Source of the DNA: Polyangia bacterium
Lineage (GTDB): Bacteria; Myxococcota_A; Polyangia; Fen-1088
Direction of reading: 5' to 3'
NCBI GenBank assembly: GCA_036494575.1
Contig: DASXOE010000154.1
Location: 17,345 to 81,344, forward strand
Length of the DNA: 64,000 nucleotides
The notes under the pieces: generated by a model
The model's input: only the letters and a program-made list of their open reading frames with translations
Told to the model about the DNA's origin: nothing
Databases searched by the model: none
In this document: in pieces, positions 1-64,000 of the stretch
How the letters are laid out: each line of letters opens with the position of its first letter
How positions within the stretch are numbered: the stretch's first letter is position 1
Position numbers and translations under genes: made by a program

Positions 1-128
1 AGCTCCGCGACCTGGGTTTTCTCGAAGGCGCCGGTGGCGCCGCGGCGCGGCCGCGGGCCGAGTCCCCGGGCCCCGACAGCGCGGACATCGAATGGAACAC
101 GTCTCCGGGTGTCGCGACGTCACAGTTC

Positions 129-1529
129 GTGCCCGACGCCGCGATGCTGGCGTCGGGCGGCCCGGCGGCGCGGGACGCCTCGGGCGTCACCGAGCTGCCC
201 CCTGACGCCCTCACGGAGCTGACCGATTCGGACGCCATCTCCAGCTCGGGCGCGACGTCCTCGTCGGGAATTCCTCGCGCCGTCGGGGCCTCGGCGTCGG
301 GCGCGGTGAATCCGTTCTCGTCGTCGGGCAACGTCTCGCGCAGCTTCGGCGAGCGTCGGCAGCCGCCCGGGCCCGAGGCGGTCGTCATGACGCCCTTCGA
401 GGACGTCTCCCGGCGGTTCCGCGCGCCGCCGCCCGAGCGCCAGCGCAACTCGACCGGCCTCGTCGTGACGCTGCTCGCGGTCGCGGTGATCGGCGGGGGC
501 AGCGCGTACTATTTTTGGATGCGTCAGCACCCGAAGGCGCCCGAGGCGTTGCGCCTGCGCGTCGTCGCGCCCCGGCCCACGGCGGTCTATCGCTGGTTCG
601 CGACGGCGGGCAGCGTCGTCGACCTCGACGCGCGTTCGATGTCGTTCGAGGCGGCGGGCAAGCTCATCGAGCTTCTGCCCACGGGGACGAAGTTCGCGGC
701 GGGCGACGTGCTCGGCAAGCTGCAGGGCGCGGTAGAGCTCGAATCCGAGCTCGCGAAGCACAAGTCGAAGCTGGCCGTCTTCCAGCAGATGCGTGACAGC
801 ATGAAGGCGGCCGGGAACCGCCCCAAGCTGCGCGACGCGGAAGACAAGCTCGCCGCGCGTCACAAGCTCATGACCGACGTCGAGGCGAGCCTCGCCAAGC
901 TCGTGCTGCGCGCGCCCGAGGCGGGGGCGATCGTGGAGACGTCCGCGAAGGTGGGCGCGCCCGTGGCCGCGAAGGCGCCGGTCCTCAAGTGGCGCGGGCG
1001 CAGCCTGCACGGCGACTTCACGATGGACCAGGAAGACTTCGCGCGGGCGGCCAAGCTCGACTTCTGCCGCGTCGAGGTCGCGGCGGTCGGAACGTCGACG
1101 ACGAGCGCGGCCACGCAGGCCGGCGGCGGGGACGCCGGCGCGCCGGCCACCGGCGAGCCGCGCTACGTCGATTGCACGCTGCCGCCGCCGGCGGCGCCGC
1201 CCGTCAACGGGGTGCCGTCGCTCCTGCGCAAGTTCATCGTGACCCTGCCGAATGACGGCGGCCTCGTCACGGGCCAGCAGCTCCACCTCGCGCGCAAGCG
1301 CTTCGACGGTGTCTTCCCGCTGCCGCTGTCGGCGGTGCAGACCATGACCGAGACGGACGCGAAGATCTGGGTGGCCGCGCCCAATGGGACGGCCGAGCAG
1401 CGCAATGTCATCGTGGCCGAGTCGCGCGACGAGGCGCTCGTGTCGCAGGGCCTCAACGTCGGCGACGAGGTCATCGCCGAGCCGCCCCGCGATCTCCAAC
1501 CGGGCACCCTCGTCGAACCTATTCGCTAG
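129..1529 (+). CDS. HlyD-like membrane-fusion / periplasmic adaptor family protein; N-terminus may lie left of the window
   Basis: Single TM helix (LVVTLLAVAVIGGGSAYYFW), lipoyl-like GDVLGKL motif, long coiled coil, then a LVLRAPEAGAIV half-barrel motif typical of membrane fusion proteins. GTG at 129; the true start is uncertain. Confidence 0.55.
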   Translation: MPDAAMLASGGPAARDASGVTELPPDALTELTDSDAISSSGATSSSGIPRAVGASASGAVNPFSSSGNVSRSFGERRQPPGPEAVVMTPFEDVSRRFRAPPPERQRNSTGLVVTLLAVAVIGGGSAYYFWMRQHPKAPEALRLRVVAPRPTAVYRWFATAGSVVDLDARSMSFEAAGKLIELLPTGTKFAAGDVLGKLQGAVELESELAKHKSKLAVFQQMRDSMKAAGNRPKLRDAEDKLAARHKLMTDVEASLAKLVLRAPEAGAIVETSAKVGAPVAAKAPVLKWRGRSLHGDFTMDQEDFARAAKLDFCRVEVAAVGTSTTSAATQAGGGDAGAPATGEPRYVDCTLPPPAAPPVNGVPSLLRKFIVTLPNDGGLVTGQQLHLARKRFDGVFPLPLSAVQTMTETDAKIWVAAPNGTAEQRNVIVAESRDEALVSQGLNVGDEVIAEPPRDLQPGTLVEPIR

Positions 1530-4096
1530 ACGCCGATCCGCTGGAGATCGAGGAGGGGCGCTCCCTCGGGCCGATCGTCCGCGAGGTCGACGATGCAGTC
1601 GAGGGACCAGTCTTCGTCGCCCTCGGGGTCGAGGAGAGTCTGCTGGGCGCGCCAGCGGCGCGGGCCGAGCTCGTCGAGGCGCGTGAGGCTCGGGCGTCGC
1701 GCCGCGGGCGTCGCGAGCAACGTCTCGTGCGCTGCCCAGTAGGGCGCCATGGCCTGGGCGAAGCGCTCGGCCGACCAGGGCTCGGCGCTGCCCGGGACGA
1801 GGCGCGCGGCCGTCTCGTAGTCGCGGGTGGCCAGGGCCCTGACGAGGCGGTGGAGCTCGGCGCGAACGCGCGCGGCGAGCGCGCGCGGATCGTCGGCGAG
1901 CGCGAGGGCGCGCCTGACGGCGACGACGCGCGCGCCGCGCGGCGCCTTGAGGCTCTCCCACTCGTCGAGCAGGCTCGAGTCGACCTCGCGCAGCAGGACG
2001 CGGAGCTCGGCGAGGATGTCGAGCACCTCGTCGGTGCGCGCCGCCGCGGGCACGCTCTGCTCGAGCGTCTTGTAGGCCTGCGAGAGGTAGCGCAAGAGCA
2101 CGCCCTCGCTGCGCTGCAGGCCGTAGTCGCGCACGTAGGCGTCGAACGTCGAGGCCGTCTCGCAGATCTCGCGCGCGATGGACTTCGGCCGGATGTTGGT
2201 CTCGCCCACCCATGGGTGGCGCGCCGCGAAGGCGTTGAACGTCGCGTACACGAAGTCGCGGTTGGGCTTCGGCCACTCCATGGCCTCGAGCTCGGCGATG
2301 CGCTGCTCGTACTCGACGCCGTCCGCCTTCATCTGGTCCATGCGCTCGGTCTTGAGCTTGTCGAGCTGGCGGTAGAGCACGACGTCCGGGTCCTCGAGGA
2401 TCGCCTCGACGAGCGACAGGACGTCGAGCGCGTACGTGGGCGCCGCGCGGTCGAGCGCCTCGAGCGCTTCGAGCATGTACAGCGATAGCGTTTGGTTGAG
2501 CGAGAAGTCGCGCTGCAGCTCGCCGCTCACCTCGACGAGGCGGCCCCGCGCTGCCTCGGTCGTGACGACGTCGATGATGCGCGCGTGGCGCAGCGCCCGA
2601 AAGCAGGCGGCCGCGCGGCGGCGCTCGGCGCGCTTGCCGCGCTCGCCGCCGTGCGATCGACCCACGAGGTCGAGGAGGCGCCGATACCCGCCGCCGCGCC
2701 GGGCGCGGGCGCCCTCGCTCTGCAGGCAGTTGAGTAGCATCCCGTGCGTGACCTCGAAGCGCGACTCGAGCGGCTCGGGCGTGCCTTTCACGAGGCGCTC
2801 GAACGTGCCCTTGTCGAAGTGCACGTAGCCCTTCGTGGGCGGCTTCTGCATGACGACCTTCTTGCCCGTGGCCTGCTTGGCGGCCAGGCGGCGGTTCTCG
2901 ACGACGTGGGCGGGCGCCTGCGCGACGATGCTGCCGCGCTCGTCGAAGCCCTTGCGGCCCGCGCGCCCCGCGATCTGCTGAAAGTCGCGGACGCCGAGGA
3001 CGCCCACCTTCTCGCCGTCGTACTTGCACAGCTGCGTGAAGACCACGGTGCGAATGGGCACGTTGACGCCGACGCCCAGCGTGTCGGTGCCGCTCACGAT
3101 CTTGAGCAGGCCCTGTTGCGCGAGCTTCTCGACGAGCAGCCGGTACTTCGGCAGGAGGCCCGCGTGATGAAGCCCGATGCCGTGGCGCACGAAGCGCTGG
3201 AAGTCCTTGCCGTACGGCGAGTCGAAACGGAAGTCACCCAGCGCGGCCCGGATGGCCTCCTTCTCTTCCCTCGTGCAGATGTCGACGCTCATGAGGTTCT
3301 GCGCCTCCTCGGCGCAGGCCCGCTGCGTGAAGTTCACGAGGTAGATGGGATAGCGGCCAGACGTCACGAGCTCGGCGATCGTCTCGTGCAGCGGCGTCTC
3401 GCGGTAATCGAAGTCGAGCGGCACGGGGCGGTCGCGGCTGCGCACCGTCGCGACCTCGCGCTTCGTGAGCGCGCGCAGCCCGTCCTCGACGGCCTTGAGC
3501 TCGCCCAGCGTCGCCGACATGAGCAGGAACGTCGTCTTGTCGAGGGACAGCAGCGGGATCTGCCAGGCGGCGCCGCGCTCGCGGTCGGCGTAGTAGTGGA
3601 ACTCGTCCATGACGACGGTGTCGACGCGCGCGGCGGCGTCGCGCAGCGCCATGTTCGAGAGGATCTCGGCCGTGCAGCAGACGAGCGGCGCGTCGCGGTT
3701 GATCGTCGCGTCGCCCGTCATCATGCCGACGTTGTCGGGGCCGAAGAGCTGACAGAGCGCGAAGAACTTCTCACTCACGAGCGCCTTGATGGGGCAGGTG
3801 TAGAACGACGTCCGCCCCTCGGCGAGCGCCTTGAAGTGCAGCGCCGTCGCGACGAGCGACTTGCCCGAGCCCGTGGGCGTGTTGAGCACGACGTGCTTGC
3901 CCGCCATGATCTCGAGCAGCGCCTCTTCTTGCGCCGGATACAGCGCCAGTCCCGTCGACGCCACCCAGGTCATGAAGCGGGCCAGGATCTCGTCGGCGTC
4001 GACGACCTCGCCGCGCGCGGGCAGCAGCGCGGCGAGCGGCGCGGGCGAATCGGCTCGCGGGCCGGCGCCGGAGTCTGACGAGGCTGCCGTGGTCAT
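1526..4096 (-). CDS. DEAD/DEAH-box (Ski2-like) helicase with a DUF3516-like C-terminal region
   Basis: Walker A (TPTGSGKS), DEFH motif II, SAT motif III and HHAGL/arginine finger motifs. The ORF-track N-terminus is Arg-rich junk; real start taken at MTTAASS (ATG 4096..4094), giving about 856 aa. Confidence 0.85.
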   Translation of the reverse strand: MTTAASSDSGAGPRADSPAPLAALLPARGEVVDADEILARFMTWVASTGLALYPAQEEALLEIMAGKHVVLNTPTGSGKSLVATALHFKALAEGRTSFYTCPIKALVSEKFFALCQLFGPDNVGMMTGDATINRDAPLVCCTAEILSNMALRDAAARVDTVVMDEFHYYADRERGAAWQIPLLSLDKTTFLLMSATLGELKAVEDGLRALTKREVATVRSRDRPVPLDFDYRETPLHETIAELVTSGRYPIYLVNFTQRACAEEAQNLMSVDICTREEKEAIRAALGDFRFDSPYGKDFQRFVRHGIGLHHAGLLPKYRLLVEKLAQQGLLKIVSGTDTLGVGVNVPIRTVVFTQLCKYDGEKVGVLGVRDFQQIAGRAGRKGFDERGSIVAQAPAHVVENRRLAAKQATGKKVVMQKPPTKGYVHFDKGTFERLVKGTPEPLESRFEVTHGMLLNCLQSEGARARRGGGYRRLLDLVGRSHGGERGKRAERRRAAACFRALRHARIIDVVTTEAARGRLVEVSGELQRDFSLNQTLSLYMLEALEALDRAAPTYALDVLSLVEAILEDPDVVLYRQLDKLKTERMDQMKADGVEYEQRIAELEAMEWPKPNRDFVYATFNAFAARHPWVGETNIRPKSIAREICETASTFDAYVRDYGLQRSEGVLLRYLSQAYKTLEQSVPAAARTDEVLDILAELRVLLREVDSSLLDEWESLKAPRGARVVAVRRALALADDPRALAARVRAELHRLVRALATRDYETAARLVPGSAEPWSAERFAQAMAPYWAAHETLLATPAARRPSLTRLDELGPRRWRAQQTLLDPEGDEDWSLDCIVDLADDRPEGAPLLDLQRIGV

Positions 4097-4149
4097 CGGG
4101 GGGGCGAATCCTCGCAGGCTCCCGCGCTCGCGGCCAGCCCGAACGCGCC

Positions 4150-5019
4150 TCAGCCTCGATCGCCCGCGGGCTCGGGCAGGGCCGGTGGGCACGGCGCGTT
4201 GGCGACGCCGGGCGAGCCGAAGTTGCCGCCCGAGCCATAGGGCTCGGCGGCCGGGCAGGTCGCGCCGCCGCGCTCGATGACGACGGCGTGGCCGACGTAG
4301 GCGTCTCCCCAGGCCGCCGTCCACGTGACGGCGTCGAGTGTGAGGCCGTCGGCGCACGGGCCGAGACAGAGCGCAATGCGATCGTCGCCATTGTTGAGGA
4401 CGAGCTTGGTGCCGTAGGCGAGATCGACGGGCGCGTCCCCGTTGTGCGCCCGATCGACCGATTGTCCGAGCACGAGGAGGCCGCGCGGCGCGAGCACGCC
4501 GCCGTCGACGGCGACCTCGGTCGTTCCGTCCGAGAGGCGCAACGTGCCGAGGTCGATGGCCTCGCCGGCGACATTGGCGATCTCGATCCATTCGTGCCCG
4601 AGATCGCTGCCCGCGGGATCGACGAGCAACTCGTCGATGACCACCTCGCCCGCGCGCGGCGGGCGCGCGTCGACCTCTCGTTCCTTCGGGACGTCCCCCG
4701 CCGCAGCCGCCGCGACGTCGGCCTTCCCCTCCGACGCCTCCGATCGGTCGTTGGTCGCTCCGTCGGCGCGCGCATCGGCGACGGCGGCGACCGCCGCGTC
4801 GGCGCGCGAGGTTCCGGCCCCGCGCGAGGGCCCCGGCGAGGCGCCGGCGGGGTCCCCCGGCGGCGGCTCGTCGACCCCGGGATCGAGGGCCGGTCCTGCG
4901 TCAGCGGAGGGGGGAAGCCGATCGGACTTGCCCGACGGCGCTCCCGGGATCTTCGGGACGCACGCGGAGCAGGCGAGCCACGCCAAAAACACCAATGAGA
5001 ACCGCACGATGTATCGCAT
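4150..5019 (-). CDS. Secreted lipoprotein-like protein with a lamin-tail-domain (LTD) fold
   Basis: Signal peptide with Cys (LAWLACSAC), an Ala/Pro/Gly-rich linker, then VIDELLVDPAGSDLGHEWIEIANV...LRLSDG characteristic of the LTD. Confidence 0.65.
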   Translation of the reverse strand: MRYIVRFSLVFLAWLACSACVPKIPGAPSGKSDRLPPSADAGPALDPGVDEPPPGDPAGASPGPSRGAGTSRADAAVAAVADARADGATNDRSEASEGKADVAAAAAGDVPKEREVDARPPRAGEVVIDELLVDPAGSDLGHEWIEIANVAGEAIDLGTLRLSDGTTEVAVDGGVLAPRGLLVLGQSVDRAHNGDAPVDLAYGTKLVLNNGDDRIALCLGPCADGLTLDAVTWTAAWGDAYVGHAVVIERGGATCPAAEPYGSGGNFGSPGVANAPCPPALPEPAGDRG

Positions 5020-5165
5020 GAGGCATATTCGGTCGAGCGCCAGTCCTGTTGCGTGCCCTACGGGTTTTCTCCTAGCTTATTTTCTGTAAGATCACATCAA
5101 GACGGCATGTCGTTCAGCCGAGGTTTGGTTGTGGCGCATCAGCACCTGCGCCGGGAGCGGTCACC

Positions 5166-7748
5166 ATGTTCTTCGCGTCCAAAAAGATCCTTCGCATCTC
5201 CGCCGTCGGCCTCGCGCTCGCGCCTCTTCTCGGCTCGGCGCCCGCGTTCGCGAACGACTGGCCGTCGCTGGGTCTCGATGGGGGCCGAGGTCGCGCCACC
5301 GACGAGAAGGCCGGCGCGCCGTTCTCCATCGCGTGGAACGCCAGCCCCTCTGCGGGAGCGTTCGTCGCGAGCCCCGCGGTCGTCGACGGCTTGGTCGTCG
5401 TTGCCGGCGGCAAGGGCGACGTCACGGCGCTGAACGCGCTCGACGGCACCGCCGCGTGGACGGTGAAGGCGAGCGGCGGCATCGGCGCGTCGCCGGCCCT
5501 CGATCACGGCCGCATCTATTTCCCGACGCTGTCGGGCCAGCTGCAGGCCCTGCACCTCGGCACGGGCGCGAGCGCGTGGTCGCGCGCGTTCGGTGGGCAG
5601 AACTACGGCTCGCCGATCGTCGTGTCCGACGACATGGGCGCGAGCGTCGTGCTCGCGGCCGGGTTTCCGCAGCAGAAGGTCGTCCGCCTGAGCGCGTCGA
5701 CGGGGGCCACGCAGTGGGAGACGGCGCCGGACGCCGTTGCCGATCTCGTGACTTCGTCGCCCGCGCTCGGCGCCGGGCGGGTCACGTTCGGCATGAACGG
5801 TGGCCGCTACCAGACGCTCGACGTCCTCACGGGCGTCACGGCGTGGCACTCCGACGTCGCGGGCGCCGTGGGCCTCTCGGCGCCGCTCGTCGTCGGTACG
5901 ACGGCGTACTTTCTGCCGGGCGGCGCCGCGTCGGCGCTGTTCGCGGCCGACGCGACGACCGGGCAGGTGCTCTCCGGCTGGCCGGTTCAGGCGACGGACC
6001 CATCCGCCCCAGCGGCGACGGCCTTCACGAACAGCAGGCACGCGGTCTCTTCGCCCGCGCTTCTCGGCGACCTCGTCGTGTTCGTGACCCGCTTCGAGTA
6101 CGACCTCAACCCGGCAACCGCGGGCGCGCCCGCCGTCCACTCGCTCCGCGAGTACGTCGTCGCCGTCGATCCCAAGACCGCGGCCGTGGCCTGGCAACAA
6201 GAGATGGGCCATCGCGACGCCTCGACCTCGAACGACATCCCCGAGCTCAACGTCTCGCCGACGCCGGTGTCGTTCGCGACGGACTCCTCGCCCTTGCTCG
6301 CCGTGGCGTCCAGCATCGTGCCGTCGGTGCAGATCTACGACCTCGGCGGCAAGCAGGTGTGGAACGCCAGCCTGAGCGCGCCCACGCGCTCGTCGCCCGT
6401 GTTCGCGAACGGCCTGCTCGTGGTCGCGACGGACATGGGCGTCGTGCACGCCTTCGCCTCCGACGTCAACCACGCTCCGCTCGCGCCCGCGGCGGGCTTC
6501 GATCCGGCCGACGGCCAGATGGTCGACGGCCCCAAGCCGACGCTCAAGTGGGCCGCGGCCCAGGACGCCGAGGGCCAGGCGCTCCGCTATCAAGTGCGCG
6601 TCATGGGAACGGGTGACGATCTCTACGAGTCGCCGCTCGCGCAGCTCGACACGGCCGCGGGCGAGACGTCGGCGGTCCTCACGAAGAGCCTGACGCCCGG
6701 CGCGACGTACCTCTACGCGGTGCGCAGCCGCGACGAGAAGGGCGCGTGGTCGTCCTGGTCGCCGTTGCACACGTTCATCATGTCGATCCCCGCGACGATC
6801 GAGGTCGCGGGCAAGTCGTTCGAGACCGTCGACGACGCCGTCGCATCGCTGCCCGCCACGGGCGGCCAGATCGACCTCGGGCGCGGCAGCTTGCACCTGA
6901 CGTCGACGCTGTCGCTTCCCGCGGGAGTCGCTCTCGTCGGCGCGAGCCCGCACGACACGATCGTCGACGCGACGGGCCTCCGGGCCGGCATTCAGATCAC
7001 GGCCGCGGCGCACACGGGCGCGCCCGCGCTCAAGAACCTCACTGTGATGGGCGCCGACGTCGGCGTCGACGTGGTCGACGTCTCGAACGCGCTCTTGCGC
7101 AACGTCGTCGTGCGCGACAACAAGAAGGCGGGCGTCCAGGTCGAGGAGGGCGCGGCGGCCGAGGCCATCAACGTCACACTGGCGCGCAACGGCATCGGCG
7201 CCACCGTCGGGGGCAAGCTCTCCATTCACAGCAGCCTCGTGGTTCAGAACGAGACGGGCCTCGCGCAGACCGGCCAGGGGGGCGTGACGAGCCGCTACAA
7301 CGACGTATTCGCGAACGCCACAGCCAACTACCAGGACGCGACGGCGGGCACGGGCGATGTCTCAGTGGCCGTGTCGTTCCGCTCGACGGCGGACTTTCAC
7401 CTCGCGGGCTTCCAGCCCACGACGGACCGGGGCGACCCGGGCGACGCGTATGGGCTCGAGCCGCAGCCGAACGGCGCGCGCGTCAACATGGGCGCGTTCG
7501 GCAACACGCCCACGGCCGAGCTGTCGGAGTCGGCCGGCGCGTCGATCCCAGGCGCGCGTCCCGGCTTGCCCACCGCCTCGGCGACGCCGAGCGCGACGCC
7601 CTCCACGGGCGGCACCTCGACGACGGTCCCCGGCGGCGGCGGCAGCGGCTGCGCCCTCGGTGGCACTTCCCCGGCTGGCGGGTCCCCCGCCTGGCTACTC
7701 GCGGCGGTCGGCGCCGTCCTGATTGCGCGCCGCCGCCTTCGGCGATAG
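5166..7748 (+). CDS. PQQ-like beta-propeller repeat protein with FN3 and right-handed beta-helix regions and a MYXO-CTERM sorting tail
   Basis: Signal peptide, then repeated G-x-VYA-type propeller blades (ALDGTAAWT, LHLGTGASAW, STGATQWE...). FN3-like segment (PTLKWAAAQDAEGQALRYQVRV...YLYAVRSRD). NVTLARNGIGA beta-helix repeats. C-terminus GSGCALGG...AWLLAAVGAVLIARRRLRR matches the GC...hydrophobic...RRR MYXO-CTERM pattern. Confidence 0.8.
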   Translation: MFFASKKILRISAVGLALAPLLGSAPAFANDWPSLGLDGGRGRATDEKAGAPFSIAWNASPSAGAFVASPAVVDGLVVVAGGKGDVTALNALDGTAAWTVKASGGIGASPALDHGRIYFPTLSGQLQALHLGTGASAWSRAFGGQNYGSPIVVSDDMGASVVLAAGFPQQKVVRLSASTGATQWETAPDAVADLVTSSPALGAGRVTFGMNGGRYQTLDVLTGVTAWHSDVAGAVGLSAPLVVGTTAYFLPGGAASALFAADATTGQVLSGWPVQATDPSAPAATAFTNSRHAVSSPALLGDLVVFVTRFEYDLNPATAGAPAVHSLREYVVAVDPKTAAVAWQQEMGHRDASTSNDIPELNVSPTPVSFATDSSPLLAVASSIVPSVQIYDLGGKQVWNASLSAPTRSSPVFANGLLVVATDMGVVHAFASDVNHAPLAPAAGFDPADGQMVDGPKPTLKWAAAQDAEGQALRYQVRVMGTGDDLYESPLAQLDTAAGETSAVLTKSLTPGATYLYAVRSRDEKGAWSSWSPLHTFIMSIPATIEVAGKSFETVDDAVASLPATGGQIDLGRGSLHLTSTLSLPAGVALVGASPHDTIVDATGLRAGIQITAAAHTGAPALKNLTVMGADVGVDVVDVSNALLRNVVVRDNKKAGVQVEEGAAAEAINVTLARNGIGATVGGKLSIHSSLVVQNETGLAQTGQGGVTSRYNDVFANATANYQDATAGTGDVSVAVSFRSTADFHLAGFQPTTDRGDPGDAYGLEPQPNGARVNMGAFGNTPTAELSESAGASIPGARPGLPTASATPSATPSTGGTSTTVPGGGGSGCALGGTSPAGGSPAWLLAAVGAVLIARRRLRR

Positions 7749-7840
7749 CACCGGCGCTCGGTCGCTTCTTCGGGCGGAGTGAAGCCCGTTACGGGCGGCA
7801 GGTGCGCTCGGCTCGAGTGGCGGGGCAGGGCCGCGCGTTG

Positions 7841-7892
7841 CTTCTTCGCGGCTCGCTCCGCGGACGGAACGAGCCGCGAAGAAAGCTCTTTC
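7841..7892 (+). terminator. Perfect 15-bp stem hairpin (cttcttcgcggctcg / cgagccgcgaagaag) followed by ctctttcc; candidate terminator between convergent genes
   Basis: Seen directly in the sequence between the gene ending at 7748 (+) and the J-domain gene ending at 7942 (-). Confidence 0.45.
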
Positions 7893-7941
7893 CGGAGGGG
7901 GTTTGCCCGAGGGCGCTTTCCGGAGGGCGCTTGGTTGATGC

Positions 7942-8454
7942 TCAGCGGCGCGTTTGTTTCTCGAGGACCTTGTAGGCTTCGGTCAGGCGCTGCGTGAGGT
8001 CGGTGGCGGCGCGCAGGCCCTCTCCCGAGCCGGCGTGGAGGTCGGGGTGATACTTGCGCATGAGGCGCCGGTACGCTTTGCGGATCGTCTCGAAGTCGGA
8101 GCCGGGCGGGACCTCGAGCGCGGCGTAGGCCCTGCGGATGGCCTCGTCGCCGGCGGCGGTGCGGCGTGGCGGGTCGGCGCGCGGGCGGGCGCTCGAGCGC
8201 GCCCCGGTGGCGGCGCCGGCGGAGGTGCCGGCGCGGGCGGAGGCGGGGCGGGGACCGCGCGCGGCTTCCTCGGCCTCCTGGCGGGCGAGCCGGCGGCGCT
8301 CGAGCTCGGCCTCGAGCTCGTCGTCGGAGAGCCCGCCGAGATCGCCGCCCCAGCCGTCGTCGTTCCGGCGGCCATCGTCGAGCTCTGCGGCCTTGTCGAG
8401 CAGCGAGTTCAGCTCGGACCGCGCGAGATCGATGAGGCGCCTGCCGATGCTCAT
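7942..8454 (-). CDS. J-domain (DnaJ-like) protein
   Basis: C-terminal J domain with the HPD motif (YRRLMRKYHPDLHAGSGEG). Start taken at MSIGRR (ATG 8454..8452), overlapping the gpmI stop as ATGA. The longer ORF-track N-terminus overlaps gpmI and is spurious. Confidence 0.75.
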   Translation of the reverse strand: MSIGRRLIDLARSELNSLLDKAAELDDGRRNDDGWGGDLGGLSDDELEAELERRRLARQEAEEAARGPRPASARAGTSAGAATGARSSARPRADPPRRTAAGDEAIRRAYAALEVPPGSDFETIRKAYRRLMRKYHPDLHAGSGEGLRAATDLTQRLTEAYKVLEKQTRR

Positions 8455-10058
8455 GCGTCCTTGGCCTCGAGCAGCGAGCGGCCGTCCATCTCCTTGGGCT
8501 GCTCGAGGCCGAGGTAGTCGATGAGCGTCGGCGCGACGTCCGCGAGGCGCCCCCCCGCGCGCAGCTTGCGGCCCACGAGGTCGCCGCCCACGGCGATGAA
8601 CGGCACGGGATTGGTCGTGTGCGCCGTGTGAGGCTGGCCCGTCTGCGGGTCGACCATCGTCTCGCAGTTGCCGTGGTCGGCCGTGATGAAGACGCTGGCG
8701 TTCACCTTGGCGGCGGCGTCGATGACGCGGCCGAGGCACGTGTCGATCGTATCGATGGCGCTCACGGCCGGGGCGAGCTTGCCCGTGTGGCCCACCATGT
8801 CCGGGTTGGCGTAGTTCACGAGGATGAAGTCGGGGCCGTCCGGCGCGAGCGCCTCGACGACGCCGTCCGTGACGGGCGCTGCCGACATCTCGGGCGCCAG
8901 ATCGTACGTCGCGACGTCGCGGTTCGACGGCACCAGGCGTCGCTCCTCGCCGGGGAACGGCTGCTCGACGCCGCCGTTGAAGAAGTACGTCACGTGGCCG
9001 TACTTCTCGGTCTCCGCCGTGCGCAGCTGCGAGAGGCCCGCCTTCGACAGCACCTCGCTCAAGATCATGTCGAAGCTCTGGGGCGGGAACGCCGCGGGCA
9101 CGGGCACCTTGGCGTCGTACTGGGACATGGTCGCGAACGCCGCGAGCTTGGGCCGCGGCGCGCGGTCGAAGTGCGGGAAGTCGGCGTCGGCCGCCGAGAG
9201 CGCGAGCGTGAGCTGTCGCGCGCGGTCGGCGCGGAAGTTGAAGAAGAAGCACGCGTCGCCGTCCCGGAGGATCGCGAGCGGCTTTTCGGCGTCCGCGCCT
9301 CGGCCCTTCGCCAGCAGCGGCAGCACGAACTCGTCGGTGATCTCTTTGCCCGCGCCCTTGTCTCCCGGCGCGCCGGCGCCGCTGTACGACGCCTCGACGG
9401 CCACCGCGAGATCGTCGACCAGCTTGCCCTCGCCGCGCGTGAGCATCTTCCAAGCCACCTCGAGGCGGTCCCAGCGCTTGTCGCGATCCATCGCGTAATA
9501 GCGCCCGACGGCCGAGGCGAGCTGGCCGACGCCGATCTCCTTCAGCTTGGCCGCGACGCCGCGCAGGTATCCGGCCGCCGACCGCGGTGGCGTGTCACGG
9601 CCGTCGAGGAAGGCGTGCCAGGCGACCCGCGTCAGCCCGCGCCGCTTGGCCAGCTCGCAGACTGCATAGGCGTGGTCGAGCGAGGCGTGGACGTTGCCCG
9701 GGCTCGTGAGGCCCATGAGGTGCAGCGTGCCGCCCGAGGTCTTGGCGGCGTCGATCGTCTCCGCGATCACCGGGTTGGCGAAGAACGTCCCGTCGCCGAT
9801 GGCCTTGTCGATGCGCACGATGTCCTGATAGACGATGCGGCCCGCGCCCAGGTTCAGGTGGCCGACCTCGCTGTTGCCCATCTGCCCGTCGGGCAACCCG
9901 ACGTCGTTTCCGGACGCGCCGATGAGCGTCCACGGGTACTTTTTGTACAGCGCGTCGAAGGTTGGCGTGCGCGCGAGGCGGATGGCGTTGGCGTCTCTGC
10001 CGGGGCGTTCGCCGAACCCGTCGAGCACGACGAGGACGACGCGGGTCTTTTTGCTCAT
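8451..10058 (-). CDS. gpmI: 2,3-bisphosphoglycerate-independent phosphoglycerate mutase
   Basis: Full-length match to the iPGM family (VLDGFGE..., SEVGHLNLGAGR, DGRD, ITADHGN). Confidence 0.95.
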   Translation of the reverse strand: MSKKTRVVLVVLDGFGERPGRDANAIRLARTPTFDALYKKYPWTLIGASGNDVGLPDGQMGNSEVGHLNLGAGRIVYQDIVRIDKAIGDGTFFANPVIAETIDAAKTSGGTLHLMGLTSPGNVHASLDHAYAVCELAKRRGLTRVAWHAFLDGRDTPPRSAAGYLRGVAAKLKEIGVGQLASAVGRYYAMDRDKRWDRLEVAWKMLTRGEGKLVDDLAVAVEASYSGAGAPGDKGAGKEITDEFVLPLLAKGRGADAEKPLAILRDGDACFFFNFRADRARQLTLALSAADADFPHFDRAPRPKLAAFATMSQYDAKVPVPAAFPPQSFDMILSEVLSKAGLSQLRTAETEKYGHVTYFFNGGVEQPFPGEERRLVPSNRDVATYDLAPEMSAAPVTDGVVEALAPDGPDFILVNYANPDMVGHTGKLAPAVSAIDTIDTCLGRVIDAAAKVNASVFITADHGNCETMVDPQTGQPHTAHTTNPVPFIAVGGDLVGRKLRAGGRLADVAPTLIDYLGLEQPKEMDGRSLLEAKDA

Positions 10059-10156
10059 CGCCAGGAATTTAACACGCGCCGGGCGCTCGAATCGACGCCG
10101 GGGCGCTGGCCTGGGGACTGAAGCGCCTTACCATGTCGTCGCGGAGGGAGGATCCC

Positions 10157-10591
10157 ATGGACAATTCGAACATCGCCAATGCATCGACGACCATCGACGC
10201 GCCCGTCGCCAAGGTGTGGCGCGCACTCGTGACGCCCGAGACCATCAAGCGCTACATGTTCGGCGCGACGGTCGTCTCCGAGTGGAAGGAAGGCAGCCCC
10301 ATCGTCTGGAAGGGCGAGTGGAAGGGCAAGCCGTACGAGGACAAAGGCGTGATCGTCCGCTTGGACCCGGGGCGGACGCTGCGCTACACGCACTGGAGCC
10401 CGCTGTCAGGCGCGCCCGAGACGCCCGAAAATCAGCACACGGTCACCATCGAGCTCGCAGGCGAGGGCGCGCACACGCACGTGTCGCTGTCCCAGGACAA
10501 GAACCACACCGAGGAAGAGCGCAAGCACTCCGAGGAAAATTGGAAGACGATGCTCGTGGGGCTGAAGAAGGTACTGGAGAGCGAGGGGTGA
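10157..10591 (+). CDS. SRPBCC / AHSA1 (activator of Hsp90 ATPase homolog)-domain protein
   Basis: IDAPVAKVWRALVTPETIKRYMFG motif. Strong SD (GGAGGGAGGA) 5 nt upstream of the ATG at 10157. Confidence 0.8.
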   Translation: MDNSNIANASTTIDAPVAKVWRALVTPETIKRYMFGATVVSEWKEGSPIVWKGEWKGKPYEDKGVIVRLDPGRTLRYTHWSPLSGAPETPENQHTVTIELAGEGAHTHVSLSQDKNHTEEERKHSEENWKTMLVGLKKVLESEG

Positions 10592-10933
10592 GGCGGTCGT
10601 CGCAAGGCGAAAACCGTAAAGACCGTTCCGAGACGGCCCCGCCGCCAGCGAGATCAGCTCCCCGTTCCCTATCCCCTCGTCCCTGTCACATCCCCGCTCG
10701 CCCCCTGTCCCTCTCCGATCTCGCTGGCGGCCTCCCCCTCCCTCCGCGTGCCACCCCCGGTACCCGTCTGCACCTTTCGTCTTATCGTGCTGAGATCAGC
10801 GTAGGCGCGAAGACGTCAATGTGGTGTTTCAGTTTGGAGGATTCTTTGGTCTTACGGGGTGACGTTTGACGTTGTGACGTCGCGACGCTGTGACGTCGCG
10901 ACGCTGTGACGCTGTCCCGACTTTCGCGGACCC

Positions 10934-11554
10934 ATGGCGAAACCCAAGCACTTCTCGATGCTCCGCGACTTCACCGTCGCGGATTTCCTGACGCTGGGGA
11001 ACGCCGCTTGCGGGGTGGGCGCCATCTTCGCGGCCATCTCGTACGTCGAGACGGGACAGCTCTGGCATTTTTACGTCGCGGCGGCGTTCGGCCCGCTGGC
11101 GTTCGTTTTCGACGCGCTCGACGGGCACGTGGCGCGCTGGCGGCACGAGCACTCGTCGATGGGCCGCGAGCTCGATTCCTTGGCGGACGTGATCTCCTTC
11201 GGCGTGGCCCCCGCCGTGATCGCCTATGCGGCCGGGCTGCGTGGGGGTTGGGACCGCGCGATCCTCGTCGTCTTCGTCGCCTGCGGCGTCAGTCGGCTGG
11301 CCCGGTACAATGTGACGGCGGAATCCCTTTCGGCAGGAGCGGACAAGGTTCGGTACTTCGAGGGCGCGCCCATTCCGACCAGCTTGTGGTTGACGGGCGT
11401 CCTCGCGATCCTGGCGGCGACGGGCCACCTCGGAGAGGCCCTCTGGCCAGGCGCCGCGGACCTGGGACCGTTTCGCCTGCACGCGCTGGTGCTGCTCTTC
11501 GCGGCGCAGGGTGCGCTCATGGTCAGCAAGACGATCCGGATTCCGAAGCCCTGA
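10934..11554 (+). CDS. pssA: CDP-alcohol phosphatidyltransferase, phosphatidylserine synthase-like
   Basis: D-x2-DG-x2-AR...G-x3-D-x3-D motif (DALDGHVARW...GRELDSLADVISFG) and multiple TM helices. Confidence 0.8.
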   Translation: MAKPKHFSMLRDFTVADFLTLGNAACGVGAIFAAISYVETGQLWHFYVAAAFGPLAFVFDALDGHVARWRHEHSSMGRELDSLADVISFGVAPAVIAYAAGLRGGWDRAILVVFVACGVSRLARYNVTAESLSAGADKVRYFEGAPIPTSLWLTGVLAILAATGHLGEALWPGAADLGPFRLHALVLLFAAQGALMVSKTIRIPKP

Positions 11555-11581
11555 CGCCACGGGCGCGGCTGGCTCATCGAC

Positions 11582-12004
11582 TCAGTGGTGATAGGGCTCG
11601 CCGCGGATGATGCTCAGCGCGCGGTAGAGCTGTTCGCAGAGCACGACGCGCGCGAGGCGGTGGGGCAGGGTCAAGTTGGAGAGCGAGAGGCGGCGCGACG
11701 CCTTCGTGACGACGTGCGCCGGCAGGCCCAGCGCGCCGCCGATGAGGAAGGCGATCGTCTGCGCGCCGTGGAGCATCTGGTGCTCGAGATGCTTGGCGAG
11801 CGCCCCGGTGGTCCAGGCGTCGCCGCCGGGCTCGAGCGCGATCAGCTCCGCGCGCGCCGGCAGCCTGCGCGCGAGCGCGTCGTCGTCGTCGACCTCGACG
11901 ATCTCGACAGGGACGTGGCGGCGCGCGCGCTGGACGTAGTCGTCGCAGAGCGCCGCCATGTGGCGGTCGCGCATTTTCCCGACGGCCAGGACCACGATCT
12001 TCAC
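11582..12004 (-). CDS. rlmH: 23S rRNA (pseudouridine1915-N3)-methyltransferase
   Basis: SPOUT fold with the conserved C-terminal motifs; classic rsfS-rlmH adjacency. Confidence 0.9.
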   Translation of the reverse strand: MKIVVLAVGKMRDRHMAALCDDYVQRARRHVPVEIVEVDDDDALARRLPARAELIALEPGGDAWTTGALAKHLEHQMLHGAQTIAFLIGGALGLPAHVVTKASRRLSLSNLTLPHRLARVVLCEQLYRALSIIRGEPYHH

Positions 12005-12101
12005 TGGCCCTTCAGACCCTCACCCTAGTCCTCACCCCTGCGGGGAGAGGGAATCTTGGAGCGAGGCACGCTCCCTCAGCTCATAGAGCGTAGTAGGAAG
12101 C

Positions 12102-12725
12102 TCATAGAGCGTAGTAGGACTCGGGCTCGGAGATCTTGGCGTCGGCGGGGACGTCGAGTGGGACGCGGGGGGCTTCGATCCACAGGCTCTCGAGGTCGTA
12201 GAACTCGCGCACCGGGTGGAAAAAGACGTGGATGACGACGCTGCCGAAGTCGAGCAGCGTCCAGCGGCCGCTGCCCGTGCCCTCTTGGCCGAGCGCGAGC
12301 CGGCCGCGCGCCTTCATCGCCTGCCGGACGTTCTCGGCGATGGCGTCGACCTGGCGGTCGCTGCGGCCGCTCACGATGCCGATGAAGTCCGTGTAGCTCG
12401 CCATCGCGGACACGTCGATGAGCACGGGCGCCAGCGCCTTTTTGTCGAGCGCGGCGTCGATGGCGGCAATCGCGAGCGTCCGGACCTCGGCGAGCTCAGC
12501 GCGTGGCGCGCGGGCGGGCGGCGCCAACGCCGCGCGGTCCGTGACGCCCGATCTCAGGGCGCCGCGCACCGGAATCCGTCCAGCCTTGCGCGCGCTCACG
12601 GGCTGGCGCGATTTGGCGCCCTGTCCACCTCGATTTCGGGACCCGTCCGTCTTGCTCCCCTTGTTCCCCTTGCCCCCGGATCGCGTCGGACCTTTTGTTT
12701 TCTTCACCTGCTTCAATCGTAGCAA
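12102..12725 (-). CDS. rsfS: Ribosome silencing factor RsfS (iojap family); N-terminal extent uncertain
   Basis: The C-terminal ~120 aa match RsfS (DFIGIVSGRSDRQV...LLDFGSVVIHVF). The Lys/Arg/Gly-rich N-terminal extension may be real or the start may be an internal GTG. Confidence 0.75.
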   Translation of the reverse strand: MLRLKQVKKTKGPTRSGGKGNKGSKTDGSRNRGGQGAKSRQPVSARKAGRIPVRGALRSGVTDRAALAPPARAPRAELAEVRTLAIAAIDAALDKKALAPVLIDVSAMASYTDFIGIVSGRSDRQVDAIAENVRQAMKARGRLALGQEGTGSGRWTLLDFGSVVIHVFFHPVREFYDLESLWIEAPRVPLDVPADAKISEPESYYAL

Positions 12726-12766
12726 AGGGGTTCGGTGGTGGCCAGCGTTCGCGACCTCCGACTCGG

Positions 12767-13633
12767 CTATGGGGCCAGGGGGGCCGAGGGCGCCGGTCCG
12801 GACGGGGGAGGCGCGGCGTCGCGAGCGTTTTCGGCGGCGCGCCAGCGCCGCTCGAACGTCCGCACGAGCGCCACGAGGTACTCCTGCCCGAGCCCGAGGC
12901 GTCCCTCCACCTCGCTCGAGGCGCGGTCGAGCCAGCGAGCCTCGTGGCTGCTCGCGCCCTCGTCGTCGCTGCCCGGCACGGGATCCGTCGTCTGCCCGCC
13001 GCTCTGGGCCCAGCGGCGCGCGGCGCTCTCGATCTTCGAGTTCGCCCAGGCGGGCGCCTCGAGCATCGTCTGACCGAGGACGCGGCTGCCTTCGCGGAAC
13101 GCCTTCACGATGGCCGTGCGCTCGGTCTCCGCGAGCGCCGCGTGCATGACGTCGCGCAGCTCGATGGCGCGCGTGCGATCGATGCCCGCGCCCACGTGCA
13201 TCTTCGCGCAGAAGTGATCGAACAGCGTGCCGAGCTGGAACGTCGACGCCATCTCCTCGGCGCGGCGACCCACGGCGAGCACGGCGAAGAACTTTCTCCA
13301 GGCCAGCTTGAGCGCGAGCAGGGTCGCCGCCGTGAGCGTCGCGTTGCGCATGGCCGTCGACCCGCGCGGGTCGCCGAGCAGCTCGGCCGAGGAGGCCGCG
13401 AGGTCCACCTGCCGGCGCTCGGCGAGCTTCATGAGCATTCCCGCCTTCACGCGGCCCGAGAGATACTCGTCCATGACGGGGAGCGGGACGACGCCGCCCA
13501 CGGCCGTCGCCAGCAACGAGCGCCGCACGATGAAGCGGCGGTTGGCGGCGAGGTGGTCGAGCTCGCCCGGGACGATCTTGCCCGCCCCGCCGGGGAGCAC
13601 GATGAGCTCGGGCTGGTCGTCGTCTTCGTTCAT
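12767..13633 (-). CDS. Hypothetical protein
   Basis: Balanced composition and codon bias. ATGA overlap with the downstream lipoprotein gene. No confident family recognised. Confidence 0.5.
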   Translation of the reverse strand: MNEDDDQPELIVLPGGAGKIVPGELDHLAANRRFIVRRSLLATAVGGVVPLPVMDEYLSGRVKAGMLMKLAERRQVDLAASSAELLGDPRGSTAMRNATLTAATLLALKLAWRKFFAVLAVGRRAEEMASTFQLGTLFDHFCAKMHVGAGIDRTRAIELRDVMHAALAETERTAIVKAFREGSRVLGQTMLEAPAWANSKIESAARRWAQSGGQTTDPVPGSDDEGASSHEARWLDRASSEVEGRLGLGQEYLVALVRTFERRWRAAENARDAAPPPSGPAPSAPLAP

Positions 13634-14592
13634 GGCGTCTTTCCCGCGGGCGGCTTCGACGATTTCAGCGCGGGCGGCGCGGGGACCGCCCCCGGCTTCG
13701 CCGCGTGAGCGGCGGTCTTGGGGGCCGGGGCGGGCGGCAAGCGCGTGCTCGGCAAGCCGCCGAGCAGCTCGCGTTGCTCGGGCTCGATGCGCTGGCGGAG
13801 CGCCAGATCCTCGGCGGGCGGAGGGGTCACGGCCGCCGTGCTCCCGACGTCCGTGACAGCGCCGTGCACCTCGACGGCGCCCTTGAGGTCGCGGCCCTCT
13901 CGTTTGGTCGTGAAGGTCGCCGTGAGGTCGATCCCGAGGAGCGCGCCCGTGCCGTCGTCGACGAGCGCGCGACCCTGGAGGTCGTTGACGACGACGCCGG
14001 CGCGCCAGGCACGCAGGCCCTGCGGGGTGTCGCGCGGCGCCGGATCCTCGGCGCGCGCCGTGTCGCGCGCGAGCGCGTACTCGGTGACCGCGGCGCCTCC
14101 CGCGCCCGCCGGGCCCGGGGTTCGTCTGAGCGCGGCATAGGGCGCGGCGAGCTCCCAGGCCGCCCAGGGCGCGCCGAGCGCCTCTTCGAGGAGCTTCGTG
14201 GGCTCAGGCTCTTCGGCGACGCGACGGATCATCTTGCCATAGCGTAGCGCAACGAAGAGCTCGCGGCCCACGCGCGCGACCTCGCGGCCGCCGTCGCGGT
14301 CGTTCGTCTCGGACAGGCGGAAATTCCGCGCCCGGTCGACCCAGACGTCGGTCGTCGTCGTGACGCCGTCGTCGGGCGCCGCGACCCCCGCGACGAAGCG
14401 CGCCGTGCCGTGGTAGTGCGCGCCGCCCGCGCGCCCCAGCGCCTCCGCGAAGAACGCGGGCCGCAGCGCCTCGGCGAGGGTCGCCGTCTGCCGGCGCGTC
14501 TCGGCGTTGGAGCCCCGGGTGCACGCGAGGGCCGCGAGCGGGAGGGCGAGCAGGGACCAGGGGAGAAGGATTCGCTTCAAGCCGCCCGACAC
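13630..14592 (-). CDS. Hypothetical lipoprotein
   Basis: Signal peptide plus lipobox (LAALAC). Pro/Ala-rich C-terminal tail. Confidence 0.6.
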   Translation of the reverse strand: MSGGLKRILLPWSLLALPLAALACTRGSNAETRRQTATLAEALRPAFFAEALGRAGGAHYHGTARFVAGVAAPDDGVTTTTDVWVDRARNFRLSETNDRDGGREVARVGRELFVALRYGKMIRRVAEEPEPTKLLEEALGAPWAAWELAAPYAALRRTPGPAGAGGAAVTEYALARDTARAEDPAPRDTPQGLRAWRAGVVVNDLQGRALVDDGTGALLGIDLTATFTTKREGRDLKGAVEVHGAVTDVGSTAAVTPPPAEDLALRQRIEPEQRELLGGLPSTRLPPAPAPKTAAHAAKPGAVPAPPALKSSKPPAGKTP

Positions 14593-14609
14593 CTTAGCAT
14601 TGGCGAGGC

Positions 14610-15488
14610 ATGGCCGAGAGCGCCGCCTGGCTGTCGTCCTCTTCCAGCGCCTTTTCGCAGCTGGCGTCGTCGCCCTTCGCGATCGCGGCGGCCGGGATCT
14701 TCGGCGCGCTCTGGGGCAGCTTCTTCAACGTCTGCATCGCGCGCATCCCCGGCGGACAGTCGATCGTGCGCCCCGGGTCGCGCTGCGGCGCCTGCGGCGC
14801 GCCCGTGCGCGCGCTCGACAACGTGCCCGTGCTCTCGTACTTCTGGCTGCGGGGCCGGTGCCGCGCGTGCGCGGCGCCCTTCTCGGCGCGCTATCCGCTC
14901 GTCGAGCTCCTGGGCGCGCTGCTCGCGGCCGGGCTGTGGTGGCAATGCGTCGCGAGCGATCCCGAAGGCGCCGTCGCGGTCCGCCTCGCGCGCTTCGCCT
15001 ACGATTTCGCCTTCACGGGCGTGCTCGTCGTCTTGTCGTTCATCGATCTCGCGACGCTGCTGCTGCCCGACGTCATCACGTTGCCCGCGCTGGCGGTCTT
15101 CTTCCTGGCGGGCTTCGGCGTGCATGAGGCTTCCTGGCTCGCGCGCGTCGTGGGCGCCGCCGCCGGCTACCTCTTCGTGCGCCTGATCGCCGACTTCTAC
15201 TACTACGTGCTCAAGCGCGAGGGCCTCGGTCTCGGCGACGGCAAGCTGCTCGCGGTCATCGGCGTCGCGCTCGGCTGGAAGGCGCTGCCGCTCGTCGTCT
15301 TCGCGGGCGCCATCCTGGGCTCGCTCATCAGCATCCCCGTCGTGCTCGCGACGCGCCGAGGCCGGGGCGGCTCGGAGTCGCTGCGCGACGTGCAGGTCCC
15401 GTTCGGGCCGTTCCTGGCTCTCGGCGCGCTCGTGTACCTGTTCGCGGGTCGCGCCCTCCTCGCCTTCACGGGCGGGGCCTGGCTGTGA
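14610..15488 (+). CDS. pilD: Type IV prepilin leader peptidase / N-methyltransferase (A24 family)
   Basis: Tetracysteine zinc motif (CGACGAP...CRAC), a GLGDGKL aspartyl-protease motif, and eight TM helices. Confidence 0.9.
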   Translation: MAESAAWLSSSSSAFSQLASSPFAIAAAGIFGALWGSFFNVCIARIPGGQSIVRPGSRCGACGAPVRALDNVPVLSYFWLRGRCRACAAPFSARYPLVELLGALLAAGLWWQCVASDPEGAVAVRLARFAYDFAFTGVLVVLSFIDLATLLLPDVITLPALAVFFLAGFGVHEASWLARVVGAAAGYLFVRLIADFYYYVLKREGLGLGDGKLLAVIGVALGWKALPLVVFAGAILGSLISIPVVLATRRGRGGSESLRDVQVPFGPFLALGALVYLFAGRALLAFTGGAWL

Positions 15489-15599
15489 GCGGGCGCGGCT
15501 TCTTTACGAGGTGCGCCGCGGCTTGTTTCGCTGGTGCGACGGCCTATTTATCGTAAGGTCACGGGTACGCGGCCGAGAGCAGCGAACGAGGAGGGTCCC

Positions 15600-16358
15600 T
15601 TGCTGAAGGTCAAGGCGCGTTCTCAGGCGACGGCCGAGGTCGTCGCGCAGGTGCTCGAAGACGTCACGACGACCGAGCGCGCCGTCCGCCGGAGGCGCCC
15701 GGCGTGGCCCTTCGTTACCCTCTCCTGGGCGCAGAGCATCGACGGCAGCCTCGCGCTCGAGGCCGGGCGCGGCGTCGCTTTGAGCGGCAGCGAGTCGCTC
15801 GCGCTCACGCACGCCGTGCGCGCCGCCCACGACGCCATCCTCGTGGGCATCGAGACGTTGCTGGCGGACGATCCGCAGCTCAGCGTGCGGCGCTGGGCGG
15901 GTCGCTCACCCGCGCCCGTCGTGCTCGACAGCCGCTTGCGCACACCGCCCTCGGCGCGCGTTCTGTCGAGCGCGGGGCCCGATCGCGTCGTGCGCATCGC
16001 CTGCACGGAGGGCGTCGAGCGGGCGCGCGCCGCGGCGCTCGTCGAGAGGGGGGCGAGCGTCCTGGCCCTGCCGGCCTGGTCGAACGGATGGGTGGATCTC
16101 GAGGCGCTCCTCGACGCGCTCGGCGCCGCGGGCGTGCGCCGGGTCATGGTCGAGGGCGGCGCGCGCGTGCTCACGAGCTTTCTGCGCGCGGCGCTCGGCG
16201 ACTACGCCATCGTCACGGTCGCGCCGCGTTTCCTGGGCGGGCTGGCCGCCGTGGGCGCGCTCGATGAGGCGCGCCCCCCGCGCTTCACCTCGATGACGAG
16301 CCACCGCCTGGCCGATGACGTCGTGCTCGCCGGGCCACTCGCCTGGGGCACGACGTGA
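15600..16358 (+). CDS. RibD C-terminal-domain reductase (dihydrofolate reductase-like family)
   Basis: FVTLSWAQSIDGSLA...HAVRAAHDAILVG...RRVMVEGGARV motifs. Start chosen at a TTG 5 nt after GAGGAGGG (SD-like). Confidence 0.75.
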   Translation: MLKVKARSQATAEVVAQVLEDVTTTERAVRRRRPAWPFVTLSWAQSIDGSLALEAGRGVALSGSESLALTHAVRAAHDAILVGIETLLADDPQLSVRRWAGRSPAPVVLDSRLRTPPSARVLSSAGPDRVVRIACTEGVERARAAALVERGASVLALPAWSNGWVDLEALLDALGAAGVRRVMVEGGARVLTSFLRAALGDYAIVTVAPRFLGGLAAVGALDEARPPRFTSMTSHRLADDVVLAGPLAWGTT

Positions 16359-17386
16359 GACGTCAGGCGCTCGTCTTCGCCGGGCCCCGCCGCGTCGAGG
16401 TCGTCGAGGACGAGCTCGCGGCGCCGCCCGCCGGGCACGTCCTCGTGAAAACGCGTGTCTCTGCCGTGAGCGCGGGGACCGAATTGCTCGTTTACCGCGA
16501 CGAGCTGGCGCGCGGCCGCCCGCTCGACGAGAGCCTGCCGGCGCTCGCGGGCGGGTCCTTCGCGTTCCCCGCGCGCTATGGCTACGCCGCCGTGGGCGAC
16601 GTCGTGGCCGCGGGCGCGGGCGTGCCCGGTGGCTGGCTGGGGCGACGCGTCTTCGCGCTGCAGCCACACGCGAGCGCGTTCGTCGCGCCGCTCGAGGGCG
16701 TCCTCGAAGTGCCGCCTTCCCTAGACGCCGAGCGCGCCGCGCTCTTCGCGAGCATGGAGACCGCTGTCAACCTCGTCCTCGACGGCGCGCCGCGCCTCGG
16801 CGAGCGCGTCGTCGTCCTGGGCCAGGGCGTCGTCGGGCTCCTCGCGACCGCGCTGCTCGCGCGGTTCCCCCTCGAGGCGCTCGTCGTCGTCGACACCGTC
16901 GCGACGCGCGCCCGACGCGGCCTCGCGCTCGGCGCCCACGCCGCCGTCGCCGATGTCACGGCGGCGCGCGCCGCGCTCGTGGGGGCCGGCGGCGCCGGCG
17001 TCGGCCCCGAGCGGGGCGCCGACCTGACGTTCGAGCTCACGGGCAACCCGGCCGCCCTCGACGACGCGCTCGCGCTCACGGGCCGCGAGGGGCGCGTCGT
17101 CGTCGGCTCGTTCTACGGCGGCAAGCGCGCGCCCGTCGACCTCGGCGCCCACTTCCACCGCGGACGGCTCACGCTGCTCAGCAGCCAGGTGAGCCACATC
17201 GCGCCGGCTCTCACGGGCCGCTGGGACCGCGCGCGCCGCCGCGCCGCGGCCTGGGACGCGCTCGCGCGCTTCGACGCCGCGGCCGTCGTCACGCACCGCT
17301 TCGCGCTCGGGCGCGCCGCCGAGGCCTATGCGCGCCTCGACGCGGGCCCCTCCGAGGCGTTACAAGTTCTCCTCACTTACGAGTGA
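16355..17386 (+). CDS. Medium-chain dehydrogenase/reductase (zinc-type alcohol dehydrogenase family) oxidoreductase
   Basis: GroES-like N-terminus and Rossmann GQGVVGL motif. ATGA overlap with the upstream gene. Confidence 0.8.
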   Translation: MRRQALVFAGPRRVEVVEDELAAPPAGHVLVKTRVSAVSAGTELLVYRDELARGRPLDESLPALAGGSFAFPARYGYAAVGDVVAAGAGVPGGWLGRRVFALQPHASAFVAPLEGVLEVPPSLDAERAALFASMETAVNLVLDGAPRLGERVVVLGQGVVGLLATALLARFPLEALVVVDTVATRARRGLALGAHAAVADVTAARAALVGAGGAGVGPERGADLTFELTGNPAALDDALALTGREGRVVVGSFYGGKRAPVDLGAHFHRGRLTLLSSQVSHIAPALTGRWDRARRRAAAWDALARFDAAAVVTHRFALGRAAEAYARLDAGPSEALQVLLTYE

Positions 17387-17400
17387 AAGAGCGGAACGAC

Positions 17401-17799
17401 ATGAGTCGATACACGGTCGGCGTCCTTCGCGAGTTCATCGCGTCCCACTTTCTCTTCGGCGGGGATTGGGGCCGCGAGAATCAGCCGCACGCGCACCACT
17501 ACCGCATGGAGACGATCTTCGCGGGCGACGAGCTCGACCGCCACGGCTACCTGCTCGACATCGCAGTCGTCAAGCAGCACCTCGACGGTCTCGTGGCGCG
17601 CTTTCGCGACAAGATGCTCAACGACCTGCCCGAGCTCGGGGGCCGCAATCCCGGGCTCGAGCCCTTCGCGCGTGCTCTCGCCGAGGGCCTGTCCCGCGCG
17701 CTCCTCCCGGCGCTGCCGCCGCGCACGCTGACGGCGCTCATGGTGAAGCTGTGGGAGGACGAAGAGGCCTTCGCGACGTACACCCTCTCGTTTCCCTGA
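17401..17799 (+). CDS. 6-pyruvoyl-tetrahydropterin synthase / QueD-family protein; divergent active site (no Cys, HAHH instead of HGH)
   Basis: Family-typical layout (RENQPHAHHY...LLDIAVVKQ...LNDLPEL) but without the catalytic Cys of QueD/PTPS-I. Confidence 0.8.
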   Translation: MSRYTVGVLREFIASHFLFGGDWGRENQPHAHHYRMETIFAGDELDRHGYLLDIAVVKQHLDGLVARFRDKMLNDLPELGGRNPGLEPFARALAEGLSRALLPALPPRTLTALMVKLWEDEEAFATYTLSFP

Positions 17800-17811
17800 G
17801 CGCTGGACCGC

Positions 17812-18891
17812 ATGCGCATCGCCTTCGTCCTGCTCGGCGACCTCGCCCGCGTCTCGGGCGGGTTCGTTTACGATCGCATGCTCGTCGAGCGCCTGCGCGC
17901 GCGCGGCCACGTCGTCGACGTCGTGCCGCTGCCCTGGCGCTCGCGCGCGCGCTCGGTGACGGCGAACGTGCGGCCGCTCCCGCCCGTGCTCGCCGCCGCG
18001 GACGTCGTCGTTCAAGACGAGCTCTGCCACGCCGCGGTCTTCGCCAGCAACCGTCAGCTCCGGCGCGCCGGCATTCCGGTGGTCGCGCTCGTCCACAACG
18101 TCGCAAGCGCCGGGTCGCGCAAGCGTGGGCCCGGGCCGTCGCTCGGGCGCGCGCTCGAGCACCGTTATTTGCGCACCGCCGACGGCATCGTCGCCGTCTC
18201 CGAAAGCACGTTGCGCGACGCGCGCGCGCCGCTCGTGCGCGACGTCCCGAGCGTCGTCGCACGGGCCGGCCGTGACCACCTGCCCGCGCGCCGGCCGGGC
18301 GCCGCCGCGGTCGCCGCGCGCGCCCGCGCGCCCGGGCCGCTGCGCGTGCTCTCCTCGGCGGCGGTCGTGCGCGCCAAGGGCCTGCACCGCCTCGTCGAGG
18401 GGCTCGCGCGCCCCGGCGCCGGCTCGCTCGAGCTCGACGTCGCGGGCGCCCTGGACGTCGAGCCCGCCTACGCGAGAAAGGTGACCGCCCTCGTCGCGCG
18501 CTCGGGCTTGGGGGCGCGCGTGCGCCTGCACGGCCTCCTGACGGGCGACGCGCTCTGGTCGCTCTACGCGCGCGCCCACGTCCTGGCGCTGCCCTCGGAT
18601 CGTGAGTCGTATCCGCTCGCCGTCGTCGAGGCGCTCGGCTACGGGCTGCCCGCGCTCGTCACCGACCAGGGCGGCGCGCGCGAGGTGTTGGGCGACGGGC
18701 CGCAAGGACTCTGCCTGCCACCGGACGACGTCGGCGCCTGGGCGGCGGCGCTCGCGGCGTTCGCGGTCGATCGCGCGCGCCTCGCGCGCGCCGGGCGCGC
18801 GGCCCTCGAGCGCTTCGCGGCGCTCGGCACCTGGGACGACGTCGCGTCACGGGTGGAGGCGCTCTGCGCGCGCGTCGCCGTCCGCCGCTGA
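17812..18891 (+). CDS. Glycosyltransferase family 4 (GT-B fold)
   Basis: E-x7-E motif region (YPLAVVEALGYGLPALVTD) and GT4 layout. Confidence 0.8.
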   Translation: MRIAFVLLGDLARVSGGFVYDRMLVERLRARGHVVDVVPLPWRSRARSVTANVRPLPPVLAAADVVVQDELCHAAVFASNRQLRRAGIPVVALVHNVASAGSRKRGPGPSLGRALEHRYLRTADGIVAVSESTLRDARAPLVRDVPSVVARAGRDHLPARRPGAAAVAARARAPGPLRVLSSAAVVRAKGLHRLVEGLARPGAGSLELDVAGALDVEPAYARKVTALVARSGLGARVRLHGLLTGDALWSLYARAHVLALPSDRESYPLAVVEALGYGLPALVTDQGGAREVLGDGPQGLCLPPDDVGAWAAALAAFAVDRARLARAGRAALERFAALGTWDDVASRVEALCARVAVRR

Positions 18892-19620
18892 GCGCGTCAC
18901 GAGCCGCCACTCGCCCGCGAACAACGCCAGCGTCGGCAACATCGCCACCGTCGCCATCGTCCACGTCAAGGCGCGCGGCAGCAGCGGGAACAGCGCGGCC
19001 GCGACGAACGTCATCTGCACGCCCGCGAAGAAGCGCGCGCGCGGATCGGGCTTCAGGCGCTCGGGGAACGCCACCCGCCCGAGCGTCCGACGCAGCCGGA
19101 GGGCGAGCCCGAACGCGGGATAAGCGAGCGCCAACGCCAGGTACCAGGGCGGCAAGCGCCCCCAGCGCACGCCGACGAGTGGCGCCACGAACAGTCCAAG
19201 CGCGTCCGTCGTCACGTCGAGCCGAGCCCCCAGGGCCGTCACGCCCGCCGTCCGGCGCGCCAGCGCTCCGTCTGCCCTGTCGGCGAGCGCCGCGAGCGCG
19301 TAGAGCCCGCCGGGCAGCCAGCGCGCGCCGCCGGCCGGCGCCGGGCCGGCGACGAACCCGGCGACGAGCGCGATCAAGAACCCGCGCGCGAGTGTCACCC
19401 AGGTGGCTTGCGAGAGCGCGCCGCGCTCGTCGGCGGCGCGGCCGCGGCGAAGGCGGCCCAAGAAAAGAACCAGCGAAAGCCACGTTACGGTTGCGACCAA
19501 CGCGAAGCGCGACCAGACCACCGACGGGTCGTAAGACGCAAAACCCTTCGCGGCCACGGTGATCACAGTCACGCCCGCGAACGTCAGCAAGATCGTTGAC
19601 CGCTCTACACGCGGTGTCAT
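18847..19620 (-). CDS. CDP-alcohol phosphatidyltransferase family protein
   Basis: ADRADGALARR...GARLDVTTDALG motif; multi-TM. Start at MTPRVE (ATG 19620). Its 3' end overlaps the GT4 gene by about 45 nt. Confidence 0.7.
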   Translation of the reverse strand: MTPRVERSTILLTFAGVTVITVAAKGFASYDPSVVWSRFALVATVTWLSLVLFLGRLRRGRAADERGALSQATWVTLARGFLIALVAGFVAGPAPAGGARWLPGGLYALAALADRADGALARRTAGVTALGARLDVTTDALGLFVAPLVGVRWGRLPPWYLALALAYPAFGLALRLRRTLGRVAFPERLKPDPRARFFAGVQMTFVAAALFPLLPRALTWTMATVAMLPTLALFAGEWRLVTRSAADGDARAERLHP

Positions 19621-19687
19621 GAAAATGCGCAGCCCGCGTTCTCCTTGATCCGAATCCTGCTCCTCTGGACACAAATAGGGAGAGAAG

Positions 19688-20023
19688 ATGACGGACTCAC
19701 CGATCGATCGCCGCCGCCACGCCAGGTTCCAGCTGGGTCTTCCGGTCGGCGTGCGGCTCGCCGGTCGGCGCACGCCGATCATGGTCGAGCTCCTCGACGT
19801 CTCGGAATCGGGCGCGCGCTTTCGGGCCGCCGGCGCGGAGGTGCAGGTCGCGGAGCGCGCGGCGTTCGGCTTCGTCGTGCCCGAGCGGCCGAGCTGTCAG
19901 GCGCAGGGGTTGGTCGTGCGCGCCGATCGTTCGGGCCAGTTCGCGGGCCAGTTCGTGCTCGCGCTCGACGACACCAATGACGAGTTCGTCGGGTTCATCC
20001 GCCACCTCGCAGCCGAGGCCTGA
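19688..20023 (+). CDS. PilZ domain (c-di-GMP-binding) protein
   Basis: RRRHARF and DVSESGARF motifs match RxxxR...D/NxSxxG. Confidence 0.75.
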   Translation: MTDSPIDRRRHARFQLGLPVGVRLAGRRTPIMVELLDVSESGARFRAAGAEVQVAERAAFGFVVPERPSCQAQGLVVRADRSGQFAGQFVLALDDTNDEFVGFIRHLAAEA

Positions 20024-20159
20024 CGCCCGCGACGCGGATCACGCTCGGGCGGCTCGGTTTAACACTACTTCACGGGCGGACAACGGCACTGCAACGCCAG
20101 CGTTCTAGACTTGTTCCGTGGGCGATGGACGCCCGCCAGAAAGAACGAGAGGGAATCTC

Positions 20160-20711
20160 ATGGACACGGACATCACGAACGATACGAACACGGAGCTCGC
20201 GGGCGCGGCGCGCTCGCCACGCAGGCGCTTCTCGCGACGAATGATGGGGGCGGTCGCGGCGCTCGCGCTCGGCGGCGCCCTGTCGCTCTCGGTCGCGCAG
20301 GCGCGCGGCTTCGGCGGTCCCGAGGGCGCAGGCGTCGCAGCCTTTCGCATGCACAAGATCCTGGATCGCGTGGGCGCGACCGACGCGCAGAAGGCGCAGA
20401 TCAAAACCATCTGGGAGGGGTTGCGGCCGCAGCTCAAGGCGCTCCGCGAGCAGCACGGGGGGCTGCGCCAGCAGCTCACGCAGGCGATGACCGCCGCGAC
20501 GATCGATCCGACGGCGATCGAGAAGCTGCGCCAGCAATCGGTCGGCGTCATGGACAAGCTGTCGTCCGTCATGACCCAGGGCTTCGTCCAGACGGCGCGC
20601 GTGCTCTCACCCGAGCAGCGCAAGCAGGCCGCGGCGGAGATCGAGAAGGCGCGCGAGCATCGGCGCGCTCACTTCGACGAGAACGGGCCTGCCGGAATGG
20701 GCGAGCCCTGA
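20160..20711 (+). CDS. Spy/CpxP-family periplasmic chaperone (LTxxQ motif)
   Basis: Signal peptide; LSPEQRKQ and LTQAMT helix-hairpin repeats. ATG at 20160 preceded by GAGAGGGAA. Confidence 0.8.
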   Translation: MDTDITNDTNTELAGAARSPRRRFSRRMMGAVAALALGGALSLSVAQARGFGGPEGAGVAAFRMHKILDRVGATDAQKAQIKTIWEGLRPQLKALREQHGGLRQQLTQAMTAATIDPTAIEKLRQQSVGVMDKLSSVMTQGFVQTARVLSPEQRKQAAAEIEKAREHRRAHFDENGPAGMGEP

Positions 20712-20763
20712 GCGGGCACGGGCGCTTTGACCACGTCCGCGTCGGGGGTGTAGACATCGAGGG

Positions 20764-21174
20764 GTGAACGTTCGTTCGCCAGCGATCTCGCCAACGATCT
20801 TGGTCGCCGCGGCGGTGCTGGTCGCCTCCGCGGCGCCGGCGCGCGCCGAGTCACCCGGCGGCGCCGCGCCCGCGGAGACCGCGCCCGCGGAGACGGCACC
20901 GGCGGAGGCGCCGTCGGCGCCGGCGCGGCACGTCGAGGGCATCGGGTACTCGGACGAGGCGCCTCCGTCGCTGGCCGCGCCGCTCGTCGTGGCGCCCGCG
21001 CCGCTCGTGGCGGCTCCGCTCCCGAAGGCGAAGCGCGTCCCGCTCGCGCGTCGCTGGTGGTTCTGGGCGAGCCTCGGAACCGCGGCCCTGGGCGTGGTCC
21101 TGGCCGCGCTCTTCATCGGCCCGAAAGAGCCGTATTCGGGAAACGCCATGCCCGGTGTCGTACAGATTTTCTGA
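20764..21174 (+). CDS. Hypothetical secreted/membrane protein (Pro/Ala-rich with a C-terminal TM)
   Basis: Signal peptide, PAETAPAETAPAEAP repeats, C-terminal TM helix. Confidence 0.45.
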   Translation: MNVRSPAISPTILVAAAVLVASAAPARAESPGGAAPAETAPAETAPAEAPSAPARHVEGIGYSDEAPPSLAAPLVVAPAPLVAAPLPKAKRVPLARRWWFWASLGTAALGVVLAALFIGPKEPYSGNAMPGVVQIF

Positions 21175-21191
21175 ATGGACGAGCGCCGGTA

Positions 21192-21698
21192 ATGGACCTG
21201 CGCAGGCCACACCCGCGGTTCGACACTTCCGCGCTCGTGCTGACGGCCTTGCTCACCGCCGTGTCCGCCGGTTGTTTCGCGGACCCGACCGAGGTCGTGA
21301 TCGTCGTCGATACCGATGCGGTTGCCTTCGCCGACTTCCAGCAGATCAACTACCAGCTCGGGCGCGGGTTTTCGCCGGGCTTCGAGAACGGCGCCTTTGC
21401 CAACGCCCTGCCCATGCCGTCGACCGTGGGCGTAACGCCGTCGGGCCCAGGAACGACGACCTTCGAGGTGGTCGTGATTTTCACGGGCAACACGGGACAG
21501 CCGTTCCTGCAGCGCAAGGTTTCGAACATTCCCTTCGTCCCCGATCAGATGCGCGCGCTGTTCATCCCGATGCTGAAGGGTTGCGCGTGCAACGGCACCA
21601 ACTGCCCGCACGCGCTCGACGACGGGTGCCGCGACATCACGGCACCCGTCCTGACGTCGTTCGACGAGAGCAACCTCCCGCGCCTCGGCTCTCAGTAA
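21192..21698 (+). CDS. Hypothetical lipoprotein
   Basis: Signal peptide plus lipobox (LTAVSAGC). Cys-rich C-terminus (CACNGTNCPH...DGC). Confidence 0.5.
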   Translation: MDLRRPHPRFDTSALVLTALLTAVSAGCFADPTEVVIVVDTDAVAFADFQQINYQLGRGFSPGFENGAFANALPMPSTVGVTPSGPGTTTFEVVVIFTGNTGQPFLQRKVSNIPFVPDQMRALFIPMLKGCACNGTNCPHALDDGCRDITAPVLTSFDESNLPRLGSQ

Positions 21699-22132
21699 CC
21701 TGGCGGAGCCCAGTAGCCGTCTTGCCAGGCCCACTGGGCGCCGTCCCACGCCCAGGTGCCGGGGAGCCAGACCCAGCCGGCGTAGGGACGGACGCTGGGC
21801 GCGCCGAGCCAGACGCGGGTCGTGCCGCGCCAGCCCCAGTGACCCGCGACGGGCCCGACGCCATAGCCGAAGCGGGGCCCGCCGTAACCGGCGTGCCCGC
21901 CGTAACCGGCGTGAGCGCCGTACGCCGCGTGGCCCGCGAAGGCTCGCGGCGCCACGGCGACGTGGGGCACGAACGCCGGACGCGAGGCGAAGCCGCCGCG
22001 CCAGCCGCCGCTGGCGTGCGCCACCGGCGCGGCATGACCGCCGCCACGCCAACCTTGCGCAGAGGCCGGCTTGGCGGTCCCCAGCAACAATCCGAGAATG
22101 GGCAACGCGAACGAAAGTGCGACGCGCTTCAT
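21692..22132 (-). CDS. Secreted WXXGXW / YXWGXW repeat protein
   Basis: Signal peptide. Gly/Trp/Tyr-rich repeats (GHWGWRG, GWVWLPGTWAWDGAQWAWQDGYWAPPGY). Confidence 0.7.
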   Translation of the reverse strand: MKRVALSFALPILGLLLGTAKPASAQGWRGGGHAAPVAHASGGWRGGFASRPAFVPHVAVAPRAFAGHAAYGAHAGYGGHAGYGGPRFGYGVGPVAGHWGWRGTTRVWLGAPSVRPYAGWVWLPGTWAWDGAQWAWQDGYWAPPGY

Positions 22133-22207
22133 GATCGTGAACCTCCATCCATAGGACGGCGGTCGAGGCGCGCTTATTCCGGCGAAACCCGGGGAGATCT
22201 GGCTGAA

Positions 22208-23614
22208 TCAGATCGGAACGCGGGTCTTTTCGAGCGAGGCGACGTCGGCGATGATGCCGCGCAGGCGGTCCTCGACGAGGGCGCGGATCTCGGCGAGCCG
22301 CGGCGGCGTGTCGGCCTCGAAGCGCATGACGAGCACGGGCCCCGTGTTCGAGGCGCGCACGAGACCCCAGCCGACATTGCGGCCGCCGTCCTCGAACATC
22401 ACGCGCGCGCCGTCGACGTCGACGACCTCGTAGCGGTCGCTGAACCAGCTCACGGCGCGCTTGACGACCTCGAACTTCAGGTCGTCCGGGCACGGCATGC
22501 GGATCTCGGGCGTGTTGTGCAGGACCGGCAGCGTGTCGAAGAGCTGCGCGAGCGTCTTCGGCGATTGCGTGAGCAGCTCGATGAGGCGCAGGCCCGCGTA
22601 GACGGCGTCGTCGAAGCCGAACCAGCGATCGGCGAAGAACATGTGCCCCGACATCTCGCCCGCCAGCGCGGCGTTCTCTTGCTTCATCTTCACCTTGATG
22701 AGGGAGTGGCCGACCTTCCACATGATGGCCCGGCCCCCGCGGCTCGTGATGTCATCGAAGAGGGCCTGGCTGCACTTTACCTCGCTGACGAAGGTCGCGC
22801 CGGGCTGGCGCGTGAGGATGTCGCGCGCGAACAGCATGACGAGCTGATCTCCCCACAGGATGCGGCCCTGGCCGTCAACGGCGCCCACGCGATCCGCGTC
22901 GCCGTCGAGGGCGATGCCCACCTCGGCGTCCGAGGCCCGCACGCGCGCCACGAGGTCGACGAGGTTCTCGGGCACGGTCGGGTCGGGGTGGTGGTTGGGG
23001 AAGCGACCGTCGGGGTCGCAGTAGATGCCGTCGGCGTCGAGGCCGAGCTTGGCGAGGATGGGCAGGATCGCGAGCCCTCCCGTGCCGTTGCCGCCGTCGA
23101 CGACGATCTTGAAGCGGCGCGGTCCGAGCTGGATGTTCGCCGCGACATAGTCGACGTAGTCGCGCAGGATGTCGTGGTCGCTGGCGGTGCCCGCGGGCGC
23201 GTCCGCGCGAAAGGCGCGCGTCTCGATGCCCGTGCGCAGCTTCTGGATCTCGGCGCCGTGGATCGTGCTCTTGCCGTGCACGACCTTGAAGCCGTTGTCC
23301 TCGCCGGGGTTGTGGCTCGCCGTGATCATGACGCCGCCGTCGGCGTGCAGGTGGAAGACCGAGAAGTAGAGCGCGGGCGTGTGCACGATGCCGACGTCGA
23401 CGACGTCGAGGCCGGAGGCGAGCAGCTCGCGCTTGAGAACGGCGTGGATGCGCGGCGACGATAAGCGGCAGTCGCGGCCGAGCGTGATGCGGCGCGCGCC
23501 GCGCTCGGCGAAGTACGCGCCCATCGAGCGGCCTAGATCGGTGACGAAGGCGTCGGGGAAATCCTCTTCCGCGTGGCCGCGGATGTCGTACTCGCGAAAG
23601 ACTCTCGGGTTCAT
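22208..23614 (-). CDS. Phosphomannomutase/phosphoglucomutase
   Basis: Active-site TASHNP, the GIALDGDADR metal loop and the GEMSGH sugar-binding loop. Confidence 0.95.
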   Translation of the reverse strand: MNPRVFREYDIRGHAEEDFPDAFVTDLGRSMGAYFAERGARRITLGRDCRLSSPRIHAVLKRELLASGLDVVDVGIVHTPALYFSVFHLHADGGVMITASHNPGEDNGFKVVHGKSTIHGAEIQKLRTGIETRAFRADAPAGTASDHDILRDYVDYVAANIQLGPRRFKIVVDGGNGTGGLAILPILAKLGLDADGIYCDPDGRFPNHHPDPTVPENLVDLVARVRASDAEVGIALDGDADRVGAVDGQGRILWGDQLVMLFARDILTRQPGATFVSEVKCSQALFDDITSRGGRAIMWKVGHSLIKVKMKQENAALAGEMSGHMFFADRWFGFDDAVYAGLRLIELLTQSPKTLAQLFDTLPVLHNTPEIRMPCPDDLKFEVVKRAVSWFSDRYEVVDVDGARVMFEDGGRNVGWGLVRASNTGPVLVMRFEADTPPRLAEIRALVEDRLRGIIADVASLEKTRVPI

Positions 23615-23642
23615 GGGCGACTCGGGGTCGAGCGCGGTGATT

Positions 23643-24761
23643 CTAGAGCAAATCCTGGCGGCCGGACTTCTTGGCGGCCTCGACGATCTTCTTGACGTCT
23701 TGCGCGAGGGCCTTCGGCACGACGAGGACAGCGTCCTTCGTCACGACGACGACGAGATCTTTGACGCCGACGACGCCCACGAAGGGCGCTCCCTCGTCGG
23801 CGATCACGAGGCTGCCTTCGCTGTCGACGACCGTGGCGCCACCCAGCACGACGTTTCCTTCTTTGTCGGCGGGGCGGATCGTCGCGACGGCCGCCCAGCT
23901 GCCCACGTCGTTCCAGCCGAAGGCGCCGGGCAGCACGCGCAGGCCCCCGGCCTTCTCCATGATGCCGTTGTCGATGGAGATGCTGGGCGTCGCCGCGTAA
24001 CGCGCGCGCACGACGGCCGCGGCCGCGGCGTCGTCTCGCGCGGCCACGGCCGCGTCGAGCACGTCGGCGAGCGCCGGCAGGTGGCGGCGCGCCTCCTCGA
24101 ACATGCGCCCCGCCGTGAGGAAGAACATGCCCGAGTTCCACAGGTAACCCTTCGAGGCGACGTACTCCTCGGCCTGGGCGAGGTTCGGCTTCTCGACGAA
24201 GGCGGCCACGTCGTGCGCGCGCGCGCCGTGCGGCCGCGCGCCCAACTGAGAGCCGACGCGGAGGTAGCCGAAGCCCGTCTCGGCGTGCGTCGGCGTGATG
24301 CCGATCGTGACGATGGCCTCGCGTCCCTCGGCGAGAGCGGCGCGCAGCAGGCGCTCGTACGCGGGCTCGTCGCCGATGAACGGATCGGCGGGGAGCACGG
24401 CGATGACGGCGTCGGGGCCGGCGCGCCGCGCCGCGACCACGGCGCCAAGGCCCACGGCGGGCGCCGTGTTGCGTGGCACGGGCTCGGCGATGACGTTGGC
24501 GGCCGGCAGGTCCGGTACGGCGGCGCGAACCTGCGCCTCCTGGTCGGCGGCCGTGACGACCAGCGTGTTTTCGAGGCCCACGACCGTTTGCGCGCGGCGC
24601 ACGGCGGCCGCGAGGAGCGATTCGGTGCCGCCCAACGTCAGGAGCTGCTTCGGCCGCGCGCGGCGGCTCGAGGGCCAAAGGCGCGTCCCGCCACCGCCCG
24701 CGAGGATGACCGCGAAGGCGGCGACCGCGGAAGCCGGGCTCGTCGCTCGGGGTTGAGACAT
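23643..24761 (-). CDS. Mannose-1-phosphate guanylyltransferase (GDP-mannose pyrophosphorylase)
   Basis: ILAGGGGTRLWP nucleotide-binding motif. Start at MSQPRAT (ATG 24761). Confidence 0.9.
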   Translation of the reverse strand: MSQPRATSPASAVAAFAVILAGGGGTRLWPSSRRARPKQLLTLGGTESLLAAAVRRAQTVVGLENTLVVTAADQEAQVRAAVPDLPAANVIAEPVPRNTAPAVGLGAVVAARRAGPDAVIAVLPADPFIGDEPAYERLLRAALAEGREAIVTIGITPTHAETGFGYLRVGSQLGARPHGARAHDVAAFVEKPNLAQAEEYVASKGYLWNSGMFFLTAGRMFEEARRHLPALADVLDAAVAARDDAAAAAVVRARYAATPSISIDNGIMEKAGGLRVLPGAFGWNDVGSWAAVATIRPADKEGNVVLGGATVVDSEGSLVIADEGAPFVGVVGVKDLVVVVTKDAVLVVPKALAQDVKKIVEAAKKSGRQDLL

Positions 24762-24907
24762 CGTCGCGGCGCACTCTAACAAACGGCACCCCGGTCGCAA
24801 GCGAGCGGCCGGCCGGCGCGCGCGCGGGTTGAATTTCGGCGCGCGGCGATGCGCGACACCGCAAAATTGCCGCGGGCGACCCCGTGGCGGCGTGATATTT
24901 TGCAGAG

Positions 24908-27900
24908 GTGCCAGCGGCTGACGCGCCGAAGGGAGGAGTGGTGGCCGCGCGGGCGGAGGAGCTGCGTCGCGCCGTAGCCGCGGCGACCGACACGGCGACG
25001 CGGGCGCGTCTGCAGGTGCAGCTGGCCGAGGTCTTGCGCGTACGCGACCTGCGGCAGGCGGTGGACGAGCTGCGGCGCGCGGCGGCCGACGCTCCGGGTC
25101 TGCCCGCCGTGACGATGGCGGTCCTCAGCGTCGCGCGCGCGTTGCCGGCGAAGGAGCGGCTGGCCTTGCTCGTCGAGCTGGCGCCGCCCGCCGACGTCAC
25201 CGTGCCGGCCTGGTCGGCGGCCGCGGCCGACGCCGAGGCCGAGCTGGGCGCGCCCGCGCGCGCCGCCGACGCGTGGTTCGCCCTCGCGCGCGACGAGCGC
25301 GTGCCGCTGCACCGCCGGCGCGTGGCGGCGCGCAAGGCCGAGGCGCTCGCGGCCGGTGTCTCGCCCGACGTGCAGCGAGCGGCGCTCCGGCTCGCGGCGG
25401 CGCTCACGTCGGGGGCGTCGCGCCTCGGTTACCTGCGCCGGGCTCTCGCCCTCGCCGTGCCGGTCGCGGGCGCGGACGAGCTCGTGGCGCTCGCGACCGA
25501 ATGGCTCGAAGCGGGCGGTCCTGGTCACGCCGTCGACGCCGCGCTCGCGCGTGCTCAGTCGGGAGGCTCGCCGCCTCAGGCGCTCGATCGCGCGTCCGCC
25601 GAGGCGACCCGCCGCGGGTCGCGCACGCGCACCGCGAACCCGCCTCCCGGCGGCGCGCGTCGGTCGGCGCGCGCGGTCGGCAAGCCGAGCGCGGCGTCGG
25701 CGCGCGCGCCCGCGCCCGCGGCTGATGCGGCGGCGCCGACGGTCACGACCCTGCTCGGAGCCGCGGCGCGGCTCGAGGCCGGGCTCGCGGAGGCGAAGGC
25801 GGGGCACGCGAACCGCGCGCGGCGGTTGGCCGAAGAGGCGCTCCGGAGCGCGCCGTCGTCGGAGGCGCTGACGGCGCGCGCCGCCGTGCTCGAGACGGCG
25901 TTGCGCGAGGGCGGCTATTTGAAGGACGCGTTGCGCATCAAGCGGACGGTCCTCGAGGGCCTGGCCGAGGCGTCGCGGACGGTCCCGCTCGCGGCGCTCG
26001 CCGAGGAGGCGGCGCAGGCCGGTCTCACGTCCTTGGCGCGGACATGGCGCGCGGACGCGGGTCTTCCGACCGTGTCCGAGGCGCCGGCGGCGCCCCCCGC
26101 GGCCGCCTCGACACCGGCCGAACACTACCTCTACGCGCAGCGGCTCCTGGCCCGCCTGGGCGCGGGTCAATCGCTCGAGCCGGTGCTGGTCGCGCTCGAG
26201 CACGCCGTGGCCGGGCACGCCGGAGCGTCCGAAGCGCTCGGGCTCGCCGAGAGATTGCTCACGCGCGTCGTCGACGGAGACGAGCTCGCGCGGCGGCGGC
26301 TCGAGCTGCTGCGCGCCGCGCACGGCGCCGAGTTCGAGCCTGCCCGCCGCCTGCGCCTCGGCGAGCGCCTCGCCGAGACCCTCGCGCGGCTCGACGATCC
26401 GGTGGGCGCGGTCGCCGTGCTCGAGCAGGCGTTGCGCGGGGCGCCGCCGGGCGACGAGGACAGCCGCCTGCGCGGCGAACGTTCACGGCTGCTGCGAAAG
26501 ATCGGGCGCGCGCGCGAGCTCGCGGCGGCGCTCGAAGCCGACGCGGCCGCGCTCGTGGGCGACGAGCGCCTGCGCGCGCTGGCGGAGCGCGCGTCGCTGC
26601 TCGACGCCGCGGGCGAGTTCGAAGCGGCGCTCGACGTGCGACTCATGGCGCTCGCCGAGTTCCCGGCTGACCTGCCGCTCGTGGGCGCGGCGCGCCGGCG
26701 CCTCGAGAGCACGGGCCGTCCCGCGGAGTCGCTGCGCCTCGCCGTAGCGGCCGTCGAGCGCATCGCGGACGTCGCCGAGAAGCTGCGCCTCCTGCGCGAC
26801 ATCGCCGCGCTCTCCGAGCGCTCGGGCGCGAACCCGGCCGAAGCGGCGGCGGCGTGGCTCGCCGTCCTCGAGCTCGATCCACGAGACGCGGCGGCGGCCG
26901 CCTCGGCGGAGCGCCTCCTGCTCGCCGTGGGCGACTGGGAGCGCTGCGCGGAGCTTCTCTCGTGGGCCGCGGCGCGCCAGGTGGGCGGCGCGCGCGCGCC
27001 CTCGGGCGAGCCGCGCCCCGCGCTCCTGTGGCGCCTCGCCGAGCTGCGCCGCGCGCGGCTCGGACAGACGGACGAGGCGCTGCGCCTGTACGGAGAGATG
27101 TTGGCCGAGAGCGGCCGCCCGCAGGGGCCGCTGCAAGATCCGCCCGACCTCGCCACCTTCGCGCGCCGCGACGCCGCCGTGGGCTTGCACACGGCACGCG
27201 CGGCCGTCGCGCCCACGGCCGCCGATCGCGCGCGCGCGCTGCTCGACCGCGCGCTGCTCTTGCTCGAGCGGGGTCGCGACGACGCCGCCGAGCGCGACGT
27301 CTTGCGCGCGCTCGATCTCGATCCGCGCAACATCGAGTGCGTCGCGGCGCTCGAGCGGTTGCACGAGGGCAGCGGGCGCTGGGTGGAGCTCGCCCACGAC
27401 CTGCGGCAGCGCGCCGCCGCGCTGCCGCCCGAGCCGGCGGCGCGCCTATGGTTCGGCGCCGGGCGCGCCTCCGAGCGCACGGGCGATCGGGTCGCGGCGC
27501 GCGAAGCGTACCGGCGCGCCATGGCGCTCGACCCGGCGCTGCCGGAGCCCATCGCCGCCCTCGGCGGCTTGGCGGCGCGCGACGGCGACTGGAACGAGGT
27601 CGCGAAGCTGCTCGAGAGCGAGGCGGCGCTCGTGGGCCCGTCGCCGCGCAAGGGGCGGCTGCTCGCCGAGCTGGCCGCGGTCCACGGCGAGCGGCTTTCG
27701 AACCCGCAGCGCGCCATCGAGCTGCTCGAGGCCGCCGCGGGGTTGCTCCCCGAGGAGCCGCGCATGCTCGACCTCGCGTCGCGCTTCAACCTCCTCGCGG
27801 GCCGCTGGGAGCCGGCCGTGCAAGCCCTCGATCGCCTCGCGACCCTGGGCGCTGTCCCCGCCGATGCGGCCGAGCGCTACCACCAGGCGGGCGCGGCCGC

Positions 27901-28657
27901 CGAGGCGCAGGGGCACGTCGATCGCGCGCTCGTCCTCTATTCGCGGTCGTACGCCCGCAACACGTCCTATCGACCGACGCTCGAGCGCCTGTCGGAGATC
28001 TGCTTCGACAAGGATCAGTGGGACAACACTTGGAAGGCCACCGAGGCGCTGCTCGAGCGGCACGGCGCCGCGCTCACGGCGGCCGAGCGCGCCGTGCTGC
28101 TGCTGCGCTCCGCGATTGCCGACCTGCACGTCGCGGCGCGCGCGCAGGCGACGGCGCGGCTCTCGGCCGTCGTCACGCGCGGCGGTGGGTTCTCGCCCGA
28201 CGTCGGCATCCGCGACGTCGCCGAGAGCTGGTCGGCGATGCGCGCCGAGCCCCGCTTGCTCGCCAACATGGACCGCGCGCGGCGCGAGCGCGTCCTCGCG
28301 CGCGCCACCGAGGCGCTCGCGCTCGCCGTCGGAATCTCGCCGCCCGCGCTCGAAGAGGCGAGCTTGGCGCGAGAGATCCTGGGCGCGCTCGCCGTCGTGG
28401 AGGAGCGCTGGCAGGACGCGCTCGGCTTGCTCGCGGCGCTGGCCGAGGGCGCCACGGCGCGGCCCGCGGACGCTTGCGGATTCTTGCTGGCCGCGGGCGA
28501 CATCCGCGGCGGCAAGCTCGGCGACACGGACGGCGCGAAGGCGCTCTACGCGCGCGCCGCCGCCGTCGCGCCCAGGGACTCGCGGCTCGCGATGCGCAAG
28601 CCGGGCGCGCTCGCGACGACGGTCGCACACGACATCACGGACGAGATGATTCTCTGA
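24908..28657 (+). CDS. Large TPR-like helical-repeat protein (1249 aa; Ala/Leu/Arg-rich)
   Basis: Long ORF with coding-like codon bias. Many recognisable 34-aa repeats (LDLDPRNIECVAALERL..., ALDPALPEPIAALGGLA...). Confidence 0.65.
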   Translation: MPAADAPKGGVVAARAEELRRAVAAATDTATRARLQVQLAEVLRVRDLRQAVDELRRAAADAPGLPAVTMAVLSVARALPAKERLALLVELAPPADVTVPAWSAAAADAEAELGAPARAADAWFALARDERVPLHRRRVAARKAEALAAGVSPDVQRAALRLAAALTSGASRLGYLRRALALAVPVAGADELVALATEWLEAGGPGHAVDAALARAQSGGSPPQALDRASAEATRRGSRTRTANPPPGGARRSARAVGKPSAASARAPAPAADAAAPTVTTLLGAAARLEAGLAEAKAGHANRARRLAEEALRSAPSSEALTARAAVLETALREGGYLKDALRIKRTVLEGLAEASRTVPLAALAEEAAQAGLTSLARTWRADAGLPTVSEAPAAPPAAASTPAEHYLYAQRLLARLGAGQSLEPVLVALEHAVAGHAGASEALGLAERLLTRVVDGDELARRRLELLRAAHGAEFEPARRLRLGERLAETLARLDDPVGAVAVLEQALRGAPPGDEDSRLRGERSRLLRKIGRARELAAALEADAAALVGDERLRALAERASLLDAAGEFEAALDVRLMALAEFPADLPLVGAARRRLESTGRPAESLRLAVAAVERIADVAEKLRLLRDIAALSERSGANPAEAAAAWLAVLELDPRDAAAAASAERLLLAVGDWERCAELLSWAAARQVGGARAPSGEPRPALLWRLAELRRARLGQTDEALRLYGEMLAESGRPQGPLQDPPDLATFARRDAAVGLHTARAAVAPTAADRARALLDRALLLLERGRDDAAERDVLRALDLDPRNIECVAALERLHEGSGRWVELAHDLRQRAAALPPEPAARLWFGAGRASERTGDRVAAREAYRRAMALDPALPEPIAALGGLAARDGDWNEVAKLLESEAALVGPSPRKGRLLAELAAVHGERLSNPQRAIELLEAAAGLLPEEPRMLDLASRFNLLAGRWEPAVQALDRLATLGAVPADAAERYHQAGAAAEAQGHVDRALVLYSRSYARNTSYRPTLERLSEICFDKDQWDNTWKATEALLERHGAALTAAERAVLLLRSAIADLHVAARAQATARLSAVVTRGGGFSPDVGIRDVAESWSAMRAEPRLLANMDRARRERVLARATEALALAVGISPPALEEASLAREILGALAVVEERWQDALGLLAALAEGATARPADACGFLLAAGDIRGGKLGDTDGAKALYARAAAVAPRDSRLAMRKPGALATTVAHDITDEMIL

Positions 28658-29471
28658 CGCCGGGGTCGCGGCGCGCCGCCGCCGTCCCGAGCAGCGCGAG
28701 CCCGACGGCGAGCGCGACCGGTCCGGTGTGGAAGACGAGCAGGTGCGGCAGCTCGGTCGCGGCTGGGCACGCGAGGTGAAGCGCGGCGTGACCCGCCAGC
28801 GCGCCGCCGCCCACGGCCGCGACGGCGAGCGCGGGCGCCGCTCGCGCGTGTCCCGGGGCGGTGGGTCCGCGCGCGGCGAGCCCGCGGGCCACGAGCCAGG
28901 CTGCCAGGCCGACGCCGCCTGCCGTCATCGCCTCGACGAACGCGCAGTGAAGACCGCCGGGGGCCTCGAGCGCGCGCCCCGTGCCCGCGACGAGCGCCGT
29001 CACCGCCGACAACAGCGGGAAGGCCACGGCGACGCGGCCGCCCCAACGCACGGTGGCCGCCGAGGCCACGGCCGCGAGCGCCGCCAGCGCCGCGGACAGG
29101 GCGAAGGAGCCGCCCGTGACGATGGGACCGCGCGCGAGCGCGAGAGGCAGCGCCCAGGCGGCGACGACGGCCGCCGCGACGGCGCCCGCGAGGCGGCCGG
29201 CTCCGGCGCCCGCGCCGACGGACCCGCGTTCACCGTCGAGCTCGGCGAGGACGGCGGCGGACACGCGCCGCAAGGCCGCGGGCGACGGCGCGGGCAGGAT
29301 CGACGTGTCGAGCATCGCGAGCAAGCGGCCACCTTCGGCGAGCGTGCGCGCGCAGGCCGCGCAGGTGCGCGCGTGCTCCTCGGCGCTCCGGCGCTCGGGC
29401 GCGTCGGGGGGCAGGGCCGCCAGGCCCATGGCCTCGGCGGCAAGGTCGTCGCAGGAGGTCCGCGCCGTCAC
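28635..29471 (-). CDS. Anti-sigma factor (zf-HC2 N-terminus with a polytopic membrane domain)
   Basis: HARTCAACARTL zinc-finger motif. ATGA-coupled downstream of the ECF sigma factor gene. Confidence 0.7.
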   Translation of the reverse strand: MTARTSCDDLAAEAMGLAALPPDAPERRSAEEHARTCAACARTLAEGGRLLAMLDTSILPAPSPAALRRVSAAVLAELDGERGSVGAGAGAGRLAGAVAAAVVAAWALPLALARGPIVTGGSFALSAALAALAAVASAATVRWGGRVAVAFPLLSAVTALVAGTGRALEAPGGLHCAFVEAMTAGGVGLAAWLVARGLAARGPTAPGHARAAPALAVAAVGGGALAGHAALHLACPAATELPHLLVFHTGPVALAVGLALLGTAAARRDPGVRESSRP

Positions 29472-30055
29472 GACGTCACCGGTCCCGCGGGCGCGAGCGG
29501 CGCGAGCGCCTGGCGCAGCGCCCCGTAGGCGCGGAACGCGCGCAGCTTGACGGCGCCCTCCGTCGTCCCGAGCACGCGCGCGATCTCAGCGAACGTCATT
29601 TCCTCGAAACGGTTGAGATGAATGACGACGCGCTGCGATTCGGGCAGGGCCTCGACGGCGCGCCGCACGGCGTCCGCCGTGTCGCCGTCGAGCGCGCCTT
29701 CGTCGCGCGTGTCGGCCGCGCGGGCCTCGTCGGCGCGCGCGAGCGCCTCTTCGTCGCCGTCCTCGGCCAGCCGCTTGCGTCTGCGAAACTCGTCGAGGCG
29801 CACGCGCGCCGCGATGGCGAAAGCCCACGGCGCGACGCGCATGCCAGTCTTGTAGGTGTCGCGCGCCCTGTGCAGCTTGAGAAACGTCACCTGGAGCAGA
29901 TCGTCGGCCGTCGCCTCCGCCGAGAACGAGCGCCGGAAAAACCGGTGCAGCCGGGGCGCCAGCCGAGCGAAGAGCTGCTCGAAAGCGCGGCGATCACCGG
30001 CAACGTATGCGGCCATCAACGTCTCGTCACTGGGTAAAGAGGGGGTGGCGTTCAT
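29468..30055 (-). CDS. RNA polymerase sigma-70 factor, ECF subfamily
   Basis: Region 2 (AEATADDLLQVTFLKL) and region 4 (TFAEIARVLGTTEGAVKLR). Start at MNATPS (ATG 30055). Confidence 0.9.
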   Translation of the reverse strand: MNATPSLPSDETLMAAYVAGDRRAFEQLFARLAPRLHRFFRRSFSAEATADDLLQVTFLKLHRARDTYKTGMRVAPWAFAIAARVRLDEFRRRKRLAEDGDEEALARADEARAADTRDEGALDGDTADAVRRAVEALPESQRVVIHLNRFEEMTFAEIARVLGTTEGAVKLRAFRAYGALRQALAPLAPAGPVTS

Positions 30056-30236
30056 GGGATCTACGTTCGGCCAGGGCCGAGGGTTACGCCGGAACGGCGA
30101 GAATGCCAAGGACCGGTTTCGGGGCGGTCAAAAGTGCGCTCCATGTAAGTTCCCAGGCTGAAGTCACGTCGGGTCGTGTTACAAACCGCCATCTAGAAGC
30201 GCTGTGTAACCTCTTCCCAAAAAAGGATTCTTTCTC

Positions 30237-30599
30237 ATGTCCACGAAACTCAGAAAGCTCTTGGGGGCTCTTGGCCTGTCTTTTGGGCTGGTGGTGGCGG
30301 TCTCTTTGGGGGGGTGCAGCAGCAGCTCCAACACTCCCGCGAAGGACGGCAGCGCCGGCAGCGGTGGCAAGGACGGCGGCGGCGACGGCGCGGCGGGAAG
30401 CGACGCCGGCACGGCGGGCACCGGCGGCAGCGACGCGGCGGCTGAGGCCGGCAGCGACGTGAGTGGCGACACCGCGACCGATGCCGGCGCCGATGCGAGC
30501 ACCGAGGTACAGAGCGAAGCCGGCACCGATGGTGGCCTACCCGAAACGGGCGGCGACCTGGGCACCGACCTGGGCGCCGATCTCGGCGCGGGCGGCTGA
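30237..30599 (+). CDS. Small Gly/Asp/Ala-rich low-complexity lipoprotein
   Basis: Signal peptide plus lipobox (VSLGGC). AAAAGGAT SD-like sequence upstream. Confidence 0.45.
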   Translation: MSTKLRKLLGALGLSFGLVVAVSLGGCSSSSNTPAKDGSAGSGGKDGGGDGAAGSDAGTAGTGGSDAAAEAGSDVSGDTATDAGADASTEVQSEAGTDGGLPETGGDLGTDLGADLGAGG

Positions 30600-30623
30600 G
30601 GGCTCGACGAATCTGACCCCGCT

Positions 30624-30654
30624 CCTCTCCCGCGAGCGACGCAAGCGGGAGAGG
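30624..30654. terminator. 10-bp GC stem hairpin (cctctcccgc / gcgggagagg) between convergent genes
   Basis: Seen directly in the sequence between the gene ending at 30599 (+) and the gene ending at 30664 (-). Confidence 0.45.
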
Positions 30655-30663
30655 GAGAGGCCC

Positions 30664-31506
30664 TCATCTGGCGGGCGGTTTGCGGGCCTTCGCCACGGCT
30701 CCCACGATCGTGATGGGGAACGCCGCGCCGTGGAAGTAGGCGTCGATGGCTTCCTTCGTGAACAGGAGGACGTCCTGCATGTCCTCGCCGCGGCCGGCGA
30801 TGCGCTTCCAGCGCGAGAGCGGTCCGAGCTCGACGAGCGGCGCGAAGAAGAATTCGCGGGCGCTCTTGAAGAGGATCTCCCAGCGCTCGACGGCGAGCTC
30901 GACGCCGGCGAGGCCGGCGCGCTCGAGCCAGGACGCGACGATGGACCCGTCAGGCACGGAGGCGACGTGCTCGGCCAGCGCCGCCACGCTCTCTGGCGTG
31001 CCGTTCTCCAGCAACACGTCACGATAGATGTCGAGGAACTCGGTCCACGATCCGCGCAACGGCGTCGTCAAGAGGAGCTGGCCGCCCGGGGCGAGGACGC
31101 GCGCGAGCTCGCGCACGGCGAACGGCGGATCCTCGAAGGCGGCCGACGCGAGATTCGAAACGACGATATCGGCGGAGGCGTCGGGGACGGGCAGGGGCGC
31201 CGCTGGCGCGCGCTCGAAGGTCACGCGCCCCGGGGCAGCGGCCTCCAGTCTGGCGCGCGCCTGCGCGACGAAGGGCGCCTCGTCGAGCGCGATGAACCGT
31301 GACGCGGCGTCGAAACGGCGCACGAGCTCGAGCGTGAGCGCGCCGGTGGCGCAGCCCACCTCGACGACGCGCGCGGCAGGCCGCACCTCGAGCGCGTCGA
31401 GGAGCATCGCCGCGAAACGTTGCCCGTAGGCCGGCGCCACCTCGGCGTCGTAGATGCGCGCGAGGCGCTCCTGCTTCTCGAGGGTGCCTGGCTTGACCGG
31501 TATCAC
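30664..31506 (-). CDS. Class I SAM-dependent methyltransferase
   Basis: Motif I VVEVGCATGALTLEL, motif II DIVVSNL, motif III LAPGGQLLL. GTG start at 31506 overlaps the upstream stop as GTGA. Confidence 0.8.
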   Translation of the reverse strand: MIPVKPGTLEKQERLARIYDAEVAPAYGQRFAAMLLDALEVRPAARVVEVGCATGALTLELVRRFDAASRFIALDEAPFVAQARARLEAAAPGRVTFERAPAAPLPVPDASADIVVSNLASAAFEDPPFAVRELARVLAPGGQLLLTTPLRGSWTEFLDIYRDVLLENGTPESVAALAEHVASVPDGSIVASWLERAGLAGVELAVERWEILFKSAREFFFAPLVELGPLSRWKRIAGRGEDMQDVLLFTKEAIDAYFHGAAFPITIVGAVAKARKPPAR

Positions 31507-32888
31507 GACTTCCCCTCGGTCTTGCCGACGGGCGCGGGCGGATGCCAGCCGCGCACGGGACCGAGCGCCCGCCGCGTCCCCTCGTAGCGGCCCGCGACGT
31601 ACTTGCAAGCCAGCAGGTAGAGCGCCGACGAGATTCGATTGAGCACGTGCGCGAGATCGGCGCGCGCGGGGGGCGCCGTGGCGCCGCCCGTCTCGGCGGG
31701 GAACGCCGCCGTGACGGCGACCTCCGCCTCGCGCGCGACGGCGCGCGCCAGGCCGAGCTTGGCCACGACCGGGCCCTGCCGCACGTCGGGGTACATGAAC
31801 GGCACGCCATAGAGCTCGTGCGTGTGGTGGGTCGCATCGCGAAGCTCGTCGTCGCCCATGCCGAAGAGGCTCACGGGGGGCGCCGGCCTGCCCGTCACCT
31901 CGGCGCCCACGAGCGACCGCGCGAGCTCGAGGATCTCGCCGAGCTCGCCCACGAGCATGCTCGCGCCCTCGGCGTCCGCCGCCGTCTGCGCGTCGAGCAC
32001 GGCGGACTGCAGGAGGTCGAGCTTGCCGCGCGCGACGATGCGCGGGTGCGTCTTGCGCACGAGCGAGGCGTCGTCGAGAAGATGCGTCAGGTGGTCGGGC
32101 TTGGTGGCGAAGCGCTCTCCCGTTTCGAGCGCGCGGTACTTGCCGTTCGGATCGAGCGCCAGTGTGGGGGCTGGGGCTGGAGCTGAAGCTGGAGCCGCCG
32201 CGCCTCCGGCGACCACGCCATGCCCGCGCGGCGCGCGGCACACGTCGACGATGGCCTCGGCGAAGGCCCGCGCCGCGGCCTCGCAGGCCGCCTGGTCCCC
32301 CACGAGATACCCGCCGCCGAAGTTCGTCTCCGACGGCGGACCGAACCACTTGGCGAGCGTCGTGCGCGCCGCCTTGCAAGCGGCGTCGAGCCCCACGATC
32401 GATTCGAGCGGCGGCGCGATGAGGTAGGCGAGGGCGCTGCCCATTGGGGCGTCGGCCAGCGGTGCGAGGTAACGACCCACCGACGCGATGACGTGCGGGA
32501 AGAAGAGCACGGGACGCCCAGGCGCCCCGGCCGTCTCGACGGCGTAGAACCAAGCTTCCGTCTCGAGGTAGGCGAGACAGGCCTCGAGCGCGGCGTCGAT
32601 CTCCGCGGGATCCTGCGCGGCGTAAATGCCGATGCACTCGCCCGACAGCGGCCCCGAGGGGTGGCTCGAGCCGGCGTAGAACGACTTCGCGTAGACGACC
32701 TCGGCGGAGGCCGCCTTTGTGCCCTCGTCGAGCGACGCGAAGAGCGCGTCGTCGGAGGTCGCCGTGACGATGCCGAGCGCCCGCTGCCGCGGCGGCAGGC
32801 CGAGGGCTTCGGCCAGCGCGGGCGCGGCGTCGTCGATGCGCCGCACGGAGAGCGCGCGCGGCTTGACGGGCGGCAGGTCGAGCTTCAC
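31503..32888 (-). CDS. eutL: Fusion protein: N-terminal EutL-type tandem BMC shell domain and C-terminal PduO-type ATP:cob(I)alamin adenosyltransferase-like domain
   Basis: Residues 1-215 align closely with E. coli EutL (LGIVTATSDDALF..EVVYAKSFYAG..AYLIAPPLESIVGLDAA..PPSETNF..GDQAACEAAARAFAEAIVDV). An Ala/Pro linker follows. Residues ~245-440 follow the Cob_adeno_trans pattern (THPRIVARGKLDLL; LGEILELARSLVGAEVTG; FMYPDVRQGPVVAKLGLARAVAREAEVAV; LNRISSALYLLACKY). GTG start overlaps the eutC stop (GTGA). Confidence 0.7.
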   Translation of the reverse strand: MKLDLPPVKPRALSVRRIDDAAPALAEALGLPPRQRALGIVTATSDDALFASLDEGTKAASAEVVYAKSFYAGSSHPSGPLSGECIGIYAAQDPAEIDAALEACLAYLETEAWFYAVETAGAPGRPVLFFPHVIASVGRYLAPLADAPMGSALAYLIAPPLESIVGLDAACKAARTTLAKWFGPPSETNFGGGYLVGDQAACEAAARAFAEAIVDVCRAPRGHGVVAGGAAAPASAPAPAPTLALDPNGKYRALETGERFATKPDHLTHLLDDASLVRKTHPRIVARGKLDLLQSAVLDAQTAADAEGASMLVGELGEILELARSLVGAEVTGRPAPPVSLFGMGDDELRDATHHTHELYGVPFMYPDVRQGPVVAKLGLARAVAREAEVAVTAAFPAETGGATAPPARADLAHVLNRISSALYLLACKYVAGRYEGTRRALGPVRGWHPPAPVGKTEGKS

Positions 32889-33739
32889 AGCACGACGCCC
32901 GACTTCTTGTCGCGCAGCACGCGCTCGAGGGCCGCGGCCACGTCGCGCGCCGCCTCGGCGGGCGGGCGGCCGCGCGGGTTGATGTTCGAGATGACCTCGC
33001 GGTCGGCGTCGGTGGCGCCCGCGGCGGGCTGGTAGATGAAGTAGGCCGAGAGCGAGTCGGCGAAGCCGAGCCCGGGCCGCTCGCCGCAGATGAAGACGGC
33101 GGCCTCGGCGCCCGTGAGGCGCGCGATTTCGTCCATGATCTTGACGCGCGAGTGACGCACGAAGAACGCGGGCGCGTGCGCGAGGCCGCGCGCGGCGAGG
33201 GCCGCGACGAGCGCGCCGTGGAACTCGGGCAGGTGCTGGTTGATGGCCGCCGCCGACAGGCCGTCGCCGTAGATGACGACGAGCCGCGGCGCTTTGCCGA
33301 TGCGCTTGCCGAGCTCGACGCGCGCCTCGTCGGACAGCGCGCGCCCGAGATCGGGGCGCTGGAGGAAGATGGCCTTGTCGGGCGCGCGCGAGGCGATCTC
33401 GAAGAGCTCGAGCCGGCGCAAGAGCGCGGCGTCGACCTCCGACAGCACGGCGTCCTTCGCGGCGGCGTGATCGGCGCGGAAGCGCAGCATCGTGTTGGTG
33501 CGGTAGCGCGTGCCCGCGCGGCCCACGGCGACGCGCGCGGGCGTCGCCGCAAGAATGGACGGCATGACGCGCGGGTCGTAGGGCTCGCCGATGTTGACGC
33601 CGCGGTCGGGCGTCAGGAGGAGCGTGCCGCCGGAGTCGAGGGGGAGAGCCGTGTCGGAGGGTTTGACGGGAGTGGCGCTCGTTTGCTTTCGGAGAGCTTC
33701 CCTCACCATGGCTTCGATGCGCGTGCGATCGATCATCAC
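32885..33739 (-). CDS. eutC: Ethanolamine ammonia-lyase small (light) subunit
   Basis: Full-length similarity to EutC (RAVGRAGTRYRT, LVVIYGDGLS, ICGERPGLG). Confidence 0.9.
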   Translation of the reverse strand: MMIDRTRIEAMVREALRKQTSATPVKPSDTALPLDSGGTLLLTPDRGVNIGEPYDPRVMPSILAATPARVAVGRAGTRYRTNTMLRFRADHAAAKDAVLSEVDAALLRRLELFEIASRAPDKAIFLQRPDLGRALSDEARVELGKRIGKAPRLVVIYGDGLSAAAINQHLPEFHGALVAALAARGLAHAPAFFVRHSRVKIMDEIARLTGAEAAVFICGERPGLGFADSLSAYFIYQPAAGATDADREVISNINPRGRPPAEAARDVAAALERVLRDKKSGVVL

Positions 33740-35101
33740 TTACCCAAAAATCGACGCGTCGCCCGCGCGCGTCGTGAGCTTGCCGTTCGACATGAGCCCG
33801 AGCTCCTCCAGCCAGGCCTCGAACTCGGGCGCGGGGCGCAGGCCCATGAGCTGCCGCAACGTCGCGTCGTCGTGGAACGAGGTCGACTGGTAGTTGAGCA
33901 TGACGTCGTCGCCCATGGGCAGACCCATGAAGAAGTTGCAGCCCGCCGTCGTGAGCAGCACCTCGAGGTTCTCGAGGTCGTTCTGGTCGGCGTCGGCGTG
34001 ATTCGTGTAGCACGCGTCGCAGCCCATCGAGATGCCGTGCAGCTTGCCCATGAAGTGGTCCTCGAGGCCGGCGCGCGTGATCTGGCGCGCGTCGTAGAGA
34101 TACTCGGGGCCGATGAAGCCGACGACCGTGTTGACGAGGAACGGGCGGTAGTGGCGCGCGAGGCCGTAGTTGCGCGCCTCGAGCGTCATCTGATCGGCGC
34201 CGTGGTGCGCGTCGGCCGAGAGCGCCGAGCCCTGGCCCGTCTCGAAGTACATGACGTTGGGGCCCGCGCACTGGCCGAGCTTGAGCGTCATGTCGTGGGC
34301 CTCGTCGAGGAGCGCGAGTGTGACGCCGAAGCTGCGCAGCGCCTTCTCCGTGCCCGCGATCGACTGGAACATGAGCCCGAGCGCGGCGCCCTGCTCGAGC
34401 GCCTTCATCTGCGTCGTGACGTGGGCGAGGCAGCAGTTCTGCGTGGGCACGCGCCACGTGCGCATGAAATCGCCTGTGGCGTTCAAGATGGCCGCCGTCT
34501 GCGTGGGATTGTCGGTCACGGGGTTGACGCCGATGACGGCGTCGCCCGCGCCGAAGGAGAGCCCGTCGCGCAGCGACGCGAGGATGCCCTCGATCGAATC
34601 GGACGGGTGGTTCGGCTGCAGGCGCACCGAGAGGCGCCCGGGGAGGCCGACGGTGTTCGTCGCGTGCACGACGACGCGAATCTTGCGCGCCGCGACGATG
34701 AGGTCGAGGTTCGTCATGAGCTTGGCGCAGGCCGCGATCATCTCGCTCGTGAGGCCGCGCCCGAGGCGCAAGAGCTCGGCGCCGTCGTTGCGATCGTCGA
34801 GCACGTACTCGCGCAGGCGCGAGACCGTCCACGACTTCACGGAGTCGTAGACCGGGCGCTGCAGGTCGTCGAAAATGAGGCGCGTCACGGCGTCTTCCTC
34901 GGGCGGCACGACCGGGTGCTCGTGCAGGTCCGCCAGGGTCAGCTCGGCGAGCACCCGCTTGGCCGCGACGCGCTCGGAGACGCTCGCCGCAGCCACGCCC
35001 GCGAGCCGATCACCCGACTTCTCCTCGTTGGCCTTCGCGAGCACGTCCTTGACGTCTCGAAACCGGTACGTGGTTCCGCGCAACGTCGCCCCGAGGTTCA
35101 T
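33740..35101 (-). CDS. eutB: Ethanolamine ammonia-lyase large (heavy) subunit
   Basis: 453 aa, the same length as E. coli EutB. Conserved throughout (YRFRDVKDVLAKANE, VNPVTDNP, MYFETGQGSA, GLPMGDDVMLNYQ). Start at MNLGAT (ATG 35101). Confidence 0.95.
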   Translation of the reverse strand: MNLGATLRGTTYRFRDVKDVLAKANEEKSGDRLAGVAAASVSERVAAKRVLAELTLADLHEHPVVPPEEDAVTRLIFDDLQRPVYDSVKSWTVSRLREYVLDDRNDGAELLRLGRGLTSEMIAACAKLMTNLDLIVAARKIRVVVHATNTVGLPGRLSVRLQPNHPSDSIEGILASLRDGLSFGAGDAVIGVNPVTDNPTQTAAILNATGDFMRTWRVPTQNCCLAHVTTQMKALEQGAALGLMFQSIAGTEKALRSFGVTLALLDEAHDMTLKLGQCAGPNVMYFETGQGSALSADAHHGADQMTLEARNYGLARHYRPFLVNTVVGFIGPEYLYDARQITRAGLEDHFMGKLHGISMGCDACYTNHADADQNDLENLEVLLTTAGCNFFMGLPMGDDVMLNYQSTSFHDDATLRQLMGLRPAPEFEAWLEELGLMSNGKLTTRAGDASIFG

Positions 35102-35124
35102 CGGAGGCGCGACCGTACCACGAA

Positions 35125-35334
35125 CTACGTCTTCGGCCTCCACGTGAAGGGCACGCGGCACATCACGCAGTCGAGCACGGTGCCCACCATCTCGCCCCGC
35201 GACGCTTCGGTGAGCACCCAGGGACGGATCTCCCAGGGCGGGTTGTGGCGGACGTGCTGCTCGTGCCCGCACTCGAGCTCGGCGATCCAGTGCTGGTTCG
35301 CGTCCTGGTGAAATCCCGTGATGCGCCGGCGCAT
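35125..35334 (-). CDS. DUF3565-family small Cys/His-rich protein
   Basis: ITGFHQDANQHWIAELECGHEQHVRHNPPW...CVMC matches the DUF3565 signature. 23 nt upstream of eutB. Confidence 0.7.
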   Translation of the reverse strand: MRRRITGFHQDANQHWIAELECGHEQHVRHNPPWEIRPWVLTEASRGEMVGTVLDCVMCRVPFTWRPKT

Positions 35335-35351
35335 CGGTTCTTCCTCGCCCT

Positions 35352-36509
35352 TCAACGACCGGCGCGCAGGAAGCGCAGGATCGTCTGCTCGGCGAGCTGC
35401 TCGCCGAGGCCCCCGAAGATGAAGTCGAAGGCGTGCTGCCCGTAGGGCACGACGAGCACCTCGTGCCGCACGCCCGCCGCGGAGAGCTTCGCGTCCATGA
35501 CCTCCGTGTGCGCGAGCGGCACGAAGGCGTCGTGGCCACCGTGCAGAAGCAGCGTGGGCGGGGCAGCCGACGTGACGTGCGTCAGCGGTGAGAGCAGCCG
35601 GAAACGTTCGGGCTGCGTCGCCGGTGTGCCGCCGACGTAGCTCCCCAGGCGGCCGGGCGTGTCGAAGACCCGCGGGTTCGTGGGGTGGTTCCAGGCCCAA
35701 ACGAGATCGGTGGGACCGTAGAACGAGATGACGGAAGCGACGTGGGTGTCCCCGGCCGCGCAGCTCGGCGGCAAAGCCGGTTCGTCCGGCGCGTAAGCGG
35801 CGAGCATCGCGAGGTGCGCGCCGGCCGAGCGCCCGAGCAGCGTGACGCGCGCCGGGTCGACCTCGACGCCGACGTCGCGCGCGTGCCGTTTGACCCAGCC
35901 GATGGCGCATTTGACGTCGCCGATGGCCGTTTGCCACGTGGGCTGCGGCCCGAGCCGGTACTGGACGTCGAAGACGGCCCAGCCGTGCTCCGCGAGCCAG
36001 GCGCTCATGCGCGGCGCGCTGCCCTTGTCGCCCGCGGACCACCCGCCCTCGTGCAGCACGATGATCGCGGGCGCGCGCGCCGCGGCGCTCGCCGGCGGCG
36101 TGGGCCGATAGACGTCGAGCGCGAGCGCCTGACCGCCAATCGTGTTGTACACCACCGTTTGCGACGGGTGACCGCCGTCCTCGTCGACGGGCGCCCGCAG
36201 GTAACGCGCGAAATCGATGGCGACGTGGTTCTTCACGCCGACGCGCAAGGCCTGCGCGGGCGGAACGCACGCGACGGCGACGATGGCGAGGCCGAGCGTC
36301 GTCTGTACGACGATCCAGGCGCGTGCCTGCGACAGGCGGGCCAATCCCGCCGCCAAGACGACGGCCGCCACGACGAAGAGGGTCTTCTCGTCGAAGAAGA
36401 TCGCGAGGTAAGACGCCGCCTTCGTTGGCGCGGGCAGGACGAGGAGGGCGGCGACGGCCGCTGCGGCGAGGGTCAAGAGAATGGAGACCCAGCGGGCCAG
36501 CGCGCGCAC
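35352..36509 (-). CDS. Membrane-anchored alpha/beta hydrolase (esterase/lipase family)
   Basis: Three N-terminal TM helices. HGGGW oxyanion motif variant (LHEGGWSAGD), GRSAG nucleophile elbow and catalytic His (GQHAF). Confidence 0.8.
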   Translation of the reverse strand: MRALARWVSILLTLAAAAVAALLVLPAPTKAASYLAIFFDEKTLFVVAAVVLAAGLARLSQARAWIVVQTTLGLAIVAVACVPPAQALRVGVKNHVAIDFARYLRAPVDEDGGHPSQTVVYNTIGGQALALDVYRPTPPASAAARAPAIIVLHEGGWSAGDKGSAPRMSAWLAEHGWAVFDVQYRLGPQPTWQTAIGDVKCAIGWVKRHARDVGVEVDPARVTLLGRSAGAHLAMLAAYAPDEPALPPSCAAGDTHVASVISFYGPTDLVWAWNHPTNPRVFDTPGRLGSYVGGTPATQPERFRLLSPLTHVTSAAPPTLLLHGGHDAFVPLAHTEVMDAKLSAAGVRHEVLVVPYGQHAFDFIFGGLGEQLAEQTILRFLRAGR

Positions 36510-36554
36510 GGACAGACACTACCACGCGGTCGTGCGCGTCCCGATCTCAGGCCT

Positions 36555-37411
36555 TCACGACCGATGCCGACTTCGGAAGCTTCGGGCGGGTTCTTCCCGT
36601 TCGTCTGCATGCCCCGCTGGCCGCGTTCCCTCGTCGTTGACCTTCACGAGGGGGGCCAGGAATGCGTTCAGAGCCGCCACGACGGGGGCGGGGACGTCGT
36701 GGCCGCCGTCGAAGGGCACCCAGGTCACCTTCAGGCCCGCGGCGGCGAGCTCGTGCGCGAAGCTTTCGTCGGCGGCGAAAGGCAGGATGCGATCGGCGCG
36801 GCCGTGCGAAATGAAGACCGGCAGGCCGGCCCGTCGCGCGAAGCCGCGCCGCCAGGTCGCGACGTCCACCGGGGTCCCCGAAAGGAGCACGAGCGCCGTG
36901 ATGACGTCGTCCGTCGTGAACGCGATCTCGCTCGCGACCATGGCGCCTTGCGAGAAGCCCCCGAGCACGAGGGGGCCGGACGAGGCGCGCTCGCGGACGA
37001 GCGCGCGCACGCTCGCAGCGGCGACGTCGATGCCCGGGGGGTGGAACGCGGCGAGGTCCGGCAGCTGGCTGCCCGCGTGAACGTGAGATTCGAGGTCGAG
37101 CCGCCACCAGGCCCGGCCGCCGATCGGACCGTCTGGCGGGCGGGTCGCCTCGGGAGCTTGCGGGAAAATGTACCGGGTCCCGGGCGGCAAGACGATCGTC
37201 GTCGCGAACGGCACCCAATCGGTCGCCTTCGCGGCGTATCCGTGGAGCAGCACGAGCGTCGGTGGTCCCTCGCCGCCGCGCACGACGGCGGCGAGGTGCG
37301 ACAGGTGGGTGCGGCCCGCATGCGACGCGGCGCCCACGAGGAGGGAAGCGAACGCCAGGGCGGCCAGAGCCGGCGCACGGTGCGGATGACGCCTCGCCTC
37401 GGGTGTGCTCA
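36555..37411 (-). CDS. Secreted phospholipase/carboxylesterase-family alpha/beta hydrolase
   Basis: Signal peptide. LLHGYAA, GFSQGA nucleophile elbow, GxHD. GTG start inferred at 37411. Confidence 0.7.
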
Positions 37412-37624
37412 CGAGCCTCGAACATAAGACCGCGCGGCCGGAGGAGAAGAGCGCAGCGCTCCTGAATCGTCGCCCTCGGGCGTCGACTCGACCTGCGCGT
37501 CCTCGACGGGACCTTTGCGGCTCACCAGAACGCTCGACCGTGGTCGCGGGCGTTCTGTTCCGCGGGTCGCAAAACCGGCCGATCGGAAGGACCTGGCCGC
37601 GGCGCGACCGCGCGGAGGAGGTCG

Positions 37625-37798
37625 TCAGCAGACCGAAGAGAGGGCGCGGCTGTGGTTGCCGGTGGCGAGGCCGCCGGCCTTGACGGCGGAGCGGACCTTG
37701 AGGCCGGCGCGGTTGTGGTTGCCGGTGGCGAGGCCGCCGGCCTTGATTCCGGCCTTGATCGCGAGGGTCGTCTTCGTGGTCTTCGTCGAGGTCGTCAT
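37625..37798 (-). CDS. 57-aa internally repeated small protein (Thr/Lys-rich N-terminus, 2x KAGGLATGNH[NS]RA repeat)
   Basis: Very strong SD (AAGGAGA) with 6-nt spacing to the ATG. A ~36-bp direct repeat in the DNA gives two near-identical peptide repeats. Ends ...SSVC. Confidence 0.5.
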   Translation of the reverse strand: MTTSTKTTKTTLAIKAGIKAGGLATGNHNRAGLKVRSAVKAGGLATGNHSRALSSVC

Positions 37799-37950
37799 TT
37801 TCATTCTCCTTGGTTCGTTGTTGGCGTTGGGGACGCCTGACCTCGATTGCAGCTGGCGTGCCAGCACGAACCCCGCAGAAACTGCGGTGTTTGCGCGCGC
37901 GCGCTCGTGTGCGCGAAGGTGAAGGCAGAGCCTTCGCGCTCGTCATATGA

Positions 37951-39282
37951 CTAGGGCGCCGGCGCCGGGGCGAGGCGGCGGCGCACCATGGCGACATGGT
38001 CGCGCAGGACGTAGAGCTGGTCCGCGAAGGAGAGCGGCGTCTTGATCTCGTCGACGGCGTGCTGAATGTCGTCGAGCTTTTGCGCGATCTGGCGGCGTTG
38101 CTCGTCGGTGTGCGCCGTCATGATCTCGCGCTCGATTCCCATGAGCGCGCCGTACCACCGATAGATGCGCGAGCGCACGCGCCAGCGATAAAGCGACGGC
38201 GCCGCGCGCGTCGCGGGCACGACGATGACGAGCAGCGGCAGTATGACGACGAGCACGCGGTCGAGGAGGCTCGCGAGCCAGAAGGGCAGCCGCTTGTAGA
38301 GGAACTGGCCGCCCGATTTGTAGTAGCGCTCGGCGTCGCTGCTGATGGGGAAGTCATGCTCGAGCGGCGCGGGGTACTCGCCCGCCGTACGGTACATGCC
38401 CGGGCCGCTGTGGATCTCGCGCGCCGCCGCGATGAGGAGGTCCGACAGCGCGGGGTGCAGGTCCCGGTGCGCGACGAGCTCGACCGCGGGACCGACGAGC
38501 GCCACGTTCTCCGACGGATAGTCCTTGCCGAGATCCATGGCGCCCTCGGGGAGCGTGAGGTGCGTGAGGAACTTCAGGCGGCGCACGTAGCCGTCGGCCT
38601 GACGGAAGCTCATGAGGCGCACGCCGGGTGCCTCGCGCAGGCTCCGCATCACCTGCGGCGTCGCCGAGTCGCCCATGAGGAACGCGGCGTCGACCTTGCC
38701 GGTCGCGAGCGAACGGGCCGCCTCTTCGCCGTGCTCGGCGACGAGCGTCGCCGACTTGTCGTCCATGTCGTTGGCTTTGAGCAGCTTGAGCGCGAGCGCG
38801 TGCGTGCCGCTGCCCACGGTGCCGATGGCGATGCGCTTGCCGCGCAGCTCCGCGAGGCGATCGATGGGCTGCGGCAGGCGGTAGTAGACCATGAGCGGCT
38901 GGGTGAACACCGTGCCCAGCGAGACGAGGTTGGAGATGTCGACGCCGTCGGCGAGGCCGCCCTGCACGAAGCCGACGTCGATGGCCGACTTGCGATCGGC
39001 GAGGCGCTCGAGGTTGTCGAGCGCGCCCTCGGAAGGAACGATCTCGACCTTGACGCCGTGGCTCTCGATGATCTTCTTGTACCTCTCGGCGAGGTTGCGG
39101 TAGCTGCTGCCCGCCGAGCCGCTGATCATGCGGAAGTGGCTGGGCGGCGCCGACTGCATGAGCTTCGCGGCGAAGGCGCCCGCCGCCATGATGACGAGCA
39201 AGATGGGCACGCCGATGCCGAGGACGTCGCGCCACGAGACGGCGCGAAGACGTTCGAGGCGCGTGCCGGCGGCGTCGCTCAT
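37951..39282 (-). CDS. TAXI-family TRAP-type solute-binding protein homolog with a C-terminal TM/coiled-coil extension
   Basis: N-terminal TM/signal, TAXI-like periplasmic domain ([12 protein letters not shown]...), then a hydrophobic helix and a coiled-coil tail. No TRAP membrane subunits adjacent. Confidence 0.7.
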
Positions 39283-39307
39283 GACGGCGCGATTGTACCC
39301 GGACTCC

Positions 39308-40579
39308 TCACCCGCGGGTGCGCACGCTCACGGCGCGCCCGTGGGCCTGCAGGCCCTCCACCTCGGCGAGCGCCTCGATGTCGCCGCCCTGGGCGCGCAG
39401 CGCCGCGGCGTCGTACTCGATGAGGGAGGTGCGCTTGACGAAGTCGGCGACGCCGAGCGGCGAGAAGAAGCGGGCGCTGCCGCCCGTGGGCAGCACGTGG
39501 CTCGGCCCCGCCATGTAGTCGCCCACCGACTCGGGCGTGTGCGCCCCCATGAAGAGCGCGCCCGCCGTCGTGATCCGCTCGCCGACGGCGCGCGCGTCGC
39601 GCAGCGCGAGCTCGGCGTGCTCGGGCGCGAGCAGGTTCATGACCCGCACGACCTCGTCGACGCCGTCGACGACGATGAGCGCGCCGTGGTCGCGCAGCGC
39701 CGCCTCGGCGATCTTGCGCCGCGGCAGGCCCTTGACCTGCCGCTCGATCTCGGCGGCGATGCGCTTGCCGACGTCGCGGCCCACGGCGATGAGGATCGGC
39801 ACGGCCAGCACGTCGTGCTCGGCCTGCGCGAGCAGATCGGCGGCCACCCAGCTCGGGTCGACGCTGTCGTCGGCGGCCACGACGAGCTCCGTGGGACCGG
39901 CGATCGAGTCGATGCCGACGTCGCCGAAGACGAGGCGCTTGGCGGCCGCGACGTAGGCGTTGCCCGGGCCTACGATCTTGTCGACGCGCGGCACGCTCTC
40001 CGTGCCGTAGGCGAAGGCCGCGATGGCTTGCGCGCCGCCCATGACGAACACGCGATCGACGCCGGACTCGAGCGCCGCCGCCAGCGTCTCGGGCGACGGC
40101 CCCGGCGTCGTCATGATGATCTCGCGCACGCCCGCGACCTTGGCGGGCACGGCCGTCATCACGACCGTCGACGGGTAGCGCGCCGTCCCGCCCGGCACGT
40201 AGAGGCCCACGCGCGCGAGCGGCGCGACGCGCAGGCCGACGCGCGCGCCGTCCTCGCGCAGCTCGAAGGAGGAGTACGTCTCGCGCTCGTGGAAGCGACG
40301 CACGCGCGCGGCGGCGCGCTCGATCGCGAGGCGCACGCCCGGTGCGACGTGGCTCGCCTGTTCGAGCCAGGTCGCGCGCGGCAGCTCGAGCGCGTCGAGT
40401 GAGCGCTGCTCGAACTTCTCGGTGAGGTCGCGGACTGCGGCGTCCCCGCGCCGGCGCACCTGGTGGATGACGTCGCGGGCCGCCGCCTCGATCGACGGCG
40501 GCGTCTCTGCGCTGCGTTCGCAGAGCGGACGCAAGCGCGCGGAATAATCCGGGTCCTTGGCGTCGATGATTCGCAGCAT
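39308..40579 (-). CDS. hisD: Histidinol dehydrogenase
   Basis: Full-length match ([21 protein letters not shown]). Start at MLRIID (ATG 40579). Confidence 0.95.
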
Positions 40580-40758
40580 CTCATCTCCAGCATAGGGACT
40601 CGGTTTCCGAAATGCCACTGGGCCGCCGCGCGCGTAACCGCCGCGACACACGCACTGGCGCGCTCTTCGTGAACGAATTACACGCGCCGTTCATTTTTCA
40701 GGGGGGCCCTCCGCACGCGGCGGGTGTAGCGTGAAAAGGTCGAAGGAAGGAGGGCAGC

Positions 40759-41169
40759 ATGGGTCATTCGGGGAATGGGAGAAGGGGGCGAGACGGGCTC
40801 ACCGTCGGGTCTGTTTTCGGGTCCGTTTTCGGGTCCGTTTTCGACGAAGTGGCGCACGTACGCGCGCGCTTCGCGGTCGATCCGTCGACGCCGGCGCGGC
40901 TGGCCGACGCGTGGACGGCGCCGACGGGCACGACGGAGGAGGACGAGGCGGAGTTCGTCGACGCCATGGCCGACTGCTTGAGCGTCGGCCTGCCGCTCGA
41001 GGCGGCCCTCGCGTCGTGGCGCTCCGGCACGCTCGAGGTCACGAGCGCGGAAGACGAGAACGACGAGAACGACGAGAACGACGAAGTCGACGACGGGCTC
41101 GGGGGCGAGACGACAGGCGTCTATGATCCGCGCCACCAGGGCAGTCGCCGCCGCGTCGTCGAGACGTGA
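40759..41169 (+). CDS. Hypothetical acidic protein with tandem triplet repeats (GSVF x3; END x3)
   Basis: Strong SD (GGAAGGAGGG) upstream of the ATG. High GC3 after the first ~30 codons. An alternative antisense ORF exists, so confidence is modest. Confidence 0.4.
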   Translation: MGHSGNGRRGRDGLTVGSVFGSVFGSVFDEVAHVRARFAVDPSTPARLADAWTAPTGTTEEDEAEFVDAMADCLSVGLPLEAALASWRSGTLEVTSAEDENDENDENDEVDDGLGGETTGVYDPRHQGSRRRVVET

Positions 41170-41176
41170 CGATGCC

Positions 41177-41713
41177 TCAACCTCGCTCTCTCGTGAGGTT
41201 GCGCCTGGACGAGGCCGATGACGATGACGAGAACGTCCGCGTCTTCATGCGGTCGATGTAGAGCGTCCCGTTCAAGTGATCGATCTCGTGCTGCAGGATG
41301 CGCGCGTACCAGCCGGCCGCGCGGATCGTGACGGGCTGGCCGCGGTGATCGAGCGCCTCGACGGTCACGGCGCGCGCGCGCGGCACGAGCGCCTGGAAAC
41401 CCTCGACGCTGAGGCAGCCCTCGTAGTGCTCGACGACCTCGTCGCCCAGCGTGAGGCGCGGCGTCGCGATGACGTGGAAGGGGATGGGCTTGCGCTCCTG
41501 CGCCTCGCTCTCGCCCACGTCCTCGATGACCGCGAGCTGCAGGGGCACGCCCACCTGCGGCGCCGCCAGCCCCACGCCGGGCGCGTCGCGCATCGTCTCG
41601 CGCATGAGCTCGATGAGCTGCTGGAGCTCGGCCGTCGCGAGGTCGGCCGCCGTGAGGGGCCCCGCCTGCGCGCGCAGCACGGGATCGCCGGTCTGGACGA
41701 TCTTCAGGAGCAC
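41177..41713 (-). CDS. def: Peptide deformylase
   Basis: [13 protein letters not shown] and HEIDHL motifs. Confidence 0.9.
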
Positions 41714-41819
41714 GCGCGCATTGTCGCACGATCGCCCGCCGCGGCGGCATGACCTCGGCTACCATGCGGCGCCGAGCCGCCGCGTGTCCGCGTCCACGTC
41801 CATATCCGCAGGCATCGAG

Positions 41820-42845
41820 ATGCGCGGCCTGCGCAAGGTCTACCCCGCGCCCAAGGCGCGTCGCGGGCGCGGCCCTGGGGCCGGCCTCGCGGGCCCCCCG
41901 CGCATGCCGCCGGGCGCCGCCATGGCGCCCACGGGTGGCACGCTCACGGCCGCGGGCATCGTCGCGCTCGACGGGCTCGATCTCTCGGTGGGTGAGGGCG
42001 AGTTCTTCGGGCTGCTCGGGCCCAACGGCGCCGGGAAGACGACGACCATCGGCATCCTCACGACGCGCGTGCTGCCGTCGGGCGGGCAGGCGTCCATCGG
42101 CGGCGCCGACGTCGTCGCGGAGGCCGTGGCCGTGCGGCGCCGCATCGGTGTCGTGCCGCAACGGTCGAACCCGGATCGCGGCCTCGACGTCCTCGAGAAC
42201 CTGACTTTTCACGCGGCGTACTTCGGCTTCCCGCGCGCGGCCTCGCGCGCCCGCGCGCTTGGCATCCTCGAGCGTCTCGGGCTCGCCGATCGCGCCCTCG
42301 CGCGCATCGACGCGCTGTCGGGCGGGCAGCTCCAGCGGCTCATGATCGCGCGCGCGCTCGTGCACGAGCCGCGCGTGATTTTCCTCGACGAGCCGACGGT
42401 GGGGCTCGATCCGCAGGCGCGCCTCGCGCTGTGGGAGATCCTGCGCGGGCTGCACGCCGAGGGCCGCACGATCGTCATGACGACGCACTACATGGAGGAG
42501 GCCGAGAAGCTCTGCGCGCGGGTCGCGATCGTCGACCGCGGCAAGCTCCTGGCCTGCGACGCCCCCGAGGCGCTCAAGAAGCAGGCGCCGGGCGGAACGC
42601 TCGTCGAGCTCACGCTCGACGGGGAGGCGGCCCCGGCGCGAGAGGCGGCGCGCGCCGTCGCGGGCGTGCTCGACGTCGTGAGCGACGGCGCCATGCTGCG
42701 CGTGTACCACCCGCAGGGCGGCGAGGCCGTGGCGCGACTCATCGGCGTCGTGCAGGGCGCCGGGCGGCAGGTCACGAACATCCGTCTCGTGCCGCCCAAC
42801 CTCGAGACGCTCTTCCTCTCGCTCACGGGAAGGAAGCTCGACTGA
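41820..42845 (+). CDS. ABC transporter ATP-binding protein (ABC-2 type)
   Basis: Walker A GPNGAGKTT, signature LSGGQLQR, Walker B ILDEPT. Start at MRGLRKVY. Confidence 0.9.
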   Translation: MRGLRKVYPAPKARRGRGPGAGLAGPPRMPPGAAMAPTGGTLTAAGIVALDGLDLSVGEGEFFGLLGPNGAGKTTTIGILTTRVLPSGGQASIGGADVVAEAVAVRRRIGVVPQRSNPDRGLDVLENLTFHAAYFGFPRAASRARALGILERLGLADRALARIDALSGGQLQRLMIARALVHEPRVIFLDEPTVGLDPQARLALWEILRGLHAEGRTIVMTTHYMEEAEKLCARVAIVDRGKLLACDAPEALKKQAPGGTLVELTLDGEAAPAREAARAVAGVLDVVSDGAMLRVYHPQGGEAVARLIGVVQGAGRQVTNIRLVPPNLETLFLSLTGRKLD

Positions 42846-43645
42846 TGGCGCCCGCGCGCGAGACGCCGACGCTGGGCGCGGGGCGCGTGTTCTGGGCGCT
42901 CCTCGCGCGCGACGTCGTCGTCGTGCGCCGCGAGCTGGTGTACTTCCTCATGCGCACGGCCATGCAGCCGCTCATGTTCGCCGTCGTCTTCGGCTACCTC
43001 TTGCCGAAGATGGGCTTCGTGCGGCCGGGCTACACCTCGGCGCTGCTGCCGGGCGTGCTGGCCGTCTCGCTGGCGCTCGCCGCCGTGCAGTCCGTCGCGC
43101 TGCCCATGGTCACCGACTTCGGCTTCTCGCGCGAGATCGAGGATCGCCTGCTCGCGCCCATTCCGAGCTCGCTCGTCGCCCTCGAGAAGGTCGTGTCCGG
43201 CACGCTGCAGGCGCTCATCGCGGCGCTCTTCGTGCTGCCCGTCGCGCGCCTCATCATGGGGCCCATCGCCGGGCTCTCGCTGGCCCACGTGGGCACGATC
43301 GTCCTCGTGACGGTCTTCGGCGCCGTCGCCTTCAGCATGATGGGCCTCTACCTCGGCTGCGTCGTGGCGGCGCAACAGATCGGCCTGCTCTTCGGCATCG
43401 TCGTCGCGCCGATGATCATGTTCGGCTGCGCCTACTACCCGTGGCGCGGTCTCGACGCCGCGCCCGTCGTGAAATACGTCGTGCTCGTGAACCCGCTCAC
43501 CTACATCTCCGAGGGACTGCGCGGCGTGCTCGTCCCCGCGATGCCGCACATGCCGCTGCGGGCCGTGCTCGCGGCGCTCACCGTGATCACGCTCGTCTTC
43601 TGGCGCCTCGGGCTGCGCGCCTTCATGAAGCGCGCGGTGGGCTGA
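42845..43645 (+). CDS. ABC-2 family transporter permease
   Basis: Six TM helices in the ABC-2 pattern. Start overlaps the ATPase stop. Confidence 0.85.
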   Translation: MAPARETPTLGAGRVFWALLARDVVVVRRELVYFLMRTAMQPLMFAVVFGYLLPKMGFVRPGYTSALLPGVLAVSLALAAVQSVALPMVTDFGFSREIEDRLLAPIPSSLVALEKVVSGTLQALIAALFVLPVARLIMGPIAGLSLAHVGTIVLVTVFGAVAFSMMGLYLGCVVAAQQIGLLFGIVVAPMIMFGCAYYPWRGLDAAPVVKYVVLVNPLTYISEGLRGVLVPAMPHMPLRAVLAALTVITLVFWRLGLRAFMKRAVG

Positions 43646-44389
43646 TCAGATCGGCGGCTCGTCGCCAGGCTGCGGCTCGTTGCCCCAGACGAGAATGCCG
43701 TCGATGTACGCCGTGATCTTCGTCGACGGGGCGGCCGCTCCCATCGCCGAGCAGTCGTACGAAAAATCGTCGGTCTGAACGATCGGCGAGAAGTCCTTGT
43801 TGTGCAGCCGCAGCTGGATCTGGCCGGTCTCGAGCAGCGGATCGAGCGCGAAGGCGCCCACCTTGAACGCGATCTCGACGTACTCGTTCGCCTTGGGCTT
43901 GGGCGGCATCACGGCCACGAACTTGGGCCCGGGCGTGTCGGCCGACGTGACGATGTTCGTGCAGCCGAGGTTCGCGACGTCGCAATCGAGCTCCTGCTGC
44001 TTGCCCGCGTCGATCGTGTACCAGTAACGCAAGCTCAGGTCCGACAGCGCGAAGGAGAGCGAGCCCTCGTTCGTGACGTCGAGGACGAAGCTGGCCTGCC
44101 CCGTGTCGTTGCTGCGGCAGGTATACAGGACCTTGACCTGCGGCGCGCCGGCGTCGTCCGCGTCCACCGGGCCAGCGGCGCCGGCCAGGCCCTCGGCATC
44201 CGCCGCGCCGACTGCGCCCGCCGCGCCTGTCGCACCGCCGCCGGCGTATCCCGCGGCTAGACCGGGGCCGCCGTCCTGGGACCGGTTTCGGTAATACTGA
44301 TCGGCGCCCTGACACGCGGCGCTGGTCGCCGCCGCCAGCAGGCAGGCCGCGAGAGCGAGGCGGCGCGGATTGGTTTTCACCGGCGGCAC
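43646..44389 (-). CDS. Lipoprotein with a cellulose/carbohydrate-binding-module-like beta-sandwich domain
   Basis: Lipobox (LAAATSAAC), Gly/Ala linker, then LRYWYTID...QLRLHNKDFS...TDDFSY...ITAYIDGILVWGNEP, which resembles CBM2/3-type modules. Confidence 0.55.
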   Translation of the reverse strand: MPPVKTNPRRLALAACLLAAATSAACQGADQYYRNRSQDGGPGLAAGYAGGGATGAAGAVGAADAEGLAGAAGPVDADDAGAPQVKVLYTCRSNDTGQASFVLDVTNEGSLSFALSDLSLRYWYTIDAGKQQELDCDVANLGCTNIVTSADTPGPKFVAVMPPKPKANEYVEIAFKVGAFALDPLLETGQIQLRLHNKDFSPIVQTDDFSYDCSAMGAAAPSTKITAYIDGILVWGNEPQPGDEPPI

Positions 44390-44483
44390 GCGCCGATCCT
44401 AGACCGCTTTCGAGCTGATTTCGATCTGGCCCGGGTCTCAACGGGGCCGTCAGGTTTCGAGAGAGGCGCAGAGTCCAGGTTGA

Positions 44484-45386
44484 ATGACCCGTTTTGCGCG
44501 GGGAGGCGTCTCTTCCCCCATGATGACGGTCTCGTCGGTTCGCGTGACCTCGGGCTCGCGTCGCGTCGCGTGGCTGGCCGCGGCGGTGCTCGCGTTCGTG
44601 GCGTGCGGCGGGGGCGGACCCCGCGTCGCGGGCGCGCCCGGCGGCGGAGGTACGACGGGCGCCTCGGGAACCGGGGCGGTGGCCGGCACGACGGGCGGCG
44701 GCGGAGCTTCCGGCGATTCCGGCGTCGCGGGCGCGCCCGGTGTCGCGGGCGGCGGCGCGGGCGCGACGGGGACGGCCGGCGCGGCGGGTGGCGCCGGCGC
44801 GGCCGGGCAGGGCGGCGGCGGTGGGGTCGTCGACGCGGGGAGCGGCGTCGCTCCCGAGGCGGGGAGCGACGCCCCGGCCGGTCCGTTCACGCTGACGAGC
44901 AGCGCCTTCATCGAGGGGATGGAGATCCCGCTTCCGTACAAGTGCGCGGAGGTGCAGCCCGCGGGCATGAATCAGTCGCCGCCGCTCGCCTGGACGCCAG
45001 GCCCGCCCGGCACGATGAGCTACGCCGTGACGCTCAACCACGCGGCCGCCGACAATTCGGCGCACTGGGCGCTGTGGGACATCCCAGCCACGATGACCTC
45101 GCTCGCCGCCAATGTCGACCATGTCGCCATGCCGCCCTTGCCCGCGGGCGCCCGGCAGGGCACGCAGAACCTCGACGGCTTCACGGGCATCGGCTACCTG
45201 GGTCCGTGCCCGCAGGCCGTGGGCGCGCGGCAGACGTACCGGTTCACGGTGTGGGCGTTGAAGGTGGCGACACTAGGCGGCGTGACGTCCTCCTCGACGA
45301 CCGCCGCCGCGCAGACCGCCATCAAGAACGCCGCGCTGCCCGGCGGCTCCGCCACCCTCACGGGCACGCAGATCCGGTCCAACTAG
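44484..45386 (+). CDS. YbhB/YbcL (PEBP, Raf-kinase-inhibitor-like) family lipoprotein
   Basis: Lipobox (AFVACGGG), Gly-rich linker, then the PEBP motifs (SPPLAW, HWALWDIP, GYLGPCP, YRFTVWAL). Confidence 0.75.
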   Translation: MTRFARGGVSSPMMTVSSVRVTSGSRRVAWLAAAVLAFVACGGGGPRVAGAPGGGGTTGASGTGAVAGTTGGGGASGDSGVAGAPGVAGGGAGATGTAGAAGGAGAAGQGGGGGVVDAGSGVAPEAGSDAPAGPFTLTSSAFIEGMEIPLPYKCAEVQPAGMNQSPPLAWTPGPPGTMSYAVTLNHAAADNSAHWALWDIPATMTSLAANVDHVAMPPLPAGARQGTQNLDGFTGIGYLGPCPQAVGARQTYRFTVWALKVATLGGVTSSSTTAAAQTAIKNAALPGGSATLTGTQIRSN

Positions 45387-45472
45387 GGCTCGCGACCGAA
45401 GGTCGCGAGGTGGGGGGCAGGGCGTGGAGGCCCCGACGTGAGCCCGTTGCCGCTAGGCAAACGGGCTCCTAG
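45384..45472 (+). repeat. Intergenic repeat element copy A (~89 nt, CTAG-bounded, starts at the stop codon of the upstream gene)
   Basis: About 85% identical to copy B at 49232..49319. Begins ctag ggctcgcgaccgaaggtcgcgag (9-bp hairpin), conserved core gaggtgggg-gcaggg-gt-gaggccccgacgtgagcc-gttgccg-taggca-acggg-tcctag. Confidence 0.65.
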
Positions 45473-45526
45473 CCGTTCGACTCGAAAACAGGACGACGGG
45501 ACCCGCGGGGTGGTAACTCTGAGGGC

Positions 45527-46506
45527 GTGAGGTTTCGCGTTTGGCTCCTGGCTGGCGTCGCCGGACTGGGCGCCGCCGTGCTCGGGTCGGCGCCCGGCGC
45601 GGCGGCGGTCAAGACGGCGCGTCCGCGCGGCGTGAACGCGCGCACGGGCCGCGCGACGCCGCCGTTCTCCGAGCTCGTCAAGGCGGCGCGCAAGAACGAT
45701 CGCGCGGCCCTCGAGCGGCTCGCCGGCCGCTTCGGCGTGGCCCGCCTCGCCGAGGGCGTGCGCGCGCCCGACACGGCGGTCGTGCAGTCGGCGCTCGCGG
45801 CGCTCCCCTTTGCGCGCGGGGGCGTCCTGCTCGCGGCCACGGTCGCCGAGCGGCTCGACGCCGCCGACCCGGCGCTCGCGACGGCTGCGGCGCGCACGCT
45901 CGGCGCGCTGCTCGACGGCGACGCGCCGGCCGAGCTCGCCGAGTGGGAGGTGCCGCCCGACGTCGTGGCCCGCGCCTGCGGCGGCCTGCGTTCCCTCGCG
46001 ACGCGCACCGACGCCCCGCCGTCCGTCCGCCTCGCGGCGCTCGACGCGCTCGCCGGCGCGCAGGGCGCTTGTCCGGCGCTCCCCGATCTGGCGGCCCTGC
46101 TGCTGCATGATCTCGTGCCCGCCGTGCGCCGCGCGGCCGCGCTCCTTCTTCCGGCGGGCGACGTGCGTTCTCAGATCCCCCTGCGCGAGGGTCTGGCCGA
46201 TCCCGATCCGGCCGTGAGCGGCGCGTGCGCGGCGGTGGTCTGCCGGCGCGTCGATCCTTCGGCTTCCGCGGCCGCGGCCCGCGCGCGCCACGATGCGCTC
46301 GTCGAGCAGGCGACGGCGGCGGCGCGCGCGATCGCGGCGGCACCCGCGACGCGGCCCGAGGACGCCGTCGAGATGCTGGCCTGCCTCGCCGCCGCCGGCA
46401 CGCCGGCCGATCGCGCGCTCCTCGAGAAGCTGCGCGGCGGCGGCGCTCCGCCCGTGCGCGAGCGCGCGGCGCTGCTCCTCGGCGGCGCCGCGCCCGGCAA
46501 GCCCGA

Positions 46507-46510
<4 letters not shown>
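45527..46510 (+). CDS. Hypothetical secreted HEAT/ARM-like repeat protein
   Basis: Signal peptide. Repeated Ala/Leu helices with PAVR motifs. ATGA-coupled to murJ downstream. Confidence 0.5.
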
Positions 46511-48099
<1,589 letters not shown>

Positions 48100-48124
48100 G
48101 CCTCAGGCCGAGCGAGAGCGATTT

Positions 48125-48523
48125 TCATCCCACGTCGTTCCCCGGCCGCCGCTCCACGATCTCGCGCCGCAGTACCCCGAGCAGCTGCATCAGGTCGACG
48201 GGCTTCGTCAGCGTCGTGCACACGGGAAAATGCATGCGCCGCCAATCGGGCGTGGAGCTGATGACGATGACCGGAATGGCCTTCAGGAGATCGTCGGCGT
48301 CGCGACGCTTCAGGAACTCGTAGCCGTCCATGCGGGGCATCCCGAGGTCGAGCACGACCACGTCCGGCAGCGCGAACTCGTTCAGGTGCTCGAGGGCGTC
48401 CGCGCCGTCGGTGGCGCCGATCACGGAATAGCCTTCTTCGACGAGAACGTCGCACAGGCCTTCGCGCAGCTCCGAGTCGTCGTCCACGACCAGGACGGAG
48501 CCGGCTGAGTGCGCTGAGTTCAT
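48125..48523 (-). CDS. Single-domain response regulator (CheY-like receiver)
   Basis: VLVVDDD...DVVVLDLGMP...KP receiver motifs. Start at MNSAHS. Confidence 0.85.
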   Translation of the reverse strand: MNSAHSAGSVLVVDDDSELREGLCDVLVEEGYSVIGATDGADALEHLNEFALPDVVVLDLGMPRMDGYEFLKRRDADDLLKAIPVIVISSTPDWRRMHFPVCTTLTKPVDLMQLLGVLRREIVERRPGNDVG

Positions 48524-48736
48524 GCATGAGGTGCTTTTCAAGAAACGTGCCGGATTTCAGGGTGTTGCTGCGATGCTACGGTGGCCTCCGTACAAGCGCC
48601 GTTGCGCGGCATCTTGCCGCGCCAGCCCGTAGCCGTCGCGCAACAAAGACAGGAACGAAACTCGCGCGTAACGTTCGCTCAGGTACTCTCAGTGTCACTT
48701 AGTTACGTTTAGCGTCCGGCTTAGGAGATCTTACCC

Positions 48737-49234
48737 ATGACTTCGCTTATCCGGGGCCGTGCGTCAGCGCCGGCCCTCGTGTTTTGTCTGGCGCTCGCGC
48801 CGGCCGTCGCTTCCGGGGCGGCCGCGCGCCTGCGCATCAAGAATGGGCACGGGCTCACCGTCTCGCTCGGCAGGACGCACGAGGCCGCCACGGGCATTCG
48901 CCCGGACAAGAAGATCTGGACGCTCGAGCTCGACGCCTCGCTCGTCGGCGCGGACGCCGAGCTCCGCGACGTCACGCCGAACGTCGTGGGCGCGCGCTGG
49001 AGCGTGCCCATCGAGACGGAGCACCTCGTGCTCGACGCCACACGGTTTCTCGCGAGCCACGTCTATCGGCTGGAGGTGCGGCGCGAGCGCAAGCTGCTTG
49101 GCAGCGCGCTCGTGTATCTCTATCCGCTGGCGCCGCCGGAGCGCGTGAGCCGCGTGGATCTCGACGGCCAACCCGAGCCCGCGCCGGACAGCAAGGACGA
49201 GGCGCCGGCGCCGCTCGCGAAGGGCGGGCTCTAG
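48737..49234 (+). CDS. Hypothetical secreted protein
   Basis: Signal peptide (ALVFCLALAPAVASGAAA). No family recognised. Its TAG stop is the first CTAG of repeat copy B. Confidence 0.5.
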   Translation: MTSLIRGRASAPALVFCLALAPAVASGAAARLRIKNGHGLTVSLGRTHEAATGIRPDKKIWTLELDASLVGADAELRDVTPNVVGARWSVPIETEHLVLDATRFLASHVYRLEVRRERKLLGSALVYLYPLAPPERVSRVDLDGQPEPAPDSKDEAPAPLAKGGL

Positions 49235-49319
49235 AGGTCGCGACCGAAAATCACGAGGTGGGGCGCAGGGTGTAGAGGCCCCGACGTGAGCCTGTTGCCG
49301 TTAGGCAGACGGGTCCTAG
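49232..49319 (+). repeat. Intergenic repeat element copy B (~88 nt, CTAG-bounded); supplies stop codons to both convergent flanking genes
   Basis: 5' CTAG gives the TAG stop of the + gene (49232-49234). 3' CCTAG gives the CTA (TAG on the minus strand) stop of the - gene ending at 49316. Confidence 0.65.
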
Positions 49320-50179
49320 TTGGCGTAGGGGAGGCAGTCGGCGATCTTGACGTCGGGGGCGGTGCCTCCGGCGTGGGAGCGGCAGGCGTCGCAGGTGGCG
49401 GCGGAGTAGGCCGTCGCGGTGGTCGAAGGCTTGGCGGTGCCGCGCACGCAGACGAAGGGGCCGGCGAAGTCCACGCCCTGCCAGGCGCAGGCGAGCGAGC
49501 CGGCGTTGTACTCGGCGATGTTGCACGAGTGGCTGTCGCCCATGCAGCCGTCCGGGACGGTGTCGGCGGCCGGGATGTAGATCGGGTTCGTGACGTAGGC
49601 GTTGGGGTTGGCGTTGGCGGCGATGTTGGGCCAGGTGGCCAGCTCCTCGGGGGCGGGGACGCGCCAATCGGTCCAGCCGTCTTGCGCGAGCGCCGCACAG
49701 AATTTCCCGGCGCGCTTGTTGGTCATGTTCGTCGCAGAGGGGGAGCGCTGCCAGACGAGGCAGGTCTTGAGGTCCAGGAGCGACGCGCTGCCGAGCATCT
49801 GCGTGCCCGTGCCGCCGCCCGGGCAATCGACGACGGGGGCATCGCCGCCGGACGCGGGAGCTTCGGTCGCGCCCGTGTCGGTCGCCGGCCCGGTGTCGGT
49901 CGTCGCGCCAGTGTCCGCGGCCGGACCGGCGTCCGCGCCGGCCGCAGAGCCCGCGGCGCCGGCGGCCGCCCCGGCAGGCCCACCGACGCCGGCGGCGCCG
50001 ACGCCCGCCGTGGACTCACCCGCGGCGCCGCCGCTGCTCCCCGAGGCGCCGGCGCTGCCCGGATTGCCGGCGGAGTGCGTGGCGCCGCCGCATCCAGGTC
50101 CAGCGCCGAGCCACGCCGCGCACACGAGGGCGCACGCGCAGGCCATTGTCGAGCATGCTCCGTGAGCTCTCAAGCGCAC
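49316..50179 (-). CDS. Secreted DUF1566 (Lcl C-terminal domain-like) protein
   Basis: Signal peptide, Gly/Ala/Thr linker, then DLKTCLVWQRS...FCAALAQDGWTDWRVPAPEELATW, typical of DUF1566. Confidence 0.7.
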   Translation of the reverse strand: MRLRAHGACSTMACACALVCAAWLGAGPGCGGATHSAGNPGSAGASGSSGGAAGESTAGVGAAGVGGPAGAAAGAAGSAAGADAGPAADTGATTDTGPATDTGATEAPASGGDAPVVDCPGGGTGTQMLGSASLLDLKTCLVWQRSPSATNMTNKRAGKFCAALAQDGWTDWRVPAPEELATWPNIAANANPNAYVTNPIYIPAADTVPDGCMGDSHSCNIAEYNAGSLACAWQGVDFAGPFVCVRGTAKPSTTATAYSAATCDACRSHAGGTAPDVKIADCLPYAN

Positions 50180-50267
50180 CAGCCTATCGCCGCGCGACCG
50201 TCGAAGACAAGCCCACTGGGCACTTGGGCAGTGCGGCCCCTTGGAGCGGTCGGGTCGAGATAGCCGC

Positions 50268-51827
50268 TCAGCGTTCGTGCGGCATGCGGTCGCGCGGGCC
50301 GCGGAAGTACTGCATGGGCGAGTAGAAGCGGAAGTTCGAGACGCGGCTCGTGTAGACGCAGGCGTAGGCCTCGACCTGCTCGCCGAACTTGCTGATCTCG
50401 TAGCCCTCGCGGAAGAGCGGGCCCCAGTAGGGGTTGAAGGCGTGGTCGATCTCGGCCTCGAGCGTGTGGTGCTGCGCCGTCGCGGCGCGCAACTGCTTGC
50501 GCAGCGCTTCGATCATCTCCTTGACGGCCCACCGCGCGTCGACGATCTGGTCGGAGCCGGGCGTGTGGTCGCCGAGCTTCTGCAGCGCGCGCAGCGTCGT
50601 CTGGCGCTCGTTGAGCTCGGCGTCGAGGTGGATGAGCTCGGCGTCGAGGCGGTCGAGCTTCGCGAGCTCGCCGCGCAGGTGGTCGTACGTCCCGACCTCG
50701 TGCTCCATCTCCTGCAGCACCATCGCCGTGCGCCAGTTCGAGGACTTCCGCGAGCGCAGCATGTCGCCGTAGATGTGATCGCCCACGAAGAGCACGCGAT
50801 CGCCGCTGGCGCGCGCGCGCTCCTCGAAGGCCTTGAGGTTGCCGCCCTCGTAGATGCGCCCGCGCTGGAACGGGCCGTCCTGAGGCCGCGTCGTCGGCAG
50901 GCCCGCCTGGTCGAGCTCGACGAACGGGCGGTCCGCCGTGAAGAACTCGGGCTTGGCGGCGCTCACGACGACGACGTCGAAGTAGCTCTTCCAGTTCGGG
51001 TAGGCGGCGAGCGCGCCATCCAGCAGGTAGCTCATGACGGTGGTCGTGTAATCCCAGGCCGAGTTCGTGAGGAGGAAGAGCCGCTTGCCCGACGAGCGGA
51101 ACTTGTGCAGCGTCTCGGCGAGGGCGTCGTCGCGCTCGATGTACGACGGCAGCTGCGCGCTCACGATGGTCTTGATCGAGCCGTCGCGGTGCGCGAGGTC
51201 GATGCACTCGCGGATGTGTTCCCACATGGCGCCGTAGGCCGGCTTGCCGGGCGCGTCTGCGCGATCGAAGAAGTCGACGAGGCCGGCGTAGAGCACCGCC
51301 TCGGGCAGCGCGAACAGCGTGTCGATCCAGGCGTAACGCCGATTCGACAGGCGCGTGCGCTCGCGCTGGTAGAGCTCGCCAATCTTGTCGCGATTCAGAT
51401 TCGTGAGGCCGTGGCGCGCGCGGCCGGGGTAGCCGTAGCGATCGGGCTTGAAGACGTTGCCGTTCTCGCGATCGACGACCAGGCCGCGCAGCGCGAGCTG
51501 CGGGTCATAAACGAGGCCGCGGATGGCCTCGGGATAGCCCTTGGCCGTGACGAGCTTCTCCACGGTCGCGCGGATCGACAGCTCCTCGATGCTGGCCTGA
51601 TTGTAGAGCGCGAGCGTGTAGTCCATGTCGAACCCGACGAGCTCGATCTTGTCGAGGCGCAGGTTGCGGTTGACGAAGACGCGGTGCTCGCGCGGGATGT
51701 CGACCGCTCGCGGGGCCGCCTCGCCGGTCCCTGCCGCGGCTTCCATCAAGTTGTCGGGCGCCGATACCGGTTCGGGGCTCTGATTTTGGGAGAGCTTGGC
51801 GGCCGCCGCCTCCCTCGCTGTGCTCAC
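50268..51827 (-). CDS. HAD-IG family 5'-nucleotidase (cN-II-like)
   Basis: VFVNRNLRLDKIELVGFDMDYTLALY N-terminal HAD motif I and the family-typical length. Confidence 0.85.
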   Translation of the reverse strand: MSTAREAAAAKLSQNQSPEPVSAPDNLMEAAAGTGEAAPRAVDIPREHRVFVNRNLRLDKIELVGFDMDYTLALYNQASIEELSIRATVEKLVTAKGYPEAIRGLVYDPQLALRGLVVDRENGNVFKPDRYGYPGRARHGLTNLNRDKIGELYQRERTRLSNRRYAWIDTLFALPEAVLYAGLVDFFDRADAPGKPAYGAMWEHIRECIDLAHRDGSIKTIVSAQLPSYIERDDALAETLHKFRSSGKRLFLLTNSAWDYTTTVMSYLLDGALAAYPNWKSYFDVVVVSAAKPEFFTADRPFVELDQAGLPTTRPQDGPFQRGRIYEGGNLKAFEERARASGDRVLFVGDHIYGDMLRSRKSSNWRTAMVLQEMEHEVGTYDHLRGELAKLDRLDAELIHLDAELNERQTTLRALQKLGDHTPGSDQIVDARWAVKEMIEALRKQLRAATAQHHTLEAEIDHAFNPYWGPLFREGYEISKFGEQVEAYACVYTSRVSNFRFYSPMQYFRGPRDRMPHER

Positions 51828-51885
51828 CGATTTATTTTACCACCGGCGACCCCAAACCGCCCGCCCCGCGATAGAGTCGAGACGC

Positions 51886-53571
51886 GTGCGCATCGCGCTC
51901 GGACAGATCAATCCCACGATCGGGGACCTCGACGGCAATCGTCGGCTCGTGTGGGATGCCGCGCTCGAGGCCGAAGGCCGCGGCGCCGCGCTCGCGGTCT
52001 TTCCCGAGCTCGCGCTCTCGGGTTATCCGCCCAAGGATCTGCTCGAGCGCGCGGCCTTTCTCGACGCCGCGCGCGCGAGCCTCGACGGCCTCGCGCACGA
52101 GCTCGGGGCTCGCGGCGTGCGTGTGGGCGTGCTCGTGGGTTTCCCCGAGCGCCTGCCGCCGTCGCCGTCTGGGCGCGGCGTGGCCAACAGCGCCGCGCTC
52201 ATCGAGGGCGGCCGCGTCGTGTCCGTGACGCGCAAGTCGCTCCTGCCCACCTACGACGTCTTCGACGAGTGGCGCTACTTCGACGCCGCCACCGAGGTGG
52301 CCGCCGTGCCGTTCCGCGGGCGTCGTCTCGGCGTCACGATCTGCGAGGACATCTGGAACGACGGCGACTTCTGGCCGCATCGCCTCTACCGCGCGGATCC
52401 CGTCGAGGCGCTCGTCGCCGCCGGCGCCGACGTCATCGTGAACATCTCGGCGTCGCCGTACTCGATCGAGAAGCGTCACCTTCGGCCGCGCATGCTGGCC
52501 GCGACGGCGCGGCGCTGGGCGCGGCCGCTCGTCTTCGTCAACCAAGTGGGCGGACAGGACGACCTCGTCTTCGACGGCGCCAGCCTCGGGCTCGACGCGC
52601 GCGGTGAGGTCATCGCGCGCGGCCCCGAGCACGGCAGCGCCGTCGTGCTCGTCGACGTCGACGCCGGGACCGGCGACCTCGGGGCTTTCGACGCTCGGGA
52701 CGAACGCTCGGCCTTGGGCGCGCTCACGCTCGGCACGCGCGACTACGCGCGGCGGTGCGGCTTCTCGCGCGCGTTGCTCGGCCTTTCGGGCGGCATCGAC
52801 TCGGCGCTCGTGGCCTGCGTCGCGGCGCGCGCGCTCGGCCCGCGCAACGTGCTGGGCGTCGCCATGCCGTCGCGCTTCTCGTCGGAGGGCTCGCGGCGCG
52901 ACGCCGAGGCGCTCGCGCGCGCGCTCGGCATCGAGCTCGCGACGATCCCCATCGAGCCGATGTTCGCGCCGTACCTCGAGACGCTGCGGGCGCCGCTCGA
53001 GGCCTTCGCGCCCGCGCAGGCGCCGGCCGCGGCGGCGGAGGCGGCGCAGCTCACGTCCGAGAACCTGCAGGCGCGCATCCGCGGGGCCATCCTCATGGCC
53101 CTGTCCAATCGCCAGGATCGCCTGCTGCTCACGACGGGAAACAAGAGCGAGATCGCGACGGGCTACTGCACGCTCTACGGCGACATGGCCGGCGGCCTGG
53201 CCGTCATCAGCGACGCGCCCAAGACGCTCGTCTATCGCCTGGCCCGCGCCGTGAACGCCGAGGCGCCCGTCATTCCCGAGTCGACGCTCACGAAGGCGCC
53301 GTCGGCCGAGCTGCGCCCCGACCAGACCGACCAGGATTCGTTGCCGCCGTACGACGTGCTCGACGCGATCCTCGAGGCGCACCTCGTCGAAGGCAAGGAT
53401 ACCGAAGCCCTCGTGGCCGCCGGCTTCGAGCGCGCCGTCGTCACCGACGTCGTGCGCCGCGTGCGCGCGAGCGAGTACAAGCGCCGCCAGATGCCGCCCG
53501 GCCTCAAGATCACGGGCAAGGCCTTCGGCCCCGGCCGCCGCTACCCGATCGCCGCCGCCTGGAAAGGCTGA
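51886..53571 (+). CDS. nadE: Glutamine-dependent NAD+ synthetase
   Basis: N-terminal CN-hydrolase domain (RIALGQINPTIGD, FPELALSGYPP, ICEDIW) and C-terminal NAD synthetase domain (GLSGGIDSAL). GTG start at 51886 preferred over the upstream TTG. Confidence 0.9.
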   Translation: MRIALGQINPTIGDLDGNRRLVWDAALEAEGRGAALAVFPELALSGYPPKDLLERAAFLDAARASLDGLAHELGARGVRVGVLVGFPERLPPSPSGRGVANSAALIEGGRVVSVTRKSLLPTYDVFDEWRYFDAATEVAAVPFRGRRLGVTICEDIWNDGDFWPHRLYRADPVEALVAAGADVIVNISASPYSIEKRHLRPRMLAATARRWARPLVFVNQVGGQDDLVFDGASLGLDARGEVIARGPEHGSAVVLVDVDAGTGDLGAFDARDERSALGALTLGTRDYARRCGFSRALLGLSGGIDSALVACVAARALGPRNVLGVAMPSRFSSEGSRRDAEALARALGIELATIPIEPMFAPYLETLRAPLEAFAPAQAPAAAAEAAQLTSENLQARIRGAILMALSNRQDRLLLTTGNKSEIATGYCTLYGDMAGGLAVISDAPKTLVYRLARAVNAEAPVIPESTLTKAPSAELRPDQTDQDSLPPYDVLDAILEAHLVEGKDTEALVAAGFERAVVTDVVRRVRASEYKRRQMPPGLKITGKAFGPGRRYPIAAAWKG

Positions 53572-53685
53572 GGCGAAGGGCCGAGCGGCCCAAGCGGCCG
53601 GCGTCGGGCCGGTCATCCGCGCGCCGTTGAATCCGCCGCCGCGAGCCTGTATCGTGCGCGCGCTTTCCGCGAAGGAGATTCAGGC

Positions 53686-54756
53686 ATGCGCGCGCTCATT
53701 TGTGTTCTGCCGGGGGATGGGATCGGGCCCGAGGTCACGACCGAGGCCGTCGGCGTCCTCGAGGCCGTCGCCCAGGCGAACGGGCACACGTTCGAGACGC
53801 GCGAGGCGCTCATCGGCGGCGCCGCCATCGACGCCACGGGCTCGGCGCTGCCGCCCGCGACGCTCGAGCTCGCGCGCCAGGCCGACGCCGTGCTCCTCGG
53901 CGCCGTGGGCGGGCCCAAGTGGGATGACCCGCGCGCCAAGGTGAGGCCGGAGCAGGGCCTGCTCGCGATCCGCAAGGGGCTCGGTCTTTACGCCAACCTG
54001 CGCCCCGTGGCCGTCAAGCCGCTGCTCATGCGCGCGTCGCCGCTGCGCCCCGAGCTGCTCGCGGGGGTCGACATGGTCGTCGTGCGCGAGCTCACGGGCG
54101 GCATCTACTTCGGCGAGAAGAAGCGCGACAAAGACAGCGCCTCCGACCTGTGCGTCTACACCGAGGGCGAGGTCGAGCGCATCGTGCGCAGCGCCGCGCG
54201 CATCGCGCAGGGACGCCGCAAGAAGCTGTGCTCGGTCGACAAGGCCAACGTCCTCGAGACGTCGCGCCTGTGGCGCGAGGTCGCGGCGCGCGTCGTCGCG
54301 AAGGAGTTCCCGGACCTGCAGCTCACGAACATGCTCGTCGACGCCTGCGCCATGCACCTCATCCGACGCCCGGCCGACTTCGACGTCATCGTCACGGAGA
54401 ACATGTTCGGCGACATCCTCACCGACGAGGCGTCGATGCTCGCCGGGTCGATGGGCATGCTGCCGTCGGCGTCGCTCGGCGACGGCAAGCGCGGCCTCTA
54501 CGAGCCCATTCACGGCTCGGCGCCCGACATCGCGGGCAAGGGCGTCGCGAACCCGTACGCGACGATCCTCAGCCTCGCGATGCTGCTCCGCCACTCCCTT
54601 GGGCTCGAGGCCGAGGCGCGCGCGGTCGAGGCGGCCGTCGACGCCGCGATCGTCGCCGGCATTCTGCCCGCTGACGTTGCGGCGCCCGGCGCCAAACCGG
54701 CGACGACGAGCGAGGCCGGCACGGCCGTGCGGCAGGCGTTGCACGCGGCGCGCTGA
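53686..54756 (+). CDS. leuB: 3-isopropylmalate dehydrogenase
   Basis: Full-length match ([40 protein letters not shown]). Confidence 0.95.
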
Positions 54757-55118
54757 GCCCGCCCGTAGGGACAACTCCGGAGCCGCCGCGCCGAGCGTGT
54801 GGGCGCAGGTGCGATGGAGTCGCCGTTGCGGCTCCATTTCAGACGTCGCCGGCCGGCGAAGTGCGCAGGTGTCTCGACATCGCTCAGGCGGGTTGTTAGC
54901 CTGGGAATGTCAGAGGGTCTTGCGTGCTGTGTTCGTCGATGCAGGTGCAGCTGCCTTTCCCGGCGGCGCCCGTTCTCCAGGACCCTCGCAGGGCATTTTC
55001 GGCGCGTGCGCGCAGCTTGCCGCCGTCGCGCCTGTGCTTCCCTGCGTGAAGATTCGACTGAAAGTTTGAGCCCGAAGCGCGCGTCGCGAATCCGAGTGAA
55101 TGAACGAAGGAGAACGAG
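54757..55118 (+). promoter_or_regulatory. Long (~360 nt) leader/promoter region upstream of the glycine-rich RRM RNA-binding protein gene
   Basis: Unusually long non-coding gap for this genome. The AT-richer 3' part ends in GAAGGAGAA (SD). No ORF with coding character. Confidence 0.3.
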
Positions 55119-55538
55119 ATGGGAACGAGGCTATACGTCGGGAATTTGTCGTACAACGTGACCGAGCCCGAGCTGCGTGACGTCTTCGCCGAAGGCGGCA
55201 AGAACGTCGTCGAGGTGAAGGTGGTGATGGATCGAGAGACGGGCCGTCCACGCGGATTCGCCTTCGTCGAGATGGGAAGCGATGAGGAGGCCTCGCAGGC
55301 CATCCAGACGCTGACCGGTCGAGAGATCCAGGGCCGCGCTATCAACGTCAGCGAAGCACGCGAGCGCGCGCCGCGCAGCGGTGGCGGCGGCGGTGGTGGC
55401 TACGGCGGCGGCGGCGGCGGTGGCGGCTACGGCGGCGGTGGTGGCGGGGGCCGCGGCCGCGGCGGCGGCGGCGAGTATGGCGGCGGCGGCGAAGGCCGTG
55501 GCCGCGGCGGCGGTGGCGGTCGACGGGGCGGCTGGTAA
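55119..55538 (+). CDS. RRM-type RNA-binding protein with a Gly-rich (RGG/YGG) C-terminal tail
   Basis: RNP-2 (LYVGNL) and RNP-1 (RGFAFVEM) motifs. C-terminal GGYGGGGGG repeats. Confidence 0.9.
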   Translation: MGTRLYVGNLSYNVTEPELRDVFAEGGKNVVEVKVVMDRETGRPRGFAFVEMGSDEEASQAIQTLTGREIQGRAINVSEARERAPRSGGGGGGGYGGGGGGGGYGGGGGGGRGRGGGGEYGGGGEGRGRGGGGGRRGGW

Positions 55539-55614
55539 GGGGCGTTCGCTCCGCTCGCTTCGCGAAAGGGGCTTTGCCCCTCTCGCGGGCTCTCCCCGTT
55601 TCGTAAGGCGAGCC

Positions 55615-55640
55615 GGCCCAGCGGAGCTGGGCCTCTCGTC
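55615..55640 (+). terminator. 8-bp GC hairpin (ggcccagc gga gctgggcc) followed by tctcgtc, downstream of the RRM gene; a smaller hairpin (aggggctttgcccct) precedes it
   Basis: Seen directly in the sequence. Confidence 0.4.
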
Positions 55641-55709
55641 AGTGAACCTGCTCGCGAGCGCCCTGCGTCGATTGTCGGTTCGGCGGATCTGGGAGAGACT
55701 GCCGAGATC

Positions 55710-56540
55710 ATGGATCGACGAGGGTTCGTCAGGACATTGCGTGACGGGGTGAGCGGCAGCTTCCTCGTGGGAGGGCTCGGCGGAGCGGTCGTCGGCGGTG
55801 GGGCCGTGGGTGCTTACGTCGCGAACGACCGCCTGAGGCGGATCGGCAAGTGGTCCTACGCGCAGCAGGGCGAAGACCTCGTGGTCGAGAACGTGCTCGG
55901 CGCGATCGGCGTCAAGGGGCCGATCACGTACCTCGACATCGGCGCGTTCGATCCGGTGTTCGACAGCAATACCTTCGCGTTCTACGAGGCGGGTGGCCAC
56001 GGCGTCCTCGTCGAGCCAAACCCCGTCAAGATCGACCGGCTGAAGAGTGCGCGGCCCCGCGACAAGACGCTCAACGTCGGCGTCGGCCTGTCCGCCGAGC
56101 CGACGACCGGCGACTACTACGTGATCGGCGGGACGAGCGGCGGCCTCCTCAACACGTTCTCGAAGGAAGACGCCGAGGACGTTCAGACCAAGAGCCACGG
56201 CCAGCGTGCCATAGAGAAGGTCCTGAAGCTGCCGCTCGTGAACATCAACACGCTCATGCGCGAGCAATTTGCGGGCGCGCCCAACTTTCTGTCCATCGAC
56301 ACCGAGGGGCTGGACCTCGGCATCCTCAAGACGATGGACTTCGATCGCTACCGTCCGGACGTCATCTGCGTCGAGACCCTGGAGGTCGGCGGCGATGCCG
56401 TCAGCGTCGACATCCTTCGCCTGCTCGAATCGAAGCGCTATTCCGCGCGCGGCGCGACGTTCGTCAACACCATCTTCGTCGACGATCGCCACCTCTCCAA
56501 GCCGGGTCCGCTGACCGCTCCGCTACGCCCGAAGACGTAG
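55710..56540 (+). CDS. FkbM-family methyltransferase
   Basis: N-terminal TM. SYAQQGEDLVVENVL...TYLDIGAFDPVFDSNT...GVLVEPNP pattern typical of FkbM-type MTases. Confidence 0.75.
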   Translation: MDRRGFVRTLRDGVSGSFLVGGLGGAVVGGGAVGAYVANDRLRRIGKWSYAQQGEDLVVENVLGAIGVKGPITYLDIGAFDPVFDSNTFAFYEAGGHGVLVEPNPVKIDRLKSARPRDKTLNVGVGLSAEPTTGDYYVIGGTSGGLLNTFSKEDAEDVQTKSHGQRAIEKVLKLPLVNINTLMREQFAGAPNFLSIDTEGLDLGILKTMDFDRYRPDVICVETLEVGGDAVSVDILRLLESKRYSARGATFVNTIFVDDRHLSKPGPLTAPLRPKT

Positions 56541-56571
56541 CCTCCGAAGACGCAGCGTCGGGCTGAAAGCG

Positions 56572-57267
56572 TCAGGCGAGGGCGCGCAGACCTTCGGGAT
56601 CCGCGAGGATGACCTTGCGGCCTTCCGTCTGGATGAGGCCCTTGCGCTTGAACTGCGAGAGCGTGAGCGACACCGTCTCTCGCGTCGAGCCGATGAGGTT
56701 CGCCATCTCTTGGTGCGTGATCTTGAGCCCGACCACGAGCCCCCGCGCGTCGGCGATGCCGTGCTCCGCGCCCAGGCTCAGCAGCAGCTCGGCGAGCTTC
56801 GAGCCCACGTCCTTGAAGATGAGCTGCTCGACGCGCGTCTCCAGATCCTTGCGGCGCGCGATGAGCGCGCGCGCGAACTTGTAGGCCGTCGTGCCGTTCG
56901 TGCGCAGCAGCTGATCGAGCAGCTCCCGATCGACCTCGACGGTGACCGAGGCGTCCATGGCCTCCGCCATCTCCTCGCGCGGGCCGCCCTCGAGCAGGCA
57001 CGGCTCACCGAAGAAATCGCCCTCGGTGCGATACGCGAGCGTCAGCTCTTTTCCGTCGCGCGTGACCTTCGAGATCTTGATGCGGCCGCTCGTGAGGAAG
57101 TGAACGGCCTGCGCGCGATCGCCGGGAAGGTAGATGACCTGGCGCGGTCGATAGGTGCCGATCTTGATGTTCGGCGCCAGGGCCGCGAGCGCCTCGACGG
57201 GGATGTCGGACAGCACGTCGCACTTTTTGATCAGGCCGAGCGCGCGCTTGTCTTCACCGTTTGTCAT
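56572..57267 (-). CDS. Crp/Fnr-family transcriptional regulator
   Basis: cNMP-binding domain (YLPGDRAQAVHFLTSGRIKIS...GDFFGE) and a C-terminal HTH (THQEMANLIGSTRETVSLTL). Confidence 0.85.
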   Translation of the reverse strand: MTNGEDKRALGLIKKCDVLSDIPVEALAALAPNIKIGTYRPRQVIYLPGDRAQAVHFLTSGRIKISKVTRDGKELTLAYRTEGDFFGEPCLLEGGPREEMAEAMDASVTVEVDRELLDQLLRTNGTTAYKFARALIARRKDLETRVEQLIFKDVGSKLAELLLSLGAEHGIADARGLVVGLKITHQEMANLIGSTRETVSLTLSQFKRKGLIQTEGRKVILADPEGLRALA

Positions 57268-57333
57268 CGCAACTTCACCCACACTGTGGGTTTTATCAGT
57301 ACCCAGCGCTCCGAACAACAATCGTGAACTGCG

Positions 57334-59358
57334 CTACACAGCGGGCGCCTTCGGTCTTCTGCCCCGCACCAGCAAGCTCCCCACGGCAAGGACGGCCATC
57401 CCCGCTGCGAACAGGCTGACTTGTGCGCGGCGGCTCATGTCGCCCGCCGAGCCGACGGCCCCGTCATGGACGAGGAGGATGAGACAAGCATTGTTGACGA
57501 AGTGAGCGAGCATCGCCGGCACGATGGAGTCGGCCTCGAGCGCGATGAGCGACAGCACGACGCCGAGCAGACCCGTGGGCAAGAGCCGCCAGAGGTCGAC
57601 GTGGAAGAGGCCGAAGAGCGTCCCCGTGAGGACCGCCGAGGTCAGGCGCGGGAGCTTGGCGGCGAAGCCGCGCAGGATGACGCCGCGAAACAGCGCCTCC
57701 TCGCAGACGGCCGGTGTGAGGGCCACGAGCGCGAGCGTGAGCGCGAGCCCGCGGCCGCCCTGCGGCGCGACCAGCCGGCGCAGGCTCTCGACGAGCTCGG
57801 GCGGCGGGGGGACGAGCCACTCGGCGAGGAGGCCGACGACGGCCCACGCCGAGGCCCCGATGAGAAACGCGCCCGCCAGGACGCGCAAGGGCACGCGCCG
57901 CACGCGAAGGACGTCGATGAGGCGCTGGCCCGTGCCGCGCGCGTAGAGCACGACGAGACCGAGGACGCCGACCCACTCGGAGAGCACGAGGCCGGGGACG
58001 AGCCGCCAGGACTGCAGCGGGATGAAGACGAAGAAGAGCAAGACGTAGCCGAGGCCGAAGACGCCGAGCGCTTGGCCCGGCGAAGGCGACGGCGCGAGCA
58101 CCGAGGCGCCGGCGACGGCCACGCCGCCGCCGTTTCCGGCGGCATGGCCCCCGCGGATCGACAGGAGCCGGCGCACCCAGGCGCCGAGCGGCAGCGCGCC
58201 CTCGTCGGCTGCGAGGAGGCGTTCTGAGTCGTAGAGGCGCGCGGCGAGCGTGAGCGCGAGCGCCCCGAAGGCGAGCGTGCTCGCGACGACGAGGAGCGCC
58301 GCGCCGGCCGTGGCCTTGCCGAGGATGAGATCGCGCGCGAGCAGCGTGACGTTGACGCCTGGCACGATCGCCGCGGCGGCCGTGAGGTCCCAGTCGCCGA
58401 GGCCCGCGATGAGGGACGGCGTGAAGCACAAGAAGTAAACCGGCGTCAGCAGCGTCTGCGCCTCCTTGAAGCTGCGCGCCATGGCGCCGATCGCCACCAT
58501 GACGGCGGCGAACAGGAAGGCCGCCGGCACGACGACGATCAGCGTCGAGGCCGCGCGCGTCCAAGGGATCGCCACGGGCGTCGTCGCGCCCACGAGGCGG
58601 ATGCCCTCGACCATCGTGAGCGACATCGAGGTCATGTTGAGCAGTCCCGTGATCGTCGAGAGCGTCGCCACGGCGATGACCTTGCCCGTCATGAGATCGA
58701 ACCGGCTCACGGGCGCCGAGAGGATCGTCTCGAGCGTGCCGCGCTCGCGCTCGCCGGCCGTGATGTCGATGGCTGGATAGAACGCGCCCAGCATGATCAT
58801 GACGACGACGATGAGCGGCAGCAGCTTCGAGAGCACGTAGCCGCCCACGCGCGCGCGCGGCGCGACGCTCTGATCCTCGAGCGCGAAGAGCGGGGCGCAG
58901 CCCGGCGCGAGGACGCCGCCCAGCGCCGCGCCCACGCGGTCGTGCGCCTGGCGCGACTCGTCGCGGGCCTCGTCGTAGACCAGACGGACGCGCGCCTCGC
59001 CGCGCGGGCCCGCCTCGACCTCGGCGACGGCGTCGAGCACGCCCGACTCGACGGTGGCGCGATCGGCGGCGGCGTCGGCGCGGCCGACGCCCGCGAGCAC
59101 GCCCGCGTCGAACTCCCGGGCGTCCGCCTGCAGGCGCGCGCGCACGGCCGCGGCGGCCGAGAGGGGCCCGACGACGGCGACGCGCGAGCGGCGCGCCTGG
59201 CCGCGCGCCGTGTGGCTCGACATGACCTGCGCCATGAGCAGCGAGACGAGCGGGTAGACGACGAGTGGGAAGAGCACCATTACGACGAGGGTGCGGCGAT
59301 CGCGCAGCGTCTCGCGGAGCTCCTTGGCGGCGACGAGGCCGACGTCTGACAGCTTCAC
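57334..59358 (-). CDS. Fusion of an ABC-2 type (NatB-like) permease and a C-terminal CPBP (CAAX protease / bacteriocin-processing) intramembrane metalloprotease domain
   Basis: N-terminal half is an ABC-2 permease with a large extracytoplasmic loop. C-terminal half carries the CPBP motifs EEALFRG, FGLFH and HFVNN. Confidence 0.8.
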   Translation of the reverse strand: MKLSDVGLVAAKELRETLRDRRTLVVMVLFPLVVYPLVSLLMAQVMSSHTARGQARRSRVAVVGPLSAAAAVRARLQADAREFDAGVLAGVGRADAAADRATVESGVLDAVAEVEAGPRGEARVRLVYDEARDESRQAHDRVGAALGGVLAPGCAPLFALEDQSVAPRARVGGYVLSKLLPLIVVVMIMLGAFYPAIDITAGERERGTLETILSAPVSRFDLMTGKVIAVATLSTITGLLNMTSMSLTMVEGIRLVGATTPVAIPWTRAASTLIVVVPAAFLFAAVMVAIGAMARSFKEAQTLLTPVYFLCFTPSLIAGLGDWDLTAAAAIVPGVNVTLLARDLILGKATAGAALLVVASTLAFGALALTLAARLYDSERLLAADEGALPLGAWVRRLLSIRGGHAAGNGGGVAVAGASVLAPSPSPGQALGVFGLGYVLLFFVFIPLQSWRLVPGLVLSEWVGVLGLVVLYARGTGQRLIDVLRVRRVPLRVLAGAFLIGASAWAVVGLLAEWLVPPPPELVESLRRLVAPQGGRGLALTLALVALTPAVCEEALFRGVILRGFAAKLPRLTSAVLTGTLFGLFHVDLWRLLPTGLLGVVLSLIALEADSIVPAMLAHFVNNACLILLVHDGAVGSAGDMSRRAQVSLFAAGMAVLAVGSLLVRGRRPKAPAV

Positions 59359-60131
59359 GTCGTCGCCTCGGGCGCGGGCGCGCGCGGCGCGGCCGCCAGC
59401 GCCGCCACGAGGCTCAGAAACGCTTCCTCGAGGCTGCTCGCTCCGCCCGCGCGCGCGCGCAGCTCGGCGGGGCTGCCCTCGGCGATGAGTCGGCCCTCGT
59501 GCAGAAGGCCGATGCGGTCGCAGAGGAGCTCCGCCTCGGCGAGGTAGTGCGTCGAGAAGATCACGGCCTTGCCGCGGTCGCGCTCGCCGCGCACGAAGTC
59601 GCGCAGGAAGCGCGAGGCGAGGACGTCGAGGCCGACCGTCGGCTCGTCGAGGATGAGCACGGCCGGGTCGTGCAGGACGGCGCGCGCCACCGAGAGGCGT
59701 TGGCGCTGCCCCGTCGAGAGGGCCTCGCAGCGTCGGTCGAGGAAAGGCTCGAGATCGAGCCCACGGGCGAGCAGCGCCGTGCGCGCGGCGATGTCGGCGT
59801 CTGACATCCCGTGCAGGCGGCCGAAGTAGCGCAGAAGCTCGCGGCCCGACAGGCGCGCGTAGAGGCCCGTCGAGCCCGTGAGGAACCCGAGCTGGCGCCG
59901 CGCGCCCTGCGGGTCGCGCGCGACGTCGACGCCCGCGAGCTCGGCGCGGCCCTCCGTGGGCACGAGGATGGCCGCGAGCACGCGCAGCGTCGTGGTCTTC
60001 CCGGCGCCGTTCGGGCCGAGCAGGCCGTAGATCTCGCCGGGCGCGACGCTGAACGACAGATCGTCGACGGCGAGCGCCGCGCCGAAGCGCTTCGTGAGGT
60101 GCAGGACTGCGACGCCGGAGGAGCTCGTCAT
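59355..60131 (-). CDS. ABC transporter ATP-binding protein
   Basis: Walker A GPNGAGKTT, signature LSTGQRQR, Walker B ILDEPT. ATGA-coupled to the permease-CPBP gene. Confidence 0.9.
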   Translation of the reverse strand: MTSSSGVAVLHLTKRFGAALAVDDLSFSVAPGEIYGLLGPNGAGKTTTLRVLAAILVPTEGRAELAGVDVARDPQGARRQLGFLTGSTGLYARLSGRELLRYFGRLHGMSDADIAARTALLARGLDLEPFLDRRCEALSTGQRQRLSVARAVLHDPAVLILDEPTVGLDVLASRFLRDFVRGERDRGKAVIFSTHYLAEAELLCDRIGLLHEGRLIAEGSPAELRARAGGASSLEEAFLSLVAALAAAPRAPAPEATT

Positions 60132-60168
60132 GGGGCGCCGCGCGGGCGGCGCACCGGAGCTTGGACCA

Positions 60169-62223
60169 TTAACAGTCGTTGTTGAAGCAGACTTCGATGG
60201 GGGCCGCCGGCGGCAGCGCGAACGTGCGCGCCGTGCAGGCCGTGGGCGTGACCGTGTCGGTGGCCTTGTTGTAAGTGCCCGTGCAGCTCGGCATCGGCCC
60301 TGCGTTCGCTGGCGGCTTGGCGCACCAGCCCATCTTGTCGCTGTAGTCGACCCAGACGCGGATGGGCATCGACGTGCTGAGGTTCCCGTTCAGGTCGGCC
60401 GTCGCGACGGCGACGCAGCGCCAGCCGCTTTGCGGAACGTTGTTGGCGAGCGTGTCGAGCTGACTTCCAAAGCAGTACCTCGGGTCGTCGGGCGCGATGG
60501 GCTCGACGGCCCAGATGGCCGACAGGCCGCCCGCGTAGCTGATGGCGACCGTCGGCTGCTCGACGTGGCAGATGTTGACGGGCGGATTGAGGTCCATGCC
60601 GGGCAAGCAGTCGAGCCCGCCCGGAAGGGTCGGGTCGGGCGTGAAGTCGCCCGCGCCAGCGGGCGGCACGGGCCTCATGCGGATCTTGAGGACCTGGCGC
60701 GGCGCCCCCGTGAGCGGCGTCGTCGTCGGGACGAGCTTCGGGTTGATGACGTCGCAATTCCCGTCACCGTCATTGTCGACCACGAGGGGCTGCGAGGTGT
60801 CAGCCAGCACGTACGCCGCCGTCACGGCCGGGTCGATGCCCGAGATGGGATCCTGTTTGAGGCCAGTCGCGTGGTTTCCAGTGTCCTGGATGCGCGCGCG
60901 CAGATCGAACAGCTGCGGGACGAGGCAGCCGTCGTCGGGGGAATCGCCCGAGATGAGGTTGTTGCTGAGGGGGTCGAAGGCGAACGAGCAGCGCAGGCCA
61001 TCGGCGATCTTGCTGACGCGGATCTGCGGCGGCACGAGATCGGCGATGGGCGGCAGGTTGTCGACGGCGATCTCGTAGGCGAGCGCCGTCTCGTTCCCGA
61101 GCGCGTCGGCCGCGCGGAACGAGACCGTGGGCCGCACGATGCACAGGCTCTGGCTGGGCGGCAGCTTGCACTGCGTGAGGAGCTTGGTGTCGAAGAGCGC
61201 GCTGAAGGCGCCCGTCTGATCGAGCGTGAGCGGCAGCTTGAACTGGGGATCGGCCGCGTCGCCGATGAGGACCTGCAGCGTCGAGGTGTCGAGCCCCGCG
61301 CCGTCGGAGATGTTGGCCGCGAGGCGGATGACCTGGCCCACGATCGAGCCAGGCGTTGGCAGGGACATCGTGATGTCGGGCCCCGTGAGGTCGACGTTGA
61401 AGACGAACTTGATGTCGGTCGCCGTGCCCCTGGCGTCCTTGGCCGAGATCTCGAGGAGCTGGTCGCCCGTGAGCGCGACGGGCATCGCGAGATCGAAGAC
61501 CGCGCGGTATTCGTTGGCGGGTCCGGCGGGCTGCAACGTGATCGGGGTCGCGGCGATCGAGCCCCCGATCGCCGCGGCCGGGCCGTACATGCCCGGGTCG
61601 ATGATGGCCTGGACGATGATGCTGCCCTTGTAGTGGTGGCCGGGGACGGGCGAGAGCACGGTGATCGTCGGGCCGCCGTCGATCTTGACGCTCACGGATT
61701 TCGAGCCCGCGAGGTTGGTCGAGCTGCGCGCCGTCACGGTCAGCGTGTAGTCCCCCGTGGCGAGCCCCGCGAGCGCGAGCTTGCCGGTATAGAGGTTGTC
61801 GCCCGAGGGGCCCACGAGCGGCGCCGCGCTCGAGCCGCCGCGGCCGACGAGCGACACGCGCACCGTCGACGGATCGACGAGGTCCGTGCCGTCCTTGATC
61901 GTGACCTTGGCGCTGACGTCGGCGGGCCCGTTGACGCTGAGGATCGTGCCGTCGGCCGGCGCCTGGATCGCGATCTCGACGGTCCCGCTGGGGACGCCCG
62001 CGTCCACCATCCCGCCCAAGCCTCCGATGCGGCCCGCGAGGCCACCCCCGATGAGGCCCCCGCCGATCCCGGCCGTCCCCGCCGCCGCGGCGTCGGTGCT
62101 CGGGTTGTACATCGGGTACGGGGCGGCGTTCTTGTTTCCACAGGCCGCGAGCGCGCCCACGACCAACAGCGACGCGACGAGCGCGCCGCGCGCGGGCGAA
62201 GGCCCTCGAATGGGCGCGCTCAC
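60169..62223 (-). CDS. Large secreted lipoprotein with multiple Ig-like/cadherin-like beta domains
   Basis: GTG start with signal peptide and lipobox (LLVVGALAACG). Repeated beta-rich ~90-aa segments. Cys-rich C-terminus. GTGA overlap with the upstream gene's stop. Confidence 0.6.
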   Translation of the reverse strand: MSAPIRGPSPARGALVASLLVVGALAACGNKNAAPYPMYNPSTDAAAAGTAGIGGGLIGGGLAGRIGGLGGMVDAGVPSGTVEIAIQAPADGTILSVNGPADVSAKVTIKDGTDLVDPSTVRVSLVGRGGSSAAPLVGPSGDNLYTGKLALAGLATGDYTLTVTARSSTNLAGSKSVSVKIDGGPTITVLSPVPGHHYKGSIIVQAIIDPGMYGPAAAIGGSIAATPITLQPAGPANEYRAVFDLAMPVALTGDQLLEISAKDARGTATDIKFVFNVDLTGPDITMSLPTPGSIVGQVIRLAANISDGAGLDTSTLQVLIGDAADPQFKLPLTLDQTGAFSALFDTKLLTQCKLPPSQSLCIVRPTVSFRAADALGNETALAYEIAVDNLPPIADLVPPQIRVSKIADGLRCSFAFDPLSNNLISGDSPDDGCLVPQLFDLRARIQDTGNHATGLKQDPISGIDPAVTAAYVLADTSQPLVVDNDGDGNCDVINPKLVPTTTPLTGAPRQVLKIRMRPVPPAGAGDFTPDPTLPGGLDCLPGMDLNPPVNICHVEQPTVAISYAGGLSAIWAVEPIAPDDPRYCFGSQLDTLANNVPQSGWRCVAVATADLNGNLSTSMPIRVWVDYSDKMGWCAKPPANAGPMPSCTGTYNKATDTVTPTACTARTFALPPAAPIEVCFNNDC

Positions 62224-62984
62224 TTCGACGCGACCACCGACGGGCAGACGAGCTGCCCCGCCGATTCGCAGCAGCCGACGCCTTGGTCCTGCCCGATGTT
62301 GCAGGCCGACCCCGTGGCGGCCGCGACGGGACAGGCGCCTTGATCGACGACGAGGCACCCATCGCAGAGCTCGATCGGATACTTGAACGCATCGGACCGC
62401 ACGGTGCCGACGAGCGTGCTTCCCCGTGCGTGCACCGTCGCCAAGACCCAGAAGTGATTCGTCGCCGTCAAGACGTTCATCTCCCGGATCTTGCCCACGA
62501 GATCGCCGGGAACGACGCTGACGCTCGAGGCGGTGTTCCCGCCTCCGGACGCCACCGAGCCCGACGTCAGCGTGCTGAACGCGACGAGAGGATCGGCGGG
62601 CGCTCCCGCCGGCCGCAAGGTGCTGTTGAAGAGATCCGTGATGGCGCCGGGCGGCGAATCGGCCGGCAGGCTGACGTCGACATCGAAGCCCGAGATCGCG
62701 ATGCGGTTCGCGTCGACGGTCTGACCACCGGTGGGCGCCGGGAAATCGTTCTGGAGGACCGGGAAGAGCTCATAGCCGCCCGAGAGGCGCACGTCGAGGA
62801 CGCCCTCGCCGCGGTAGATGGCGCCGAGTCCGGCGGGGATCGTGCAGTCGGCGTTCGGAACCTGGTTCTGAACGATGATGAATTCTCCCGGAGGCGTCCC
62901 GGAGCATCCGTTGATGCACAACAACGAAAGCGCTCCGAGCACGGCCCACCTTGCGACGGTCGTCTGCCTCGTCTGCCTGATCAT
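62220..62984 (-). CDS. Hypothetical lipoprotein
   Basis: Signal peptide plus lipobox (LLCINGCSG). Cys-rich C-terminus. Translationally coupled to the large lipoprotein gene. Confidence 0.55.
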   Translation of the reverse strand: MIRQTRQTTVARWAVLGALSLLCINGCSGTPPGEFIIVQNQVPNADCTIPAGLGAIYRGEGVLDVRLSGGYELFPVLQNDFPAPTGGQTVDANRIAISGFDVDVSLPADSPPGAITDLFNSTLRPAGAPADPLVAFSTLTSGSVASGGGNTASSVSVVPGDLVGKIREMNVLTATNHFWVLATVHARGSTLVGTVRSDAFKYPIELCDGCLVVDQGACPVAAATGSACNIGQDQGVGCCESAGQLVCPSVVASK

Positions 62985-63194
62985 GGGTGTATCGCGCTCC
63001 AAAGTGGTCGAGACGGGTGGCGAGGCAGGTGGAACGGAGAATGGTGCCGGCAACAACTTATCAGAGTCGATTTCGCTCCGTGACAAACTTTCGGCGTCCG
63101 ACCACGCCACACATGTCGGAGAACATGCCGCAAATCGCAGACTTGCCGATGGAATGAAGTTGACGCTGGCGGGAATCGCCCGCTCAATGAAGCT

Positions 63195-63356
63195 GTGAAG
63201 CAGCTCGAGCGCCTGGCGCGGGACGAGTCCGCGGCGACCGCAGTGGAATACAGCTTGATTCTCGGCGGGATCGCGGCGGCGATCATCGTCATGATGTACG
63301 TGTTCGGTGGCAAGGTTAATAACCTTTACGACAACACGCAGTCACGTTGGCCGTGA
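63195..63356 (+). CDS. flp: Flp/Fap-family type IVb pilin (copy 1, GTG start, 53 aa)
   Basis: VKQLERLARDESAATAVEYSLILGGIAAAIIVMMYVFGG matches the Flp signature (DE-x-G/A-AT-A-VEY-x-LI). Below the 60-aa cutoff of the ORF track. GTG is the only in-frame start. Confidence 0.5.
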   Translation: MKQLERLARDESAATAVEYSLILGGIAAAIIVMMYVFGGKVNNLYDNTQSRWP

Positions 63357-63563
63357 CGCTGTTGTCCCATTTCTTTCTGGGGCGCAGGGTTGGGTCCGCT
63401 CAAGTCCCCGCGCGCGCGCCCGATGATGTCTGTTGTGAGTTCCCTTTCTCTTTTTTGACGACTTGCTCTTAGCCGCTTGAACTTTCGTTTCGACGCTTGG
63501 TGGTCAAGCGGCGGAGCGATGAACCCGTCCGCTCCGCTCAATTTTCGATACAAGGAGAATCCC

Positions 63564-63728
63564 ATGCTCAAGAACCTCAAGAAGCTCATCAAGGATGAGG
63601 AAGGCGCGACGGCCGTCGAGTACGGCCTCATCGTCGCCGCGATCGCCGGGCTCATCATCGTGGTCGTCTTCCTGCTCGGCAACAAAGTGAACAACGCGTT
63701 CTCCAAAGTCGCCAGCGCGATGCCGTAA
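63564..63728 (+). CDS. flp: Flp/Fap-family type IVb pilin (copy 2)
   Basis: MLKNLKKLIKDEEGATAVEYGLIVAAIAGLIIVVVFLLG is a canonical Flp prepilin. GGAGAA SD 4 nt upstream of the ATG. Confidence 0.8.
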   Translation: MLKNLKKLIKDEEGATAVEYGLIVAAIAGLIIVVVFLLGNKVNNAFSKVASAMP

Positions 63729-63790
63729 GGCCCGCGAAGACAACCCGAAATCAACTCCGTAGAAATGATCAGGAGCCGGGAGCGCCAGAT

Positions 63791-64000
63791 TTGACGTTCC
63801 CGGTTCCGCACCTCCTTTGCTTGGGGGTGATTGTCGTGATTGGTGCCGTCTGGGATCTGGCGAAACGTCGCATCCCGAACCTCGTGACGGGAGCGGCCGC
63901 CGTGCTGGGGCTCGTCGCGCAGCTCGTCGATCGGGGCTGGCTGTCGGCGGCCTCGGGGCTCGTGGCGGCGGTCGTGAGCGTGGCGCTGCTCTACCGGCCG
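63791..64000 (+). CDS. tadV: Tad/Flp prepilin peptidase CpaA/TadV (A24 family), 5' partial; continues past the window end
   Basis: LLCLGVIVVIGAVWDLAKRRIPN is the hallmark N-terminus of CpaA/TadV. Start codon (TTG or GTG) uncertain. Confidence 0.6.
   Translation, partial: MTFPVPHLLCLGVIVVIGAVWDLAKRRIPNLVTGAAAVLGLVAQLVDRGWLSAASGLVAAVVSVALLYRP

Follow-up and report, generated by a model that had tools for sequence, protein, structure and literature searches.

The window analyzed here, a 64-kb stretch of DNA from a Polyangia bacterium, carries on its reverse strand a four-gene module composed of eutB, eutC, a fusion of eutL with eutT and a methyltransferase gene. The genes and features of the module are as follows:

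33740..35101 (−): eutB, ethanolamine ammonia-lyase (EAL) large subunit, start codon ATG at 35101 (MNLGATLRG...); PF06751, NF011649
32885..33739 (−): eutC, ethanolamine ammonia-lyase small subunit, 284 aa; PF05985, NF003971
33686..33736 (−): amphipathic N-terminal segment of EutC, MIDRTRIEAMVREALRK, encapsulation-peptide-like and followed by a variable linker; from motif conservation
31503..32888 (−): EutL-EutT fusion gene, whole; 461 codons plus TGA, with GTGA overlaps on both sides
32226..32870 (−): EutL domain, residues 7-221, tandem permuted BMC domains of the BMC-Tsp type; from profiles, PDB and Foldseek
32145..32225 (−): Ala/Pro-rich flexible linker, residues ~222-248; low pLDDT, variable length
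31584..32144 (−): predicted EutT-type ATP:cob(I)alamin adenosyltransferase domain, residues ~249-435; PF01923, NF011595
30664..31506 (−): class I SAM-dependent methyltransferase, 280 aa; Methyltransf_11, GTGA-coupled to the fusion gene

The genes eutB and eutC are located directly upstream of the fusion gene. EutB was matched by Pfam PF06751 (E 1.7e-210) and by NCBIfam NF011649 with 671.9 bits (cutoff 554), EutC by PF05985 (E 3.2e-75) and NF003971 with 262.8 bits (cutoff 230). For the methyltransferase, a match to Pfam Methyltransf_11 was obtained (E 7e-17), and no NCBIfam model reached its cutoff (best BioC, 59.5 bits vs. 185). Its gene directly follows the fusion in about 40 loci and represents the conserved fourth gene of the Polyangia operon. 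EutA reactivase, PTAC and alcohol dehydrogenase were not found in the four-gene module. A tblastn search of the 64 kb with E. coli EutM, EutN, EutS, EutK, EutA, EutH and EutE and with Haliangium-type (HO) BMC-H, BMC-P, BMC-T, AldDH and PduS queries detected none of these genes, which agrees with the earlier note that no other microcompartment genes and no EutA are present in the window. An Rfam scan of the whole window revealed no cobalamin riboswitch or other RNA.

The start codon of the fusion ORF, GTG (32888-32886), overlaps the TGA of eutC (32887-32885), so that the previously described GTGA coupling of the 461-aa ORF to eutC could be read at 32888-32885. The TGA of the fusion (31505-31503) is in turn overlapped by the GTG of the downstream methyltransferase gene. 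The GC3 phase is unbroken along the fusion ORF (0.81-0.97) and thus shows no frameshift signature. The 461-aa EutL-adenosyltransferase fusion is a genuine single polypeptide encoded by one ORF. In principle, a frameshift introduced during sequencing or assembly could have joined two adjacent genes for EutL and EutT in one MAG, and Firmicutes bacterium UBA2598 (L077) does have eutL and eutT side by side but unfused. The probability of such an artefact is negligible: the division into two ORFs that the earlier note had allowed for was not found, the same single ORF is shared by over 120 independent clusters, drawn from assemblies of NCBI, JGI, ENA and Logan, and by 47 species-level genomes, and the N-terminal region expected from a separate eutT gene is missing. 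The breadth of independent assemblies carrying the fusion refutes this explanation.

In total, the fusion was found in at least 120 protein clusters and in 47 species-level genomes, most of them Polyangia MAGs; CAVZYM01, CAVZEF01 and CAWFVU01 are among the carriers. The best 120 homologue clusters all have a length of 443-485 aa; nearly all contain both Pfam domains and the rest PF01923 only. Among the 47 species-level proteins, the mean pairwise identity was 0.69 for the L domain and 0.66 for the T domain, and the DxxxK motifs of the tile edge as well as the residues typical of the EutT family are invariant. Judged by this sequence conservation, the fusion is evidently real and under selection, and it is a conserved gene of uncultured soil myxobacteria. 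The arrangement of eutBC and fusion without BMC-H or BMC-P genes recurs in about 50 Polyangia loci. Two fusion genes (L030, L043) have no adjoining eutB or eutBC, and in five loci (L035, L038, L007, L018, L023) genes are inserted between eutB and eutC; annotation of the neighbours in these seven loci yielded no more than TPR, SPFH, kinase and sensor-kinase proteins besides unknown ones, and none of them bears on function.

The N-terminal domain is a EutL domain of the BMC-Tsp type, with tandem, circularly permuted BMC domains and the EutL signature. The NCBIfam model NF011934 was matched with 244.8 bits (cutoff 198), while TIGR04502 (E 1.8e-78) reached 262.9 bits and remained below its cutoff of 300. 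Pfam BMC (PF00936) matched in two stretches, as the EutL-like character proposed for residues ~1-220 had implied. EutL chains in the PDB matched with E values of 3e-52 to 7e-47, and a Foldseek superposition of the EutL part of the AF2 model onto crystal structures of EutL gave a target-normalised TM of 0.90-0.92, in line with the AlphaFold check suggested for the fusion. Its two DxxxK motifs, D54-K58 and D168-K172, show no variation among 67 close homologues or among 47 at the species level. DxxxK is a tile-edge motif which contacts neighbouring shell tiles in the tiling of BMC-H and BMC-T proteins. The L domains of the fusions keep 58 of the 99 positions conserved in canonical EutL, a count that neither supports nor undermines tiling competence because the reference set is narrow and comprises two clades only.

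Compared to the crystallized EutL proteins (PDB 3GFH, 3I82, 4EDI, 3U27), the domain has the same tandem permuted BMC fold at 40-44% identity in structure-based alignments and shares the DxxxK edge motifs and the PPSETN loop. As in E. coli, where the eutL gene comes directly after eutC, the fusion gene follows eutC. Differences to EutL are the C-terminal extension of ~240 residues (linker and enzyme domain), the location of the Polyangia gene apart from all other shell genes and the second Cys of the canonical ACKAAC segment, which is Ala in the fusion (position 206).

The Ala/Pro linker between the two domains was located at residues ~222-248 and is disordered in the AF2 model, with a pLDDT below 50 for residues 224-240. 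Its length ranges between 16 and 39 aa in the 47 fusion proteins and its sequence is not conserved.

For the C-terminal half, a PF01923 (Cob_adeno_trans) domain had been expected and was identified at residues 268-428 (E 1.3e-12, 48.5 bits vs. cutoff 24), with a model span and score equal to those of E. coli EutT. The earlier note had assigned this half to the PduO type. The best NCBIfam match, however, was NF011595 EutT (E 3e-16), whereas TIGR00636 PduO_Nterm gave only 2e-3 and 17.7 bits (cutoff 108). The NF011595 match of 59.2 bits is far below the equivalog cutoff of 226 and covers positions 87-246 of the 267 profile positions. Identity was 38-40% to EutT of Firmicutes and only 23-24% to the PduO-type enzymes L. 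reuteri PduO (3CI1), human MMAB (2IDX) and BH1595 (2AH6). On sequence grounds, the C-domain is thus placed in the EutT subfamily and not in the PduO type, and the EutT stated to be missing from the window is the C-terminal half of the fusion protein itself. The ATP motif described as degenerate, ETGERFAT, had been aligned to TGDKGxT. In the profile alignment it is KPDHLTHL, invariant in the fusions, that stands opposite PduO GDKGTTSL, so both the alignment and the idea of a PduO-type domain with a degenerate ATP motif were rejected; PduO-type enzymes have the TGDKGxT ATP loop where the fusion has the EutT-type motif.

The KP(D/E)HLTHL motif and all family-invariant residues are common to EutT and the fusion C-domain. 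The invariant residues that the fusions retain in common with EutT of both E. coli and the Firmicutes are K263, P264, K279, P282, R287, D291, H354, R382, R386, E389, N417 and S420, and in the profile alignment the R-x3-R-x2-E and NR(L/I)SS motifs match conserved PduO-type motifs. The likeness to EutT of Salmonella and E. coli does not extend over the full length: stand-alone EutT begins with 50-85 residues that the fusion does not have, among them the HX11CCX2C metal motif, and the CxxC of EutT is aligned to LxTGxR in the fusion. The N-terminal region and its HX11CCX2C are replaced by a conserved (Y/F)(R/K)xLx(T/S)Gx(R/K) segment, which is also present in the stand-alone EutT of L077. A further difference to EutT is the covalent connection to a shell tile; the EutT of Desulfosporosinus loci is fused to PduL instead.

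The missing N-terminal region, the score far below the NCBIfam EutT cutoff and the lack of a EutT structure in the PDB onto which an active site could be mapped leave room for a degenerate EutT fold. Such a domain would bind cobalamin or cargo as an adaptor on the tile, for example by docking EutBC or by keeping B12 near the pore, with a housekeeping adenosyltransferase encoded elsewhere. This is considered improbable, since every residue of the invariant set given above is kept, the two motifs shared with PduO-type enzymes are in place and the Pfam score and span are those of E. coli EutT. The EutT enzymes of Salmonella and E. coli are metal-dependent and those of the Listeria type metal-independent. 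The Cys motif is absent from a documented class of metal-independent EutT (Costa and Escalante-Semerena, 2018, reference 14 in PMC9426561). The C-domain is a candidate ATP:cob(I)alamin adenosyltransferase, with the activity predicted from its sequence.

In EutC, the N-terminal motif (M/T)(I/V)DR.R(I/V)E.(M/L)VR.AL and the following variable, Gly/Ala-rich linker are kept in about 50 Polyangia loci. The segment resembles the N-terminus of EutC proteins from shell loci, namely MDQKQIEEIVRSVMAS in E. coli and MNYSRTHIEEIVREVL in L055, whereas no signal of this kind is present at the N-terminus of EutC from A. baumannii, which has no BMC (PMC9426561). The segment of the Polyangia EutC proteins may act as an encapsulation or targeting signal.

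No shell gene was found within 10 kb of about 55 Polyangia fusion loci. However, three Polyangia assemblies that carry the fusion also encode an HO-type shell locus on another contig:

DATFWX01: HO-type locus and fusion (L082 and L047)
DASREC01: HO-type locus and fusion (L112 and L035)
DATBHU01: HO-type locus and fusion (L113 and L011), the L011 fusion being 74% identical to that of the window

BMC-Tdp, BMC-H and AldDH genes are present in all three of these HO-type loci and BMC-P in two. When shell loci were looked up for proteins named 'Polyangia bacterium' at NCBI, three of four look-ups led to fusion-carrying assemblies; the co-occurrence comprises three assemblies only and is derived from MAG bins, in which contamination can occur. 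Further HO-like loci were detected in PVBE01, MPMD02, CAYPHU01, JAKSDA01, BAAHIS01, DATHOX01 and JBAIHT01 as well as in ENA and JGI metagenomes (queries P0138, P0127, P0218, P0225, P0121, P0128, P0398 and P0472). None of these is among the best 80 fusion matches, a comparison that is uninformative on co-occurrence because the fusion list contains species representatives and the best 80 matches only. In L082, a gene with SLBB and Fer4 domains adjoins AldDH; its best NCBIfam match is RnfC with 50.7 bits (cutoff 246). Outside the Polyangia, a Lentisphaerae MAG (L055) has the gene order eutB-eutC-fusion-BMC-Tdp-BMC-H-BMC-P-AldDH, with the fusion as a single ORF of 425 aa. In the Bdellovibrionota loci L061 and L065, eutB-eutC-EutL was found with no other shell genes nearby.

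Loci of eutBC and a EutL-type BMC-Tsp have been described as 'EUT modules' that accompany HO, SPU3 and SPU6 microcompartments in the manner of satellites (Sutter et al., 2021, Nat Commun 12:3809, PMC8217296), and the locus in the window is similar to them. The same catalogue lists a 437-aa 'eutL', UniProt A0A1V6HIV2, as HO (sat) and describes EUT2K (EutABC and an adenosyltransferase) as a supplementary module relying on another shell. Like those modules, the locus consists of eutBC and a EutL-type BMC-Tsp without BMC-H or BMC-P, in the deltaproteobacterial/Myxococcota genomes, and the cargo encapsulation peptide of satellite modules has a counterpart in the EutC N-terminal motif, for which a targeting role is suggested. 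The main HO locus of those modules lies elsewhere in the genome, as was seen for the fusion in three relatives. In contrast, the catalogue text names EutA/B/C and EutL only, with no mention of an adenosyltransferase domain on EutL, and the Polyangia module lacks EutA but includes the conserved methyltransferase. The fused EutL-EutT architecture appears to be undescribed in the literature searched: no text describing it was found there, consistent with the statement in the earlier note that it was not recognised.

The fusion is best read as a shell tile carrying its own B12-activating enzyme, within a four-gene module (eutB-eutC-eutL::eutT-methyltransferase) that is probably a satellite of an HO microcompartment encoded elsewhere in the genome. 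The absence of shell genes from the 64 kb is the expected appearance of a satellite locus. From the biology of EutL, its domain would trimerise and, as a BMC-Tsp pseudohexamer, take up a tile position in the HO shell and so provide an ethanolamine-specific conduit. EutL and PduB have been described as tiles linking the shell to its cargo (PMC12487888; bioRxiv 10.1101/2021.10.27.466122). The encapsulation-peptide-like N-terminus of EutC may recruit EutBC, and the acetaldehyde made by EutBC would, given the content of the HO loci, pass to the aldehyde dehydrogenase of the main HO locus. The EutT domain, hung from the tile by the flexible linker of 16-39 residues, would convert cob(I)alamin and ATP into adenosylcobalamin for EutBC. 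The SLBB and Fer4 protein of the HO locus, which recalls PduS but is below all curated-family cutoffs, may supply the electrons in some genomes. The fusion to the tile would take the place of the N-terminal 50-85 residues of free-standing EutT and ensure that the accessory enzyme enters a foreign, non-EUT shell at a fixed stoichiometry. Both EutL and the PduO-fold adenosyltransferases are homotrimers, so that a coaxial trimer-on-trimer arrangement of EutL and EutT seems geometrically plausible.

The earlier note had instead favoured a EutL domain without a shell, tethered to the adenosyltransferase and serving a cytosolic EAL. In that case the lineage would have no microcompartment, and a soluble EutL trimer would act as a scaffold that binds cobalamin, hands it to the adenosyltransferase and perhaps also binds the N-terminal peptide of EutC, forming an EAL-B12-recycling complex in the cytosol. 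The lack of shell genes in the window and around the ~55 Polyangia loci is compatible with this, as are the two Bdellovibrionota loci. The capacity of EutL to bind cobalamin, stated in the earlier note, is borne out by its crystallization with cobalamin (Thompson et al., 2014, reference CIT0037 in PMC5853799). Moreover, ethanolamine catabolism without a BMC exists in A. baumannii (PMC9426561), and encapsulation peptides can also drive the aggregation of cargo independently of a shell (PMC12487888). Nevertheless, the shell-free reading of the fusion is unlikely. HO-type shell loci are present in three fusion-carrying assemblies of relatives, the L055 fusion sits inside a shell locus, none of the 47 fusion proteins departs from either DxxxK motif and EutC keeps its signal-like N-terminus, which the BMC-free EutC does not have. 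In addition, published catalogues class loci of eutBC and EutL as HO/SPU satellites (Sutter et al., 2021). The more specific proposal of a 'naked metabolosome core' left by shell loss, in which a soluble EutL trimer docks the EutC peptide, binds cobalamin and feeds a EutT trimer with no shell at all, is regarded as improbable.

Read as an enzyme-bearing shell tile, the fusion is likely the first example from nature in which an enzyme is joined covalently to a BMC-T tile. In hundreds of database entries, the automated annotation 'EutL' conceals the presence of an enzyme domain. The recycling of cobalamin in, or its passage through, B12-dependent microcompartments is still debated. If this reading is true, the site of B12 recycling would be fixed relative to the shell, and the shell face bearing the enzyme would reveal where re-adenosylation occurs. 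An adenosyltransferase welded to the one tile reported to bind cobalamin would be a direct experimental handle on B12 recycling. In synthetic microcompartments, which often use the Haliangium shell, cargo is attached to tiles artificially by engineers. Nature appears to have attached cargo to a tile likewise, in relatives of Haliangium, and through the fusion a small 'plug-in' ethanolamine module can apparently exploit a foreign shell.

The EutL-EutT fusion gene was found in an operon of four tightly coupled genes:

33740-35101, minus strand: eutB (Pfam EutB, E 1.7e-210), upstream of the fusion gene
32885-33739, minus strand: eutC (Pfam EutC, E 3e-75), upstream of the fusion gene
31503-32888, minus strand: EutL-EutT fusion gene, 461-residue translation
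30664-31506, minus strand: class I SAM methyltransferase gene, downstream of the fusion gene

The fusion gene is coupled at both ends: its GTG start and the eutC stop codon TGA share bases in a GTGA (32888-32885), and its TGA stop shares bases with the GTG start of the methyltransferase gene. The GC content at the third codon position keeps a single phase (0.81-0.97) over the whole fusion ORF, so no frameshift is suggested. Unrelated housekeeping genes lie on either side of the operon, the nearer ones being those for alpha/beta hydrolases, hisD and an ECF sigma factor; MurJ, NAD synthase and others are more distant.

Among 5.8 billion proteins, the homologue search yielded 523 relatives. In the best 120 clusters, lengths range over 443-485 aa and identities over 72-100%; nearly all contain the two Pfam domains, PF01923 alone being recorded for a few, and the source databases label them plainly as 'EutL'. 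In a species-representative scan, the full-length fusion was present in about 55 genomes among the matches listed, nearly all of them uncultured Polyangia, Myxococcales or Haliangiales MAGs. Divergent fusions (46-52% identity) were found in MAGs labelled Lentisphaerae and Pseudomonadota. The family is compact, since about 4-6 full-length fusion clusters result at 50% clustering. For 47 species-level fusions, the mean pairwise identity is about equal in the EutL (0.69) and EutT (0.66) domains; as key residues are also invariant, both halves are under purifying selection. The fusion is therefore genuine and conserved, and the single ORF observed in the earlier note was confirmed by the unbroken GC phase, at least 120 clusters and the 47 species-level proteins.

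Residues 7-221 were identified as a complete EutL (NCBIfam TIGR04502, E 1.8e-78). The match to solved EutL structures reached E 3e-52 by sequence and a TM of 0.90-0.92 for the AlphaFold model of the fusion (mean pLDDT 84.6). The NF011934 (EutL) score exceeds the curated cutoff, and the fusion is a member of the EutL family. At the tile edges, D54, K58, D168 and K172 do not vary among the 47 species-level proteins, both DxxxK motifs being kept. The following linker (residues ~222-248) is rich in Ala and Pro, has a pLDDT below 50 at positions 224-240 and ranges between 16 and 39 residues in the 47 proteins.

Residues ~249-435 form a helical bundle (domain-only model, pLDDT 85.2, pTM 0.80). A PduO-type identity of this domain, assigned in the earlier note, was not supported: the best NCBIfam family is EutT (E 3e-16 vs. 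2e-3 for PduO_Nterm), the EutT motif KP(D/E)HLTHL is present, and the identity to Firmicutes EutT proteins is 38-40%. For PF01923, the C-domain scored 48.5 bits and E. coli EutT 49 bits over exactly the same model positions. The profile alignment places KPDHLTHL opposite the PduO ATP loop GDKGTTSL, so the motif taken to be degenerate is the normal, invariant EutT version. At the sequence level, the C-domain is thus of the EutT and not of the PduO type, whereas the EutL shell domain and the C-terminal adenosyltransferase domain claimed before were borne out by the profile, structure and model results and by the PF01923 match. The EutT-family residues K263, K279, R287, D291, H354, R382, R386 and E389 are invariant in the fusions. 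Missing from the C-domain are the N-terminal 50-85 residues of free-standing EutT, among them the Cys-rich metal motif of enterobacterial EutT; a class of EutT that is independent of metal has been documented (reference 14 as cited in PMC9426561). The fusion belongs to the Pfam adenosyltransferase family; by strict criteria it belongs neither to the full-length EutT equivalog nor to PduO.

The gene order eutB-eutC-fusion-methyltransferase is kept across the Polyangia loci. Within 10 kb of these, no homologue of EutM, EutN, EutS, EutK, EutA, EutE or EutH and none of the Haliangium-type (HO) shell proteins, aldehyde dehydrogenase or PduS was found. The earlier note had proposed a shell-free module for a cytosolic ammonia-lyase. 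Satellite 'EUT modules' of EutBC or EutABC with an EutL-type BMC-Tsp have been described in genomes with an HO, SPU3 or SPU6 main locus, HO being 'found mostly in Deltaproteobacteria' (Sutter et al., 2021; PMC8217296). The BMC-Tsp tree of that study contains a 437-aa 'eutL' of a deltaproteobacterial MAG, tagged 'HO (sat)', which adjoins the 217-233-aa EutLs of other myxobacteria and whose extra length received no comment. HO-like BMC-H and AldDH proteins were traced to the assemblies encoding them. In three assemblies, which are MAG bins with possible contamination, an HO-like locus and the fusion lie on different contigs:

DATFWX01: shell locus L082 (BMC-Tdp, BMC-H, BMC-P, AldDH, SLBB/Fer4 gene); fusion locus L047
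DASREC01: shell locus L112; fusion locus L035
DATBHU01: shell locus L113; fusion locus L011 (74% identical to the window protein)

Three of four look-ups of proteins named 'Polyangia bacterium' by NCBI gave fusion carriers. In all these loci, EutC has at its N-terminus a conserved amphipathic segment and, after it, a variable linker, an arrangement characteristic of encapsulation peptides and similar to that in EutC of shell loci. No signal of this kind is present in EutC of the shell-free Acinetobacter baumannii (PMC9426561). Together with the invariant DxxxK motifs and the published satellites, this evidence points away from a shell-free module; it rests on MAG bins of relatives and falls short of proof for the window's own genome. 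Of the earlier interpretation, the fusion and its B12 logic stand, and the PduO assignment and shell-free claim do not.

In a Bdellovibrionia MAG (L061:2786-5778) and an Oligoflexia MAG (L065:7781-10663), eutB-eutC is followed by a stand-alone EutL of 222-230 aa (stop to stop), with no other shell gene within the flanks examined. Both loci may be additional satellite EUT modules, or their EutLs may be genuine orphans; a Bdellovibrionales EutL is listed as 'incomplete (sat)' (Sutter et al., 2021; PMC8217296).

In the Polyangia operon, the methyltransferase gene takes the fourth place, is conserved and is translationally coupled; about 40 loci have it immediately after the fusion (e.g., L011:11389-12198 and L047:11354-12157). 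No curated family matched at cutoff (best BioC, 59 bits vs. 185). Its C-terminal motif REFFFAP(L/V)(I/V)E.GPL..WK..AG.G..MQD is distinctive and conserved, and some members have long acidic C-terminal tails. The ATG of a following 162-aa ORF (30179-30667, minus strand; no match in Pfam or NCBIfam) overlaps the methyltransferase stop codon; clear homologues in this position were found only in the two closest relatives, L001 and L004, and a weak, partial match in L005.

In three species of one Polyangia/Myxococcales subclade (L032:5570-8825, L035:1285-4579, L038:5489-8847), eutB and eutC are separated by three inserted genes on the same strand, which encode a protein of ~315 aa without assignment, a TPR protein of ~280 aa and an unassigned protein of 525-650 aa (stop to stop). 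The fusion stands alone in L030:9941-11314, L034:1934-3292, L048:10001-11296 and L037:1589-2890, whose flanks, as far as covered, lack eutB, eutC and the methyltransferase gene, and in L043, L049, L050 and L059 it is adjoined by eutC and not by eutB. The module can therefore be fragmented.

In a Lentisphaerae MAG (L055:7692-14168; CAIQLG010000008.1), the fusion is a single 425-aa ORF, directly followed by a CcmP-like BMC-Tdp, BMC-H, BMC-P and aldehyde dehydrogenase in a compact microcompartment locus. This very compact locus has seven genes from eutB to the aldehyde dehydrogenase, its shell proteins resemble the HO type (BMC-H 81% identical), and it may represent a minimal EUT3/SPU6-like type. 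The Firmicutes MAG L077 has eutL and eutT side by side as separate genes, and this EutT shares a (Y/F)RxLxTGx(K/R) segment with the fusions, which suggests how the fusion arose. In a Bacillota MAG (L068:2777-4165) and three Desulfosporosinus EUT loci (L072:12696-14048, L075:12668-14089, L076:12595-14034), EutT carries a C-terminal domain of ~200 aa that looks like a putative phosphotransacylase PduL, judged by its GxSNRHxHLS motif. Fusion of EutT to a microcompartment protein would thus have occurred repeatedly, with different partners.

Most likely, the module serves to add ethanolamine catabolism to a microcompartment of the HO type. Beyond the domain assignments, we infer that the EutL domain would form a trimeric tile and ethanolamine route in the shell, the EutC peptide would recruit EutBC, and the aldehyde dehydrogenase of the main locus would remove acetaldehyde. 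The tethered EutT domain, with its activity predicted, would re-adenosylate cob(I)alamin for EutBC, fusion to the tile replacing the N-terminal part of free EutT. In a shell other than a native EUT shell, such a fusion would ensure both that the accessory enzyme is delivered and that its stoichiometry is set. EutL and PduB are described as the tiles connecting shell and cargo (PMC12487888; bioRxiv 10.1101/2021.10.27.466122), and EutL was crystallised with cobalamin (Thompson 2014, as listed in PMC5853799); both are in keeping with a tile specialised for B12 handling. The gene that immediately follows the aldehyde dehydrogenase gene in the HO-type main locus of one fusion-carrying MAG (L082:6939-8039; DATFWX010000003.1) encodes a protein of the flavoprotein/ferredoxin type, whose SLBB and Fer4 domains recall PduS; its best NCBIfam match, RnfC, scores far under the cutoff. 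The protein is a candidate for the reductase that partners the tethered adenosyltransferase.

EutL, EutT and eutBC satellite modules are already known, and hundreds of such proteins are named EutL in databases, one of them in the published tree. In agreement with the earlier note, which did not recognise the architecture, a full-text literature search and the two main locus catalogues contained no description of EutL fused to an adenosyltransferase, or of any enzyme fused to a BMC-T tile. The fusion is built of familiar parts in an already catalogued context; it is a natural joining of shell tile and enzyme in relatives of the model Haliangium shell, and is useful both as a precedent in design and for finding where B12 recycling takes place.

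Follow-up and report, generated by a model that had tools for sequence, protein, structure and literature searches.

An ethanolamine ammonia-lyase operon of a soil myxobacterium with EutL fused to an EutT-type adenosyltransferase domain

As the ethanolamine ammonia-lyase (EAL) genes of this soil myxobacterium stand between a gene for a DUF3565 mini-protein and one for a methyltransferase, the locus raises the question of which genes in the chain belong to the ethanolamine pathway and which are only its neighbours. The locus is a compact vitamin-B12-dependent ethanolamine-degrading operon, and its conserved core consists of eutB, eutC, and EutL fused to an EutT-type adenosyltransferase. The following genes lie at this place in the window (the whole 64-kb stretch of DNA that was analysed):

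36555..37400, minus strand: Abhydrolase_2 protein (phospholipase/carboxylesterase family; PF02230, 71.6 bits)
35352..36509, minus strand: BD-FAE / Abhydrolase_3 esterase with N-terminal hydrophobic segments (PF20434, 138 bits)
35125..35334, minus strand: DUF3565 mini-protein, 69 aa (PF12088, 98.3 bits)
33740..35101, minus strand: eutB, EAL large subunit, 453 aa (PF06751, 699.9 bits)
32885..33739, minus strand: eutC, EAL small subunit, 284 aa from the GTG at 33739 (PF05985, 252.9 bits)
31503..32888, minus strand: EutL::ATR fusion gene, 461 aa
30664..31506, minus strand: class I SAM-dependent methyltransferase (MT), 280 aa (Methyltransf_11/25/31 above Pfam cutoffs)

The five-gene chain from DUF3565 through eutB, eutC, and the fusion to MT, with 4-nt overlaps at its last two junctions, was confirmed as described in the earlier note. 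The GTG start of the fusion overlaps the eutC stop as GTGA, and the MT start likewise overlaps the fusion stop as GTGA. The eutB stop is directly abutted by the eutC GTG (33739) and not, as had been claimed, by an ATG; the alternative ATG lies 3 nt further on, at 33736 (TAA GTG ATG). Full translational coupling, also claimed, holds from eutB through eutC and the fusion to MT but does not extend to DUF3565, which is separated from eutB by a 23-nt spacer. The absence of an adjacent permease, regulator, or acetaldehyde gene was borne out: no permease, regulator, aldehyde dehydrogenase, eutA, BMC-H, or BMC-P gene adjoining the operon was found by tblastn, and those of these genes that were tested were found nowhere in the 64-kb window. 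No riboswitch or other Rfam family was detected in the 28-42 kb part of the window.

Both lyase subunits score above curated family cutoffs, EutB with 671.9 bits vs 554 in the subfamily model NCBIfam NF011649 and EutC with 262.8 bits vs 230 in the equivalog model NCBIfam NF003971 (match over residues 57-284). Compared with solved EALs, EutB reaches 626-649 bits (E=3e-194 to PDB ID: 2qez and E=2e-187 to PDB ID: 3abo, the E. coli enzyme). R160, Q162, N193, E287, and D362, which we take to be substrate/cofactor site residues of E. coli EutB (the list reportedly goes back to Shibata et al. 2010), are all kept at collinear positions (5/5). By family and residues, EutBC classifies as a canonical AdoCbl-dependent ethanolamine ammonia-lyase, which would convert ethanolamine to acetaldehyde and ammonia. 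Since EutB and EutC are canonical and the checked active-site residues are intact, nothing points to a modified substrate. The small subunit has a further element outside its catalytic-domain match:

33686..33733, minus strand: EutC N-terminal amphipathic helix IDRTRIEAMVREALRK, encapsulation-peptide-like

The helix pattern (I/V)DRxR(I/V)ExxVRxxL, followed by a variable linker, is kept in essentially all related loci. The helix resembles residues 1-19 of Salmonella EutC (EutC1-19, MDQKQIEEIVRSVMASMGQ), which target cargo to Eut shells (PMC3299773; PMC12487888). Because EutC retains this encapsulation-peptide-like N-terminus, the lyase would probably have a docking partner, which may be the EutL::ATR trimer itself or, under the satellite-locus model, a microcompartment whose genes lie elsewhere in the genome.

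The EutL::ATR fusion, which the earlier note named without singling it out, is composed as follows, with an Ala/Pro-rich linker joining the first two parts:

32226..32870, minus strand: EutL domain, residues 7-221 (tandem permuted BMC domains, BMC-Tsp; NF011934)
31605..32111, minus strand: EutT-type ATP:cob(I)alamin adenosyltransferase (ATR) domain, residues 260-428 (PF01923)
31536..31592, minus strand: conserved C-terminal tail, GRYEGTRRALGPVRGWHPP (cross-locus motif)

The EutL domain is above the NCBIfam EutL cutoff (NF011934, 244.8 bits vs 198), below that of TIGR04502 (262.9 vs 300), and matches solved EutL structures over 213 residues (8-220; E=3e-52 to PDB ID: 3u27, 9e-51 to PDB ID: 4edi). 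The ATR domain is above the Cob_adeno_trans cutoff (PF01923, 48.5 bits vs 24, residues 268-428) and far below the EutT equivalog cutoff (NF011595, 59.2 bits vs 226), where only model positions 87-246 are covered. The free-standing EutT of a Firmicutes locus (L077) can be aligned with it, the shared motifs being KPxxxTHL, HPRIxxRGxLD, SH, and LNRxSS, while the Cys-rich N-terminal region with the metal-binding motif of enterobacterial EutT is absent from both the alignment and the profile match. Judged by sequence, the domain is of the EutT type, minus the enterobacterial-type N-terminal region. The tail motif GRY(E/D)GxRRPxGPV(R/K)GW(R/K)PP is missing from the fusions L053-L057, two of which (L053-L054) also come from MAGs labelled Myxococcales; every other myxobacterial fusion has it, whether or not MT follows.

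EutL is a trimeric shell tile and the postulated gate for AdoCbl entry. A crystal structure of EutL with cobalamin is credited to Thompson 2014 (PDB ID: 4U6I) in PMC5853799. The adenosyltransferase activity and cobalamin binding of the fusion are predicted from homology; the protein may make or re-make the cofactor where cobalamin is held. It would thereby stand in for the usual separate eutT, a role that coincides with the absence of the reactivase gene eutA, which was found in 0 of 60 fused loci and in 15 of the 20 where EutL is unfused. The relatives of the fusion form 523 protein clusters, the best 120 of which are all 443-485 aa long and at least 72% identical, and its 60 genome loci come mostly from Polyangia, Myxococcales, and Haliangiales MAGs. 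In the Firmicutes locus L077, eutL and eutT are separate adjacent genes. The fusion of a shell protein with a B12-activating enzyme is the conserved and unusual element of the locus.

On the basis of domain identities, conservation patterns, and synteny, the locus is best read (with a probability of about 65%) as a self-contained 'EUT module' of ordinary EutBC and an EutL::EutT-type fusion, to which MT is a neighbour and DUF3565 and the hydrolases are an insertion. The satellite half of this reading has a competitor whose odds fall only a little short of even, namely that these Polyangia lack a microcompartment and the EutL domain, put to a new use, acts as a soluble trimeric cobalamin-binding platform, recruiting EutBC via the EutC helix and handing over the adenosylated cofactor. 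Neither the 64-kb window nor the surroundings of the Polyangia fusions (~59 loci, up to a distance of 7 kb) contain BMC-H or BMC-P, AldDh and eutA were not found nearby, and stand-alone fusions without eutBC occur (L030, L034, and L037). Given these stand-alone fusions and the lack of BMC-H and BMC-P near them, the shell integration of the Polyangia fusions is only putative. Besides, the clade-specific C-terminal tail suggests new interactions, and the EAL of Acinetobacter baumannii works without a shell or reactivase (PMC9426561). Other evidence favours a shell: the EutL domain is >50% identical to shell-forming EutL, EutC retains its encapsulation-like peptide, and in Lentisphaerae (L055) the fusion lies within a real, complete BMC locus with BMC-H, BMC-P, and AldDh. 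Moreover, catalogues list myxobacterial EutBC+EutL modules, including one with an EutL of 437 aa, as satellites of HO/SPU3 main loci (PMC8217296).

The methyltransferase has a Rossmann-type domain with a conserved glycine-rich SAM motif (VEVGCATG). Its AF2 model (pLDDT 90.6) matches methyltransferase structures with Foldseek E ~1e-17, and the best neighbours are generic small-molecule methyltransferases (OxaG, YcgJ, GtmA/TmtA, RebM, and JHAMT). Assignment to a named NCBIfam equivalog (BioC, UbiE/MenG, CpaM, ArsM, or Tam) was rejected, as all score far below their cutoffs, including the best of them, BioC (59.5 bits vs 185). MT could nevertheless be a true partner of EutL::ATR that acts on the corrinoid, modifies EutL::ATR or EutBC, or handles a cofactor-recycling molecule; the conserved unit would then be eutB-eutC-fusion-MT. 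We consider this unlikely, although the adjacency is conserved: MT follows the fusion in 45 of the 56 assessable loci, down to ~40% MT identity. Since an NTGA overlap of the two genes is possible in 24 of the 45 related loci carrying both, the overlap is not a chance feature, and it is kept at only ~40% MT identity in L032, L035, L036, L045, and L060. The fusion-MT junction is also the most stable in the operon, with an insertion only in L009, whereas insertions are frequent at the eutB-eutC and eutC-fusion junctions. As the pair, moreover, stays intact where eutBC has moved away (L023, L041) or was not found in the locus (L089), there is a hint of a real functional tie between MT and EutL::ATR. 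The likeness of MT to the corrinoid-protein-associated methyltransferase CpaM points the same way, but its 43.8 bits fall far short of the required 180, and the structure comparison gives generic neighbours.

Several observations argue against the partnership. Eleven loci whose sequence continues for 2 kb or more past the fusion have no MT, among them L055 in its true BMC locus. The MT family is Myxococcota-wide and has members without any eut gene nearby, located directly upstream of ligA (L096/L097), beside rpsB-tsf (L094), or, in Pseudenhygromyxa (L093), beside apbE. These eut-less proteins are 44-60% identical to the eut-linked type of L032-L047, to which the MT of the window is 39-45% identical. 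In the eut-bearing loci L008, L032, L035, and L038, ligA follows MT with an overlap or within 8 nt, and in L032 and L035 MT is joined to it as tightly as to the fusion. Because the family occurs without eut and ligA follows, synteny accounts for the fusion-MT adjacency no less well. Tight spacing here is no sign of shared function, as a control shows: hisD and eutB are just as close together, with 8 nt between them in L008 and L009. In L086-88, eutB, eutC, and the fusion are lost and MT is kept, while the sister lineage L092 retains those genes; the loss is a recent deletion and thus weak evidence for the independence of MT. Most likely MT is a resident neighbour and not an ethanolamine-pathway enzyme; the eut cassette would precede it, co-transcribed and translationally coupled with it. 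The interpretation given in the earlier note is only partly borne out.

The comparison with homologous loci turns out differently for DUF3565. The protein is above its gathering score (98.3 bits vs 25), contains the GHxQH motif (CGHEQHVRH), and has the invariant residues C22, H24, H27, H30, C56, and C59 in the alignment; its AF2 model (pLDDT 84) has no significant structural neighbour in the PDB. Of the 60 genome loci, only 4, all of them from the closest relatives, have DUF3565 and the hydrolases, so that the conserved adjacency found for MT does not hold for DUF3565; this is the outcome that the earlier note itself had named as refuting it. DUF3565 always follows the BD-FAE hydrolase; the latter is found only in L001, L002, L004, L005, L086-88, L091, and L092, and Abhydrolase_2 only in L002, L004, L005, and L091. 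Elsewhere DUF3565 appears in an unrelated setting (GNAT-Pirin-DUF3565). Together with DUF3565, the BD-FAE and Abhydrolase_2 hydrolases make up a lineage-specific block that was recently inserted between hisD and eutB, and they are not part of the conserved module; the idea that they feed an amino-alcohol to the lyase is not supported. The broader proposal, that MT, DUF3565, and the hydrolases adapt the lyase to a non-ethanolamine substrate (an N-methylated or esterified amino-alcohol) or modify its product, can point to co-directional genes that are 17-45 nt apart between the hydrolases and eutB and to a weak similarity of MT to plant phosphoethanolamine N-methyltransferases (E ~1e-6, Foldseek rank 16), but it is highly improbable and largely refuted by comparative genomics: the block is missing from 56 of the 60 loci, the lyase is canonical in its scores and site residues, the plant-type matches are no better than dozens of unrelated methyltransferases, and a methyltransferase would add methyl groups, whereas supplying EAL would call for taking them off.

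The 'EUT module' reading can be carried further, though rather doubtfully. EutL::EutT might form a pseudohexameric tile with an adenosyltransferase at the presumed cobalamin-admitting pore, making EutA dispensable, and such tiles might be widespread in soil Polyangia. If so, cofactor entry or capture and activation would constitute one physical unit in a natural shell-tile-enzyme fusion, which could plug an ethanolamine module into HO-/SPU-type compartments or serve as a minimal shell-free scaffold.

Among known systems, the closest counterparts are the 'EUT modules' of EutBC and an EutL-type protein, described as satellites of HO, SPU3, and SPU6 BMCs, mostly in Deltaproteobacteria (Sutter et al. 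2021, PMC8217296). The locus, as known here from the 64-kb window, likewise combines EutB/C with an EutL-type BMC-Tsp and contains no other shell gene. It differs in lacking eutA, as the text of that work has EutA/B/C with EutL, and in the EutT-type ATR domain carried by its EutL, whereas most catalogued myxobacterial EutL proteins have 217-233 aa; a 437-aa 'eutL' is labelled HO(sat) in the same tree (PMC8217296). The fusion itself is not mentioned in the searched text and supplements of Sutter et al. 2021 (PMC8217296), and no description of it was found.

Canonical eut operons (Salmonella, E. coli, and Firmicutes; eutA-eutB-eutC-eutL with a separate eutT) share the eutB-eutC-eutL order, a closely similar EutB, the targeting-like helix of EutC, and a pathway-dedicated ATR. 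Unlike them, the locus has no EutA, EutE, EutD, EutG, EutM, EutN, EutS, EutK, permease, or regulator, and its EutT, joined covalently to EutL, is without the enterobacterial N-terminal part. The short shell-free operons of Pseudomonas aeruginosa and A. baumannii (eat-eutBC with an aldehyde dehydrogenase; PMC5821096) resemble it in their minimal gene set, and A. baumannii needs no reactivase (PMC9426561). These operons, however, have neither a shell-protein homologue nor EutT, and A. baumannii EutC has no N-terminal signal, whereas the locus encodes EutL and EutT domains and the EutC helix, with no permease or aldehyde dehydrogenase. The ATR domain itself is comparable to the metal-independent EutT class of Listeria and other Firmicutes, credited to Costa and Escalante-Semerena 2018 in PMC7677406 and PMC9426561: it aligns with the Firmicutes EutT of L077, and neither has the Cys-rich N-terminal motif. 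In the window, however, the domain is fused behind a BMC-T domain, with EutL and the linker in place of the N-terminal ~50 residues found in free EutT.

The noteworthy element of the ethanolamine ammonia-lyase operon is a single gene encoding the shell protein EutL joined to an EutT-type ATP:cob(I)alamin adenosyltransferase (EutL::EutT), a fusion that is widespread, belongs to a three-gene module lacking eutA, and for which no published description was found. A Polyangia (Myxococcota) MAG has annotated proteins identical to those encoded in this region. In the window (G+C approximately 72%), the genes of the operon are arranged as follows:

35125-35334, minus strand: DUF3565 protein, 69 aa; starts 17 nt past the BD-FAE hydrolase gene
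33740-35101, minus strand: eutB, 453 aa; separated from the DUF3565 gene by a 23-nt spacer
32885-33739, minus strand: eutC, 284 aa; GTG abuts the eutB TAA, with an ATG 3 nt further
31503-32888, minus strand: EutL::adenosyltransferase fusion, 461 aa; GTGA overlap with eutC
30664-31506, minus strand: class I SAM-dependent methyltransferase (MT), 280 aa; GTGA overlap with the fusion

The operon is thus real as described in the earlier note, except that the start codon abutting the eutB stop is a GTG rather than an ATG. On its 5' side lie genes for a BD-FAE esterase, an Abhydrolase_2 protein and a TAXI-like protein, and hisD; its 3' end is followed by a convergent lipoprotein-like ORF and an ECF sigma/anti-sigma pair. 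Neither eutA nor genes for an EutE-type aldehyde dehydrogenase, BMC-H or BMC-P were detected within the 64-kb window, in agreement with the previous observation that no acetaldehyde-handling gene accompanies the operon. Rfam families, including the cobalamin riboswitch, gave no match at 28-42 kb of the window, and promoter and terminator signals did not rise above those of shuffled sequences. Between the TAXI-like and Abhydrolase_2 genes there is a small ORF (37625-37800, minus strand) with a strong Shine-Dalgarno sequence (AAGGAG). Its product, MKMTTSTKTTKTTLAIKAGIKAGGLATGNHNRAGLKVRSAVKAGGLATGNHSRALSSVC, contains KAGGLATGNH(N/S)R twice and a C-terminal Cys, is without a match in NCBIfam, and is possibly a precursor peptide or else a small peptide built of repeats.

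Residues 7-221 of the fusion constitute a full EutL (NF011934, 244.8 bits vs. a cutoff of 198; PDB ID: 3u27, E=3e-52), while residues ~260-428 form a Cob_adeno_trans domain covering positions 87-246 of the EutT model. The latter domain can be aligned with the EutT encoded by a gene of its own in a eut locus from Firmicutes (L077); the motifs KPxxxTHL, HPRIxxRGxLD, SH and LNRxSS are common to both, and the Cys-rich N-terminal motif is absent from both. One class of EutT, from Listeria and further Firmicutes, is reported to be independent of metal (Costa and Escalante-Semerena 2018, cited by PMC7677406 and PMC9426561). As eutL and eutT are separate and side by side in L077, neighbouring genes of this kind are a plausible origin of the fusion. 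A conserved C-terminal tail, GRY(E/D)GxRRPxGPV(R/K)GW(R/K)PP, is present in all myxobacterial fusions among loci L001-L059 (31536-31592, minus strand, in the window) and may be a docking peptide. The tail occurs independently of the MT and is missing in L053-L057, though L053 and L054 are labelled as Myxococcales MAGs.

Homologues of the fusion fall into 523 protein clusters, the best 120 of which are all 443-485 aa long with at least 72% identity. Among species-representative genomes, 60 fusion loci were found, nearly all in Polyangia, Myxococcales or Haliangiales MAGs; the minority comprises a few hosts labelled Pseudomonadota, 'Proteobacteria' or Deltaproteobacteria and one Lentisphaerae MAG. 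Comparison of the neighbourhoods identified eutB, eutC and the fusion as the core kept across loci. The eutA gene was found beside fused EutL in none of the 60 loci, as against 15 of 20 canonical BMC loci with unfused EutL, and a three-gene ethanolamine module without EutA is suggested for soil myxobacteria. Some fusions stand alone (L030:6974-8314, L034:2003-3292 and L037:1589-2890), with neither eutBC nor the MT gene found in flanks of at most 7 kb (only 1.6-2 kb for L037 and upstream in L034); the L030 fusion is preceded by a glycerol-kinase-like gene. These may be second copies or partners of another B12 enzyme.

The entry and recycling of large cofactors of the B12 type for enzymes inside microcompartments are still debated, the main clues being the gated pore of EutL and its cobalamin-bound crystal structure. 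A natural fusion is 'Rosetta-stone' evidence that EutL and the adenosyltransferase work physically together. The observed part of the mechanism proposed here consists of the domain identities and their conservation. The EutL trimer would hold cobalamin, the tethered EutT domains would adenosylate it in place, and EutBC, docked via the EutC peptide, would take over the cofactor; such an arrangement would go with the loss of EutA. Cobalamin-bound EutL is represented by PDB ID: 4U6I (Thompson 2014, as cited in PMC5853799), and passage of AdoCbl via the EutL pore has been postulated in reviews (PMC5821096). The fusion offers a simple construct for testing the cooperation of EutL and the adenosyltransferase, and would be a natural precedent for engineered fusions of cargo to shell proteins.

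EUT modules are known as satellites of the HO, SPU3 and SPU6 compartment types, mainly in Deltaproteobacteria, and are made up of EutB/C, to which the main text adds EutA, and an EutL-type BMC-Tsp (Sutter et al. 2021, PMC8217296). In the shell-protein tree of that study, myxobacterial EutL proteins are 217-233 aa long, and one 437-aa 'eutL' is labelled HO(sat); very probably, it is the same EutL-adenosyltransferase fusion. No mention of such a fusion was found in the available text of Sutter et al. 2021 and Axen 2014 or in that returned by further literature searches. The neighbours of the Lentisphaerae fusion include an aldehyde dehydrogenase gene and genes for BMC-H, BMC-P and one further BMC protein. 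Taken together, the EUT-module catalogue, this BMC locus and the N-terminal helix of EutC favour a module tied to a compartment encoded elsewhere in the genome. A shell-free scaffold is about equally likely, since no shell genes were found near the Polyangia fusions (flanks to 7 kb) and some fusions are solitary.

The MT was regarded in the earlier note as an unusual eut partner, and its adjacency is indeed conserved: it lies 3' of the fusion in 45 of the 56 assessable loci, an NTGA overlap being possible in 24 of these 45 and kept even at ~40% MT identity. Insertions are common at the eutB-eutC and eutC-fusion junctions and rare between the fusion and the MT, which is real evidence of co-expression. 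The sole clear break at the latter junction is an Xre/MbcA-ParS-type antitoxin ORF (L009:8488-8850), probably accompanied by a toxin partner. A role of the MT as a genuine partner of EutL::EutT is nevertheless unlikely. The fusion occurs without it in 11 loci with enough downstream sequence, including the Lentisphaerae locus in a genuine BMC operon. Moreover, the MT-ligA junction of several loci (overlaps of 4 and 1 nt in L032 and L035) and the hisD-eutB junction (8 nt) are equally tight, so that spacing in these genomes is no proof of common function. An exhaustive search revealed a Myxococcota-wide MT family with full-length relatives down to ~30% identity, and the three members looked up were all in eut-free surroundings: the gene lies directly 5' of ligA in two Myxococcota MAGs, adjoins rpsB-tsf-pyrH-frr on a metagenome contig, and adjoins apbE in Pseudenhygromyxa sp. 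WMMC2535. The MTs of the eut-less loci L094 and L096 are closer to the eut-linked MTs of L032-L047 (44-60% identity) than the window MT is (39-45%), and eut linkage therefore marks no separate subfamily.

The predicted MT structure (pLDDT 90.6) has generic small-molecule methyltransferases as its only Foldseek neighbours; matches to PDB sequences were likewise generic, indicating no subtype, and all named NCBIfam equivalogs scored far under their cutoffs. Many MT relatives (P0361, P0362, P0393 and P0425 among them) bear C-terminal extensions of 200-550 aa that are acidic or rich in proline and apparently disordered, and in which a search for Rosetta-stone domains found no Pfam domain. In contigs from three metagenome samples (L086-L088), a natural ~3.5-kb deletion has removed the fusion, the whole of eutC and all but the first ~94-147 nt of eutB (L086:6282-6375; also L087 and L088), while the MT and DUF3565 genes are intact. 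Its value as proof of MT independence had to be downgraded: the contigs are near-identical, the remnant is no less similar to the window than its flanks, and the sister lineage L092 retains the genes, so the deletion is recent and carries little weight. Most likely, the MT is a resident gene before which the eut cassette lies.

The second proposed partner, DUF3565, lacks even a conserved adjacency, as just four of the genome loci have it (L001, L002, L004 and L005), those of the closest relatives, each time after a BD-FAE esterase; in its other setting, it follows GNAT and pirin genes. In most other loci, eutB lies directly 3' of hisD, so the TAXI/hydrolase/DUF3565 block is a recent insertion. 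The block is itself variable: a Tautomerase_2 gene separates the two hydrolases in L086:4397-4786 and L091:2537-2926, whereas the window lacks this gene and has only 45 nt between them. Synteny and recent insertion, i.e., local gene order, mainly explain both supposed partners, which consequently add little. Invariant Cys and His residues in the DUF3565 alignment suggest a small zinc site. The protein has no PDB sequence match or NCBIfam model, its predicted structure no significant fold neighbour, and the literature search turned up no mention of it.

A sub-clade carries an 80-90 aa CxxC...CPCC zinc-ribbon ORF between eutC and the fusion (L031:4123, L032:6712-6960, L035:5482-5754, L038:6745-6987 and L045:5251), with no Pfam match and weak Lar-like or ECs_2282-like matches; it is a second Cys-rich mini-protein recruited to the eut operon, unrelated to DUF3565. 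The idea that either ORF supplies a trans-acting metal-binding piece for EutT as a general mechanism was rejected, because neither is present in most fusion loci.

No sign was found of the substrate other than ethanolamine that had been proposed for the lyase. EutB and EutC both score above the curated NCBIfam cutoffs, and EutB aligns end to end with the solved enzymes from Listeria (E=3e-194) and E. coli (E=2e-187). Residues R160, Q162, N193, E287 and D362, presumably the site residues of Shibata et al. 2010, are all conserved. Judging from the sequence, the enzymology appears ordinary. Lipoprotein-like ORFs, one to three in number and none with a Pfam domain, lie between eutB and eutC in five loci (L008:5149-6120, L009:5321-6148, L032:2720-5825, L035:1360-4579 and L038:2612-5847), in L008 with start/stop overlaps with both lyase genes; such a separation of the subunit genes of a single enzyme is odd.

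Beyond its catalytic domain, EutC possesses an N-terminal helix, IDRTRIEAMVREAL, conserved in essentially all related loci. In sequence comparison, the helix resembles the Salmonella targeting peptide MDQKQIEEIVRSVMASMGQ, whose targeting function has been validated by experiment (PMC3299773; see also PMC12487888). The EutC of the shell-free system of A. baumannii, in contrast, has no N-terminal signal (PMC9426561).

Follow-up and report, generated by a model that had tools for sequence, protein, structure and literature searches.

The IS630 family prefers CTAG as a target and duplicates TA. REPs have a layout of GTAG plus hairpin. The MIRUs of Mycobacterium are 40-100-bp intergenic repeats of a high-GC genome with ends that overlap the flanking stop and start codons; they take the form of minisatellites in tandem, follow the orientation of the operon and contain small ORFs. 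MITEPsy1 of Pseudomonas syringae is a non-coding, IS5-related element of 100 nt which duplicates CTAG or YTAA, and its mobility was shown by filled and empty sites (PMC3189936). Bacterial MITE-like repeats typically have a terminal TA (PMC2229807). The repeat described here was found twice in a 64-kb stretch of DNA from a Polyangia bacterium, the whole of which was analysed and is referred to as the window. It is probably a non-coding, non-autonomous, MITE-like element of about 83-87 nt that belongs to an uncultured Polyangia lineage and inserts at CTAG or close variants of it.

The two copies in the window, A and B, were recovered by a repeat search as an ungapped direct repeat of 83 nt with 87% identity (45383-45465 and 49231-49313), at the places reported in the initial annotation. 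Both are bordered by CTAG (45383-86 and 45469-72 in copy A, 49231-34 and 49316-19 in copy B), and their flanks do not align; the similarity runs from the left CTAG to the right CTAG only. The features of both copies are listed in Table 1. Each copy begins at the TAG stop of the gene upstream (45384-86 and 49232-34), as had been noticed before, and these genes are indeed unrelated and not a duplicated pair. The ORF at 44484-45386 encodes a PEBP domain (Pfam PF01161, E = 1e-19). The 165-aa ORF at 48737-49234 has GC contents of 0.75/0.51/0.89 at codon positions 1/2/3 and is kept in contig L044 at 92.6% nucleotide identity. Absent from the initial annotation is the role of the right end of copy B, where CTA (49316-18) serves as the stop for an Lcl_C-like ORF that runs convergently on the minus strand (49316-50179, GC3 = 0.98). 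Copy B exactly fills the gap between two convergent stop codons.

Table 1. Features of the two repeat copies, in positions of the window
Feature	Positions	Strand	Remarks
Copy A	45383..45472	+	both flanking (C)TAG included; body 45387-45469 (83 nt); left CTAG 45383-86, right TAG 45470-72
Stop TAG of the PEBP-domain gene 44484-45386	45384..45386	+	left junction of copy A
5' hairpin of copy A	45389..45409	+	CTCGCGACC-GAA-GGTCGCGAG; 9 bp, intact
G-rich linker and core of copy A	45410..45444	+	core GGCCCCGACGTGAGCC (45429-45444); weak 4-bp hairpin GGGC/GCCC
3' hairpin of copy A	45440..45468	+	GAGCCCGTTGCC-GCTA-GGCAAACGGGCTC; bulged A and T.G pair
Copy B	49231..49319	+	both flanking (C)TAG included; body 49235-49316 (82 nt)
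Stop TAG of the 165-aa ORF 48737-49234	49232..49234	+	left junction of copy B
Stop (TAG on the minus strand) of the convergent Lcl_C-like ORF 49316-50179	49316..49318	-	last base of the element plus flanking TA

No further copies were found in the 64-kb window with nhmmer or with a covariance model of the family run with filters off. The covariance model scored copy A at 109 bits and copy B at 77 bits; the next-best match in the window reached 19.5 bits (at 59592) and lies within coding sequence. Copy B appears decayed, with a broken 5' hairpin and a 1-nt deletion near the 3' end. A second CTAG-bounded element at 44257-44402 was considered and rejected, as it lies inside a minus-strand gene. 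A wider superfamily of GAA-loop hairpins gave only chance-level matches in the window; one such hairpin, at 51966, lies within coding sequence.

The family extends well beyond the window. An nhmmer model built from the first copies and an all-against-all comparison of flanks, by which orthologues were merged into independent insertion sites, gave about 50 copies (approximately 52 in nhmmer), which represent about 35 independent loci and come from metagenome contigs and two Polyangia MAGs. Dispersal in many copies is thus a direct observation, and the restriction to two copies per genome, which the initial annotation had named as evidence against its proposal, does not apply. The exact 18-mer core GAGGCCCCGACGTGAGCC occurs at 24 loci among 185,579 species representatives (one genome per species); 11 of these are full copies, all in the MAGs SMAG_U6531 and SMAG_U14514, and the remaining 13 are chance matches in coding sequence. 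A 22-nt pattern added 39 further loci in metagenome contigs. With 5-6 exact-core copies per MAG the copy number seems low. The element body measures 80-87 nt in 32 copies and has no coding capacity, with TAG or TGA stops in two of the three forward frames. Some copies form arrays that share single TAGs, either head-to-tail with one TAG in common (L039, and L005 and L009, in which the second copy has diverged) or tail-to-tail (L028). One contig (L032) joins the flanks of two different copies and is a chimera of metagenome assembly. A search of the accessible literature for a myxobacterial 87-bp repeat or a stop-codon-targeting MITE found no relevant description. The element is an undescribed small mobile repeat family of a poorly studied, uncultured soil lineage of myxobacteria (Polyangia), and the kind of element is a known one.

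Insertion polymorphism was observed directly in four filled/empty pairs of orthologous contigs. Their flanks are 91-96% identical, and each pair differs by a clean insertion of 85-86 nt at a single (C)TAG-like site. Copy B itself provides one of these pairs: contig L044 lacks it by a clean 85-nt indel and has no replacement sequence. The empty site in L044 reads ...GGCGGCCTT-TAG-TTGGCG... and the filled one ...GGCGGGCTC-TAG[82 nt]TAG-TTGGCG..., or in short CCTT-TAG-TTGG against CTC-TAG[...]TAG-TTGG. The stops of the two convergent genes overlap within TTAG where the element is missing, and with the insertion present either gene has a stop to itself. The same contig carries the orthologue of copy A, which is also occupied at the orthologous site in L007, L008 and L025. 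The second pair is filled in L029 and empty in L062 (empty site GTC-TAG-CC), and the fourth is filled in L049 and empty in L042 (GGC-TAG-CCCGG). In the third pair, filled in L062 and empty in L029, the indel is 86 nt, the empty site reads CGCC-AAG-GCC, and the filled site has TAG on the left and AAG on the right. (C)TAG stands at both junctions and is single in three of the four empty sites. These clean insertions indicate that the element is, or recently was, mobile. For copy A, distant PEBP orthologues (74-81% amino acid identity, same gene order) have 38-60 nt to the next gene as compared with 140 nt in the window; the shorter distance fits an absence of copy A there, as judged from gene spacing alone.

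The junction sequences, again read directly from the copies, point to a duplicated target. On the left, 27 of 34 copies have TAG at the junction, with a C before it in 27 of 28; four copies have CGAG there in place of CTAG. At the right junction ...CTCC is followed by TAG or a variant (TAA, TAC, TGG, CAG, AAG, others). The left TAG appears better conserved, an effect that vanishes once stop-codon junctions are set aside: according to a tally of junctions without a coding role, TAG is kept in about 55% on the left and on the right alike. Right junctions which serve a convergent gene always retain CTA despite drift of the third base (TAA in L003 and L053, TAC in L047). Similar survival of unselected TAGs and retention of CTA suggest a duplicated (C)TA(G) that drifts and is kept where it is used as a stop, and L005, with CAG at both junctions, agrees. 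The length of the duplication is ambiguous between 2 and 4 bp (TA, TAG or CTAG), given a palindromic target and an element whose first base is G and whose last base is C. The L062/L029 site is an anomaly. With AAG in the empty site and at the right, and TAG at the left, it is no simple fit to a target duplication, and calls either for a CAAG target in which a later A-to-T change gave rise to a stop, or for an element-borne TAG and no duplication.

The coincidence with stop codons is a direct observation at many loci and concerns both ends of the element. Among about 31 assessable loci there are 12-13 at which a coding-like upstream ORF has its stop in the left TAG, and 7-9 at which the right CTA provides that of a convergent ORF; at about 18 (approximately 60%) at least one end lies exactly on the stop of a flanking gene. 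About ten copies lie between convergent genes, eight in tandem contexts in the same sense, six in tandem contexts in antisense and one between divergent genes. These counts show no strand bias and an avoidance of promoter regions. Since either end may fall on a stop, no strand is preferred and promoters are avoided, the distribution argues for target-driven insertion filtered by selection and not for an oriented RNA module. The target is also rare. CTAG occurs 17 times in the window, where base composition predicts 164 occurrences and a Markov estimate 43.5, and five of the 17 belong to copies A and B; the tetranucleotide is about 10-fold depleted in this genome of 72% GC.

The consensus reads CTAG, GGGTCGCGACC-GAA-GGTCGCGAGG, TGGAGGGGMAGGGCGTGGAGGCCCCGACGT, GAGCCCGTTGC(C-GTTA-G or G-TTTTA-C)GCAGACGGGCTC C, TAG, with the termini TAGGGGTCGCGACC... 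on the left and ...GACGGGCTCCTA on the right. It folds into a 5' hairpin of 8-9 bp with a GAA loop, a weak core helix of 4 bp and a 3' hairpin of 12 bp that stops 1-2 nt from the junction. The core served as search pattern, so that its invariance is partly forced and its conservation cannot be judged. Each end consists of CTAG and an imperfect GC-rich palindrome. The 5' and 3' hairpins are unrelated in sequence, and beyond the target the two ends share only GGRGYC (5 of 6 positions); terminal inverted repeats are nearly absent. The 5' palindrome, annotated for both copies, is intact in copy A; in copy B three of its eight pairs are broken. A tRNA-like reading of the cloverleaf-looking fold was tried and dropped, as ARAGORN found no tRNA.

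A local segmental duplication or a chance similarity would explain the presence of only two copies in the 64-kb window, 3.8 kb apart, and the former had been named in the initial annotation as a way in which its proposal could fail. It is hardly conceivable here. The similarity ends exactly at the CTAG boundaries, beyond which the flanks are unrelated, dozens of copies are found at unrelated loci on other contigs, and the 18-mer core is expected by chance only 0.36 times per window at up to three mismatches. More can be said for a functional structured RNA, such as a 3'-UTR stabiliser, a terminator or a small RNA, which is selected at gene ends and for which mobility is only the route of spreading. 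Copies are located at gene 3' ends, the three helices are paired in 95.6% of cells over 32 independent copies, a value reached by none of 500 shuffles, and copy A folds well as RNA on either strand (z = -4.0 and -5.0 against shuffles). Both hairpins are retained across the subfamilies. Real compensation is confined to two positions: a pair of the 5' hairpin (alignment columns 13-21) changes from AU to GC in 5 of 32 copies, and the apical pair of the 3' hairpin alternates between CG and GC among subfamilies, where the count is too low as the variant that has a 5-nt loop is displaced in the MAFFT alignment. Both changes mark subfamilies and therefore reflect few events. They would equally preserve a palindrome in DNA; what they record is that the palindromes were preserved in those copies which seeded new copies, and they do not distinguish a DNA from an RNA form. 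The DNA folds are at least as significant as the RNA folds (z = -5.6). Selection on RNA, which had been proposed from wobble-compatible substitutions, finds no support in copy B: one arm of its 5' hairpin has undergone three G-to-A changes, which produce C.A mismatches and not wobbles on the plus strand, and its fold is no better than shuffles (z = -1.45). Copy B looks like a decaying copy, to judge from the broken hairpin and the unremarkable folding energy. The terminal stem GCTAGG...CCTAGC, also held to be under selection, has a covariation (columns 75-80 with 92-98) of 0.152, which equals the shuffle mean of 0.152 and is reached by 244 of 500 shuffles; it competes with the much stronger, conserved 3' hairpin and is mostly the self-complementarity of CTAG. 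Rfam 15 gave nothing at gathering thresholds in the whole window and, at E up to 10 in 45300-49450, only a match to an unrelated snoRNA model elsewhere than the copies. A promoter and terminator scan detected nothing at either copy, including no hairpin with a T-tail. Both orientations occur with respect to the gene on whose stop a copy sits (12-13 against 7-9), as they do in tandem contexts (8 against 6), and where copy B is missing in a close relative nothing takes its place. A 3'-UTR ncRNA or terminator, one of the two options offered in the initial annotation, is accordingly unlikely.

The other option was a small MITE that targets CTAG or stop codons, and it is supported by the dispersed copies, the empty sites and the stop junctions in either orientation. 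A different mode of movement can be envisaged, in which the element carries its own left CTAG and inserts beside (C/T/A)AG with no true duplication, in the manner of REP/RAYT systems, of IS200/IS605-type PATEs or of a substrate for site-specific recombination. The layout of the ends speaks for this, with CTAG immediately followed by an imperfect GC-rich palindrome as in the GTAG plus hairpin of REPs, and so do the C-GAA-G loop, a stable motif in single-stranded DNA, the strand asymmetry of the 3' hairpin caused by its T.G pair and bulge, and the lack of terminal inverted repeats. At the L062/L029 site the right triplet matches the empty site (AAG) and the left one is TAG. REPINs and the ends of IS200/IS605 elements, however, carry similar hairpins and those of the Polyangia element are unrelated; the 3' hairpin abuts the junction and leaves no space for a guide segment; in L005 the two junctions both read CAG, as a duplication predicts; and TAG survives similarly on either side where a junction is unselected. 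The contigs examined, which are short, showed no RAYT or TnpA gene. Movement of this kind is unlikely. A combined version, in which a repeat lacking inverted repeats homes to stop codons with a TAG of its own, is inserted beside (C/T/A)AG by a single-strand transposase or a recombinase, possibly guided by the hairpins, and is retained as a bidirectional 3'-end module for convergent genes, is also rather improbable. The label MITE is weakest in that terminal inverted repeats are nearly absent, which keeps a single-strand transposase or recombinase in consideration.

Candidates for a source of transposase are present in the same populations. Contig L038 contains an IS of 1.55 kb with a DUF772 + DDE_Tnp_1 transposase (IS5/IS1182-like) and TIRs of 17 bp (GGAGGGTGTCCAGGTAA), flanked by CTAG; it is inserted at the left CTAG of a copy, and L036 has the same left flank and no IS. 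In L054 a copy is interrupted by an IS630-like element, whose ORF we take, by eye, to resemble an IS630-type transposase in its N-terminal part. Both IS families are known for TA/CTAG targets, and transposons with this target choice share populations with the element. The termini of the two ISs have no likeness to those of the element beyond CTAGGRG, and no solitary element ends that would mark an autonomous parent were found in 232 kb of Polyangia sequence.

Taken as a MITE-like transposon, the element would integrate at CTAG or close variants (TTAG, CAAG), and (C)TA(G) at both junctions would correspond to a target duplication of 2-4 bp. A DDE transposase of either IS630 or IS5/IS1182 type may mobilise the element in trans. 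Insertions within coding sequence would be lost and the survivors would gather on TAG stops and other gene 3' ends, an accumulation expected because CTAG is rare in the genome and coding insertions do not persist. As the sequence directly shows, TA and the first G of the element together make TAG on the left, which leaves the upstream gene with its stop; on the right, the last C and TA make CTA, TAG on the other strand, and a convergent gene retains its stop as well. That the element starts exactly at a stop would follow from this reconstruction on both sides, and the best reading is that it is tolerated because TAG is regenerated on both strands. The two GC-rich hairpins and the core may be features of the source copies that transpose, with single insertions such as copy B decaying later, and mRNA 3' ends would be affected, if at all, only incidentally. 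Of the two copies it is B that is polymorphic, although it lies further from the consensus than A; this requires either that its source copy had already diverged or that the L044 lineage has lost the element precisely.

The coincidence with stop codons follows from target preference and selection, and shows that the two together can make a selfish element look purpose-built. The element opens no long-standing question. In practice the family may mislead annotation by false ncRNA or terminator calls and shifted stop codons, and may cause chimeras in metagenome assembly such as L032; its insertions can be used as strain-level markers.

In its behaviour the element is closest to the bacterial MITEs that duplicate CTAG or TA, namely MITEPsy1 and RUP/Correia. 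It resembles MITEPsy1 in a length of about 100 nt, the lack of coding sequence, copies bounded by CTAG and the existence of filled and empty sites, and differs in being GC-rich, with only about 6 bp common to the ends, two internal hairpins and no matching parent found. Correia/NEMIS, RUP (mobilised by IS630-Spn1) and ERIC are likewise short, intergenic and non-coding, have TA at both termini, are highly structured when transcribed and are polymorphic between strains (PMC2229807). They are AT-rich, however, with long TIRs and the whole element in one long hairpin, whereas the Polyangia element has asymmetric ends and three separate helices. With the REP/BIME/REPIN and RAYT systems it shares GC-rich imperfect palindromes beside a conserved tetranucleotide, sites at the 3' ends of genes and between convergent ones, and single, tandem or inverted arrangements (PMC2817692). 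REPs number hundreds per genome, and a REPIN consists of two inverted copies of the same palindrome; in the Polyangia element the palindromes are unrelated, the copy number seems low and the junctions resemble a target duplication. The PATEs derived from IS200/IS605 are set apart from it by hairpins that, in the Polyangia element, differ from each other, the 3' one lying 1-2 nt from the junction. As compared with MIRUs, finally, the Polyangia element is dispersed and unoriented, and has the empty sites of a transposon.

The insertion sequence in L038, one of the other Polyangia MAG and metagenome contigs that carry copies of the repeat (Table below), lies precisely on the left-hand CTAG of a copy. 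It is bounded by TIRs of 17 bp (GGAGGGTGTCCAGGTAA), has CTAG on either side, and is IS5/IS1182-like in its transposase. The left flank is found without the insertion sequence in contig L036 (1370-1560). The right flanks of L036 and L038 differ.

Mobile and putative mobile elements and diverged repeat copies located on the other contigs
Feature	Contig	Coordinates	Description
Insertion sequence, 1.55 kb	L038	320-1871	Encodes a 466-aa transposase, DUF772 + DDE_Tnp_1
Element with transposase-like ORF	L054	632-1233	Compared with L057:858-1000
Diverged second copy	L005	3259-3320	In tandem with a standard copy
Diverged second copy	L009	3071-3150	In tandem with a standard copy

In contig L054, a copy of the repeat has its 5' half replaced by an IS630-like element, with the junction ...AAAGCGGTC-TA-GGCCCCGACG. 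The ORF of this element looks like the N-terminal part of a putative IS630-family transposase, and an A8 run within the element could be a candidate frameshift site. As the similarity to L057 stops 54 nt past the repeat copy, the arrangement is possibly a rearrangement or an assembly chimera. Contig L032 runs from the left flank seen in L022 through the repeat into the right flank seen at the copy in L005, either by recombination between copies or as a metagenome assembly chimera formed at the repeat; the common left flank and differing right flanks of L036 and L038 are a similar case.

The diverged second copies in L005 and L009 retain the 5' hairpin via compensatory changes (TCGCGGCC-GAA-GGCCGCGA; TCCCGCC-GAA-GGCGGGA), while their 3' part is unlike that of the standard copy. 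Hence both the age and the diversity of the repeat family exceed what the exact-core searches (pattern scans with the invariant core) bring out. Among the orthologous copies L022:1640-1670 and L033:1-20, the first approximately 8 nt of the element (GGGTCGCG) are swapped for TCACTATGGAA in L022. On the + strand, the linker between the two hairpins (window 45410-45429; family consensus GGTGGAGGGGMAGGGCGTGGAGG) is made up of successive GG/GGG blocks, with C-rich sequence on the opposite strand. It could form a predicted two-tetrad G-quadruplex, and its C-rich strand could act as a putative Rho-loading stretch in antisense transcripts.

The repeat search also returned an imperfect, GGC/GGT-rich tandem periodicity of 9-15 nt (window 55348-55542), which reads like a low-complexity coding region rich in glycine, tyrosine and arginine. 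Two long inverted repeats (window 41997-42409 and 59626-60038) show 70-76% complementarity across 107-118 nt and probably correspond to paralogous genes in opposite orientation; positions 59592-59675 read like ABC-type ATPase coding sequence.

CTAG is depleted approximately 10-fold in the window (17 observed vs 164 expected). Copies in L008, L007, L041, L061, L063 and L035 have TGG at the right junction, and those in L005 and L041 have CAG at the left junction. The flanking CTAGG most often decays to CCAGG (CCTGG on the other strand). Very-short-patch repair of the Dcm/Vsr type is the classical explanation for CTAG depletion, and the change from CTAGG to CCAGG at the junctions is as expected from such repair.
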